From: Camelus ferus
Lineage: Eukaryota
DNA length: 64,000 nucleotides
NCBI RefSeq assembly: GCF_009834535.1
Contig: NC_045696.1
Coordinates: 41,480,001 to 41,544,000, forward strand
Direction: 5' to 3'
Below the pieces are notes generated by a model that worked only from the letters and a program-made list of their open reading frames with translations, had not been told where the DNA came from and did no database searches. Positions within the stretch are counted from its first letter, which is position 1. Every line of letters starts with the position of its first letter. Below, one piece after another: positions 1 to 64,000 of this stretch. The translations under genes and the position numbers were made by a program.

Positions 1-1432
1 TATATCCATAGGAAAGCAGGAAGGCAGGATTCACTGATTTGGCCTCCACCAGTAGATTAGAAAATCTTCAGGAATATAAAATTCAACACCCCACCACCCC
101 TCCATATTTCAGAATAAAATTGAAGCATTAGGAAAAATGTGTGCCATGCCTGAGGGGAACTGCGTACTCCTGGGCAGAGGGTAGGAGCTAAATCAATTAG
201 CACAATTTAAAAAATTAGGAAAGAGAAAGAATAAAGTATAGTTAGATTTAACAGGGAAGAAAATCACTGAAGTTTAATTTGTAAGTTGTTTAATGCAACT
301 CACTGAACTCTCCCCACAGAGGCAGCCAGATAGAGGAGGGAAATAACAATGTCACATCACTTCCTAGCAAAATATTCAGTGTCTTTAATTATCAGAGATT
401 GAGCACATGGCTTCCAAAGAAGAAGGATATAGTCCTCCTGAGTCCTTTGGGATCAGTATCTCAGAAACCAAAGACCTCAGACCTCAGGGCAATGAGTCAG
501 GAGGAAATAAAAGAAATATTCCACTTTAGAACACACCAGGGTAAGAAATCTACAGAGTTGTAAAATCATTTTCTCCTAAAGAAAAAAAAAGAAAGAAAGA
601 AAAGAAGCATCAGATATCGATCAACTAGCATAGAACTGAGTAGGTAACTAAATCACAGTGAGGTCTAGATTCCATGAACTTGGAAATCAAGTTAAGTATT
701 ATGCTTGAGTATCAAGCATAACAACTAAAACAATGGCAAGCTTTCACCAAAACGCTGGGCTGTCCCAGCCTACTTGATTTTACAGACACACACGCACACG
801 TACACACACAGAAGCTAAGAGCATGACTGGGGTTTATGTGAGCAACGACCTTTGTTGGCATGTGGGTGTGGTAACTCTAGTAATCAGAGACAGTCTCGGC
901 CCCAGTGTGGAGCCGTTCACAAACTTCCACCTGGATTATCAAAATATTTCAATGGAAAAAATCAAATTTTCATCTTTCAGGGGCTGACCACTCCTATCAC
1001 TCTCCCTTCCTTCCCCAGTAGTCTACTTTGGACATTTTACTACTCCTTAGCACCTCCTTCAATGTTCTGAAAAAGATGACTGAAATTCAGATCAACCTAT
1101 TTTGCCTTTTGCTGACAGTTTCAGAAGGCAATGAAATTAAAATACCACAAACTTATTTTTATAGTAGTCATCTGTAGATAATTTTAATCTTCCCCATACT
1201 TATGGTAGTAACATCATTCATTACACCATTTTTTCCATTATACCTACAATCCATCATTTCCTGAATGTGAAATTTTACATAAATGCAAAAGTACTATTGT
1301 TTCCCTAGAGGAAAGCAAGGACTTTTATTGCCACTCTTTACTTGCTTAGACCAGGAAGCTCAGTCAACCTCCAGTTTCCTTCTCTGGGTAAAGCCATGGG
1401 ATCCGTGAACATGGATTAAAAGTAATGTGTAG

Positions 1433-2879
1433 TGGTACTGGCACAAAAACAGACATATAGATCAATGGAACAGAATAGAGAGCCTAGAAATAAATGATCA
1501 ATTAATCTTAAACAAAGGAGGCAAGAATATATAATGGAAAAAAGACAGTCTCTTCAGCAACTGGTGTTGGGAAAACTGGACAGCAGCATGTAAATCAAAG
1601 AAGTTAGAACACTCCCTCACACTATATACAAAAATAAACTCAAAATGGTTTAAAGACTTAAATATAAGACAAGACACTATAAACCTCCTAGAAGAAAACA
1701 TAGGCAAAACATTCTCTGACATAAATCTTAGCAATGTTCTCCTAGGGCAGTCTACTCAGGCAATAGAAATAAAAGCAAAAATTAACAAATGAGACCTAAT
1801 TAAACTTACAAGGTTTTGCCCAGCAAAGGAAACCATAAGCAAAAAAAGACAACCTACGGAATGGGAGAAAATATCTGCCAATGATGTGACTGACAAAGGT
1901 TTAATTTCCAGCATATATAAACAGCTCATACAACTTAATAACAAAAAACAAACAACCCAATCCAAAAATATGCAGAAGATCTAAACAAGCAATTCTCCAA
2001 TGAAAACATACAAACGGCCAATAGGCACATGGAAAAATGCTCAATATCACTAATTATTAGAGAAATGCAGATCAAAACTACCATGAGGTATCACCTCACA
2101 CCAGTCAGAATGGCCATCATTAAAAAAATCCACAAATGATAAATGCTGGAGAGGGTGTGGAGAAAAGGGAACCCTCCTACACTGCTGGTGAGAATGTAGT
2201 GTGGTGCAGCCATTATGAAAAGCAGTATGGAGATTCCTTTAAAATTAAAAATAGACTTACCATAAGATTCAGCAATCCCACTTCTGGGCATATATCCAAA
2301 GGAAACTCAAATTCAAAAAGATACATGCACCCCAATGTTCATAGCAGCACTATATACAATAGCCAAGACATGGAAGCAACCTAAATGTCCATTGACAGAT
2401 GACTGGATTAAGAAACTGTGGTATACAAATACAATGGAATATAAAATATTATATAAAAATATATAAAATAATAAAATAATGACATTTGTAGCAACATGGA
2501 TGGACCTAGAGATCATCATTCTAAGTGAAGTAAGCTAGAATGAGAAAGAAAAATACCGTATGATATCACTTAAATGAGGAATCTAAAAAAAAGAAAAAAG
2601 AAGACACTAATAAATTCATCTACAAAACAGAAACAGACTCGCAGACAGAGTAAACAATCTTATGGTTACCGGGTAAAGGGAGTGGGAAGTGATAAATTTG
2701 GGAGTTTGAGACTTGCAAATGATAACAACTATATATAAAAATAGATCTTAAAAAACAAGTTTCTTCAGTATAGCACAGGGAACTATATTCAATATCTTGC
2801 AATAACCTTTAATGAAAAAGAATATGAAAATGAATGTATGTATATATATGCAAGACTGGGACATTGTGCTGTGCACCAG
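1433..2879 (+). mobile_element. LINE-1 fragment (ORF2 C-terminal region + 3'UTR), lacking 3' terminus and tail
   Basis: Starts at the L1 ORF2 motif tggtactggcacaaaaacagacat (WYWHKNRH). Collinear with the L1 at ~27780-29215 but stops ~40 nt before that copy's end. Confidence 0.95.
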
Positions 2880-2955
2880 GTTCTAGTCCTGTATTGACTG
2901 CTCTTCATGTCCCTGCAGGAGCTGCGTAACCTCTCTGAGCCTCATGTTTCTCTGA
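2880..2955 (+). mobile_element. MIR fragment
   Basis: taacctctctgagcctcatgtttc resembles the MIR core. Confidence 0.6.
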
Positions 2956-3439
2956 GTCTTCATTTGGACTCTAGTGAAAGGTTCCTTCCAGCTATGACCT
3001 TCTTTGAGTTCTTCCTTCTTCCAGTGCTATGCTTTTACTAACCAAAACTTGGAAAAGTTCGAGATTCATTTTTTGGAGCCTTAATGGCTATTGCAGCCTC
3101 TGCCAAGTTGGGAATCACCCACAGCTGTTACTCCAGCTTTGGACCTCTAGGGAGACAGCAAGTCAGGAGTGTGTTTGAATAAACAGGGCTCACCCTTGGT
3201 TAAGCAGCCAAATAGGTGCAATCTTTGTCTTACACTCCTCCCACTTCCCTTACAGAATGCCCTGCATGCCAGGCTCCTGTATCACATGGGGCCCAGCCCT
3301 CAGCAGTCAACAGAACCGCAGGAAGAGGATGGCTGAAACGCCTAAAATAGGATTCCTTCCAGAAAATGTCGCAATAGGATAGTCTTAGAGAATGAAAAAG
3401 ACCTTGAAGCGTGCCCTGCATCTGCCTCTCTCTCAGTTT

Positions 3440-4213
3440 TCCCATCTCTTCCAATCTTCCAGTTGCTCAGGCCCAATTCTTAAGTGCCATTCTTGACTCC
3501 TCTTTCTTTCATACCTTTCGTTTAGTCCATTAGCAAACCCTGTCAGCTCTACCTTTGAACTATATCCAAAATCCGGCTATTCTTCATCACCTTCATGATT
3601 ATTACTCTAGTTTAAGCTTTTACATTTGAGAGGTAGCAGACAGAGGGAAGCGACAGAATAAGCAAAGAGAAACAGGCTGGATTTAATGTGGTAGTCAGTA
3701 GCTGGTAGAATGTTGTTTTCTAAATAAGCGTCATATGAAGGTACATTTTATCAACATAACTAGTACTGAGGGGAACATACTTCTCATCTAGCTTTGTTAA
3801 CAGCCTCCTGATCGGTCTCCCTGCTTCTGCCCATGCCCCCTACCAACAGTTTATTTTCCTGTAGCAGCCAGAGCAATCCTGTTTAAGGGTAAATAAGATC
3901 ATGCTCAAAACTCCCCATGACTTCTCATGTCTCTAGGACACAAAGGAAAATCTCAGAGTGGTGTGCTGGCCCCCACCCTGCCCTCACTCGCACTGCCCCT
4001 TCCTTGCTGTGCTCCCCCTGCACCCGCTCCCTCGCCATTTCTGAGATACACTAAGCACACTGCTTAGCACCTTCATGCTTGCTGTCACCTATGCTTGGAA
4101 ACCCATTCCCCCAGGGACCCACGAATCTTGCTCCCTCAATATATTCAGGCCTCTGTTCAAATCTCTTTTAGAGGCTTTTGCAGACCACATTGTATAAAAG
4201 ACCACACACCTCC

Positions 4214-4259
<46 letters not shown>

Positions 4260-4470
4260 AACCCCTTATTCTTTTCTAAGTGTTATTGCATTTATCACTA
4301 CCTGATGTCATATATATTAGTTTATTATCACTTCCTCCCCTTCCTCCTCTACTTTCAGCAGGGCAGAACTGTGTCTTGTTTACTGTTGGACTGGTGCTGC
4401 AGGCATGTTGCCTGACATATCCTGAGCACTCAACCACTTATGAGATGACTGAGCTGCGGGATGGATGAAT
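3440..4470 (+). mobile_element. LINE-2 3' region, degraded
   Basis: L2-typical motifs ttccagttgctcaggccc, ttcttgactcctct, cagcagccagag and cagggcagaactgtgtcttgtt. Confidence 0.8.
4215..4256. repeat. (AC)n microsatellite, ~21 units
   Basis: Seen directly. Confidence 0.97.
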
Positions 4471-4672
4471 CACTCTATCAACATGCAGGAGGATGCACGT
4501 TGGTCCTTCTTCCAGCTACTCTTTAGAAGACATCTACTACCATATTTCAGGAAGGTCATGACCGAACGGCATCCAGTCCTGGTAGGATGGGCTTTGCTTC
4601 ATTCTCCTCTTACAACGTAGTAGTATATTGCTAGCAATCTTCTACATATGAGAGTTCTTCTTTTTTCCTTGC

Positions 4673-4779
4673 TTAATTATCAGTTTTGTCCAAATGCACA
4701 AAGGCACTTTGATGTGTACTATGGTCATATAATCTTTCACTTGGTCTAAGTCTATCAAAATCATCTCTTAAAATAAGCT
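4673..4779 (-). other. Candidate exon start of an unidentified gene (3' end undefined)
   Basis: Strong acceptor cctcttcttcctag in unique sequence. One frame is open (ELILRDDFDRLRPSERLYDH...*). No homolog recognised. Confidence 0.25.
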
Positions 4780-5399
4780 CTAGGAAGAAGAGGTTTTTAT
4801 GTGTCAAAATTCTGATTTCAATTATCTGGGGCCCTGGATCCCAGCTCAAAGACAACTGAGCAATGTATACAGAAATAAATAAAATTGAAAAGAACTAGAA
4901 TTCATTAAGTCTCTACTAGGAGCAATCACCATGCTAAGAGCTTGAAAAATTTTATCTCAATAAATCTATGGTATCTCATACATGATCACATGAAGGGGAT
5001 AGGGTCCATTACATAAATAAAGAAACAGAAGCCTGGGGCAGTTAAAAAAATAAGCCAACATTTAAGTGGAAGAACTGAGAATCTGAGGCTGATCGAAATC
5101 CAATCTCCATTCTCTTTCAATACCAAAGGCAAGACAGTCACACCATCATGGGAAAAATTTCTCTCCTCCTCATTCACCAGCCTACAACTAATGTGCTTTG
5201 ACTAAGGATTACTTGAGGGGTCATTCTAGAAGGTGTTCCAATGAAGTCTTCCCAGGCACAAACTCTACAACCTCTAAAAGTAAGCTTATCTAACAGGCAT
5301 AGGGATTTGATCACTTTCCAAGCTTCAGAAAACACTCAGACACAGAATGAAGTCATATCTACATATTTAATTCCAAATAGGTTTTTAAAACATTTAAAA

Positions 5400-6490
5400 C
5401 TGTTATCCCAGTTAGTCCTGGGGAGGCAGCAGTGAACAGCAAGCACTGTCCTGCTCCTGTGAAACTTACTGTCTAGTGGGACAAGCAAACAGTCATGCAG
5501 CTGAGTGTTTAATTATTTTTTGGCGAAATGCTATCAGCAAGTACGGAGTTGGGTATTACAGATAACCTCTCCTAAGGTGGTCATGGAGGCTTCCCTGAGA
5601 AAGTGATATTTGAGCTGAGAGCCAAAGAATGAAGAGGCATCTCTTGGGTGGGGGGATTGGGAAGTGGTGGCTGGGATCAGTTAAAACAGTTATGAAACAG
5701 GAAACAGCTTAACACATTTGAGGAATTAAAGGGGCAGCACTGTGGCTGGAGGCTGGATCAGAGAAGAGTGAGAAAAGATGACTGCAAGAAGATGTGGCTT
5801 CCAAGACAGGAAGAGACCAGGTCCTGTAGTGCTTGGGAAGGATTATGGATGGACCCCCAACAGCAATGGGGAACTAAGAAATGCTTTAAGTGGAAGTGAT
5901 ACATTCTGATTTGCATTTTGAGAAGATCACTCCAGATACTGTATGGAGAACAACTTAGTGGGTGGAGGCTAGTCAAATATGGATGAGGGAGTTGAGGGAG
6001 TGGGTGCTGACATATATAAGGAGGCCAGTGAGGATGCAAAGACCAGGAAAAACCAAGAGTAGTAATGAATTTGTGGAAATGCCAATGTATTTGAGATGTA
6101 TTTATAAGGCAGAATCAATAGAACTTAGGGATAGATTGGATGTAAGGGATAAGGGAGAGGGAGATGCCAAAAATGACTCCCAGGTTTTGGGGAGGTGCTG
6201 CTGGGTGGATGGTGAAACTGTACTGCGGGGAAGGAAACACAGCAGGAATATGTTTGCAAGAGGTGGGGGGGAAAGAGAATGAATCCAGCATTAGACTCGG
6301 GCTCTGAATTGTCCATAGGGTTTTCAGTGGGATGTTGAGCGAGTAGTTGGCTATTTGAGGTCTAGAGCGCAAATGAGCTCCCTGAATTTGAGGTGTAAAT
6401 GTGAAAATAGATGTGATCACTTAGTGCAAGAATGTAGAGTGTTAAGAGGTTGGAGTCGTGACAAACTAAAACATTTAAAGGTCAGGTAGA
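5400..6490 (-). mobile_element. LINE-2, degraded
   Basis: Antisense L2 motifs ggaggcttccctgagaaagtgatatttgagctgag and aatgactcccaggtttt. Confidence 0.85.
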
Positions 6491-7036
6491 AAAGGACTGG
6501 ATGAGCAAGGGAACATAGAATTTCCATCACATGCTGCCCTCATATTATGGCTCCCCTTGAAAGTGCCAGTTAGGCTGTTTACACAGCACCACTAAAGTAG
6601 GGCGTATCCAGAAAGTTAGTGTAGACAATGTTTCAACACTTCTCTGATAGCAGAGAGTCAAGGCAGGTCTTTGCGACTTGGCCAAAAACAAAAATTGTTT
6701 ATGTACCCACCCACAATTACATAAGGCATTGAGTTTGTTTTGATCTGTATCCCTTCCAAAAAACACATTTTTACTTTTTAATCTTTCAGGTCCAATTTTT
6801 GCTATCTATTCCTACACTAACTTAGACTACTAGAGGTCTGGCTAATTGGTATAATTTGGCAAAGCTATTCAACCTCTTTAACTGTAGTTTACTTTAAATA
6901 AAACATTACAGTTACTTTCCCTAATCTCATTCTCCTCCGTGTCTTGCCAGAAGGAACACCTATTCAGAATTTAGTGCTTTTTTAAATTTCTTGAATTGGG
7001 CAAATTGGAATTGGCAAAACTAATTTTCCTCTACAT

Positions 7037-7236
7037 CAGGGTTTCTTATCCTGATATTTGGGGCTGGATAATTCTTTGTTAGGGGAGACAGTCCTGTGCC
7101 TTGTAGATTGTTTGGCAGCAGTCCTGATCGCTCTCTATGAGATGCCAGTAGCACCCGCCAAATGTCACCAGATATTGTCAAGTGTGCCTTAGGGGACAAA
7201 ATTGTTCCCCTCATAGCCCTCCCTTGAGAGTCACTG
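7037..7236 (+). mobile_element. MER20-like hAT-Charlie MITE
   Basis: tttggggctggataattctttgtt...agatgccagtagcacc...ttgagagtcactg matches the recalled MER20 consensus. Confidence 0.85.
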
Positions 7237-7250
7237 CTCTGCCTTGTAGT

Positions 7251-7404
7251 CTAGGGCTTCTCAAACTTACATGTGCACAGGAATCCCTCAGGATGTTGTT
7301 AGAATGCAGATGCCGATTCAGGTGGAGCCTGAGATTCTGCATTTCTAACAAGCGCCCAGGCGATGATGTTGTTGGTCAGCGTACCACACTTTGAGCAGCA
7401 AGGC
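7251..7404 (+). mobile_element. MER5A-like hAT-Charlie MITE
   Basis: cttctcaaactt...gcctgagattctgcatttctaacaagc...accacactttgag. Confidence 0.85.
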
Positions 7405-7689
7405 TGTAGACAGTTCCCCATTCAGATCAACTGGATGAATTCTCAAGAGGATCCAATGCCAGCAATTATGGGAATAGAGAATTTACAGTGAACTATAGCC
7501 CAAACCGCGTAAGACAAATAGAAACTAAGAAAACAAGCATTATTCCATCATCCTAACAAATAGAGCCTGTCTTCACATTTCCATGTTTCTTTCCAGTCCC
7601 CACTATTTATTTACAATCGGGCAAGAATGCAGTGTTTATATTCCTTGCATATCTTAACACATTTACCAAATATATTTTAAAAAATTTAC

Positions 7690-8270
7690 TTTTTTGCATA
7701 TTTTAATTTAAAAATGGTATCACACTGTATTATCCTACCCTATGTTTTTTATATATACTCATGTTGATACTGACAACGCTGGTTGATACATCTCAACTGC
7801 TGTATGCTATTCCACTAAATGATTTTGCCACCATTTTTTCTCTTCTCCTATTGAATATTCAGGATGTTTCCATGTTTTTGCCACTGCACACAGAAGCAAT
7901 AATTATTTCCAAACATCTTCTTTCATGTGTACATGTGCCACCGTTTCTCTGGAATATGGACCAAGAAGTGTCAATTACTGGCCAAAGGACATACACATCT
8001 TTGAGTTCACAGGTTACTGCTAAGTTACCCTCCAAAGGGCCACCAGAAGTGTTTGGATTCCCATTTCCCCATATTAGAACCAGTACCTGATGTGTCATGT
8101 TTTTCATTTCTGTTCCTCTGATGGGTATGAAATGGTTCCACTGCAAGGCTGAGCATCTTATCATAGTTTTTCCTGTATTGCTAGATTTTTTAAAATATGC
8201 ATCTTTATCTCCTTAGTAGTTTCTCTTACTTTCAATCATATACATATACCATCTTAAAGATTCTGACATG
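7690..8270 (-). mobile_element. Old LINE-1 (L1M-type) 3' fragment
   Basis: Degenerate antisense L1 3' motifs, e.g. ctgatgggtatgaaatggt and gctgagcatctt. Confidence 0.6.
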
Positions 8271-8394
8271 CTATAAGGAGGGGCAGGGCACATTCGATGA
8301 GAATATGGGTTTTGAACTTCAATCCAGGTTTCCAGTTGACTCCGATATGCTTCTCCAGCCTGCTTTGATTTAGAATAATGCAGAAACCTTTCCT

Positions 8395-9720
8395 CTTTTT
8401 GTTTAATTGTGAGCACCTGGTGCCTACCATAGACTCTGCTAGGACTGGTTAAACAGAGAGAGAAGGCAGAGATCCTGCTCTCAATGAGAACCTTGTCCAG
8501 AGGTGATGGAGAAGGATCCAATAAATAAACCATAAAATTTAAATAGCACAGAACTGCTGGGATGGGATGAGCATAGGATGCTGAGGGGCAACACAGGAAA
8601 AAACAACCAGACCAGAGAAGAAAGAGGATTTTGGAATAAGATCGTATCTGAACTAGGGTTTGAAGGCTGAGTGAAAATGCACTACATTGTTGAGAAAAGC
8701 ATCTTTGACTTTGTAAAAGGACAAATAGGGACTACGGCAGTTCAAATTCAAAGAATAGAAGGTGTTTTGAAATGCCAAGAGATAGACATAAGGAGGGACT
8801 GGCAAAAAAAAAAAAAAAAGAAAGAAAGAAAGAAAGAAAAAGACTAAAAGAAAGTCTAGATGCAGATCACAAAGGACCTTGTGTCATGCTAAGGATTTTG
8901 GATTTGACCCTGCATGTGGTGGGAAGCCTTTGAAGAATATTTAGCAGGAAAATAATAGGATAGGCTTTTTCCCTCAGTGAGATCCCCCTGAGTCTTATGT
9001 GATAGAAGTAAGGGGTGGGCAACAACGATGGCGAGGAGGACAGTTAGTTTTTTGCAGGTTGCTGATCCAGACTGGAAAGGATGGTTCTTCAACCTAACAG
9101 CAGTAGGGATAGTGAGGAGAGAAATGACAGAGGTAAAAGAATGTTCAACAGAACATGAGGGATAAATCAAAGATGAACCTTGGGTTTGTGATTTGAGGAG
9201 CCTAAGCATTATGGTGCCAAACAAAGTAAGGAATATAAGAGGAAGAGACTGGGGGCCCAGGGTGAGGTTGGGGAGAAACAATGATAACTTCAGTTTTATG
9301 TTTATTGATTGAGTTTAAGGCTCACATGGAACAACCAGGTAGAGGTGTTCAATAGGCTGGAATCCAGGAGGCAGACCTTAGCTTGAGATTTATGTTTAGA
9401 AATGATCAACTTCCAAACAGAAAGTGAAATCATGGCAGTGAATTAAATCGCTCAGAAGGAGTATGGAGGTAATAAGAGTAGAAAGGATGGACAGAGCCCC
9501 AGGAAGCAGGATGTAGAGGATCAGCAAACTAAGAGAAGCAAAAAGGAGACTGAGAAAGATTGGCCAGAAGAACAGGAGAAATAGCAGGAGGATATGGTGT
9601 CACCAAAGGAGCCAGAAGTTTCAAATAGGAAAGATTGATTAGTGTCAAACGTCAAGAGACCATTTAGAGAAGATCTCTGAAAAGCACTGGGTGGATTTAG
9701 ATAAAATGTGATCTTGGAAA
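8395..9720 (-). mobile_element. LINE-2, degraded
   Basis: ttgtgagcacctggtgcc, gtcatgctaaggattttggattt and ggtgtcaccaaaggagccag. Confidence 0.8.
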
Positions 9721-11180
9721 GATCTCTGAAGCCATCAGCATATGGGCGATCTCTAATTCTATATAATATGGATATTTTAAGTGTATTTCTGCCACCAAAA
9801 AAATGGCTAATTGTTTCTTTCAACTAAAGCAACTCCAATTACCCCTCTAGGCTCCACTTTGTTGAGCTGAAAGAAGAATAAGTTCATTAGATGACAGATC
9901 AGGTCCTCTTCAGCTCTCACAAAGATAATTGCCTCAATACCATATAATTATTTACACAATGTATCCTTGAGACTAACAGTAAGTTACATTTTGGGGACCT
10001 CCTCTGGCTTCATTGATATCATCCTCTTTCACTCCTAAGTCCCCTCCTTGGATTTCCACTAACTCCACTCTATCCTGTGCTGATTCATCCTGACTCTTTC
10101 TGGAAGCAGCTCACACTAACTTGAACTTCTCCTTTCCCTCTCCTCAAATTCCACTTGATAAAACTATGGGTCAGAGGTATCCACACATCTTCTGTCTTTA
10201 GCCTCTACCTTTAAATAAAGAGAACACACTCTGCACACCACTGAACAGGCAATTTATCCTGAGGTAGGCTTCTTGAGGACAGGAATTGTGCACTTACTAA
10301 TCTTCTCTGGAAGCCAGGTCTTAGATGATACCCAGCAAACAATAATCATTCAAAATATTTATTTTGAGTAAATGAAGGAACTGTGACTTTGTAATCCTCC
10401 CTGGGACCTTGGCCAGCATAGATATAAGACTTGCAACTTCCTTACAACAAGAGATTGCAATACTGCCAGTCCTCCACTAGTGGTCTCACCTCCAGTACCT
10501 GGCGGCACAGCTTCTCCTGAAGATAAGCACCAGCGGGTTAACACCATCAGCTACTGCCCAGCTACTGCCTTGTTTCAAAGTTCACCAAGTCCAGGTAGGG
10601 GATGGAGTCTATTCCATTAAAGATACACTCAGTAGACTTTACAACATCATCTTGTCCCAGCATAACATAGGGTTCACTGAATTTGGGACCATCTGTTGCT
10701 TACCTTAGCCCTGTTTTCACCCCTATCCTGTGAGTGAGACTGGAATTCTGTTACCCTCGAGACAATGACACTCCAACTCCCAGGGCTCTTCAGAACACTT
10801 CTCAGGTTCCCCAACTTACTCTGCAAGCATGTTACACTAAACATTCACATACAGTGAAAAAGGATTTCCAACAATAACCATGATCTGTGTTTGTGGGGCC
10901 TTGTTTTTGCAAAAGCAAAACATTTTATGAATCTAACTTAATTTTCTTATTTAGCATTTGTATGAACTTGAAAATAAATAAGCTCAAGTATGGCTGTTCA
11001 TTTTAGTACCAGCTAACGTCACACTGAATCATGAGGTTGAAATGCTGTTTTGCACTCTTCGATGTGTGGAATTTGGAGAACAAGTATCACTTCTACCTGT
11101 CCGATTTTGATGTCACCTCTACCAAAATTTCTTTTATTTTACACTATTTTTCTTCACCAAAGTTCAAGTCATTCTCTTAC

Positions 11181-11266
11181 TTTTTTCTCTCTAGACAGTC
11201 GTTAAACTTAACTTTTCCAACAAAGCAAATCTGGCACTTCATTTCTTTATAGTTTTTTGCCAAGAT
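11181..11266 (-). other. Candidate 86-nt exon, gene unidentified
   Basis: Acceptor tttgtgattttag and donor gtaaga. Only one frame is open: ILAKNYKEMKCQICFVGKVKFNDCLERK. Confidence 0.3.
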
Positions 11267-12029
11267 CTAAAATCACAAATTTTCTCTGTATACGTTTCCA
11301 AATATTTAAAGATATATTTTTTCTGACGTTTTAAAGTAATATTTATACCACTGAACTGAGCTCAAGTAAATAGACCATTACTGGTATAGTCACTATACTA
11401 TGATGTTCTTAGAATGTACCACGCAGAGGCCTTTATCTCAATGACACTCTCCAAGGGAAATGAAATCAAACATTTACTGCCAATATAAACAAGTAAAGGT
11501 CCTGTTTTCTTTACTAGATCAAGGTCAAGCCGTTGGGCCCAACTGAGTTAGGCGTCAGGGAACACATGTGGGTCAAGTTTGGCCTCCCTCGAAGTTTATA
11601 TTGAACTGAATTCAAATATCTGAAACTGCTTTTGAAATAAAAAAGTGCAACTCCCTGCTTTTAAATAAGAAAGTCAAGTTAAAGACCGGATCATAAGGTT
11701 TCTTGGCTATGTCAATGCTCTTCCAAAAGAACCTTGAAACTCTGAGCAATATTTCCTTAGTCAAACGAGGTTGGACCAACACTACTGGAACCCTGGGGAA
11801 ATTTTTTTTAGTGTCAGTGTAATCCACCCTCAGGACTCATGGGTAATGTTTGTGGCTCTCCTTGCAATAAAGCAAGAATAAAGGAAGGGGAGAGACACAG
11901 GAGTTCACAGAAGAGATGGCACAATTGAAGGGAAAGCGGGAAATGAACTTATTGAATTCTTACAATGTAGCCAACATTGTGCAAGGTCTTTAACTCCTAA
12001 AACAACTCTGTGTTTAAATATCACTATTC

Positions 12030-12435
12030 CCTTTTTTTGTTTTGTTTTTTAAATTGAAGTAAAGTCTGCTTAAAATGTTGTGTTAATTTCTGGTGTACAG
12101 CATAGTGATTCAGTACATATCCCTTTCATATTCTTTTTAATTACAGGCTATTACAAGGTATTGAATATAGTTCCCTATGCTATACAATAGGACCTTTCTG
12201 TTTATCTATTTTATATATAGTAGTTAATATCTGCAAATCCCAAACTCTCAGTTTATCCCTCCACACCACCCCTTTTTGTCCCCAGTAACCACAAGTTTAT
12301 CTTCTATGTCTGTGAGTCTGCCTCTGCTTTGTAAATAAATTCATTTGTCCCATTATTTTAGATTCCACATATAAGTGGATATCATATGGTATTTAGTCCT
12401 ACTAAGTGAAGTAACCCAGAGAGAAGGAAAAATAC
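12030..12435 (-). mobile_element. Short LINE-1 3' end with inverted 5' piece, inserted into a MIR
   Basis: T-tract at left, antisense L1 3'UTR, then a + oriented L1 piece at ~12402-12435. TSD cactattc at 12022-12029 and 12436-12443. MIR-like sequence on both sides. Confidence 0.85.
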
Positions 12436-12629
12436 CACTATTCTTTTATTACAGAGAATGAAACAAGATCAAAGAACTTAAGTCACTTGCCCCAAAATGC
12501 ATAGCTCATAAGAGGTAAAACCAGGCTTGGAACCCAGGTATACCGAGTACAGAGTCCAACCTTATCCTAATATCCTGGGGAGCAAGGAGACCAGGGAGCT
12601 AGATCATAGAATTTCATAAAGACATCTGC

Positions 12630-14060
12630 CTGTTGTACACTCATATTTATAGCAGCATATTCACAGTAGCTAAAAGGTAGAAGCAGCCCAGTGTCCAACA
12701 AGAGATGAAAAGATAAATAAAATGGGTCATATACATACAATGGAATATTTTTCAGCCTTGAGAAAAAGGAAACTCTGATATGACACATGCTACAACATGG
12801 ATGAAACTTGAGGATATTATATTAAGTGAAATAAGCCAGTCACAATCACACAAAGACTGCATGATTCCACTGATATGTGGTAACTAAAGTAGTCAGACTC
12901 TCAGCAACAGAAGGTAGAATGGTGGTGGCCAAGGACCAGGGGAAGGAGAGAAGAGGGAGCTGTTATTTAATGAGTACAGAGTTTCAGTTTTGCAAGACAT
13001 AAGGAGTTCTGGAGATTGGCTGCACAACAATGAGAATGTATTTTTTTTTTTTTACTTTAAATTTTTCTATTTTGGAATAATTTTATATCTACAGAAAAGT
13101 TGCAATGATGGTATAGAGAGTTCCCATATACCCCTCACCTGATTATCTACTGTTAACGTATTATATAATCAGTACATTTGTCAAAACTAAGACATTAACA
13201 TTGGTACAATACCATTAACTAAATTCCAGACTTTATCCACATTTCTCCAGTTTTTCCTCAAATGTCCTTTTCCTGTTCTGCGGTCCCAAAAAGGATACCA
13301 CATCACATATAGGTGCCAAGTCTCCCCAGCCTCCTCTGATCTGTAATAGTTTCTCAGACTTTCCTTGTTTTTGATGATCTTAGCAGTTTTGGTGAACACT
13401 GGTCAGGTGTTTTGTAAGACTTGGGTTATGAGTAGGAACTGGCTTTTTAATTTAGTTTTAACTAAAATATAAAACTGATGCTTGATTCAATTACCAGACA
13501 ACTTTTAAGCATGTCTGGAATAACTTGGATATGTGAGACTACATTTTCAATTGTAAATTTTATGAACTTCAATTTCAGATCAATGATTTTCGATGAAAAT
13601 TTAGCATTCAAATTGAGATGTGCTGTAAGTGACAAATGCTTATACTGGATTACAAAGACAATATGAAAGAAGGATATGAACCATGGCATGAGTAACTGTT
13701 TATATTTATTACATGCTGAAATTATAGTATTTTGGATATGATGAGTTAAGTCATAAATATTATTAACACTGCTCTCACCAATTTCTTTTGTTTAGAACAG
13801 GTCTTTTCTTTTTTTTTCTTTTTTTCCTTCCAGCTTTATTGCGATATAATTGACACACAGCACTGTATAAGTTTAAGGTGTGTGGCACAATGATTTGACT
13901 TACATACATCATGAAATGATAATCACAGTAAGTTTAGTGAACATCCCTCATCTCATATAGATACAACAAATGGAAATGTACTTAACACTACTGGATTGTA
14001 TACTTAAAAATGGTGAGGACGGCCATTTTTATGTTGTGTGTATTTTACTAAGATTTAAAA
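12630..14060 (+). mobile_element. L1MB-like 3' end, split by the insertion at 13041-13962
   Basis: Consensus ...gcacaacaatgagaatgta breaks at 13040 and resumes as cttaacactact at 13981. Confidence 0.85.
13041..13962 (-). mobile_element. Composite insert: L1 3' end + Charlie/MER33-like fragment + L1MC-like 3' end
   Basis: Two T-tracts (13041-13053 and ~13804-13829). Degenerate TSD at 13024-13040 and 13963-13980. Confidence 0.7.
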
Positions 14061-14069
14061 CAAACAAAT

Positions 14070-14193
14070 AGTAACTTATGGTAAAAAAGAATATGAAAAT
14101 CAATATATGTATGTTTATGTGTGACTGAAGCATTGTGCTGTACACCAGAAATTGACACAACATTGTAAAATGACTATGCTTCAATTAAAAAAA
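14070..14193 (+). mobile_element. Very short LINE-1 3' end
   Basis: tgtgctgtacaccagaaattgacacaacattgt followed by an A-tail. Confidence 0.85.
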
Positions 14194-16715
14194 ATCCTCA
14201 CCAAGATATTAGCAAGTAGAATCCAATAGCACGTAAAAAAGATTATACATCATGACCAAGTGGGGTTCATCCCAGGGACACAAGAGTGGTTCAACATACG
14301 CAAATCAATCAATGTAATACATCACACCAACAAGAGAAAGGACAAAAACCACATGATCATCTCAATTGATGCAGAAAAAGCATTTGACAAAATTCAACAC
14401 CCATTTATGGTAAAAACTCTCATCAAAGTGGGTATAGAGGGAATGTATCTCAATATAATAAAAGTTATATATGACAAACCTACAGCCAGCATAGTATTCA
14501 ACGGTGAAAAACTCAAAAGCTTCCCACTAAAATCTGGGACAAGACAAGGATGCCCACTATCACCACTCCTATTCAACATAGTCCTGGAAGTCCTAGCCAC
14601 AGCAATCAGACAAGAGAGAGAAATAAAAGGGATCCAAATTGGAAAAGAAGAGGTAAAAGTGTCACTATATGCCGACGACATGTTACTATATATAGAAGAC
14701 CCTAAAAGGTCCACAAAAAAACTGCTAAAGCTGATCGAAGAATTCAGCAAGGTAGCAGGTTACAAGATTAACGTTCAAAAATCATTTGCATTTCTTTACA
14801 CTAACGATGAATGAACAGAAAAAGAAAATAAAGAAACAATCCCCTTTAAAATAGCACCCAAAGTAATAACATACCTAGGAATAAATCTAACCAAGGAGGT
14901 GAAAGAATTATACACAGAAAACTATAAACCACTGATGAAGGAAATTAAAGGAGACTTTAAAAAGTGGAAAGATATCCCACGCTCTTGGATTGGAAGAATC
15001 AATATTGTTAAAATGGTCACACTGCCCAAGGCAATCTACAGATTTAATGCAATCCATATCGAATTACCCAGGACATATTTCACAGAACTAGAACAAATCA
15101 TAATAAAATTCATATGGAACCATCAAAGACCTAGAATTGCCAAAGCATTACTGAAGAGAAAGAAAGAGGCTAGAGGAATAACTCTCCCAGACTTCAGACA
15201 ATACTATAGAGCTATAGTCATCAAGACAGCATAGTATTGGTACAAAAACAGACATATAGACCAATGGAACAGAACAGAGAGCCCAGAAATGAACCCACAA
15301 ACTTTTGGTCAACTAATCTTCGACAAAGGAGGCAAGAATATACAATGGAATAAAGACAATCTCTTCAGCAAATGGTGTTGGGAAAACTGGACAGCAGCGT
15401 ATAAAGCTATGAAGCTAGAACACTCCCTTATACCATACACAAAAATAAACTCCAAATGGATCAAAGACTTAAACATAAGACAAGATACACTAAACCTCCT
15501 AGAAGAAAATATAGGCAAAACATTATCTGACATATATCTCAAAAATGTTCTCCTAGAACAGTCCACTCAAGCAATAGAAATAAAAGCAAGAATAAACAAA
15601 TGGGACCTAATGAAACTTACAAGCTTCTGCACAGCAAAGGAAACCATAAGTAAAACAAAAAAACAACCTATGGAATGGGAGAAAATTTTTGCAAATGAAA
15701 CCGACAAAGGCTTGATCTCCAGAATATATAAGCAGCTCATATGACTTAACAAGAAACAACCAAACAACCCAATCAACCCAATCCAAAAGTGGGCAGAAGT
15801 CCTAAACAAGCAATTCTCCAAAGAAGACATACAAATGATCAATAGGCACATGAAAAAAATGCTCAATATCACTAATTACCAGAGAAATGCAAATCAAAAC
15901 TACAATGAGGTATCGCCTCACACCAGTCAGAATGGCCATCATTCAAAAATCCACAAATGACAAATGCTGGAGTGGCTGTGGGGAAAGGGAAACCCTCCTA
16001 CACTGCTGGTGGGAATGCAGTTTGGTGCAGCCACTGTGGAAAACAGTATGGAGATTCCTCAAAATACTAGGAATAGACTTACCATAGGACCCAGGAATCC
16101 CGCTCCTGGGCATATATCCAGAAGGAACCCTACTTCAGGATGACACCTGCACCCCAATGTTCATAGCAGCACTATTTACAATAGCCAAGACATGGAGACA
16201 GCCTAAATGTCCATCAACAGATCACTGGATAAAGAATAAGTGGTATATTTATACAATGGAATACTACTCAGCCATAGAAACCAACAACATAATGCCATTT
16301 GCAGCAACATGGATGCTCTTGGAGAATGTCATTCTAAGTGAAGAAAGCCAGAAAGAGAAAGAAAAATACCATATGAGATCGCTCATATGTGGAATCTAAA
16401 AAAAACAAAAAACAAAAACAAACAAACAAAGCATAAATACAAAACAGAAATGGACTCATAGACATAGAATACAAACTTGTGGTTGCCAAGGGGGCGGAGG
16501 GTGGGAAGGGATAGACGGGATTTCAAAATTGTAGAACAGACAAACAAGATTATACTGTATAGCACAGGGGAATATACACAAGATCTTATGGTAGCTCACA
16601 GAGAAAAAAATGTGACAATGAATATACATATGTTCATGTATAACTGAAAACTTGTGCTCTACACTGGAATTTGACACAACATTGTAAAGTGATTATAAAT
16701 CAATAAAAAATGTTA
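14194..16715 (+). mobile_element. Relatively young 5'-truncated LINE-1 (RT domain to 3'UTR), inactive
   Basis: ORFs at 14260, 14899 and 15289 share a frame, contain QGCPLSP and YADD RT motifs, and are separated by nonsense codons. A frameshift precedes 15887. Cys-rich C-terminus (HCWWEC, CTPMF) and a terminal AATAAA. Confidence 0.97.
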
Positions 16716-17033
16716 AAGTATATATATATAAGTGTATACACAAAAAGAAACCCACATACCCATCAGGACCCCAAAATTTTTTTTAATTAAAAAAAAATAA
16801 AAACAAACTAACATTCCCATCTGCCTAAGTTGTGTTTCCCTCACCTTCACCAATCCTTTCACTTTCTTCCCTGCTCAGTATTATACTATTTTGCGAGGCA
16901 GGAAGTGGGGTCAATGAGATAAAACTCCCACACAGACACTCTTTCTATTTTACAATGTGTTCAAAGGAAAATGACAACTCTAAAATGAGGACCAGTCTCC
17001 AGCACAATAAAGAGCCATCTAGTTAAAGGATAC

Positions 17034-17152
17034 AAATTCTTTAACACCAATGACATAGTCCACTGGAAACAGGTTTCTACAGGAACTGACGTTTTCAAGT
17101 CATATCCAGTGTTTGTGTTCAGTTCATCTTCCAGCCAGGGCATCTCCGAGGA
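17034..17152 (-). other. Candidate 119-nt exon with U12-type 5' splice site
   Basis: Acceptor cctctgtcttgcag. The exon is followed by GTATCCTTT, the minor-spliceosome donor consensus. One frame is open: SSEMPWLEDELNTNTGYDLKTSVPVETCFQWTMSLVLKN. Confidence 0.4.
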
Positions 17153-17174
17153 CTGCAAGACAGAGGCCACTAGT

Positions 17175-17410
17175 ATTTAATAAACCTCTATAGCACTACT
17201 CATTGTGTGTTGGGCACGGTCATAAGCACTTACAAATGTAAGCTGAATTAGTCTGCAAAACAACCCTAAGAAGTAGTAGCAGTGGCATGTGCATTTTATA
17301 GGTGAGCACATTAGGACATAGAGAGGTTAAGTAACTTGCCCAAGGTCACACAGCTAGCCAGTGGCAGAGCCAAAATTTGGACAAAAGCAGCCTGGCTGCA
17401 GAATTTACGC
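17175..17410 (-). mobile_element. MIR
   Basis: cattttataggtgag...agagaggttaagtaacttgcccaaggtcacacagctag is the MIR core, antisense to the consensus. Confidence 0.9.
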
Positions 17411-17538
17411 TATGTGGCCTGTCACTTGTAGTTTTTTTGTGGGCCCTTAGATATGAAATACACACACAAGTCAGAAATTTTTTAAAAGTTTAAACCTCAC
17501 TGCCTTCTTTCAAACCTGCCAGTGTTGCTCGTTCACTT

Positions 17539-17715
17539 TTTTTTTTCATGGCTTGACCATCTTATTTTTTTTCCTTTTCTTTAAAAAAATTTTTTTTTAT
17601 TGACAAATAGTTCACAGTGTTGCACAGGGAACTATATTCGATGTCTTGTAGTAGGTTATGGTGAAAAAGAATGTGAAAATGAATATATGCATATTCATGT
17701 ACGACTGAAGCATGG
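17539..17715 (-). mobile_element. Tiny 5'-inverted LINE-1 with a short 3' extra segment
   Basis: TSD tgctc(g/a)ttcactt at 17526-17538 and 17716-17728. Two T-tracts at left, then + oriented L1 3'UTR from ~17621. Confidence 0.8.
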
Positions 17716-18437
17716 TGCTCATTCACTTCACATACGCCCTCTTTTGGAGGTAAAATCAGAAGTCTGGTTGTGAGCGCGGCTGCTCTCTCCGCCCCCATCT
17801 CTCCACTAGACCCTGCTTCTCTCCACCCCAGCTCTAACCTCAGCTCCAGTTCAAACCCACCTTCTTGATGACCACTCGACTCCTGACTGGGCTTCTCTGG
17901 AAACTCCTAGAGTCTTTCTGACTTATTTCTCCCTCTCCGGGCCCAGCTGTCAGGTCCACTTTCCTAATGACTCCCTTGACCTAAAGGCTTCTCCCTGTGT
18001 GGAGTCTGTTTGTGTTCGAGGTGCCATTCTTTCACAGGGCCCCACACAGCCTCACAGAGCCACTCTTCATCCTCTTCACTTCCTGGGGTTCATCTCTGGT
18101 CAGTATGTGTTTCTGATCAACTACCTTTTTTCAGGCCAACCTTCCATTTTTCTGGTGCCAACATCTGATGATTCTCCATCCACACAGCCCAGCAGGCTCA
18201 ATCCTACCCACTGATTTCTTCCCTAGGGCCTGAAACCCACCCGGCTGACCTCAAAAAGATAGACCAGCTCCATAATTTTTCTTCATGATTTTGAAGGAAA
18301 AAAAAGTATTGGGAACAAGGGGTAGGAAGGTGGGTGGTAAAGAAAACAACTGACCAGAGTGACCATTCTGACAGCTGGGCCCACTGATTGCCAACAAAGC
18401 TCAAACAATCCAACATTTGATCCCGCAGGAGTTAAAG

Positions 18438-18625
18438 CAGAGGTAGGCAAACATTTCCCGTAAAGGGCCAGGAAGGAAATATTTTAGACTTTGTAGGCTA
18501 CATATGCCCACTGTAGGGTGGAAGCAGAGATCGATGAATAAATGAATGGGTGTGGCTTTGTTCCAATAAATCTTTATTTATAGAGACAGGTACTGGGCTG
18601 GATTTTGGCCCATGGGCCATAATTT
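18438..18625 (+). mobile_element. MER58-like hAT-Charlie MITE
   Basis: ggcaaacatttcccgtaaagggccag...ggctttgttccaataaa...ggattttggcccatgggcc. Confidence 0.85.
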
Positions 18626-19159
18626 CTTTCTCTTTCAATTAAAGCACTAGAACCGTTTGTGAAGTTTTCCAGCTTTAAGATGGGTTTCTGAAACCAGAGT
18701 CCCTCCTTACAGTTTTTTAGACTGTATTGTACTTCACTAACTCTCCACTAAAAGTAAAATTAAACTAGAATAAAGTAAAATAAGAAACGTGAGCCCTTAC
18801 ACCATCTGCCATATTCCTTTAGGCAAAAGAACACATCTCAGACATGACAGTCATTTGCAGCCAAAACTGATAACCATCTGCTAGCACAAAGACAGCCTCA
18901 GTCAGGTGCTTTTTCATTTCCACAGAGCACCTTCTCTTATAAAATATTCATGGAGGATCTCCAGACCTGGCTTTACCAAGTACAGGTTTGAGACAGCAAA
19001 AATAAAGCTTTGTGCAGGCCCGTCTCTGAGCACGTGAAGAGCAGAAAGCGCTGGGGCCTCAGGGAGCAATGGGTCACTAACGCCAGCCTCGGAGACAGTT
19101 TTCACAACCTGGGACCTTCCTGACTGCTCCACTTTAGCCTCACAAGGCTCTGAGGTGCT

Positions 19160-20340
19160 CGTTCATTAACTCACTTTTTCATTTGCTTCGCAAATGTTTT
19201 TGGACAGCTGCTATGGGCCAGACATGTTGCTAGGCTCCTGGAAAGCAAAGACAAAGACAGAAAGATAGACGACAGGAAACAAAGAACAGCATCTGTCCTT
19301 GAAGAGCTGACCGTCTGCTGCATGCTGTCCTTAGAACTTCCGGCAGCGACAGACACGTTCTCGACTCAGCACCGCCCAATATGGTAGCTACCAGTGCCCA
19401 ACACGGGGCTCTTTAGCACTTGAAATGTGGCTGGAGTGACTGGGAACCTGAATTTTAAATTTCATTTAATTGTACTTAAACTTAAATAGTCACTTGTGGC
19501 TAGTGGCTACTGTAAGAGACATGCAGGGTTAGTGGGGAAAATACTTGAATCAAATGAATATTACATCTGTGCTCTCTGCTAAGAAGGACATTAGGCCCTG
19601 AGTGCTCTGATAACAACTAATAGGATGATTTCACCAAGTCAGGAAGATCAGGAAAAGCTTCTCTAAGGAAGTGGCAAAGGAGGAGAAATCTGAAAAAATA
19701 GGAATAGGGATCAACTAGATGGAGCAGGGTGTCACAGAAGGCAATCCAGGCATCAAGAACTAAGGGGAAATGATACTGTGTAATATCAGTGTGGTGGGAG
19801 CAGAGGGTGTTAGGTGAATGGGAGCCAGACCTTACTGGGTATGACAGGCCACAGAAGGGATTCTGGTGTTTAGCCTCAGAACAGCAGTTGAGTGTTTGTA
19901 TGTGAAGTGACTGCATTTGCACTTTGCAAAACTCCCTGATTGCAGGACACAGAACATGCTGAAGGACGGAAAGAGAAAACACAGGGAGATCAGTAAACTA
20001 GCTATGGCAACAGTCCAGGTGACCAGTAATAGTATGCGGCTTGAATCCAGACAGATTTGTGGGACATATAGAAAGCAAAACTGACACATCCTGGGGAAAA
20101 CTTGGATATGAGAAATAAGGAAAGAAGATCAGTTTCAAGGTTGACAATACAATTTGTACATCCTAGTGGATGGGAGTGTTATTAACTAACAGAAAACACG
20201 GTGGGAGGAGTAGGTCTTGTGGGGAATGGATCTTCATATTAAGTTTGAGGTGCTCAGAGACATCCAAATGGTATGTTGAATAGGCAGCATCTCAGAGAAG
20301 ACATAAGGGTTGAAGATAGAAACTGGTGGATCATTAGGGA
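19160..20340 (-). mobile_element. LINE-2, degraded, interrupted by a MER3-like MITE
   Basis: Antisense L2 motifs atcaggaaaagcttctctaaggaagtg and aagtttgaggtgctcagagacatccaa. Confidence 0.75.
19368..19515. mobile_element. MER3-like hAT-Charlie MITE
   Basis: ccaatatggtagctac...agcacttgaaatgtggct...tgtggctagtggctactgta. Confidence 0.8.
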
Positions 20341-20781
20341 ATAGCATATTAGTACTTCTGTCCCCATGATGATGTGAGGTGTGCTTGGCAAGCTGTCAGT
20401 TTTTGTTAATAAATACAGACAAGACAAGTGTATGTACAAACAGAAGTACATTTAATGCAATGCAATAATTACAACAGTAGTTTAAATGGAAGAGATCAGG
20501 AAGTATTCAAACGGGGGAAAGTGCTGGTGGGATTCATTTGGAAAAGCTTTGTAAGAAAATAAAACTACGTAAAGAGATGTGGGAAAGGGCATGAGAAATT
20601 GACACACAGTGGGTGCTCCATGCAACAGGAGAGATGGAAAGATTCAATTCAAGCTCAGGTCTCAGAGAACCAAACTGACCTAGAAGAGAACACTGTAGTT
20701 CAGGTTAACAGATGGAAACAAGTATATGGGAAGGTGGGACAAGAGTGAGTGGCACAGAGAATTAAGGGTGAGTAGACGTTT

Positions 20782-21194
20782 ATTTGCAGCAACAGAGATG
20801 GACCTAGAGATTATCATACTAAGTGAAGTTAAGTCAGACAACAACAACTACCATATGATATCACTTATACATGGAATTTAAAATAACGATACAAATGAAC
20901 TTGTTTACAAAACAGAAACAGACTCACAGACATAGAAAACAAATTCATGGTTGCCAAAGAGAAAAGGGGAACAAGAATAAATTAGGAGTTTGAGATTAGC
21001 AGATACAAATTCCTATATATAAAATAAATAAACAACAAGGTCCTACTCTATAGCACAGGGAATTATATTCAATATCTTATAACAACCTATAATAAAAAAG
21101 AATATATATACATATATGTAACTGAATCACTATGCTATATACCAGAAACTAATGTAACACTGTTAATCAATTATACTTCAAAAAAAAAAAAAAA
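20782..21194 (+). mobile_element. LINE-1 3' end
   Basis: atttgcagcaac...gacctagagattatcatactaagtgaag, 3'UTR and A-tail. Confidence 0.93.
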
Positions 21195-21295
21195 CCAAAC
21201 AGTGGTGGACCTTTTAAAATTAATTTGTTCAGTTTCTGCATATGGGTGATAATTATATTTGAGTGCAGATAAGTTAAATATTTAATTATAAAACA

Positions 21296-21775
21296 GAATA
21301 CTACTCAGCCATAAAAAGAATAAAATAATACCACTTGCAGCAACATGGATGGACCTGGAGATTGTCATACTAAGTAAAGTAAGCCAGAAAGAAAAAGACA
21401 AATACCATATGATATCACATATATGTGGAATTTTAAAAAAACGACACAAATAAACTTATTTACAAAACAGAAACAGACTCACAGACACAGAAAACAATCT
21501 TATGGTTACCAGGGGGAAAGAGGGATAAATTGGGAATTTGGGATTTGTAGATACAACTACTATATATAAAATAGATAAACAATAGGGTCCTAAGGTATAG
21601 CACAGGGAACTATATTCAATATCTTGTAATAGCCTCTAATGAAAAAGAACATGAAAAAGAATATATATGTATATGTACAACTGAGTCCACTATGCTGTAC
21701 ACCAGAAATTAACACAACATTTTGAACCACCAACTATACTTCAATTTTAAAAATTAAAATTAAAAATAAAATTTT
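21296..21775 (+). mobile_element. LINE-1 3' end
   Basis: gaatactactcagccataaaaagaat, 3'UTR and A-rich tail. Confidence 0.93.
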
Positions 21776-22399
21776 TTAAAAAGTGTCACAATATAATTGA
21801 TAATATGAATTGGAAAGCTGTTCAAGTCTTTCATCTCCTTCTTATACACTGTTTCCATCTTAGATGCTTGTCCCCTCCTTACACTGGTGAAAAGACAACT
21901 CAATGTTTGTAATTTATCTGCTCTCAGCTGGCCACATGCATGACTGCATCTGTCTTCCCACTATTCCACTAGCTGAGATCAAGATCTCCCAAAGCCCTCC
22001 TACTGGACTACAGGCTAATGGAGAAATAAAATATAGAAAATGGTTACAATTTCTCCAATCAATAATTTTATAATGTACCCTGAAAATCACAACACTAAGA
22101 ACACAAATTTTCATTGGTCTCCACACAGTAAAACTCTGTTGACTGTCACTAAGATTCTAGGAAATGTGTTCAGACTGCTTCAGGACATAAAAGGAATTGA
22201 GTCTAAATCTAATCAGAATATAAACAAATATCCAGGTATTTCAGGTGAAGACATACTCTTTGAAGCTACTGACACTCATCCAGTCCCACCTGTCTTCCTA
22301 CCAGAAGCAGCCAGTAAGAGGAATGTGGCATATATCCCTACCTGTCCAAGCTTTTATATCTTTACTACATTTATGAATACAAAAACAATTATAGCATTG

Positions 22400-23000
22400 T
22401 TTTGGGTTCGATTTACCCAAATGTTGTTCTATAATATGAATCACTCTCAAACTTGCTTTTTCATCTACCTTTAATTTTCAGATTTATCCATATTGATATG
22501 TATAGCTTTGGTTTGTTTTAATTGCTTTTAATTTTCCAACATACAAATAAACCACATTTTATCCACTCCCCTATTGACAGATACCAAATTACTTCCAGTT
22601 CACAATTACAAAAATATAACCATGAAGATATTTTACATATCTTCCCATGTACATGAGCAAGAGGTTCTAGATCAACCTAGATCAATCTAGACCTAGATCA
22701 AGAGTGTCTTAGGTTATGGTTTCACTAGATATTGTTGCCAAAATGTCTCAAAAAGTGGTGGGAACTATTAACACATCAGCAGCAGTGGGTAAGATCTTTT
22801 CTACACACATCTGACTTTTTGATGTTTGCCAATTAAATGGGTGTGAAATGGTATCTCATTTTAATCTTTTTCCTTGTTTACAAGTTTCACTAATTACTAC
22901 TGTCACCATTTAAGTTAGGCATCCTTTTTATGTTTATTGTCTGTTTACCTTTTCTCTGCACTGCTGGTTCATATCTTTTGTCCATTTTACACTTACCTAT
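22400..23000 (-). mobile_element. Old LINE-1 (L1ME-like) 3' fragment
   Basis: tttatccactcccctattgacaga and atgggtgtgaaatggtatctcatttt. Confidence 0.7.
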
Positions 23001-23468
23001 CATTTTTCCCAGAGTTCTTTATATACCAATATGTGTCTCGATATAAGGCATTTCCAAATATAAGGCTATGTCTCCCAGTGTTCCAAATGAAATACAAAAA
23101 GTTTTGTACAACTTTAATATTAAAATATTTATGTATTAAGATAAAATCATCAATATGCCTATATATCATATTGATGTAAATGTCATATCAAATGCATATT
23201 TTAAATCATACATTAATCATAATAAATTACTTTAAGACTATTGCTTTCTCCCTCACATTTCATTAACAATTTTATTCAGATTTCTAACGAGCACATACAA
23301 CATCAGGGTTTGTCATGATTGAACCACTTTTGCATCATTTATAGTTTTCTAAAGCAGACCACTTCTACTTCTAGTCAGATAAATTTTGAACTTGTGTTTA
23401 ATACACTCTCAAGACTGCTCCAAACTACCAAATACCACTTGCTATTCGTGATTTTCACTGTAAGATCA

Positions 23469-23988
23469 TGTGTTGGGTTGCTTTTTGCATGAGTTATCTT
23501 CATCTGCCCCTTCTGATCCACTCCCCTTCCTTCTCCATCCTGCTTTCTGCCCTGGAAATATGACCTGTGTGAGCCACAAGCCCAGGATCCCTTGTTCTCA
23601 GGCTTCCTGCTGGGGGCCGCCAATGGAAGGCTTGGCAGGAGGTGAGAAGTGGGGAGGAGAGTGAGGCTGGGGCATTTATTCCTCTGGCTCCCTGTCTTGG
23701 AGGTCACCGCAGCCTGGCTGCATCCCCGGACAGAATGTCATTGCTCCTCTCAAGGCACTCTGCTCCTGATGACTCTCCTTCCCCATCCACAGACCTCTCC
23801 TTCCCCCTCGGTTTCCCCTTGCAGACCTAGGAGTGGGCAGGGTTCTGAGCCTGCTAACTCTGGCTTCCTTGCACTTTCCTTACACCCCACCAGCCTACTT
23901 TTATAAGTAGCCTTTTGATTTATAGATGCTCCTTGAATTGTCCTAATTTGAATGTGCCATCATTTTCCCATTGAGAAACTGATTGATC
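23469..23988. mobile_element. LTR33-like (ERVL) solo LTR, old
   Basis: gccccttctgatccactcc...ccaatggaagg...ggcaggaggtgagaagtggggaggagagtgaggctggggcatttattcc matches the recalled LTR33 consensus. Confidence 0.75.
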
Positions 23989-24289
23989 TTACTATTCTAA
24001 AAATGATCTTTGGGGTAATTTTTTTAGTTAAAATTATTCAATGTAAAAAGTCTTTAGAAGGCCAGTTTCCTACAACATCTAACCCTTGCACTTTGAGGGG
24101 CTGTATTCCAGGAATAAATAATCTGTAATAACCTTCTTGATATCCTTTTGTTTGTTCTGTTGTTTTAACCTGCTCCAACCTGGGCCTTCTACAAATATGC
24201 ACCAGCAGCACTGACCGGGTGGGGTTGGGCTGTCTGCACGTTTCAGAGACTTGAAAGACTCTGATAAGTCCTCTTTTCAAAATGAGCAG

Positions 24290-25400
24290 TCATTTTGGGG
24301 AAATAAACATCGCCTTCTATTTCATCATATATAGTATTCTGGATCTTAATATTCTGTAATTTGTGTTGTATATCTCTTCTTTCCATCCACCACTTGACCT
24401 TTAAATTTGTTTATAATGTGCTTTGTCAAAAGGTGTTTGTTTTAATTTACACAAATTTATCTGTCTTTTATGTTATGGCTTGTGGTTTTCATCTCTTTTA
24501 AGAAATTCTTCCCTACCCCAAGTTTATAAAGATATTCTTCATGTTTATTTCTAAATGTTTTAAAGTTTCTTTTTTTACATTCTGGTATGCAATTTGAGCT
24601 AGAGATCTAATTTTATAATTTTCCATATGGAGAGCCAATTGGCATCCCCATCAACTGAAAAGTCTGTTATTTCTTTAATGATTTAAATGCCATCTCAAGG
24701 GTTTTGTAACTATACAGGTCTCCCCTAGGCTCTCTCCTGCTCCATTGTACATCGCTGCACCGATTCAACACCATGGTTCCATAGTCGTGACAGCTAGTAG
24801 GACGAATGCACCCACCATGTTCTTCAAAAGTTCTGGATGTTTTTGGCCCCTTTACTGCTAAAATAGACAACTTTTCCATAGACTACAATATGAACAGTGT
24901 CCCCCGGAGTTGACCATTTCTTCCATTTGAATTTTAGAATTTAATTCTCTCATTTACATGAAAAAATCCTGCTGGAATTTTGAGTGGGGTTACATTGACT
25001 TTATAAATTAATTTAGGAGAGAAGAAACATTTTTACCATTCTAAGTCCTCCCACATAGCAAAATGATGATTTCAGCTCCCAATGTATTCAGATTTTCTTT
25101 CACTTTTAAAGATTTCTTTCATAAAGTATCTTTTATCTTTTGGTTGTTTAATTGGTACTCCATGAAATGGATGTTTTTATGTTTTCAAATTGATTGTTAC
25201 TAACACAGGAATTCTATTTTAAAAAAATTTAGCCACCATGCTGATATGTTCAAAGTTTCATAGTTCATTTCTATTGGATTTTCTATGCATATACTCACAT
25301 CACTACAAAAAACAAAAAGTTTGCCTCTTTGTTTTCAGTCATGACATCCCTAATTCATCTCTTTGACAAGAAGCAATGACAGAGATCCTTTTCTTTTTCA
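24290..25400 (-). mobile_element. Old LINE-1 ORF2 remnants
   Basis: aagaaattcttccctacccca and aaaaaatcctgctggaattttgagtgggg. Confidence 0.65.
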
Positions 25401-25730
25401 TATTAATGATAATATTTCTAACATTTCTCCCTTTATGGTCACATAATGATATTTGATTCAGATCACACAAATTAAAAAATTAAGTCAAAGAGTAAAAAAC
25501 ATTCTCAGCACCTGAGTCCTTCACAATCTCCACACATCAACATTTCATTAACATATCTATGAGGCTTCAGTTGGTTCATTCAATTATTTATTAATACCAC
25601 AGTCACTGGAGGGTCCATGTAGTCAAAAACTCCACTGTCATCCAGAAAAGGTAAGAGTAGCAAATAACATAAACTCTATCCTGTATTGTAGCCTTTCTTT
25701 GTTCAATTATTTAAAGCAAAATCAACTTGG

Positions 25731-28700
25731 CACAAAAGAAGCCTCAACAAATTTAAGAGAATAGAAATTATTTCAAGCATGTTTTCTGACCTCAATGGCA
25801 TGAAACTAGAAATCAATGGAAAAACAAAGGAGAAAAAAATGACAGCATGGACACTAAACAAGCTGCTACTAAAAAAACCAGTGGGTAAGTGATGAAATCA
25901 AAGAAGAAATTTAAAAATACTTTTAGATCAATGACAATGAAAACACAACCACACAAAATCTATAGGATGCAGCAAAATTAGTCCTAAGAGGGAAGTTCAT
26001 AGCAACACAAGCCTTCCTCAAAAATCAGTAACAAACTCAAGCAAACATCCTAATCTATCAGCTAAAAGAATTAGAAAAAGAAGAGCAAATAAAACCTAAA
26101 GTCAGCAGAAGGAAGGAAAAAATAAAGATCAAGTAGGAAATAAATAAAACAGAGATTAAAAAACAATAGAAAAAATCAATCAAACCAAGATCTGGTTTTT
26201 TGAAAGAGTAAACAAAATGGACAAACCTCTGCCCAGGCTCACCAAGAAGAAAAGAGAGAGAACACAAATAAACAAAATAAGAAAGGAAAATGGGGAAATT
26301 ACCAACCAATACCACAAAAATACAAAAAAAGAGAAAGAAAAAGAAAAAAAAGACAAAGAGAGAGAGAGAATACTATAAATAACTATATGGAAACAAATTG
26401 GACAACCTAGAAGACATGGACATGTTTCTGGAAACATACAGTCTACCAAGACTGAATCAAGAAGAAATAGACCACTTAACAGACCAATGCTAGAAATGAA
26501 ATAGAATCATCAATAAAAAACACGCCTACAAATAACAGTCCAGGACCAGATGGCTTCACTGGGGAATTCTACCAAACATACAAAGAAGAACACACACTGA
26601 CCCTTCTCAAACTCTTCCAAAAGACTGAAAAGGAGGGAGTACTCCCAAACTAATTCCGTGAAGCCACCGTCACCCTAATACCAAAACCAGACAAAGAAAC
26701 TACCAAAAAAGAAAGTTACAGGCCAATGTTGTTGATGAACGTAGATGCAAATATCCTCAACAAAAAGTTAGGAAACAGAATCCAGCAGCACATATAAAAG
26801 ATCACACACCATGATCAAAGTTGGATTCATCCCAGGGGCACAAGGATCATTCAACATACACAAATCAAGCAATGTGATACACCACACCAACAAAAGAAAG
26901 TACAAAAATCACATGATCATCTCAACAGATGCAGAAAAAACATTTGATAAAATTCAAAAGCCATTTATGATTAAAAAACTCTTACCAAAGTGGGTACAGA
27001 GGGACATAGCTCAACATAATAAAAGCTATTTATGACAAACACACAGCCAGCATAATATTCAACAGTGAAAAACTGAAAGCCTTCCCACTAGAACAAGACA
27101 AGGATGCCCACTCTCACCACTTCTATTCAACATAGTCTTGGAAGTCCTAGCCACAGAAATCAGGAAAGAAAAAGAAATGAAAGGGATCCAAATTGGACGA
27201 GAAGAGGTAAAACTGTCACTATATGCAGAACATGATACTATATATAGAAAACCCTAAAAGCTCTACACAAAAACTACTAGAGCTGATAAAAATTCAGCCA
27301 GGTAGCAGGATACAAGATTAACATACAGAAATCAGTTGCATTTCTTTACACTAACAATGAAATAGCAGGAAAAGACAGTAAAGAAACAATCCCTTTTAAA
27401 ATCGCATCCAAAACAATAAAGTACTTAGGAATAAACCTGACCACAGAGGTTAAAGACTTATACATGAAGAACTATAAAACACTGACTAAGGGAATAAAAG
27501 ACGATTTAAAGAAATGGAAAGATATCCCATGCTCCTGGATTGGAATAATCAATCGTGATAAAATGGCCATACTGCCCAAGGCAATCTACAAATTTAACGC
27601 AATCCCTATCAAATTACCCAGGACATATTTCACAGAACTAGAACAAATAATCCTAAAATTTATATGGAATCACAAAAACCCAGAACTGCCAAAGCAATAT
27701 TGAAGAAGAAGAATGAAGCTAGAGGAATAACCCTCCAAGACTTCAGACAATACTACAGAGCTACAGTAATCAAAATAGCATGGTATTGGCATAAAAACAG
27801 ACATACGAATCAATAGAACAGAATAGAGAGCCCAGAAATAAACCCACACACCTAAGGTCAATTAATCTTTGACAAACGAGGCAAGAATATACAATGGAAA
27901 AAAGACAGTCTCTTCAGCAAGTTGTGTTGGGAAAACTGGACAGCTGCATGTAAATCAATGAAGTTAGAACACTCCCTCATACCATACACAAAAATAAACT
28001 GAAAATAGTTTAAAGACTTAAATATAAGACAAGACACAAAAACCTCCTAGAAGAAAACATAGGCAAAACATTCTCTAACATAAATCTTAGCAATGTTCTC
28101 CTAGGGCAATCTACTCAGGCAAAAGAAATAAAAGCAAAAATTTACAATGGGACCAAATTAAACTTATAAGCTTTTGCCCAGCAAAGGAAACCATAAGTAA
28201 AACAAAACCACCACCTATGGAATGGGAGAAAATATTTGCAAATGATGTGACTGACAAAGGTTTAATTTCCAGCATATATAAACAGCTCATACAACTTAAT
28301 AACAAAAAACCCAATCCAAAAATGGGCAAAAGACCTAAACAAGCAATTCTCCAGTGAAGACACACAAATAGCCAATAGGCACATTAAAAAATGCTCAATA
28401 TCACTAATTATCAGTAAATCAAAACTACAATGAGATATCACCCCACACCAGTCAGAATGGCCATCATTAAAAAGTCCACAAATGATAATGGAGAGGCTGT
28501 GGAGAAAAGGGAACCCTCCTACACTGTTGGTGAGAATGTAGTTTGGTGCAGCTACTATGGAAAACACCATGCAGATTCCTCAAAAAACTAAAAACAGACT
28601 TACTATATGATCCAGCAATCCTACTCCTGGGAATATATCCAAAGGAAACCCTAATTCAAAAAGATACATGCACCCCAATGTTCATAGCAGCACTATATAC

Positions 28701-29257
28701 AATAGCCAAGACATGGAAACAACCTAAATGTCCATCCACTGGTAACTGGATAAAGAAGCTGTGGCCTATTTATACAATGGAATCCTACTCAGCCACAAAA
28801 AAAGAATAAAATAATGCCATTTGCAGCAACATGGATGGAACTAGAGATTGTCATTGTAAGTGAAGTAAGCCAAAAAAAGAAAGAAAAATACCATATGATA
28901 TCACTTAAATGTGGAATCTTAAAAGGGGGGGGGGGGAGAAGACACTAATGAACTCATTTACAAAACAGAAACAGACTCAGAAACATAGTAAACAATCTTA
29001 ACGGTTACCGGGGAAAAGGGATAAAGAGAGTTGCAGAGTTTGAGATTTGCAAATGTAAGCCACCATTTATAAAAATAGATACAAAAAAAACCAAATTTCA
29101 TCTGTATAGCACAGGGAACTATACTCAATATCTTGTAATAACCTTTAAAGAAAAAGAATATGAAAATGAATATATGTATGTATATGCATGACTGGGACAT
29201 CGTGCTGTACACCAGAAATTGACACATTGTAACTGACTATACTTCAATTTTAAAAAA
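25731..29257 (+). mobile_element. 5'-truncated LINE-1, ~3.5 kb (end of EN domain through RT to 3'UTR), inactive
   Basis: Continuous ORF2 homology ([20 protein letters not shown]) with frameshifts. TSD aaatcaac(t/a)tgg at 25719-25730 and 29260-29271. Confidence 0.97.
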
Positions 29258-29352
29258 TGAAATCAACATGGGTTCAGCTGAGTTCTCCCAATTTACAGTT
29301 ATTCTCTATTCCTTAAATTCATAAAGAAAGTTGGTATCACTCTTCTTCATAC

Positions 29353-29461
29353 CTGTTTGGATCAGCGTATTAAGTGTCCAAAAGTTTGTGTGGAAAAATT
29401 CTGATCCAGCTAAGCTCAGTGGGGTGGATTTATCCACCAAAGTATTTGGTTGTATTCTAGA
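29353..29461 (-). other. Candidate exon, gene unidentified
   Basis: Donor CAG|gtatga. Upstream TTCTTAAC (29482-29489) resembles a U12 branch site ~20 nt before AG. One frame is open (RIQPNTLVDK...LIQT). Confidence 0.25.
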
Positions 29462-31494
29462 CTTATCACAGAAGCCTCAAAGTTAAGAAGAATGAAGCCA
29501 AAGCAGAAAAGAAATGAAAAGCAGTTGAGACTTCAACAAAATTTGCAATCTAAAATCCCATCTCGAAATTTAGGGCTAGTAAGCTATTAATTCTACATAG
29601 TTAGTCCAGCCTTGATATCAACTTCTTAAAATTTTCCCCATGTCTAGTGTTCATTTAGGAAACTTTTTTTTTTTTTTTTTTTGGTTTGGTTTTAAAGAGC
29701 AACAGATGGGAGTAATCATGGCTGAAATTCTCACCCCTCCTTCTCTGTTGTTGGCCCAGTCTTTTCCAAGGGCACATCTGGGCCTGGGATGGGTCCTTTT
29801 TTTTCTTTTTTCTTTTTTTTCAGTTTTCTCAAGAGCATGTGACTAATACACTTCACGTGGTTAATTAAAGGATTTTGTGTGCAGTGTGTGTAGCGAGACC
29901 CTCGTATGATTCCAAGATCACATGTCTAAACTGTGACTCTCTATTGTCTCATTCTGCGATAAAGTTCATTGAATCAGAATGAGTGGTTGGTCAGAAGTAC
30001 AGGAAAAGAACAAGAGGAAATGAACAGTTATAAATTAAGAATGTGCCCTAAGTTACCACTAGCAGATCTGCTCAAATCAATATAAACGCCTCCTCAGGAA
30101 GAATTGTCATTTTTCAGAAAAGGAAGGGCCCCAGAGAGCATCTAGTCCAATCTCCTCACTTGACCAATGAAAAAAAAAATCAAAGCACAAAGAGATGATG
30201 GGACACACGCAGGTTATGTTAATAACCAACCCAGGACTAGAACTCAGGTCTCTTAACTTGCCTGTAGGGTTCTCATTATGCCCTTAAACATGTAGCTAAA
30301 ATTTCAAAGCCAAAGTTAAGAAAATTAAATTGCACCCCTACTGTTATTACATACTGTGCAATACCTGGGTTTACAAAGATGAGAATTTAGGATTTCTTTT
30401 CTCACAGGGTTTAAGCTCCATGAGGAGGACAAAGACAAACTGACAAATAACCACCCAGGGCAGTAACTATGGAAGATACATTAACAAAGGCCTGAGAAAC
30501 CCCACAGACAGAGCAACTTTTACCTAGGAATTAGTATTTTGTTACATCTTGAAAGCTGAGTGGCAACTTGACAGCAAAGAAGGGCTGTTCTGGGCAAAGG
30601 AGCCAAAAAGACCCTTAAAGGATCTGGTGTGTTCTTGTACAGACAGGGTTAGTAGGAACTGGGGCTGACAAGACAGATTAGGTCAAAGCCAAGGAGTTTC
30701 AATTCCATAATTTAGCCACTTGAATCTAACAGATTTTCAAATAGTAGGGATAGTATTATTGAATAATTTTTTTAATTGGCATTGCTTACATACTCAAGTA
30801 TTTTAAAAACAGACTAGAGTGGGAAGGAGATTGTGGCAAGGGATATGAGCAGGTAACTGGTTTCTACTCTTTCCAAGAAGGAAAAGATGATTAAAAAAAA
30901 AGTAAGAGGTGCATTTTATTTTTAAACTTCAAGCAAACTGATAGACTTCAGCAGGGATTATAAATAGAATAAAGGAAAAGAGAAAGTGGATGAAACCCAG
31001 GTATCTGACTTGGGAAACTGAGTAAAATCATTAACCAAGATCAAGAATAAAGGAAGTGTTAATTCTGAAAGTAAGAGAATGAAAACTTTATTTATCTGGA
31101 GATAGGGCATAAAGATCTAGATATAGACTTCTTGATTCCCTGAAAGAAATTTGGAGGCATTCTGTGTAGTGTGAACTACTAAGTCTTATAATAACAGAGT
31201 CTTTCTCTGACTCAGTGATTACTCTTGGGTCTATAGAAACTAAGGCAACATTAGTTTAAACAACCATCTACTCACAACTGACTATGCAAGCAAACATAAT
31301 CATAACTAACAGATTTTGAGGGTTGCTATTTCCTGTCTGTGTAAACATTGTCTTTCATCAGTGGCATCTAAATAGAAAGCATTATCATTAAATAAGATTA
31401 TTGAGTTCTGTTTTTAATGGCCTTTACTGAATGCCTACCAGGTTAAAAAAAAAAATTATACCTCACTGCCATAAAACGCAAAGGAAAGTAAGAA

Positions 31495-31713
31495 ACTGGA
31501 GATTCCTCAAAAAACTAAAAGTAGAACTACCATATGATCCAGAAATTCCACTTCTGTGTACATCTGAAGAAAATGAAAACACAAATTTGAAAAGATACAT
31601 GCACCGCTGTTCATAGCAGCATTATTCACAAAATTCAATATATGGGAGCAATCTAAGGGCCTATCAATAGATGAATGGATAAAGAAGATGTGGTGTATGT
31701 ATGTGTGTATATA

Positions 31714-31757
<44 letters not shown>

Positions 31758-32177
31758 ATGGAATATTACTCAGCCATAAAGAAGAATGAAATTTTGTCAT
31801 TTGCAACAACATAGATGGACCCAGAAGGTACACTTAGTGAAACAGCCAGAGAGAGACAGACAAATACTGTATATTATCACTTATATGTGGAATCCAAAAA
31901 ATGAAACAAACAAATGAATACAACAAAACAGAAACAGACTTACAGATATAGAGAACAAACTAGTGGTTACCAGTGGGGGAAGGGAAGGGGAGAGGGCAAG
32001 ACAAGGATGGGAGCTTAAGAGATACAAGCTACTATGTATAAAATAAGTAAGTTATCAGGATATATTGTATAGCATGGAGAGTATAGCCAGTATTTTATAA
32101 TAACTTTAAATGGAATATAATCTATTAAAATATTGAATCACTATGTTGCACACTTGAAACTAATATAATAAAAAAAA
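31495..32177 (+). mobile_element. LINE-1 3' end (L1MA9/artiodactyl-like) with internal (TA)n/(CA)n
   Basis: WRFLKKLKVELPYDPEIPLL motif followed by the 3'UTR. Confidence 0.93.
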
Positions 32178-32859
32178 TCCAAGCAGATTGTTGCATAAAT
32201 TTAAAAAAAGAAAGCCCTTTGCAAGTATTCTCATCATATACCATTGAACGATACATATGTCCTTGTTCAGGCTGCTAAAGAAAAAGAAGTTGCTTTTGCT
32301 GAGTTGTGAAGGAGGAAGGGTTTAAGAATTCATGTTGATAATAACAAAGGAGAAAGGGCAATCAAGAATGGGCAGGCTGGGAAAACAGAATGAAAAAAAA
32401 AATGTATGGAAGAGGAAGTGTTACCATACTCAGAGACTATCACAGTTGCCCTGTGTGGTTGTCACTTAGAGTACCTGCTAGTAGATGGTAGGAGGCCTGG
32501 CTAGGATGACAAACTGAAGTCAGCTTGTGAAGGCTTTCATTAAAATGAGGTCTGAAAATGGCAGCGACTACAAAGTGTTGGGGAAAATAGCACAGATAAT
32601 TGCAATAGGGCTTTGCTGAGGCTCTGGTGTGGGAGATCTGCCCCTCAAATAGCTGGGCTGGATCACTCATGTTGCAAAGATGGGTCTAAGGAACTTCCCA
32701 GGTTTCTTTCTTTCATCGCCACACCCTAGTTCCCCTTGACCCTGTCCCCCATGTCACCAAATTAGAAATATTACAAAATCTTGCTTAATATACAAAATAC
32801 ACAAATTTTTCAAAGGAATTTGGTGTCCAAAATGAAGTTACTAATGTTTATTATCAGAA

Positions 32860-33080
32860 TAGTAATAATAATAAATAATAATAATAAAATAAAAATAATA
32901 ATAATAGCTAGTATTTGGAGCACTTGCTTTGTACCAAGAGTATACTGATTGTGTTGTTTGTCCTCACAATAGTCCTTTGAGGAGCGTACATTACCATACC
33001 AGTTTTACAGTGAGGAAGCTTTAAATTACCTTTCCACTGCTGAGAAGCTTGAGGGTCGAGGTAGCCAAGACTGCCTGACA
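32860..33080 (-). mobile_element. MIR with (TAA)n
   Basis: aataatagctagtatttggagcacttg...agttttacagtgaggaa. Confidence 0.65.
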
Positions 33081-33914
33081 CAAAAGCCCTGCTCTTTTCC
33101 TTATCCCACACTTGGCAGCCACTCGACTGCAGCACAAGAATAACTTCTTAGGCATTCTCTTTCTAAAACTGTCATTTTATATAACCCTGTGTACCCAAGG
33201 TTCTTGGGGCTTATAAAAACACTGTAGGTTTTTGTGGCATGAGGTATGTTGTATCTTCCGATGTGAAGTATTTAAGAGGCAGGGGTGAATTAAGGAAGAG
33301 GCAAGGAAGCCAATACATTTGGGACTGTTACTTCCCAAATACTATTTGGATGAAAGCTGCAGTCTTTCTCTAATGATTCAGGAATAAACTCCCTCTGAGT
33401 CAGTGAACTCAGCTGAAAGACAAGAGACAAACTAGCGGAGCCATTCTAAACCAATGATTCACTGACCTTTGAAATCTGGCTAGGAGATATCTAATAAAAA
33501 CAACCCCCTTCAGTTTAAGATATGAGAGATTTACTCCACACCCAAATGAATAGTACGGGGACTTACAGGAATTGTAAATTGTTTTTCCCAAACACAGAAC
33601 CTGGGCAGATTTCTTCTCTTTCAAGACTGAGTCAAATAATATTAAATAGCATGAGGAAAGGAAGTCCCTTAGGGATACAGGGCATACACATAAAATGATT
33701 TACAGTAAGAAACTGACTTACAGTAAGAAACTGAAGATATTTTTAGAAATTTTCTACTTTTCATTTTTAATAAATTAAAAGAAAGCAGACTTTTTGAAGT
33801 GTAGGTCAAGAGATAAGTTTATAAAGTAGCATCAACAAACTAAAAGCTGAGAGTACAATTAAAAAGCAACTGATCATTATAAGAAAAGAATGCATTAAGG
33901 GGAAAATCTTGTAT

Positions 33915-34445
33915 TCTCATTACCAATTCTCTTGCCGAAAACAATTATGAAAGCTGAATAAAAGACTTTTAAAAATGTTTGAAAGCATCTGTGAAGGCAT
34001 CAGAGCAACCAAGACAAGAAGTTGCAGGGCAAAGATCCCAAAGAAAAGTGGGGCAGACGAAGATAAACCCACATTGATGACTGGTTTTTCCCTCAGAGGC
34101 GTTGTGATTTGAACCATCGTTTCTAAACACTAAGTGGGAGACTGGGGCTTGGAGCAGTTGCACCAGGTTGAGAAGAACAGACCAGAGGCCAAAGCCTAAG
34201 AGAGAAGGGGGATAAAAGAGGATAACTCCGGAAGAGTCAGAAATTTGCCTTGAGGCATTTGCCAACTCCTAAGCCCTTCCCATGCAGAGTGAGACCCAAG
34301 CAAAAAAACCCAGTTAAGCCGCCAAAGCCTAAAGCCAAGATATTCAGCAGTTGATCAGTGCTAGACAGACAGAAGATGGAATTCACAACCCACCAAAGAG
34401 GGAAGACACTAGGAAACGCTCTTGGTTTTCAGTTGAGATATAAAA
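33915..34445 (+). mobile_element. Possible old LINE-1 5' region fragment
   Basis: Loose resemblance to ancient L1M 5' ends. A similar segment lies at ~39740-40100. Confidence 0.4.
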
Positions 34446-34770
34446 ATCAAGAAAGTTATATTTTTCAATTACCCATTAACTAAAATATCAATAATAAAAA
34501 TCAAATATGCAAAAGATAAGTTGGACAAAATAAAATTCTGTTCCTTGTATACCAAATGTATGACTTATTAGCATTATAAAGCTGCTTTTAGTAAAAATAA
34601 TAACCTGGAAGATGGAGAATGAATGAATAAAACATTCAATTATAAACTACAACCAGATTAAAAACAGAAATTTATAAAAACATAACAGATAAAAAAATAA
34701 AGAAAGCAATGAAATTACCAAAAAAATACAATTGATAAATATATCTTACTGACACAAAACTAAATAATTA

Positions 34771-37700
34771 GTTCTTTTCACAGTTGAGTATGATGTTAGC
34801 TGTGGCCTTGTCTTATTTGACCCTAGTTAGGCTGAGGTACCTTTTTAAAAAAAGTTCTTTACATCAAAGAAAATATTGAGTATTTTTTTATGCAAGTCTA
34901 GTTAATTTACAATGTGTCTGGTATACAGCAAAGTGATTCACTTATACATATACATATATATTCTTTTTTAGATTCTTTTCCAGTATTGGTTATTACCAGA
35001 TATTGAATGCTGTTCCCTATGCTATGCAGTGGGTCCTTGTTGCTTATCTATTTTATTTATAGTAGTGTGTATTTTTTAATCCCAAATTCCTAATTTATCC
35101 CTCCCCCTCACCTTTCCCCTTTGGTAACCATAAGTTTGTTTTCTGTGTCTCTGAGTCTATTTCTGTTTTGTAAATAAGTTTATTTGTATTATTTTTTTTT
35201 AGATTCCACATATTAGTGATATCATATAATTGTCTTTCCCTGTCTGACTTACTTCATTTAATATGATAATCTCTAGGAACCTCCATGTTGCTGCAAATGA
35301 CATGACTTTATTCTTTTTTATGGCTGAGTAATATTCCATTGTATATACATATACCACATCTTCTTTATCTATTTATCTGTTGATGGACATTTAGGTTGCT
35401 TCCATGTCTTGGCTATTGTAAGTAGTGCTGCTATGATTATTGAGGTGCATGTTATCCTTTTTTTAGAATAACTTTTTTTCCTTTTTCAGTTTTAATAGGT
35501 AGAATTATTACAGTTTGACTGCACATACACATTATACATGTATGTTTTTGAATTAGAGTTTTTGAGGTTCCTTTTTCTATATCTAATTTGACTAGAGCTT
35601 TTATCATGAGAGGATGCTGAAATTTATCAAATTTTTTTTCTGCATCTATTAAGATTGATCATATGATTTTTACCCTTAATTCTGTTAATGTGGTATATCA
35701 TGTTTACTAATTTATGTGTGTTGAACTATCTTTGCATCCCAGGGATGAATCCACTTGGTTATAATGTATAATCTTTTAAATGTGCTGTTGAATTTGGTTT
35801 GCTAGTATTTTGTGGATAATTTTTGCTTCTTTATTTATAGGGATATTGACCTGAAGTTTTTTGGAAGAGTTTGAGAAGGACTTGCATTAATTCTTCTTTA
35901 AGTATCTGGTATGTTCAGCTGTGAAGCCATCTGGTCTTGGGCTTTTCTTTGTTGGGAGGTTTGCAATTACTGATACAATCTCCTTACCCATTGCTGGCCT
36001 GTTCAGGTTTTCTATTTCTTCAGGATTCAGGTCTTGGTAGGATATATGTTTCTAGGGATGTATCCATTTATTCTAGGCTATTCAAAATTTGTTTGTATGT
36101 AATTGTTCATAGTAGTCTCATGATTCCTCGTATTTCTGATTTGTCCATCATAATATCTCCTCTCTCATTATAATTTTATTTGAGTCTTCTTTGTAATTGG
36201 TAAGTCTAGTTAAAGTTTTGTCAATTTTTGTTTCCAAAAACTCAACTCCAAGTTTTATTGATCTTTTCTATTTTTTTTCTGGTGTGTGTTTCATTTGTTT
36301 CTGTTCTAATCTTTGTTACTTCCTTCCTTCTGCTAACTCTGGGCTTAGTCTGGTCTTCTTTTTCTAGTTCCTTGAGGTGTAAATTTAAGTTGCTTATTGA
36401 GAGCTTTCTCTCTTTTTAATTTAGGGGTTTATTACAATAAGCTTCCCTCTTAGCACTACTTTTGCTGAATCTGTATCATCCCGTAAGTTTTGGTATGAAT
36501 TTTTCCTTTATTAATTAATTAACTTTTGCTTTTCCCCTAAGATCAGGAACAAAACAAGGGACCCACTCTCCCTACTTCAATACAACATAGTACTGGAAGT
36601 CCAAGCCTGACCAATTAGGCAAGAAAAAGAAATTAAAAACATCCAAACTGGAAAGGAAGAAGTGAAATTGTCTCTGTTTGCAGACGACATAATCTTATAT
36701 AGAAAAACCTAAAGACTCCATCAAAGTAAAAAAAACTGTTAGAACTAATAAACTAATTCAATAAAGCTGCAGAACACATAATCAATATAAAAATTAGTTG
36801 TACCTCTAAACACTAACAAAGAACTATCTGAACAAGAAATTAAGGAAAAGAAATCCCATTTGCAGTAAGATCAAAAAGAATAAAATACTTAGGAATAATT
36901 TAAACAAGGAAGTGAAAGATCACCACACTGAAAACTACAAAAGATTGATGAAAAAAATTAAAGAAGACACAAATAAATGGAAGGATACCCCAAGTTTATG
37001 TATTGGAAGAATTAGTATTGTTTAAATGTCCATGCTGTGCAAAACAATCTACAGATTCAGTGCAATCCCTATCAACATTCCAATGGTATTTTTCACAGAA
37101 AAAGAAAAATTCTAAAATTGCAATGGAACAACAAAAGACCCCAGGTAGCCTAAGCAGTCTTGAGGGGAAAAATAGTTGGAAAATAGCATGCTTCCTGATT
37201 TCAAACTACACTACAAAGCTGTAGTAAACAAAATGTTATGTACTTACATTAGAAACAGACACATAGAACAGTGGAACAGAAAGAAGAAGTCAGAATAAAC
37301 TCATACATATTCAGTCAACTAACCTTTGACAAAGGTGCCAAGAATAAACAATAGGGAAAGGATAGTCTCTTCAATAGATGGTGTAGAGAAAACTGGTTAG
37401 CCACACACAAAAGAATGAAACTGAACTCCTCTTATACCACTCACAAAAAATTAACTAAAAAAGATTAAAGACTTAACTGTAAGACCTGAAATCATAAAAC
37501 TCCTAGAAGACAACACAGGGGAAAAGATTCTTGATGTTGGTCTTGGCTATGATTTTATTTTATATGATACTAAAACTACAGGCAATAAAAGCAAAATAAA
37601 CAAGTAAGACTACATCAAACTAAAAAGCTTCTGGTAACCAAAGGAAGCCACCAACAAAATGAAAAGGCAACCTACTGAATGGGAGAAAGTATTTGCAAAT

Positions 37701-38770
37701 CATATATCTAATGAGGGGCTAACATCCAAAATATACAAAGAATTCATACAATTCAATAGCCAAAAAAAAAAAATCTGATTTAAAAATGGGCAGAAGAACT
37801 AAATAGAGATTTCCCAAAGAAGACATAGGGATGGCCAACAAGAACGTAATGAGGTTCTCAACATCACTCATCATCAGGGAAATGCAAATCAAAACCACAC
37901 TGAGCTACTACCTCACACCTGTTAGAATGGCTGGCATCAAAAAGGCAAGATATAGCAAGTGCTAGTGAGGTAGGATTCAAGGAAACTCTTGTACACTTTC
38001 GGTGAGAAAGTAAATTTGGATAGCCATTATGAAAAACAATAGAGGTTCCTCAAAAAATTGAAAAGAGAACTTCCCTATGATCCACCAGTCCCACTCCTGG
38101 TTTATGTCCAAATGAAATGAAATCAGTACATCAAAGAGAAATCATCACCCCCATGTTCACTGCAGCATTATTCACAATAGTCAAAATATGGAAACCATGA
38201 AGGGTCCATCAACAGACATGGATAAGGAAAAGGTAGTATATAGATACAATGGAATATTGTCCAGCCTTAAAAAAAAAAAAAAAAAACAGGAAATCTTGCT
38301 ATTTGTGACAACATGGATGAATCTGTAAGACTTTATGCTAAGCAAAATATAGTCAGACATAGAAAGACAAATACTATATGATTTCATTTATACATGGCTT
38401 CTAAAAAAAAGTTTAACTCATAGAACCAGAGAGTGAACTGATGGTTACCAGGGTTGGGAGAGTGAGGGAAACAGAAAGATGTTGATCAAAGGGTACAAAC
38501 TTTCACTAACAAGATAAATAAGGTCATGGGATCTATTGCACAGCATGGTGATGGCAGTTAACAATATTATACTATACACTTGAAACTTGCCAAGAGAATA
38601 GACCCTAAATGTTCTCACCACAAAAAGAAATGGGAATTATGTGACATGATTGAGGTGCTAACACTACAATGGTAATCATTTTGCAGTATATAAATGTATC
38701 AAATCAACACATTGTGATGATTATACATTAATGTTATACATCAATTACATTTCAACAGAGCTGAAAAAAA
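34771..38770 (+). mobile_element. 5'-inverted (twin-primed) LINE-1, L1MA-like
   Basis: Antisense ORF2 at 34771-~36500, then sense ORF2 to 3' end at ~36527-38770. Both arms begin at adjacent positions of the [10 protein letters not shown] region. aaataatt flanks both ends. Confidence 0.9.
34847..35562 (-). mobile_element. Younger LINE-1 3' end nested in the inverted arm
   Basis: TSD tgaggt(a/t)ccttttt at ~34833-34846 and ~35563-35576. Antisense 3'UTR. Confidence 0.85.
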
Positions 38771-40129
38771 TAAAATAATTTACAAAATATACTTGTAAAA
38801 ATATACATGCATGGAGAAAACTAGTAAGACGTATCTTAAAATGATAAATGTGGGGTTTTTCTCCCAGGTGGCAAGATTATGGGTTATACTGTTTCTTTCT
38901 TTATGCTTTGAAATTCTCCACAATAAGCATATGATCAGAAAAAAATGTTTAAAATAAACAAGTATTAATCTTTCTTAAATTGTATAAATGCTTCAAAAAA
39001 TGGTTACTGCCAACAACTTGTGAAAGAAACTGGAAGAAAAGGTGATTTAAGTCATGCTGAATTCGTTTATTCTTAAGTCAGAGTTTTTAATAAATTCATT
39101 TCAATTAATTTATGTTTTAGTTTCATCACTTTTCTATTGCTTAAAAGAGAGGGTTCCTAATTCCTAGGAACTGAAAAGAATGAACAAGCTACATTCTTCA
39201 AGTGTGTACCTGTTTACCTGCGAGGCAGAATTTCCAGCTAATCAGCAATAAGCTATTGCAAGGAGCTCAGAGAGGGTAAATAAAATGTTTCCTTGGAAAA
39301 ATTACCGCAAGTCCTTTCCTGAGTCTCTCTCATTACAGCTACCATTTTTAAGAATGCACACCATTATCATCTGGGTGCTTCATCACAGACTACAGCTCTA
39401 TCACCTGTGCTAAAGATATCAGTAAGCAGAAAGAGACTGCTGCTAAACAAAAAGCAAAATTTTTAAGACAGATGCTTTTCAAAATCGTAATTACTCTACT
39501 AATGAGATGCCTCTCTCTCATCTTTCACTGACATACACTGGATGTATGACATGTGTAAATTATTTTCCATTCGATATTTATGATATTTCCATTCCTAATT
39601 TAGGTGCTAAAGGTTATTAGAAAGTTGGTGCTCTATTATAGTACGTGACCTCTTAAAATCCCATTTTATTTTCATCTCTCTATATGTTAGTATTTCATTG
39701 GTAAAACTGAGATATGAATTCCCACACAAGGTCATTGTAAAGGTTGAATATTTTGCTTCCAGTAATTGGGACCACCTCTCCCACTGAAGATAAAACAAAA
39801 TTTTTTTTAATTTCTACATGAAATCATTTGAGACAATGATTTTATGTTAAAATGCCCTTAACAAGGCAATAAAAATGATCAGACCAAGATATAGGGGAAA
39901 GAAATTGGTGGTGGGTGTTAAGCCAGGCATTTGGGACTACTTTTCCATGAAGACTGATTCTACATGGGACAACTAAGAAGCTGAGGAGCTAAGAAAGCAC
40001 TTGATAGCTTCATAAAGCCAAGGACAAAAACACAGGAGCTCAGGGATTGCCAAAGACAAGAAGAGGCTGTTGAGACTCTCTGAGCTCTGAATTGCAACAC
40101 TGAACAGCTACATGTAGCGTATGTTTTCC

Positions 40130-41794
40130 GATTACAACTGATTAAAACCAGAAATCAAAAACAAGAATAGTTTTTAAACCCCCAATTGTTTGGAAGTTAA
40201 GTAACACATTTCTAAATAATCCATGGATTAAAAAAATCAAATGGAAATTAGAAATCATTTTGAACTAAACCACCATGATCATACTATATACTAAAGTGTC
40301 TAGAATGCAATTACAGCCATGCTCTGAGGGAAACATAGTTTTAAATGTATATATTAGAGAAGAGGAACAATTAAAAATTGATCTGAATATCTACCTCAAG
40401 AAGCTGAAAAAGCTAAAAATAAAAACCAGCAAATCACACCCCAAATTAAGAGGAAGGGAATAAAGGAAAGTGGAAATTAATAAAACAGGAAAACTTTTGA
40501 TCAGAAGGATAAATAAGATAAAACTAATTCTTTGAAAAACTAATAAAATTTTTAAATTGGTGATGAAAATGGTCAAGAAAGTAGGAGAAGGCCTAAATTT
40601 CCAGTATCAGGAATGAAAATGGGACATCACTAAAGATTATATAGATATTAACATTATAATAAGAGGATATAAATATATGCCATTAAGTTTGAATATTTAA
40701 ATGAAATGGACAGATTTCCAGAAAATAAAATGTAATTTACTGAAATTGACACAAAAATAAACACTATGAACCCTTTAATTTTTTAATTTAATTTGTGATT
40801 TTAAACCTCTCCCCAACTTCCCCCCAAAGTTACAGACTCAGATAGGTTAATGTTAAATTCTACCAACTATTTTAATTAAATAATCACTTATTTTATACAC
40901 ACTTTTCCAAAGAATAGAAAAAGAAAGACTTCTTCCCCTCTTTAAACAAGGTCACCACAACCTGGATATAGGCAGATTTTGCTTAAAACTATTAAAGAAA
41001 AAATACTCTAAACAAACTTTTAGTTAACTGATATAAAAAAGAGAATAATATATAATAGCTAAACAGAGCTTATTCCAGAAATACAAGATGATTTAATATT
41101 AGATATTAATATTAATGTTTACAATAATAGAGCAAAGGAAAAAACTTATTTGATCATCTCAATAGATGCAAAAGACCATTTGATGTAATTCTATATATAA
41201 TTCCTAGAAAACAAGAAATAGAATAGTTTAGAGGATATCTAATGAGGGAAAAAATTGTGGCAGATGTCATACGCAAAATGGTACAATACTGAAAGCTTTC
41301 TCTCTGAGGTCAGGAACAATAGAAGGATACTCGTTGTCTCCACCATTCAACTTTGTACTCAAGGTTCTAGCCAGTGTAATAAAGCAAGAAAAAGAAGTAA
41401 GAGGTTTGGAGTTCAGTAAAGGAAGAAACAAGGCCAACATTATTTGCTTATGAGCTGCTTGTAGAATACAAAATAACCTACAATAAATTATTAGAAAAAA
41501 ATAAATGAGTTTAGCAAAATTGCCAAATACAAAATCAATATGACAAAAACCAATTGCATTTCTGTACCAACAGCAAACAGAAATGAAATATTTAGGGTTA
41601 TCATTTATAATAGTGTAAAAAAATACCAAATCTCTAGAAATAAATATAGCAAAAGGTATGAAAAAACGCTACTATGATTAACAGACCATATAAGGGTTAT
41701 GGCATTTCTTAGATAGAAAACTCAATTGTTTAAGTTGTCAGTCCTTTCCAAACTGGCCTAAGAGTTGATAAAATGCTAATCAAAACTCAGCAGA

Positions 41795-41837
<43 letters not shown>

Positions 41838-41980
41838 GTGTTTGTGTGTAGCTTAACAAGCGGATTCCAAAATTCACATGGAAATACAAAGGGCTAAGAA
41901 TAACCAAGATGCTCTCAAAAAACAAAGCAGAAGAAATTTATCAATAAATATTAATATATCTATATAGTTAAGATCATACA
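40130..41980 (+). mobile_element. Ancient LINE-1 ORF2 remnants
   Basis: tttctaaataatccatgg, gatcatctcaatagatgca and gaaagctttctctctgaggtcaggaacaa. Confidence 0.85.
41798..41849. repeat. (TG)n microsatellite, imperfect
   Basis: Seen directly. Confidence 0.97.
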
Positions 41981-42326
41981 GAATCAACATAAAGATAATT
42001 TAATATTTCAGAGCCTTCTAATTCTGTGCCTTCTTAGTCGCTGAAAATATTTATACTTCATTACCAAGTGCAAAATTTCAGAATGGGCGCATATCCTGAG
42101 CTAGGTAGCTGGAAAGTAAAATAGCCACTTCAAATAATCTCAGGAAAACAGGGAGCAAGTTGTTTAACTAATATTTATTTCAGCTACCATTTAACTCCTT
42201 GCTTCAAACTTCAATATAGTTCCTGTGAAGCTAAAAAGAGTCATGTTTTTGACACCCTTTTTGCTCCAGAGAAGTGGAGCATCAGTGAAGTAACTGTCAC
42301 TCTCCCCTAGGACGATAGTTTAATGT

Positions 42327-42882
42327 TGTTAGGAAGTTGGATAAGTGGGGTCACCGGGCAGATAAGGCGGGAAGAGAGGGAGGATGGTCTGGAAGATGGT
42401 GGTATGCCTGCCTCCAGCATAAAGGGGCTTTACTTCCCCCTGAATGAGTGCCAGCAAGAAACCGGTTAGAGCCCGAGAGCAGCAACTGCACAGTGGCAAC
42501 AAGGACCTAACTGGACATGACCCAGTGCTCACTGTAATATAATTAAAACTGCGGTTTAGGCTCCATCATGGGTTTTTCTCAGTGCATTAAAGGTAAAGAC
42601 ATGTGAAAAGGGGGATGAGCATAACTAAGCACTCCAGGGGCAAGAGCCATCAATCAATCAAGAGACCACCTCTAAGTGAGGAAATAAGACAAGGGGCAAA
42701 CAAAGACCATAGTTACCCACCCTTGGATCAGTATGCCTCCCATTCTTGGAGGTGGACTTTCCCTTTGCTAAATAAAACCTTTAAAATCTTTCACTACACA
42801 ATGCTTCTGTCTCCTGTTTGAATTCTTATCTTTTGGGTAAGACGAGAACTGGGGTCTTTTCCCTTCCCCTTTTGCATTAACA
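42327..42882 (+). mobile_element. Solo ERV LTR (4-bp TSD, ERV1-like)
   Basis: TGTTA...TAACA termini. TSD atgt at 42323-42326 and 42883-42886. AATAAA at ~42772. Confidence 0.9.
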
Positions 42883-42959
42883 ATGTCATGACCTAAAAGC
42901 AAAGTACTGGGCCATATAAAATAGTGTACCGATCATCTACATACCTCTTTATGTTCTCA

Positions 42960-44130
42960 TATCTATTTCTGATGTACATACATGTGTATGCATTTCTGCT
43001 GGGTTCCACTAAGAGTGGAGCTGCTGATTATAGGACATGGATGGGTATATATACAGCTTTATTTGATACTGCCAAACAACTTTCCAAAGTGATTTTTTCA
43101 CTATACAATTTTACCAGCAATATATGAGTATTCCCTTCCCAGCATTCCTTCTGCACACCAATACTTGGTATTTTGGTCTCTTTAATCCTAGCCATCCTGT
43201 TGGAGGTATAGTGGTAGTGAGACAGGATGGCAGGGGGCAGGGCACAGCCATTCAAGGAATGCCACAGCAATTAACATCAAAATGGAAGAGTCAACCCCCA
43301 GTAGGCCTTGAGGCTCAGGATGATGAGAGATTTAACTTTTAGTAGATCTGAGATTGATTATACGCCCATTGTAACATATTAACAAGGGAATAACACGCCC
43401 ACAGGCACCAAGGCAGTCCCAAGGCTAGCCACAAAAGGTCAAAGAGTGGGAAATGGCCAACTTCCTGGGAATCCCAGCCCCTTCCCTTTAGACTGGTCCT
43501 TCCACTTATTAGCATATGAAGCCACCAAGCCCATTAAAAACCAGCAACACAGCGCCTTGCGGCCGCCCCTCTCTCTCCCTCTTGGGAGAAGTCCCGCATT
43601 CTGTCTATGGACAGAACCTACTTTTAATCTGAGCACCCAACCCTCACACCTCGTGGCCATTCTCTTGCCTTTCAATGTATCTCTCTGAATAAATCTACCT
43701 TCACTCAACCTTGGCTCGCTCTTGAATTCCTTCCTGCGTGAAGCCAAGGACCCACGCTTGGCGGGGCACATCCCAGGAGCTCGACCTAAGCCTGGGACAC
43801 AGCCCTTCTCATGTCCCACATCTGTCTTCCTGAATCAGTAGCTCCTTAGGGTTTTAACTTTCATTTTTTCAGCTACTGAAAAGTAGGCTATTTGGATATT
43901 CTCTTTGTGAAATGCCTTTCAATTTCTTGCTCATTTTACTATTGAGTTGTCACTTTGGTTTACTATTGGGTTGCCTCTTTCCTGGTTTTTATGCATTCAC
44001 TGCATATTTTGGAAGTAAGCCCTTTGCTCATTATATGTGTTATAAATACCTGCTCCCATCTGTAGCTTGTGTTTTCATTTTCTTAGGGGTGGATTTTGAT
44101 GAATATAATTTCTTATGTTTAATGAAATAT
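42960..44130 (-). mobile_element. Old LINE-1 3' fragment split by an LTR
   Basis: gatactgccaaacaactttccaaagtg and atattctctttgtgaaatgcc on either side of the LTR. Confidence 0.75.
43218..43837 (+). mobile_element. Solo ERV LTR (4-bp TSD, ERV1-like)
   Basis: TGA...TCA termini. TSD gtag at 43214-43217 and 43838-43841. AATAAA at 43688, then U5-like ggctcgctcttgaattccttcctgcgtgaagccaaggaccc. Confidence 0.92.
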
Positions 44131-44204
44131 TAAAAATAATGGAAAGTAAGTTAATAAGTTAAAATGAAAGAAAGTTAAAACATATAAACTTGCGCCAAAA
44201 TCAG

Positions 44205-44332
44205 ACATTCCAACCTTGGCTGCACATTGGAACTACATGGGGAGCTTTAAAAAACATTGATGTTTAGGTTCTACCCCAGTCTGACTAACCTGGTCCTGGG
44301 TGCGTCCAAGGAATCAGGATTTTTAAAAGCTG
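44205..44332. mobile_element. MER5-like hAT MITE fragment
   Basis: caaccttggctgcacattggaactacatggggagctttaaaaa...ggatttttaaaagct. Confidence 0.8.
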
Positions 44333-46275
44333 TAAAATTACTTGATAGACTGAAAAGTTTTAGAATTTATTGATTCTATACAGGTGTTTTACAGAGTCAA
44401 GTTAAACAATGTTTTTGTGACCTAATATGTGTATGGACAAGGGACAAACATTAGAGCTCCAAATACTGTGGAAAGAACCTGAAAAAGTCTTACTATTACC
44501 AGGTAGCCAACGGAACAAACATCACAGAGACTAGGGGCTTTCCAAAGTTTTCCTCAGTTATTTTCCTCTTTGATTACAAGGCTGTCTCAGGCTGTGATGT
44601 TTGGAGAATAGCCTACTGGCCTCCAAAGCCAAGAGCAAGCCATCTGGCTCCAAGTACACTGGGTTCCAATTATGATGCTGTAGACATTTCTTTCTTTCTT
44701 TCTTCCTTCTCCTTCTTCTCCTTAAATAAAACAAGGTCCTTCCATTTTGTTTTCAAGTTTCTAAGTTTTATTTTGCTTTAGGACTCTCCCTACAGCAGCA
44801 GTCCTTATAATGTATTTACATTCTGAACTCACAAGTAAATGCTTCAAAAGGCTCCCTTATCCCAAGTTAATCACTCAAAAGTAAAACCACAAAGACACAT
44901 CTGCAGTAGCAAAGAGTTCTTTGCAAAGCAAAAGATACATAAAGGATCTTTTAAGACTCGATGAAAAATTACAGTCTATTTTCTAATTAGGGGGTGATTT
45001 CAAAGCATTCAGATAGAAATAAACCAAAGATTCATCATTCTTTAAAACTATTTCGGCTGCTTATTTCCAAGAGTCAAGAAACTGCAGAACCATGAAAAGT
45101 GATTCAACAAATCCTGCAGCAACTACTCTTTGCCAGGCCTCACATTAGGACCACAAGTTAGCAGAGAATAAAAGCAAAGCAAGAACCGAAGCCTGGTAAG
45201 TAAGAGAAGATAGAAACGACTTCCTGAGGAAAGAGAAGTAGTCAAGCAGTCTTCTGTGGTCAGATTCCTTTACTGTTTGGCCCTGCTCAGAGCTTGTGAG
45301 TTTTTCACACAGAACAATGTTCTACCCTCCCCTTCCCAGAGTGGTGCTTGGCCTTAAAAAGTTCTGTAGTTAAAAAGCTCAATTTAATTTCCAGCTTTTT
45401 AAACGCCATCAAGTGCTCTTGCTCAGGGACGGGAGATGGTTTTCCGATTCCCTTGTGTATTATACAGTCAATTGCAAAGAATGGAAACCAAATTGACCTG
45501 AATTAAGCAGGGGGTAAGAAAAGTTTGCTAAAAGGTACTGGTATCTCCCATTTATTTAGACTGGAAAATCAGGCTCAGAACAGGCAGAAACAAAGGAAAG
45601 CTCTGCAGGTGTGGTCACAGCCAGAGTCACAGCACAGACCAGCCAGGAGGACGAGCAGCTCCCACCCTGCCCCGCCCCAACCCCCAGCGCTGCAGCCCCT
45701 CCCGAGACACTGCTGCTGCCTCCCTCACACAGCCCCTCCCGGCCTGTGCCTCCACCCTGGCCCCAGGAACTCCTAACTGAACATCCCAGACCTCTGTATC
45801 TGATTGACTAGTCCCGTAAGAGCTAGAGAAGCACTGTATGAGAATTTTCTGTTTCTATGATGGTAAGAATTTTCAGCGTCTGTAGTGAGAGACAGGCTTT
45901 GCTTCCCATCAGAACCTCTGTGGCAAGGAATTTTCAAAATATAGGAAAGGAGGTAAAAAGCTGGAGAGCTTCCAAAAAAAAAAGGGCGACAAGCAGGCAC
46001 TCTTTCACAGACTTCTCAGGTAATTCTTTCAGGAAATGTGTCATGGGCGTAACTCTCTTTTCCAACACTGTAAGGGAAACTGTATTTTGATGGCCATTCA
46101 TGAGTAAGTAGCATATCTAATTTCATACGGAAGTCCAAACTTCTGTTAACCCAAACACCACTCTCTGGAAATCTGCTACTAACGCTGTAACGACTGTATT
46201 CTTCTGGGTGAAGTCGCCCAGAAAACCCTCTCCCCTCTGACCTGGCCTCCACTTCACACGCAACGTCATACATGG

Positions 46276-46474
46276 CAGTCGCCCCTCAGCATCCACAGGG
46301 TCTGCATCCCCTGCGGACACCAAAATCCGCAGATGTTCATATCTCACATACAAAATGCTGTGGTACAGTCGGCCCTCCCTTGGGCAGGTTCTGGAGAAGC
46401 AAAATCCGCAGGGAAATTAGTCCGCAGGTAGTTGACTCTGCGGATGCAGAGGCGCAGATACGGAAGGCTGACTG
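46276..46474. mobile_element. TcMar-Tigger MITE (MER2/MER8-like)
   Basis: Terminal inverted repeats cagtcgcccctc...gaaggctgactg followed by TA. Internal accaaaatccgcagatg. Confidence 0.85.
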
Positions 46475-46649
46475 TATTTTGAAATTTAACAATTCATAGC
46501 CTTCTACCTCAAGGAGACTGCGCTAGGTTTCACGGCTGTGTAAGATATCATTATCTTCATCCTTCCTTCCTTTGCTGGCCATCAGCCACGTCTAGGGTAG
46601 TCTGAGTCCTCCCTCCCTAGTCAGACGTCTGCCCATTCTCCCCTTTTGT

Positions 46650-47102
46650 TGTGAAGGAAAAACCGGGCTGGTCTAGCAAGATAACTCACAGGTCTAGGAA
46701 TGTGAAGGAGAGGCTGCGCTGGGCTAACAAGTCTAAGTATTGGAATACTGATCTGAGTTCTGCTAGACTAACTTGTAAATCTAGGTTAATTAGTGTTGGT
46801 TTGCTGTTTATGTGTTTTTGCTAGCCAGCTGGATTTTCAAAGATACATATCTGGCTTTGGAATGTTGGTTTGCTGCCTCCCCGCCTCCACTTTTGTGATG
46901 ATAATGCTGCTAAAGCTGTTCCATGCCTATTGGCCGAATACCCCAAGCTTGTACTTTACCCTATAAAACCTCATGCGCACGTCTTGGAGGTGCTCAGAGC
47001 TTTGGAGCAGAAGCCCCTCTGAGCCCGCCGGCGTAATACATCTGAGTACTCCAACCCTCCGAGTGGTGCTTGTTTCTTGGCTGGCCTGTCGTTTCCGTAA
47101 CA
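46650..47102 (+). mobile_element. Solo ERV LTR, young-looking
   Basis: TG...CA termini. TSD ttgt at 46646-46649 and 47103-47106. TATA box cctataaaa at ~46960. CpGs retained. Confidence 0.93.
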
Positions 47103-47861
47103 TTGTCAGTGGTAGTCCTGAGCAGCCGTAGTGCTACATGGAAGTAGATTTATCAGACAGAAGAAGGTCACCAAAAATGAAAGCTACCACTTTATAAAGT
47201 AAGCAGCAACTAGCTGAAGTATGTCCGAGTCTTTACTGGATCTCCCATACCATTTGCCTTCCTCCCACATGTGGTACCTTTTTTCCCCTCCTCTTACTTA
47301 ATGTCATCCAGAAAGAATCTGGAACTCAATCACTGACTAGTCATTTAGAATGACTGATACTCAAAAATCTGCTGGGCTCAAACCTTTGTTTGCAACATGC
47401 ACCAACCCAGGGGCATCCTTGAGTTCTGCCCAGATGTTTCAGAGATTTGCTGAAAAGTATCTTCCATCTAACAGTGAAGACTTTAAACTAACCAAGAATC
47501 CCTGCTTTTTCTTCTACTATTTGCTTTTACTATACTATACAGACTGTACAATGTATTTCTAACACAGCCCAATACAAGAGTCAGATACTAATGCCAGATA
47601 CTTTACAAAAAATCTATAATTCTATTTTTGGATTCTGAAATTTTGGTTCACTTTTTTCCCCAGTTATAATTTTATTACATACTTTCCTCAAAGAGTTAAA
47701 ATCTCTATGATTAAGAGTTATGTAACCAAGTTTTCTTTAACCATAAATCCTAGAACAAAAGAACCCTGCTTTCTGGCTAATTTTATCAGTTAAAATGGCT
47801 GTGATGGCTGACAAGCTGATCTCTGACTTGATAGAACAGTTTACTTAAAAAGTACAAGTTC

Positions 47862-48025
47862 GGGGTGGGGAGGGTATAGCTCTGTGGTAGAGTGCAGCTC
47901 AGTGGTAGAGTGTGTGATTAGCACGCACAAGGTCCTAGGTTCAATCCCCAGTACCTCCAGCATAATAAATAAACCTAATTACCTCCCACCTCCAAAAAAA
48001 AAAAGTCTAGATTGGAACTTTTTTT
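47862..48025 (+). mobile_element. tRNA-derived SINE (camelid vic-1-like)
   Basis: A box tagctcagtgg, B box ggttcaatccc and AATAAA repeats. TSD aaagtacaagttc at 47849-47861 and 48026-48038. Confidence 0.93.
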
Positions 48026-48925
48026 AAAGTACAAGTTCATATTCAGGTTAGTACCCATAATGACAATGATATTAAAGTATCTCAAAAGGAACCCTATTAG
48101 TTCCTTTAGCATCATTCAGACAAAACTCTAGAGCCATTTATCAGCATCATTCTACTAAACTATCAAAACTAAGTTATAAAAGGATGTTGAATTTTGTCAA
48201 ATTTTTTTGCATCCTAGTTTGAGATGATCTGTGAATTTTAGCCTTCATTCTGTTAATGTAGTATATCACATTTACTGATTTGTACACATTGAACCATTCC
48301 TGCACCCCAAGGATAAATCCCACTTGATCATGGTGTATGATCCATTGAATGTGTTGTCGAATCCAGTTAGCTGGTATTTTGTTAAGGATTTTTGCATTTG
48401 TGTTCATCAAGAATATTGGCCTATAACTTTCTTTTTAAGAGTGTCTTTGGCTGGCTTTGATATCAGGGTAACGCTGAACTGGTAAGAGCCATTTAAAAAA
48501 AGGAAATCCTGCTATTTGTGACAACAAGGACAAACCTGGAGGATATCATATAAATGAAACAAGCCAGGAGAGAAAGTCAAATACTATCATACAAATATAA
48601 ATCATATGATATTACATGTATGTTAATAGAAACAGAGTATAATGGTGCAGTCACCATACAAAAAGAAAAAATGTTGTGCACGTCTATGTTCATCATGGCA
48701 TTATTTACAGTAGCATAGCCAAGATATGGAAACAACCTAAGTGTCCATCAAGAGATGAATGGATAAATAAAATGCGATACATACATACACATACACACAC
48801 ACACACAGAGTGACCTACTACTCAGCCATAAAAGAGATGAAATCTTGCTATTTGTGACAACATGGATGGACCTTGAGGGTATTATGCTTAGAGAAATAAG
48901 TCAGATGGAAAAAGACAAATACTGT

Positions 48926-49243
48926 TGAGAAGGAAAAGGTTGGGCTGGGCCAAGACTGGGCTGGGCTAACTCATGAATTTTAAGTTTCACCTTACTAGAA
49001 AGGTTTTGGTTTACTGCAAATGACCCTTTGTTTACGCTTTAATGATACTGCCTAGCTGTACTCACTCTATTGGTTGATGGACCCCGAGCTTGTAAGGGAC
49101 CCTATAAAACCTCACTTACACTTCCTGGAGGTGCTCAGAGCTCCGGAGCAGAAGCCCCTCTGAGCCCGCCAGCGTAATAAATCTGAGTACTCCAACCCTC
49201 CAAGTGGTGTTTGTTTCTTGGCTGGCCTGCCAGTTCTGTAACA
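48926..49243 (+). mobile_element. Solo ERV LTR, same family as 46650-47102
   Basis: TSD ctgt at 48922-48925 and 49244-49247. The ~140 nt from cctataaaacctca to taaca is near-identical to the other copy. Confidence 0.93.
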
Positions 49244-49559
49244 CTGTATAACTTCACTCATATGTGGAAAATAAAAAAACTAACAAATAAATGATAAGTA
49301 TATAAATAAATAAACGAACAAACCAAACCAAAAACAGAAAACAAAAAACACATAGATACAAAGAACAGAGTAATGGTTATCAGAGATATGGGGGGAGGGC
49401 AAAATGGGTAAAGGGGATCAACTGAAAGGTGATGGATGAAAACTAAAATTTTGATGGTGAGTTTGTTTTAGGGTATACAGGAGTAGAAATGTAATGTTAT
49501 ACACATGAAACTCATATAATGTTATAAATCAACGTTCTCACAATAAAATAAGTTTTTTA

Positions 49560-49712
49560 AATTTTATTTATTTATTACTGTGTTTTTTTTTATTTTGGCA
49601 GGGGTGGGGGAGGTAATTAGGTTTGTTTATTTTTATAGGAGGTATTGGGGATTGAACCCAAGACCTTGTGCGTGCTAAACACGTGCTCTACTACTTGAGC
49701 TATACCCTCCCC
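49560..49712 (-). mobile_element. tRNA-derived SINE (vic-1-like)
   Basis: Antisense ggggattgaaccc...gagctataccctcccc. Flanked by similar aaaataa(g/a)tttttaaa repeats. Confidence 0.92.
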
Positions 49713-50954
49713 TATCTAAAATAAATTTTTAAAACTAAAATTAAAAAGTAAAAAGAAAGAAAACATGATAGATGTGTTGACTTGACTGTGGTAACCATTT
49801 TACAATGTATATGTATTTCAAATTGTCACATTGTACAGTTTAATTATATACAATTTTATTTGTCAATTATCTTAATAAAACTGTGGAGGGGTGGCGATAA
49901 TTAGTTTGAAAAAGAGCACAGGGTCCTAGGAACTAACTATTTGCATTCTACCTAAATAAGCTTGTGGTTATAATTGCATTTGGTAGTTACTTTATTGTAA
50001 GAAGCCACAACGAAATCAGGTTGTGTGGCATTTTACCTAAGAAATTCCTCAATTTTCCTACTTACTCAGGCTGATAAAGCTATTTTAAATCCCCTAATAA
50101 CTTGGTCTGATATGTCAAAACCATAAGCTCAAGGGATTAACAGAAAGAAGCATGTTAAAGCTCAAAATAATCTAAGAAAAATATTCCCTTAGAATGTTTA
50201 TCTAATAGCAAGTAACTCATATAAAAGTTTACAAAACCTTAAATAACCTTCTTTTTAGAAACTTCTAAATTCTCTGAAATCATTTGTTTTAACTTCACAG
50301 AGATATCTATCTAAAAGTATCACTATATAAATAAAGAATAAAGAAAGCAATATTTTCCCCGCAAAATAAAAAAATCTGTGATAAAAAAGGGTTGGTACCC
50401 CTAAACAAAACAGAGGTTTGCCTTAACAGTAGTTCCTTAATTTAAAAAAAAAAATCTATTCTGGAATAATCTAAACCAGAATCTTTTATTCAACCACAGA
50501 AAGTCAAGACAGATAAAAACAAATATTTAAAAATAAAGCCTACAGAAATACGTAACACCTAAGGTCAACGCAGCAGCCACTTTGGGGACTATAAAGTCTG
50601 TTTCCTCTCAAAATGTAATCTTCATAAGGAAGTACAGGCTATAAAAGCTTAGATTCTTCCAGAAGCTTTCTAGTTAGTCATCTATCATCCATCTCTTCAA
50701 ACCAGTAGCCTGCAGGTTTCATACAATGTAGTCCAGTACTTTCATACAATGTAATCACCCAGAAAATGTGCTTAAGGTAAGTCCTATAATGGTCAAACTT
50801 CCTGGGTCAGTTGTAACAAATCTATACTCCTGTGACTGACTCCTCAGGACAGAAGCCTGGAACAAAACCTTCAAGAGCTGTAGCACAATGAAAAGAATAA
50901 ATTCATAGGAGTGCTTGGGGAAAAAAACTCTTAAGTATGCAATTAGCACAGTTT

Positions 50955-51492
50955 ATTAAGACATGGCCATGGAGATCATTGGGTTTCCAGGTAACAACCA
51001 GAACTTAATAATTTATATTCAAATCTGCAAGTAACATGTTGTGCTGTAAATGTTGCCCCAGAGATAGATGCCATTCACTGGCCAAGGACAGTTTTAACAT
51101 CTGTGAGCTGGCCTTGAGATGAGTTAAGGCCATGGGACTCAAGACCACAATCAGAGCATGTCTGTAGTATGTAGTAAATAACAGCTGTAGGCATTTGTCA
51201 ATTATATAAGATTTATAACAAAGAAAATAGAAGCACGCATGCGCTAGAGATATTCTGTAAGCCTAATGAACAAAGAAATTCATGTTGCTCATGTGCTGGC
51301 AGAGAACAGATAAAAAGCAGGACAGGTGCATCATAGGCATGTGCACCACCCTGTGGCAATAGAATAAAGTGTTTTAATCCCATGGTGTCTCCTGCTGAAG
51401 TCTGTCTGGCAGTATGGCAACTCCTCGCACATTTTTTCATTTGGGCTGCTCATCTCCTAGAACCCCATGTCAGCCCTCCTCTGCGGACAACA
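50955..51492 (+). mobile_element. Possible old LTR
   Basis: LTR-like layout: gataaaaagcag, AATAAA at ~51364 and a ...gacaaca end. No clear TSD. Confidence 0.4.
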
Positions 51493-51914
51493 TCACAATA
51501 TAAAAGAGCATCAGCACTGGGTGGTCTACATTCCTCAGAAGCAATGGTTAGGATTCAGCATCTCCTGAGCATTAGGGAAGGCATCCTTGTGCTGACCAGC
51601 TATTGCTGGTCAGTGCAGCAAAAACTCCATTGGAAACCCTTGCCCCAAGAAGCCCAGAATTTCTTGCACTGTCTGAGTAGACAGAATAAAAACTGAATGT
51701 CTTTTTTTTAATGAGGTATTCAGGCAGTGACTAGCATCACTGAGGCAGTAACCAGAGAAGGTAACAGTTTCAACTTTCTATTTCTCCTCCCATCAGACCA
51801 GCTGACGCTCACTGAAGTGGGAGTAGTTCTTCCTTTCCTTGTGCTCATAAGACCATTGTCTAAAACTGGCACCACAGGTCTTCTGAAAACCAAGAAAAAT
51901 TCACTCATAACAGA

Positions 51915-53876
51915 AAGTTGTCATATACCACAATCCAACAGGATTCATTCCAGGGATGCAAGGATGGTTCAGTATCCACAAATCAATAAATGTGATACAT
52001 CACATTAATAAAACAAAGGATAAAAATTATATGATCATCTCAAGACAAGGTACAGAAAAAGCATTTGACAAAATTCAACATCTGTTTATGGTAAAAACTC
52101 TTAACAAAATGGATATGGAGGGAAATACTTCAACATAATAAAGGCCTTATATGAAAAACCTATAGCCAATATGAAAAGCTTTTTCCTCTAAGATCAGGAA
52201 CAAAATCAGGATACCTACTCTTGCCACTTTTATTCAATACAGTATTGAAAGTCCAGCCAGAGCAATTAGGCTAATAATAACAGTAGGCATGGAAATCAGA
52301 AAGGAAGAAGTAAAACTATCACTATATGCAGATGACATGATTTTATATATAGAAAACTCTAAAAAGTCCACTAAAAAGCTGTTAGAACTAATAACTGAAT
52401 TTCATAAAGTTGCAGGAAACAAAATCAATTTACAAAAATCTGTGGCATTTCTATAAACTAATAAGTAAGCTACTTGAAAAAGAAATTAAGAAAATAATCT
52501 AATTTACAATAGCATCAGAAAGAATAAAATACTTAGGAGTAAATTTAACCAAGGAGGTGAAACACCTGTTCTCTGAAAACTGTGACACTGATGAAAGAAA
52601 CTGAAGGAGACACAAATAATGGAAATATATTCCACGCTTATGGACTAGAAGAATTAATATTATTTAAATGTCCATACTACCCAAAGCAATCTACAGATTC
52701 AATGCAATCCTTATCAATATTCCAATGGCATTTTCCACAGAAATAGAAAAAACAACCTTAAAATTTATATAGAACCACAAAACATCCCTCATAGCCAAAG
52801 CAATCTTGAGAAGAAATAACAAAGCTGGAGGCATCACACCTTTCCAAATTCAAACATTAATACAAAATTATACTAATCAAAGCAGTATGGTACTGGCATA
52901 AAAACAGACATAGTTCAGTTGAAAAGAATAGAGAGCCCCCAAATAAACCCACACATATATAGTCAATTAATGTTCAACAAAGGAGCCAAGAATATAAAAT
53001 GGGGAAAGGACAGTCTCTTCAAAAATGGTGTTGGGAAAAGTGGACCGCCACATGCAACAGGATGAAACTGGACCACTATCTTACACCATACACAAAAATT
53101 AACACAAAATGGATTAAAGAATTGATCATAAGACCTAAAATTGTAAAACTTCTAGAAGGAAACACAGGCAATAAGCTCCTTGACATCAATCCTGATGATG
53201 AGTTTTTGGATTTGACACCAAAAGCACAGGCAACAAAAGCAGAAATAAACAAGTGGAATGATACCAAATCAAAAAAGCTTCCACAGGGAACCCCTGAACA
53301 CTGTTGGTGGGACTGTAAATTGTGCAGCCACTATGAAAAACAGTATGAAGTTTTCTCAAAACACTAAAAATAAAACCAGCATATGACCCAGCAATTCCAC
53401 TTCTGGGTATATACCCAAAACAAAAAAACAAAAACACTAATTTGAAAAAGTACGTGCACCCATGTTCACAGCAGCATTATTGACAATTGCCAAGATAAGG
53501 AAGCAATCTAAGTGTCCATCAACAGATGAATGGATAAAGATGTGGCATATATATATATACAATGGACTACTACTCAGCCATAAAAAAGACTGAAATTTTG
53601 CCATTTGCAGCAACATGAATGGACTTGGAGGGCATTATGCTAAGTGAAATAAGTCAGACAGAGAAAAACAAATACTGTATGATATCACCTTTATGTGGAA
53701 TCTAAAAAATACAACAAATTAGTGAATATAACAAAAAAGAAGCAGACTCACAGATATAAGGAACAAACTAGTGGTTAGGAGTGGGGAGAGGGAAAGGAGA
53801 AGGGGCAATACAGGAGTAGGGGGGTAAGAGATACAGTATATTACATATAAAATAAGCTACAGGAATATATTGTACA
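51915..53876 (+). mobile_element. LINE-1 ORF2 3' half with internal deletion and truncated 3'UTR
   Basis: [17 protein letters not shown] and tatgcagatgac (YADD). At ~53285 the sequence jumps from KSF to the HCWWDC region. Confidence 0.95.
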
Positions 53877-54177
53877 AAAAGTAACTAGGATTTGAAGAAA
53901 GGAAGCAGCTCATTCAAAATTACAGAGCCCAAACTAAGAATAATACAGGATTGGAGCCTCCTGATTTCCAAATCAGTGCTTTCCAGTACATCATGTGCCT
54001 GTGTATAATTCAATAATCAGAGGGAAGCAGACTGAATTCCCTATGTCTTATGAAAATCAGAGGCAAGCTCATATTCATAAACACAGGTGACATAGTTGTT
54101 GTTTTCTGTTTGTTTTATGTAAAAAGCCTGGAAGTCCAACTGAAAAATAAACTGCATGCTTCTAAATCCTAAAATTA

Positions 54178-54323
54178 AGAAAGGAAGGAAGGAAGGGAGG
54201 AAGGGAGGGAGGGGAGGGAAGGAAGGAAGGGAGGGAGGGAGGAAGGGAGGGAAGGAAGGAAGGAAGGAAGAAGTAAAAAGAAAAGAAAAGAAAAGAAAAG
54301 AAGGAAGAAAGAAAGAAAGAAAG
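54178..54323. repeat. (GGAA/GGGA)n plus (AAAAG)n polypurine tract
   Basis: Seen directly. Confidence 0.97.
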
Positions 54324-54325
54324 AG

Positions 54326-55470
54326 TGAGCTTCTGCACAGTAAAGGAAACCATCAACAAAATGAAAAGGTAACCTATGGAAGAGGAAAAATGTTTGCAAA
54401 TAATATATTTAATAAGATTTTATTATTCAAAATACATAGAGAACTCATATACCTCAATATCAAAAACAATCTGATTTGTAAAATGGACAGAATTGAATTT
54501 TTCCAAACAATACATACAGATGGCCAACAAGAACATGAAAAGATGCTCAGCATCACTCATCATCAGGGAAATACAAATCAAAATCACAATGAAATATCAC
54601 CTTGCACCTGTTAGAAGAGCTATTATCAAAAAGACAAGCGACAAACAAGGGTGAATAAGGATGTGGAGAAAAGGAAATTCTTGTGCACTGTTAGTGGGAA
54701 AGTAAATTAGTAGAGCCACTTGGAAAACAATATGAAGGTTTCTCAAAAAATTAAAAACAGAACTATCATATGATCCAGCAATTCCACTTCTGGGTATTTA
54801 TCCAAAGGAAATAAAAGCACTAACTCAAAAAGATATATGCACCCCTATGTTGATTGCAGCATTATTTACAACACTCAAGACATGGAAACAACCTAGTATC
54901 CATCAAAGGATGAATGGATAAGGAAAATGTGAGATATATAGATACAGATGTATATATATAGATACATACACATACAAGGGAATATTATTCAGCCATTAAA
55001 AAGAACAAAAGCCATTTGCAATAACATGAATGGACCTTGAGGGCATTATATTAAGTGAAATAAGTAACAGAGAATGTAAAATATCACATAATCTCACTTC
55101 TATATGGAATCTTTAAAAAATACTAAACTCTTAAATAACAGATTAGTGGTTGCCAGAAGCGGGGGGGGGGGGGGGGAGCAGTGAATGACGGGTGTCAGAA
55201 AGTATATACTTCAGTTATAATTAAGTCCTGGGGTATAACACTACAGCGTGGTGACTACAGTTAACAATATTGTGTTGTATATTTGAAGGTTGCTAAGAGG
55301 GTAGGTCTTAAAAAGTTCTCATCACACATAGAAAAAATTGTAACTACATGTGGTGATGGATGGTAACTAGACACGGTGATCATTTTGCAATGTATATGTA
55401 TATATATTGAATCATTATGTTGTACACTTGAAGCCACTATAATGTTATAGATCAGATAGAACTTAATTTT
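54326..55470 (+). mobile_element. LINE-1 3' end (L1MA-like)
   Basis: agcttctgcacagtaaaggaaacc, then 3'UTR with a G-run. Confidence 0.93.
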
Positions 55471-57925
55471 AAGTAATTAATCATTTTAAGCCACTGATTT
55501 TGTGGTAGTTTGTTGCAGCAACAATAGGAAACGAAGACAACTAAGTACTGAAGCTATATTTAAAAGGCGATCGATCACGAAAAACGTGATGAGAAAAATG
55601 AAGCACACTTAGCGAAACCGCGATGGAGACGCTAATGAAGGTCTCTAACAGACATAATGCAGAGCAACCTGTTATAGGGAAATACCCAAGGTCTTCTGGA
55701 GAATCCATGAGCAATTGAAAAGAAAAGTTTCTTTACTCATTATCAACTCATCCACATCCTGACCAAGGAAAAGAAAACAATCTGTGGTTTCTGAAGGCTT
55801 TTGTTCCTTCTCTTTGCCACTTCCTCTTATATAAATCCCATCTTTTCCTCTGATAGATTCAATCTACTACTGTTTCCCTTATCAACAAAATGCTAATAAT
55901 TCATTATAGGCTGTTGAGTTACACTTTAAAAGTCTTTGATAAGTTTCAAATAGACTTTTAAAAAAGCTATACTTTGAAATATCTGTGAAGAAAAGCCTCT
56001 AAAACACTTGGTCAAATGACATTCAACTAAGAAAAGTTAGAATAAGTAAGTTAAAGCAAAAGAAAAAAGTTAATACAATAGTCTGAGTTCTTGGTTCCAA
56101 ACTGAAATTATCCTTAGCTAACTGACAAGCAATCATATTAGTGATATAAAATGCTATGTGCTGAATAGATTAATTAGATATTTGGTAAGCAATAAATACA
56201 CATAAACAATAATCAAAAGATTCCTCAAATAATTATAAATATACTATGTTCTATCAAAAAATGCATTAAGTCCTTATTCTGTAAGGAAATTCAATTTATA
56301 GATATAATAATTTTTAAAGGAAAAGCTTACTATGTTTGCATTGCCATGAAAATTCATAATAGCATCATCAACTAAGCCAACCTCTTCAATGGTGATGTCT
56401 TAATTCTACTTGAGTTTTTATAGAAGCATATGACTTACAACACATTTTACTCATATGGAGTTTTTGCCCCAGCAAAGACAGGTTCCCCTCCTTTTCTTTA
56501 TTCTTCAGCAGAGACTGAGGCAGAGAGGTTAAACAGCTTGCTTGGGTCATACAACTAGTTAATAGTCAAGTCAAGCCTCCTGACTCTTGACCTAGGACTC
56601 TCCATGGCCCCAAACTGTGCAAACTAGAACACTGTGAAGAATGCCACATGCTGTCAAACTCCATGTCCAATAAGAATTCAAGTGTTTGGAGGGTTAGGTT
56701 AAAGATCTTCTCAGATCAGTCCTGACTAGGGATTCTGGATTTAACACTATGGCTGACTCTCCACACTTGGGAGATGCAGCCCCAGTTTCCACAAAGAACA
56801 AATATGTATTTTCCTTGTGAAGTTATACACATGTAAAATATAGATACTTGTCAAGATTCTTTTTGGTTTCATTCACATGCAAAAGTCATCTATGGCTGAA
56901 ACCAGGTGAGATGAGGATATGATCTTTACGCAAGAGAGCCAAGAGAACTTTTTTAAATGAAACTCTCCCCCAGTTTGCACCAGCACTTATGCAGTTAATA
57001 CCTCTTTTCATTTTCTGTATTTACATGATAAGTTTCTCTACTTCCCACCGGAAAATGTCTGGGAACTTATTTCAGACTGTTTATTTTAAGTTAGGGGAAT
57101 TTAAACAGAGGTTAATCAGTCCCAATTGTTTAGAAGTGGGTCACAGATTTTGTTTCCTCTTAAATTAAAATGCCTCGTGGCTGTTGATGTGAGAATACAG
57201 AAAGGTCACCAGCTTTCTTCCTTTGCCTTTAGAAATAAACAAGACACTATACACATACTAAACTATACTCATAGTCAGGTTGAGGATTAAAGTCCCTGGA
57301 CTATGACAGCATAACAGCCAAGCAGCACCTGGCCTGGGGGGTGAGGAGGACATTACAGGACTGTAAGAACTTGCTTCCAAGGCCATGGATGAAGGAACTG
57401 AGGTTAGAAAAGACATGAGCTTCAAGCACTACTGCTTGCTTCCTAACTAGTGCTCGATCTAGTGGGTGACTAAACCCATCTGAGTTTGAGAACAGAATGG
57501 GTACTAGCACTTCCCTTTCTACTCATTCATCTTTAGATGAATAGAAAATTCATCTTTTTTACTTAGGATTCTTTAACATATCATAATAATCATCAAGTCT
57601 TTTTTTTAGTTTTTATCTGAAAGTTACTTTTAAGTGATGTTTATCATCATCAGTACTGGAGTTCTTTTCCGTAATCTATTTGTAATCCTAATGTGCTGAT
57701 CAAGTGCTATGTGGTAGAAATATGCTGGCTTGGAGGACTTAGAGCTGAAATGTAGGGGTTGTGAAAGAAATTGGTGTAGAATCTTTTTGAGGTTCAGTAA
57801 ACCAAGGCATCAATCACAGTAGGATACATTTTATGGAGGGGAAATGATGCCATCTTATTTGAAGATATAAAATATGAAAATTAGAGTAAGCATCAAAGCA
57901 AAGCCCATTAGCAAGAAGGAAAGCA

Positions 57926-58082
57926 GGGAGGAGGGTATATCTCAGTGGTAGGGGGGAGGGTATAGTTCAGTGGTAGAGTGCATGCTTAGCATGCACAAGG
58001 TCCTGGGTTCAATCCCCAGTACCTCCATTAAATTAAATAAACAAATAAACCTAATTACCTTCCCCTCACCCCCCCAAAAAAG
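57926..58082 (+). mobile_element. tRNA-derived SINE (vic-1-like)
   Basis: A and B boxes, gcatgcttagcatgcacaaggtcctgggttcaatcccc. TSD core aagaaggaaa at 57913-57922 and 58084-58093. Confidence 0.93.
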
Positions 58083-58469
58083 TAAGAAGGAAAACATTCA
58101 TGGGATAATTAGGAGTTAAAGAACAGAAAGGAAGCCATATTATTTTCCCAGAAGTTTAATGTTCATTCTGCAGAGTTGCTGTAAGAGTTGAGTAGATACA
58201 AATTATACCATATACTTTCACTCACATGCAGCCTGGCACAAAGTGTATGACCAACAAATATTTATTGAACTTGGATGTGAGAAACAGACAGCAGTAGAAA
58301 AGCAGGAATAGGAGTATGAATATTTGATTTTTTTTTTTAAGCATTAGCTACACTGGCGGAGTTCTAAGTAAATGGAAAAATCTGTTGTGGCAACTAGAAT
58401 AATTCTCTTTGTTTTTATGATGCGTACACTAGAAAATTTTCTGTGTGAGTTCTCACTTGAAAATGCTCA

Positions 58470-58761
58470 GACTCACAGACATAGAAAACAAACTTATGGT
58501 TACCAAAGGGGGAAAGGGAGGAGGAAGGATAAATTAGGAGTATGGGATTAACATACATACACCACTATATATAAAATAGATAAACAACAAGGATTTACTG
58601 CATGGCACAGGGACCTATATTCAATATCTGGTAATAACCTAAAATGGAAAAGAATCTGAAGCTGTATACCTGAAACTAACACAACATTGTAAATCAACTA
58701 AAGTTAAATAAAAATAAATAAAAATAAATCCCAGCATCCTCTAAAAATAAATTTACAAAAT
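58470..58761 (+). mobile_element. Short LINE-1 3' end with small 3' extension
   Basis: TSD aaaatgctca at 58460-58469 and 58762-58771. Confidence 0.9.
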
Positions 58762-58939
58762 AAAATGCTCAAGTTTCCCAAGTTATTCAGATATCGATTA
58801 TCTGTAAATTAAATGATATATATGATCAAATATAGCAACTTTGTTTTACAAAAAAAGCAAATGAACAAAACTTTTAAAAAATAAAGCCAATATAATGTAG
58901 CAAGACAATCCCATAAGCAATATTTGAAAATCAGTCTTA

Positions 58940-59567
58940 AAGATACATTTATTTCTGATTATAATAAAATCAAATTCTCAGGGAGGACTCAATAATTTCT
59001 TGCCAGCTAAAGGGAAGCTACTGTGGGATTTTAGCCAAGAAACTGAATGCTTTTAAGATTAGAATGCATTACTGAGTCTTAAATTTTTTAAAATACCTGA
59101 GCAACTGATTTTATAGTTTGTGGAAAGCACAGACTAGTATTACTAGCTATGAAAGTTATATTTCTTTCATAACTAATCTTTCTCCTTGATTTCTCTAGTA
59201 ATGGCCTTTGTGTAATCCTGTACTTCCTACTGGGATTTAGAGCTGGAGGACGAGGATTACTCACACACACAATTCAGTCCATCACCCTCGTAAAAGTATA
59301 TCTATATTTACACTTGTAGGAACCATGTATGTTATGACATCGAGTGAAGCTGCTGCACTGATACTGACCAAGGGAGCATTCATCTACATCTGCATCTGCA
59401 TCCAGTAGCAGGAAAAGAAGAGGTTTATTTGGGGAATAAATATACCAAAAAAAAAAAAAAATACACAGTTTCAAAAATATTTTTGCTTTTCAATGTGAAA
59501 GTCCATGAAAAACTGGCAGATAATCAGAAGAAATAAAGTACATGTGCATCCTAGAAAGAAAAGAAAA
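58940..59567 (+). mobile_element. Non-L1 retrotransposed insertion (orphan transduction or retrocopy-like)
   Basis: TSD gaaaatcag(t/c)ctta at 58926-58939 and 59568-59581. AATAAA at 59532-59537, A-rich tail at 59553-59567, and TTT/GAAAA at the left nick site. Confidence 0.75.
59265..59389 (-). pseudogene. NPNT: Isolated nephronectin-like calcium-binding EGF pseudo-exon, frameshifted
   Basis: [28 protein letters not shown], then YEGDGLNCV in a shifted frame. This matches recalled NPNT ([39 protein letters not shown]). cag acceptor, gtgagt donor, 125 nt. The fifth Cys is lost. Confidence 0.85.
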
Positions 59568-59589
59568 GAAAATCAGCCTTACTCGAACC

Positions 59590-59720
59590 AAAATTCAAAG
59601 TCAAGAGAACTTGGGACAAAACTGGCTCTACTACTAATAAGCTGTGTCACCGTGAACATATGACTTCAGCAAGCTAGACCTCAGTTTCAACGTACATAGA
59701 GTAGTGCATGGAACGTCTGA
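59590..59720 (+). mobile_element. MIR fragment
   Basis: ctggctctactactaataagctgtgtcacc...cctcagtttc. Confidence 0.6.
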
Positions 59721-59974
59721 TTATATTTCAAGATCATTTAGGAAAAATAGTTCAGCTTAATGGATTTATAAATGTTTTATGTGTCCGTCATGGCTTATAT
59801 TTAGCAGAGGCAGTATGGCACAGAAGAAAGAATAGACTTAAGACTAGTTTCTTAGCCTCAGGACAGTCAATCTCCTTGAGTCTGATCACTTTTGAGTATT
59901 AACCTCATTAATACTCATTTTATAAGGTTCTTATAAAATTTTAAATAGATGTACTTAAACATATATTTCACTGG

Positions 59975-60590
59975 TGACTCTCATTCATTGCTAGTGGGGA
60001 TGTAAAATACTTCAGCCCCTTTGGAAGACAGTTTAGCAATTTCTTATAAATTAAATATACTTATAAATCATATACCATATGATTCAGCAATCTCACTCCT
60101 TAGTATTTATCCAAAGGAGTTGAAAACTTTTGTCCAGCCAGAAATCTGCACACCTATGTTTATAGCCACTTTATTCACCATTGCCCAAACTTGGAAGCAA
60201 CCAAGATGTCCTTCAGTAGGTGAATGGATCAATAAACTGAGGCCCAACCAGACAACAGACTATTACTCAGCACTAAAAAGAAAAGACCAGCAAGCCACAT
60301 AAAGACATGGGGGAAACTTAAATGTGTATCACTAAGTAAAAGAGGCCAATTTGAAAAGGCTACTTACTGTATGATTCCAACTACATGTCATTCTGGAAAA
60401 AGCAAACTATGGAGACAATAAAAAAGATCAGTGGTTGCTGGGAGGAGGGGCGTGTGGAGGGATGAATAGGTGGCGCACAGAGGATTTTTTATATTCCTAG
60501 TAGAGTGAAACTACACTGTATGATATTACAATGGTGGATACACGTCATTGTACATTTTCCAAAATGCTGAACCTAAGACTGCTCTAAAAA
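59975..60590 (+). mobile_element. L1MC-like 3' fragment
   Basis: PYDSAISLLSIYPKELKT...CTPMFIA and ggatgaataggtggcgcacagaggatttt. Confidence 0.9.
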
Positions 60591-63500
60591 AAATGAGTCT
60601 ATTTTTTCAAAAAATATATTACACAAAGAAGGCTTTAAGAAAATTCTATCCCAGGCTCTTTCCAAAGGTAAGCACAAAGATTTACCGAAAAATACGTTCA
60701 ACAAAATAATTATGTTGATTGCAAAAAGATACGTTTGTAATTGCTCTCCGCTCTCAAGAGATGAATGGGGGAGAGAAAGGGGAAAATGTCAAGTTGTCCA
60801 ACCAAGGATTAAAATATTTTCATTTTAACATTAACCAAGTCTTTGTAATGATCAGCACAAGTCATTTAATAAAAAACATTAGGCAGCATATAGAGAAGGG
60901 AGAGACAGAATACAAAGTTTTATCCTTGATTAAGCTCTTCATTTGGTCAAATAACCACAAACATCCTTTAAAGTAAGCATGACAAGATCCACCCCCTTAG
61001 GCAGCTGCTTTCCAAACGGTGCAGCTGTGCTGTAATCTGAGTTATTGGAAATTCTCAAAACTGGGATATTATAGCCTATGAAAAGTAAACCAGAGTTGAG
61101 AAACTCCACTGATTTCCAACATGAGAAAAAAGTACCTTCCATTTTCACATGGTGAGTCATGCATGTATTTATTTTTCAGAGATAAAATCTCCCCAGTATT
61201 ATTTCAGAATTATTAAAAAGACCTCGGCTGTGAGTCTACAGGACTTTCTGCTACTTAATTAAGCAGGACATAGGACAGCACACCTTCAAATACCTACACG
61301 GGTGTTAGTCAGAACAACGTGGGCTCTACAGAGGAGGTGGTGGGGTTACAGAATCGTACTCATCACATGATTGTTTCTTTAAAGCCCAAGTCCTCAGCCA
61401 AGAGGAGTTTTCACTTCTCTGTAGCCATAAGCACACAGCAAGATTATCCCTTGTTCAGACAGGTCTCTCCAGTACAAGTCAGAAGACATGAGGAGACTGG
61501 AATACAACTATTCAAAGACCAGCCTCAGAATGAGATACGAAGAATTTCCAAATATTTTTAGATTTTAAAACAAATGTCTTGGCTCTACTCATTTCTAACC
61601 AATCAAATCTTCACTGTGCATCTATTGTGAGTAAAGAACAATGACACATCTACAACATTTTTGGATTACTGCAGTCTTTTCTAATTTCTTCCTTTCCCTT
61701 CTCAGGGACCAAATGGGTGTATCATCTTCTTAAAAAAAAAAAAAAAAGCAAACACTAGGATGTGTTTTAAAAGCTCATCTGAGAAAACTGAAAAACTATC
61801 CTAACATCACTTTTTATTTTCCAGCTGGGACTAAAGACTGAGGTAATGGGACTATATGATATGCTCAGGACTGGTAGGTAGCTGTTTAAAGAAAAGTTGA
61901 TTGATGTGGGCAATCAAAAATTGACTAGTACTTTACACATTTTAACTAAAACATGAAAATATACATTTATTTACCTATCTTCATATATAAAGAAAATTAT
62001 CACAATATCACATTCAAATTTCCAATGACTCTCAGGGCAGGAAAGAACACAGGGTCCCTTGTCAAGCAGTAGGAGTGAAAACGCTTTCTAGATTAGTGTG
62101 ATCACTCCCTCCAGTCTCAGTTACCTCATTCACACCTAATTAGGCAGCAAGCACAGTGCCATGGTTTTCCATCCAAACATCCAAAGCATTCATCTTAGTT
62201 TCCTTAAAAATAATTCTCATTCCAATATTTATTTCATTGATGTATACATCAAACTAGATGTATATAATTATAACATAACAAGTATATACTAGATTGTATA
62301 ATAAAATACAGAAACTGGAATTAAAAGATTTCAGAACAGTTTAATTGGTGGAGGCAGTGCTAGAGAGCAGCCCGCGGTTTGCGGACAGGCTCAGTACGCT
62401 ATCAGCACTAGAAAAAGCCTCTCAGAGGAGGAAAGTGCCACAGTCAATACAGAAAGCTGGTGAATGAATGTCAACGGGAAGTGCTTCTGTCTAATTAACT
62501 GGGGTGTCTGGATTATGACCATGAGAAAACAGGCCTAATTAACACCTTTCCCAAACATCGTTCCAAATTCACATCATTTGTGTATCTCCAAAAGTCTTAT
62601 TTTTCTGTGGATATGGGGGGGGGGGTGGTTCTCATGTGCATGCGCGCGCACATGCATGCAATAGAGGATACTGTGAACTGTCTCCAAGCACTCTAGGAAT
62701 GTTTCTAAAGCTTATTTTTTTTATTTGGCAATTTTTAAAACATGTGTTTTTTTCTCTGCATCATCCAAAAAACCACCTCAAAGCTGAATACTGCCTCCCC
62801 AAGAATTACGATCCTGGGAGCACGAATGACCACATAATTTAACTTTGTATATGGAGATAAGCATGGCTAACTGCTTTTAGTTGCTACCATCTAATGTCAA
62901 GCTAACTGCTCTGCACTGTTTTCACATTGAATTCTTGTTACCAGTTATAAAGACAATTTCCCTTTTACCAAGAAAATCTGTAGTTGAAAGGCATGTCTTT
63001 CAGAGAAGCAGACTTCAGTTTAAGAGATTAACATTGAAGGCTATTTGATACAAAACCAACATGGTATGGTGGCAAAATGTATTAATTGTCACAAATTATG
63101 AGGAATAGCATCAATGTACTCACACCAAGCAAGAGACAAATCACATCCGAACTTAATATAAAAGAAGTTTTCAACAGTTTAAAATTTCCAGTTAAGGATC
63201 AAGAAAAGGAATAAGGAAACCTGAGTTACAGTCATGTCATTTTTAAAAGGGATGCATTAATCACTTCTAGTATTTACAGATTGACCTCAACCTGAGAGCA
63301 GTGTTTAAACTATTACTATTTTCAACATCTGCAAAAATCAAGAAATTCAGATATTTTTTTCTCTAGTAATTTGATTAAATGCCACTGTAATACAGAATTC
63401 AATAACAACACAATGATAATCTTGTCTTGAATCAACATGAAAACTTTAAAGTGATATGTTATTTACAATGGCATCTAGAATTGTTTCTTGCTAGAATTTT

Positions 63501-64000
63501 GGTGAAGGGTGAAGTCTGATTATGGTGAACTATTTGAAAAGCTTTGAAATTATTAATGATATTCTGTACAACATACTTATACAAGCAGGCAGTCTCTGCA
63601 TTGGTAGAATTGAAGCTCAAATACACAAAGTAAATACATTACACCTAAAAAAAAGGTAATTTAGTTTCAATAAAATAAGCACATTAAAATAGTTCATTTG
63701 AGTTATATTCAATTTTATAATATTATTTGCTTATTTGTAAATTTCTTTTACTTTTATAGTTGTACAAAGAGCCACAGATACAAGGAGTTGGTAAGTATGT
63801 ACAAATATGAAATATCTAAGTAATAGTAAAACACTCTTTTAAGTCCAGTGGGAGCCCCTCCAGGAAGCTCCCATATCCTTTGGGGGTCCTACCTGTCACT
63901 GCACACTCAGCTTATTGGCACCACAGGGTGTTCAAGGCTCACCTGTGCGCCCCTCCCCCAGGACTGTAATCAGGCATTTCCCCAAAGCAGGAATTCAGAA

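Follow-up and report, generated by a model that had tools for sequence, protein, structure and literature searches.

A segment of about 617 bases on contig C1 (positions 58940-59556 of the window, that is, of the whole 64-kb stretch of DNA that was analysed, C1:41480001-41544000) is very probably an old L1 target-primed retrocopy of an unspliced, polyadenylated RNA that ran antisense through the nephronectin gene (NPNT) on contig C2. The parts of the insertion and the sequences that bound it are the following, in window coordinates.

58923-58930, plus strand, L1-endonuclease-like target site TTT/GAAAA (bottom strand TTTTC/AAA)
58926-58939, plus strand, left target-site duplication, gaaaatcagtctta, matching the right repeat at 13 of 14 positions
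58940-59264, plus strand, intron copy, 3' of the EGF exon, antisense; the first ~322 nt of the following NPNT intron
59265-59389, minus strand, decayed copy of the NPNT calcium-binding EGF exon, 125 nt (Pfam EGF_CA, E 1.1e-08)
59390-59556, plus strand, intron copy, 5' of the EGF exon, antisense; ~157 nt of the short preceding NPNT intron, up to the putative antisense cleavage site
59532-59537, plus strand, AATAAA, putative poly(A) signal of the template RNA; 16-19 nt separate it from the last templated base
59557-59567, plus strand, untemplated A-rich tail, agaaaagaaaa (9 A, 2 G), directly 5' of the right repeat
59568-59581, plus strand, right target-site duplication, gaaaatcagcctta, matching the left repeat at 13 of 14 positions

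The DNA of 58940-59567 was searched against the own genome (2.09-Gb assembly), and two matches were returned, the window itself and a locus on C2 (C2:74476975-74477576, minus strand, E 1.1e-180, 84% identity, covering bases 1-617 of the 628-base query); a longer query led to the same single C2 source. There is thus one parental locus, elsewhere in the genome, and the homology is confined to the insert. A sensitive blastn comparison of window 57000-61500 with the 3.6-kb source locus (L002) gave one alignment, window 58939-59556 against L002 2103-1501 (518 of 620 columns identical), and no second alignment besides it. The homology begins at the final base of the left repeat and ends 11 bases short of the right repeat; base 58939 is also identical to the source, so that the left junction is ambiguous by one base. 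Local alignment of the 250-nt flanks with the source flanks found no homology, both scores lying at or below the mean of 300 shuffles each (243 of 300 shuffles reached the observed score for one flank and 281 of 300 for the other); for the first 250 nt of the segment, used as a positive control, none of 300 shuffles reached the score. Directly beside the segment, 58736-58938 and 59557-59976 match nothing else in the genome, so that a paralogous empty site does not exist. A segmental duplication, or the true NPNT locus, was rejected as the identity of the segment, because the homology spans 617 bp only, the flanks score no better than shuffles and NPNT lies on another contig.

Most of this had been anticipated by an earlier note made from the letters of the window. 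The near-identical direct repeats, the AATAAA and A-rich tail on the plus strand and the TTT/GAAAA site were found where it had placed them, and the segment, which it had described as free of L1 sequence, aligns to NPNT over the whole of 58940-59556. Its reading of the minus strand as an NPNT-like EGF exon with acceptor, donor and intron flanks agrees with the EGF_CA match, the AG and gtgagt signals and the C2 alignment. It had further predicted that a same-genome search would return one contiguous intron-exon-intron match inside NPNT ending at the repeats, as is the case, and had named homology past the repeats as an outcome that would speak against it; this was looked for in the flanks and none was found.

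The source segment lies inside NPNT, for which 13 exon matches of a 569-aa nephronectin were recovered in order along C2:74433994-74501559 (plus strand); the insert covers one of the 13. The source exon (C2:74477132-74477254 = L002:1658-1780) is intact, 123 nt long and of phase 1-1, i.e., it opens with the last two bases of a split codon and closes with the first base of another. Dromedary nephronectin isoform X3 and several cetacean isoforms match it at 100% identity and marsupial nephronectins at 88-90% (among the best 120 of 163 proteins in the homology search, of which the named ones are almost all nephronectin). A PDB sequence search with the same exon returned 35 chains, all of them generic EGF proteins (NELL2, ADGRE5, uromodulin, Notch) and none of them nephronectin, and so had no bearing on its identity. 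The match of the preceding NPNT exon ends near 74476914, which leaves an intron of about 217 nt, 157 nt of which were copied; the next NPNT exon (C2:74478615-74479010) is 396 nt long. In the whole-genome search with nephronectin protein the sole match on C1 is the copy (41539250-41539396, minus strand, E 1.2e-10). That the window holds no other NPNT exon, as the earlier note had also stated, was borne out by tblastn of three nephronectin proteins against all 64 kb, in which only 59250-59387 was significant and every match elsewhere had an E-value of at least 0.13. The exon is conserved in NPNT from placentals to marsupials, whereas the C1 copy is frameshifted, and the direction of copying is taken to be from NPNT on C2 to C1.

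Two further similarities were noted in these searches. Five matches to the EGF region of nephronectin (40-67% identity) are clustered on the plus strand of C37:16729961-16740582, a locus which is probably the NPNT paralogue (EGFL6). A short element of 64-98 bp, found in the window at 57951-58048 and 47896-47959, recurs with 82-90% identity in NPNT introns, once at L004:3997-4068 and once at L005:1-98, and is probably a small interspersed repeat unrelated to the retrocopy.

The target-site duplication flanks the insert exactly, abutting the end of the homology on the left and, on the right, its end beyond the tail. L1 endonuclease prefers 5'-TTTT/AA-3' on the nicked strand, and the site at the left junction (TTT at 58923-58925, GAAAA at 58926-58930) is a near match to this consensus, not an exact one. 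A tail together with such duplications is described in reviews (PMC7692494, PMC5470649) as the mark of L1-made retrocopies. In a chance test the boundaries were set by the independently determined homology ends; of 200,000 random placements within the window, 37 showed a 14-mer repeat so arranged with at most one mismatch, and so did 7 of 1,173 placements with an A-rich 12-mer after the right boundary. The repeat starts with GAAAA and the tail is only 11 nt long and impure, so that tail and repeat are not cleanly separable.

Past the end of the homology the source reads ctactagcgtttgaatttc... (fuller stretch ctactagcgtttgaatttcacttctgtttgtttc), with no A-rich run, and the tail of the copy is therefore untemplated by the DNA. 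Just past the cleavage point the source has a T/GT-rich stretch (gtttgaatttcacttctgtttgtttc). The hexamer, the cleavage point that follows it after 16-19 nt and the T/GT-rich stretch beyond that point in the source are, taken together, arranged as is usual for a poly(A) site. The present-day source has no AATAAA (it reads AAAAAA at this spot, AGAAAAAAG, with one T fewer); hence either the source has since lost the hexamer or the copy acquired it once it had been inserted.

It is very improbable, in our judgement, that the 617-bp piece of NPNT was pasted into C1 at the DNA level, by repair or segmental duplication, and that tail and repeat are a coincidence of AT-rich sequence. Such a course would be compatible with a tail that is short and impure, with a repeat that is partly A-rich, with the frequency at which an A-rich right boundary alone yields such a repeat (the 7 of 1,173 placements above) and with a present source devoid of AATAAA; but it does not predict that a hexamer 16-19 nt from the homology end, a tail absent in the source and abutting repeats should coincide, nor does it predict the TTT/GAAAA target or the T/GT-rich stretch past the cleavage point, and the copied length is only 617 bp, with flanks that show no homology.

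The tail, the hexamer and the geometry of the repeats all lie on the strand opposite the EGF exon, which places the template RNA antisense to NPNT, in agreement with the earlier note. A sense pre-mRNA was rejected as the template, since the hallmarks are on the opposite strand from the exon and the left end has no T-run, and a twin-priming inversion of a sense retrocopy was rejected because no sense-oriented part bearing a tail is present. In the retrocopy reading, then, an unspliced polyadenylated RNA would have run antisense through NPNT from C2:74477577 down to 74476975, taking in 322 nt of the intron after the EGF exon, the exon itself (123 nt, phase 1-1) and, of the 217-nt intron before it, 157 nt, and would have ended at a cryptic antisense poly(A) site. 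An antisense RNA displays no NPNT splice sites, and these would have been invisible to the spliceosome, so that intron, acceptor, exon and donor would have arrived together, unspliced, and the acceptor-exon-donor unit would have been carried as one DNA cassette. L1 target-primed reverse transcription into C1 at TTT/GAAAA would have produced the A-rich tail and the 14-bp duplication, L1 proteins being the presumed copying agent, and the cassette would then have drifted neutrally while its exon was frameshifted and gained a stop.

The surroundings of the source were searched for L1 by tblastn with ORF2 pieces of an L1 of the window (RVT_1, E 1.2e-34). An L1 in the same orientation, i.e., antisense to NPNT, was found at C2:74479042-~74480750 (L003:2043-~3750, minus strand); it is a 1.7-kb, 5'-truncated element that retains only the C-terminal part of ORF2 (tblastn with the read-through ORF2, L003:2432-3750) and the 3' UTR. 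It ends in an intact A8 tail, which is situated 1,465 nt upstream, in the antisense direction, of the 5' end of the segment and ~31 nt from the donor side of the NPNT exon ending at 74479010, which is unusually near to a conserved exon. The terminal hexamer region of this L1 reads agtaag, not AATAAA. Its best paralogs are 73-80% identical (40 of 17,051 candidates scored), so that the element is probably older than the retrocopy. One AATAAA (C2:74478456) is situated between the L1 and the segment. Roughly 6 kb further upstream (L003:3751-10000) held no L1, reverse-transcriptase or endonuclease part in tblastn with the read-through of the window L1 and in blastn against the window L1s. Upstream of the 5' end of the segment, 1,038 nt of intron are unique except for a low-complexity patch of ~65 bp and hold no promoter-bearing repeat; a TATAA-like word ~20 nt upstream of that end was rejected as a promoter because it is too weak. 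A second antisense fragment of the C-terminal part of L1 ORF2 is present in the next NPNT intron (L004:1098-1720, C2:~74488100-74488720, minus strand); read in the antisense direction, it precedes the source segment by ~11 kb.

An orphan transduction is the fully 5'-truncated form of L1 3' transduction. By this route the L1 at C2:74479042-~74480750 would have been transcribed past its own weak poly(A) signal, the RNA continuing through the 396-nt exon and 1 kb of intron to the antisense AATAAA, and would have been copied in cis with such severe 5' truncation that only the last 617 nt were inserted. An L1 3' end of the same orientation with its A8 tail at the distance given above, a terminal hexamer region that is no longer AATAAA and paralog identities that fit an L1 older than the 84-86% identical pair of copy and source would all agree with it. 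Set against these, the upstream L1 has no promoter or ORFs of its own, the AATAAA at C2:74478456 would need to be bypassed, and the insertion is without L1 sequence from end to end; an L1 3' end joined to transduced sequence, absent here, is by definition missing in the orphan form. We consider this origin unlikely.

In its present, promoterless state the upstream L1 could not have launched a 3' transduction, and its truncation to 1.7 kb makes mobilisation in trans more likely than 3' transduction. We infer that an ordinary transcript, antisense or read-through, served as template and was mobilised in trans, and not by an L1 3' transduction; such trans mobilisation, whether the transcript was 5'-truncated or not, is somewhat favoured over the orphan transduction, and a read-through RNA crossing the antisense L1 is a possible origin of the template. 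The earlier note had left the choice between a transduction and an antisense transcript, and of these two the first has become the weaker because the L1 is a promoterless 1.7-kb fragment; its advice to look for an antisense L1 or a promoter upstream of the source led to the L1, which is 5'-truncated, and to no promoter-bearing repeat near the 5' end.

The copied exon scores 35.6 bits against EGF_CA (cut-off 27) and, on the minus strand, is preceded by a pyrimidine tract and an AG (59391-59390) and followed by the donor gtgagt (59264-59259). A second AG, at 59397-59396, was created by a 6-base tandem duplication (GCATCT on the plus strand; 59390-59401), and further along the copy an A15 run occupies 59447-59461 where the source reads gatggcacaaaaaga; either the run and the gcatct duplication arose after insertion or the source changed. 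The exon measures 125 nt in the copy versus 123 nt in the source, a net insertion of 2 bases that shifts the frame, and an in-frame TGA (59273-59271) stands 9 nt before the donor. The claim of the earlier note that a symmetric phase 1-1 EGF module had been delivered thus stands for the source exon, while the copied exon is now broken and is a fossil of such a module.

Copy and source exon are 86.2% identical, with a K2P distance of 0.156, which is also the value for the whole copy. The intron part after the exon (58940-59264 against C2:74477255-74477577, 322 aligned columns) is 88.2% identical with K2P 0.130, and the part before the exon (59390-59556, 156 aligned columns) is 81.4% identical with K2P 0.214. 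The exon copy has therefore diverged as much as the intron parts and has drifted like non-coding DNA. Three CpGs remain in the copy versus eight in the source; outside CpGs the two differ at 12 of 113 positions in the exon and at 60 of 468 in the intron parts. These counts fit together imperfectly, since the 10.6% in the exon would fall nearly all on the branch of the copy if the source exon stayed constant, and the 12.8% in the introns is spread over two branches; possible reasons are small numbers, constraint on the NPNT intron next to the exon and a locally faster rate on C1.

Neutral rates in mammals are 1-2.2e-9 per site per year, and together with the K2P values they suggest an age of roughly 30-110 million years for the retrocopy. 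With K2P at 0.156 the event is tens of millions of years old, and pig and cow may for this reason lack the empty site that the earlier note expected. From the K2P range of 0.13-0.21 the insert would be present throughout the camelids and perhaps in a wider group. Twenty of the 24 listed sequencing-run rows hold all or part of 58700-59800, and in DNA sequencing runs of three organisms 0.91-0.93 of 111 sampled words from this interval are present, which fits an old, fixed insertion.

No sign of exon use was seen in the frame of the copied exon (frameshift and TGA), in its intron-like divergence or in the neighbourhood, where no host exon was detected, and completed exon shuffling was rejected on the same grounds. 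That the exon is a real local one, belonging to an NPNT paralogue or exapted after insertion and used on the minus strand of C1, is so improbable that we give it next to no weight. Its AG and GTGAGT signals are kept, and of the words sampled from 58700-59800 a fraction of 0.57 is present in RNA-seq run X15 and 0.56 in X16, both labelled reproductive system metagenome; part of this interval may be transcribed, or the RNA libraries may carry DNA. To be weighed against these signals are the broken frame, a divergence as high as that of the intron parts, the absence of another EGF or NPNT-like exon from the window, and the 75 ORFs of at least 62 aa in its 38-64 kb portion, all 75 without a Pfam family except for two L1 reverse-transcriptase (RVT_1) fragments, in a scan that would miss short exons without Pfam domains. 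Of the 1-38 kb portion only those ORFs were scanned that rank among the 18 longest of the window, and these 18 gave one RVT_1 match.

A fuller reading is that NPNT had a genuine natural antisense transcript, polyadenylated and made in the germline or early embryo tens of millions of years ago, of which the retrocopy is the fossil. Its cassette would have reached C1 as a phase 1-1 calcium-binding EGF exon ready for splicing, and a host transcript from the minus strand may have tried it as an alternative exon before decay set in. This seems improbable to us; if true, the locus would be a natural, datable intermediate of EGF-module shuffling via antisense RNA.

As a probable unspliced retrocopy made by L1, the NPNT insertion is a fresh case of an established mechanism and a clean natural example of it, now decayed. 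In the closest parallel, CFTR exon 9 (reportedly so from Rozmahel et al. 1997, Genomics 45:554, and Ejima and Yang 2003, Hum Mol Genet 12:1321), an exon and its intron flanks are said to have been dispersed across human chromosomes via RNA unspliced at that exon, the copies bearing L1-type insertion hallmarks. Here too an exon has reached a different chromosome together with its two splice sites and flanking intron sequence, and with a tail and a duplication; unlike CFTR exon 9, the NPNT case is a single copy, has no L1 sequence attached and concerns a symmetric phase 1-1 EGF module. Exon shuffling by L1 was reportedly achieved experimentally in cultured cells by Moran et al. 1999.

With L1 3' transduction (described in PMC5470649 with reference to Goodier et al. 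2000 and Pickeral et al. 2000) the insertion shares non-L1 DNA that ends at a downstream poly(A) site, the tail and duplication, and a same-orientation L1 upstream of the NPNT source; it differs in containing no L1 bases and in that the upstream L1 is a promoterless 1.7-kb fragment 1.47 kb off. Like a classical processed pseudogene, the copy has a 3' poly(A) remnant, target-site duplications and a source gene elsewhere, but it keeps introns on both sides together with the splice sites and is antisense, not a copy of an mRNA; the identity of a processed pseudogene was rejected because introns are retained and the tail is on the strand opposite the exon. Like the microRNA retrocopies of PMC7692494, which preserve a record of parental transcription, the NPNT retrocopy would record an unannotated transcript end, in this case an antisense poly(A) site in the 217-nt intron; the microRNA retrocopies derive from sense transcripts of microRNA host genes, whereas the NPNT transcript would be antisense to a protein-coding gene. 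Literature searches, made without the name NPNT, returned no paper describing an NPNT retrocopy, and we do not claim that the case is unpublished.

The textbook unit of exon shuffling is the EGF module flanked by phase 1-1 introns, and to our knowledge there are few natural intermediates that show an exon moving together with its splice sites. The locus illustrates a workable route, in which an antisense RNA, unspliced and polyadenylated at a cryptic site, would be inserted by L1 as an acceptor-exon-donor cassette, and it illustrates the usual fate as well, since the cassette decayed, apparently unused. For annotation it serves as a warning that what looks like a lone EGF-like exon, good splice signals included, can turn out to be a dead retrocopy, and standard retrocopy screens, which are based on intron loss, would miss unspliced antisense retrocopies. 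Its interest is illustrative more than surprising.

Elsewhere in the window L1 and other repeats were observed. The L1 whose ORF2 pieces served as queries has ORF2 sequence at 14230-15744 (plus strand), in three consecutive stop-to-stop ORFs of one frame (194, 139 and 169 aa), the first of which gives the RVT_1 match of E 1.2e-34; only two stops over about 1.5 kb indicate a fairly young L1 copy. An interspersed repeat of ~310 bp (59977-60300), of which at least 38 other copies with 76-79% identity were found (from 5,364 first-look candidates), starts 400 bp to the right of the insertion. On the left of the insertion, about 190 bp away, the plus-strand stretch 58500-58735 ends in aaataaaaataaataaaaataaat and resembles the 3' end of a laurasiatherian L1.
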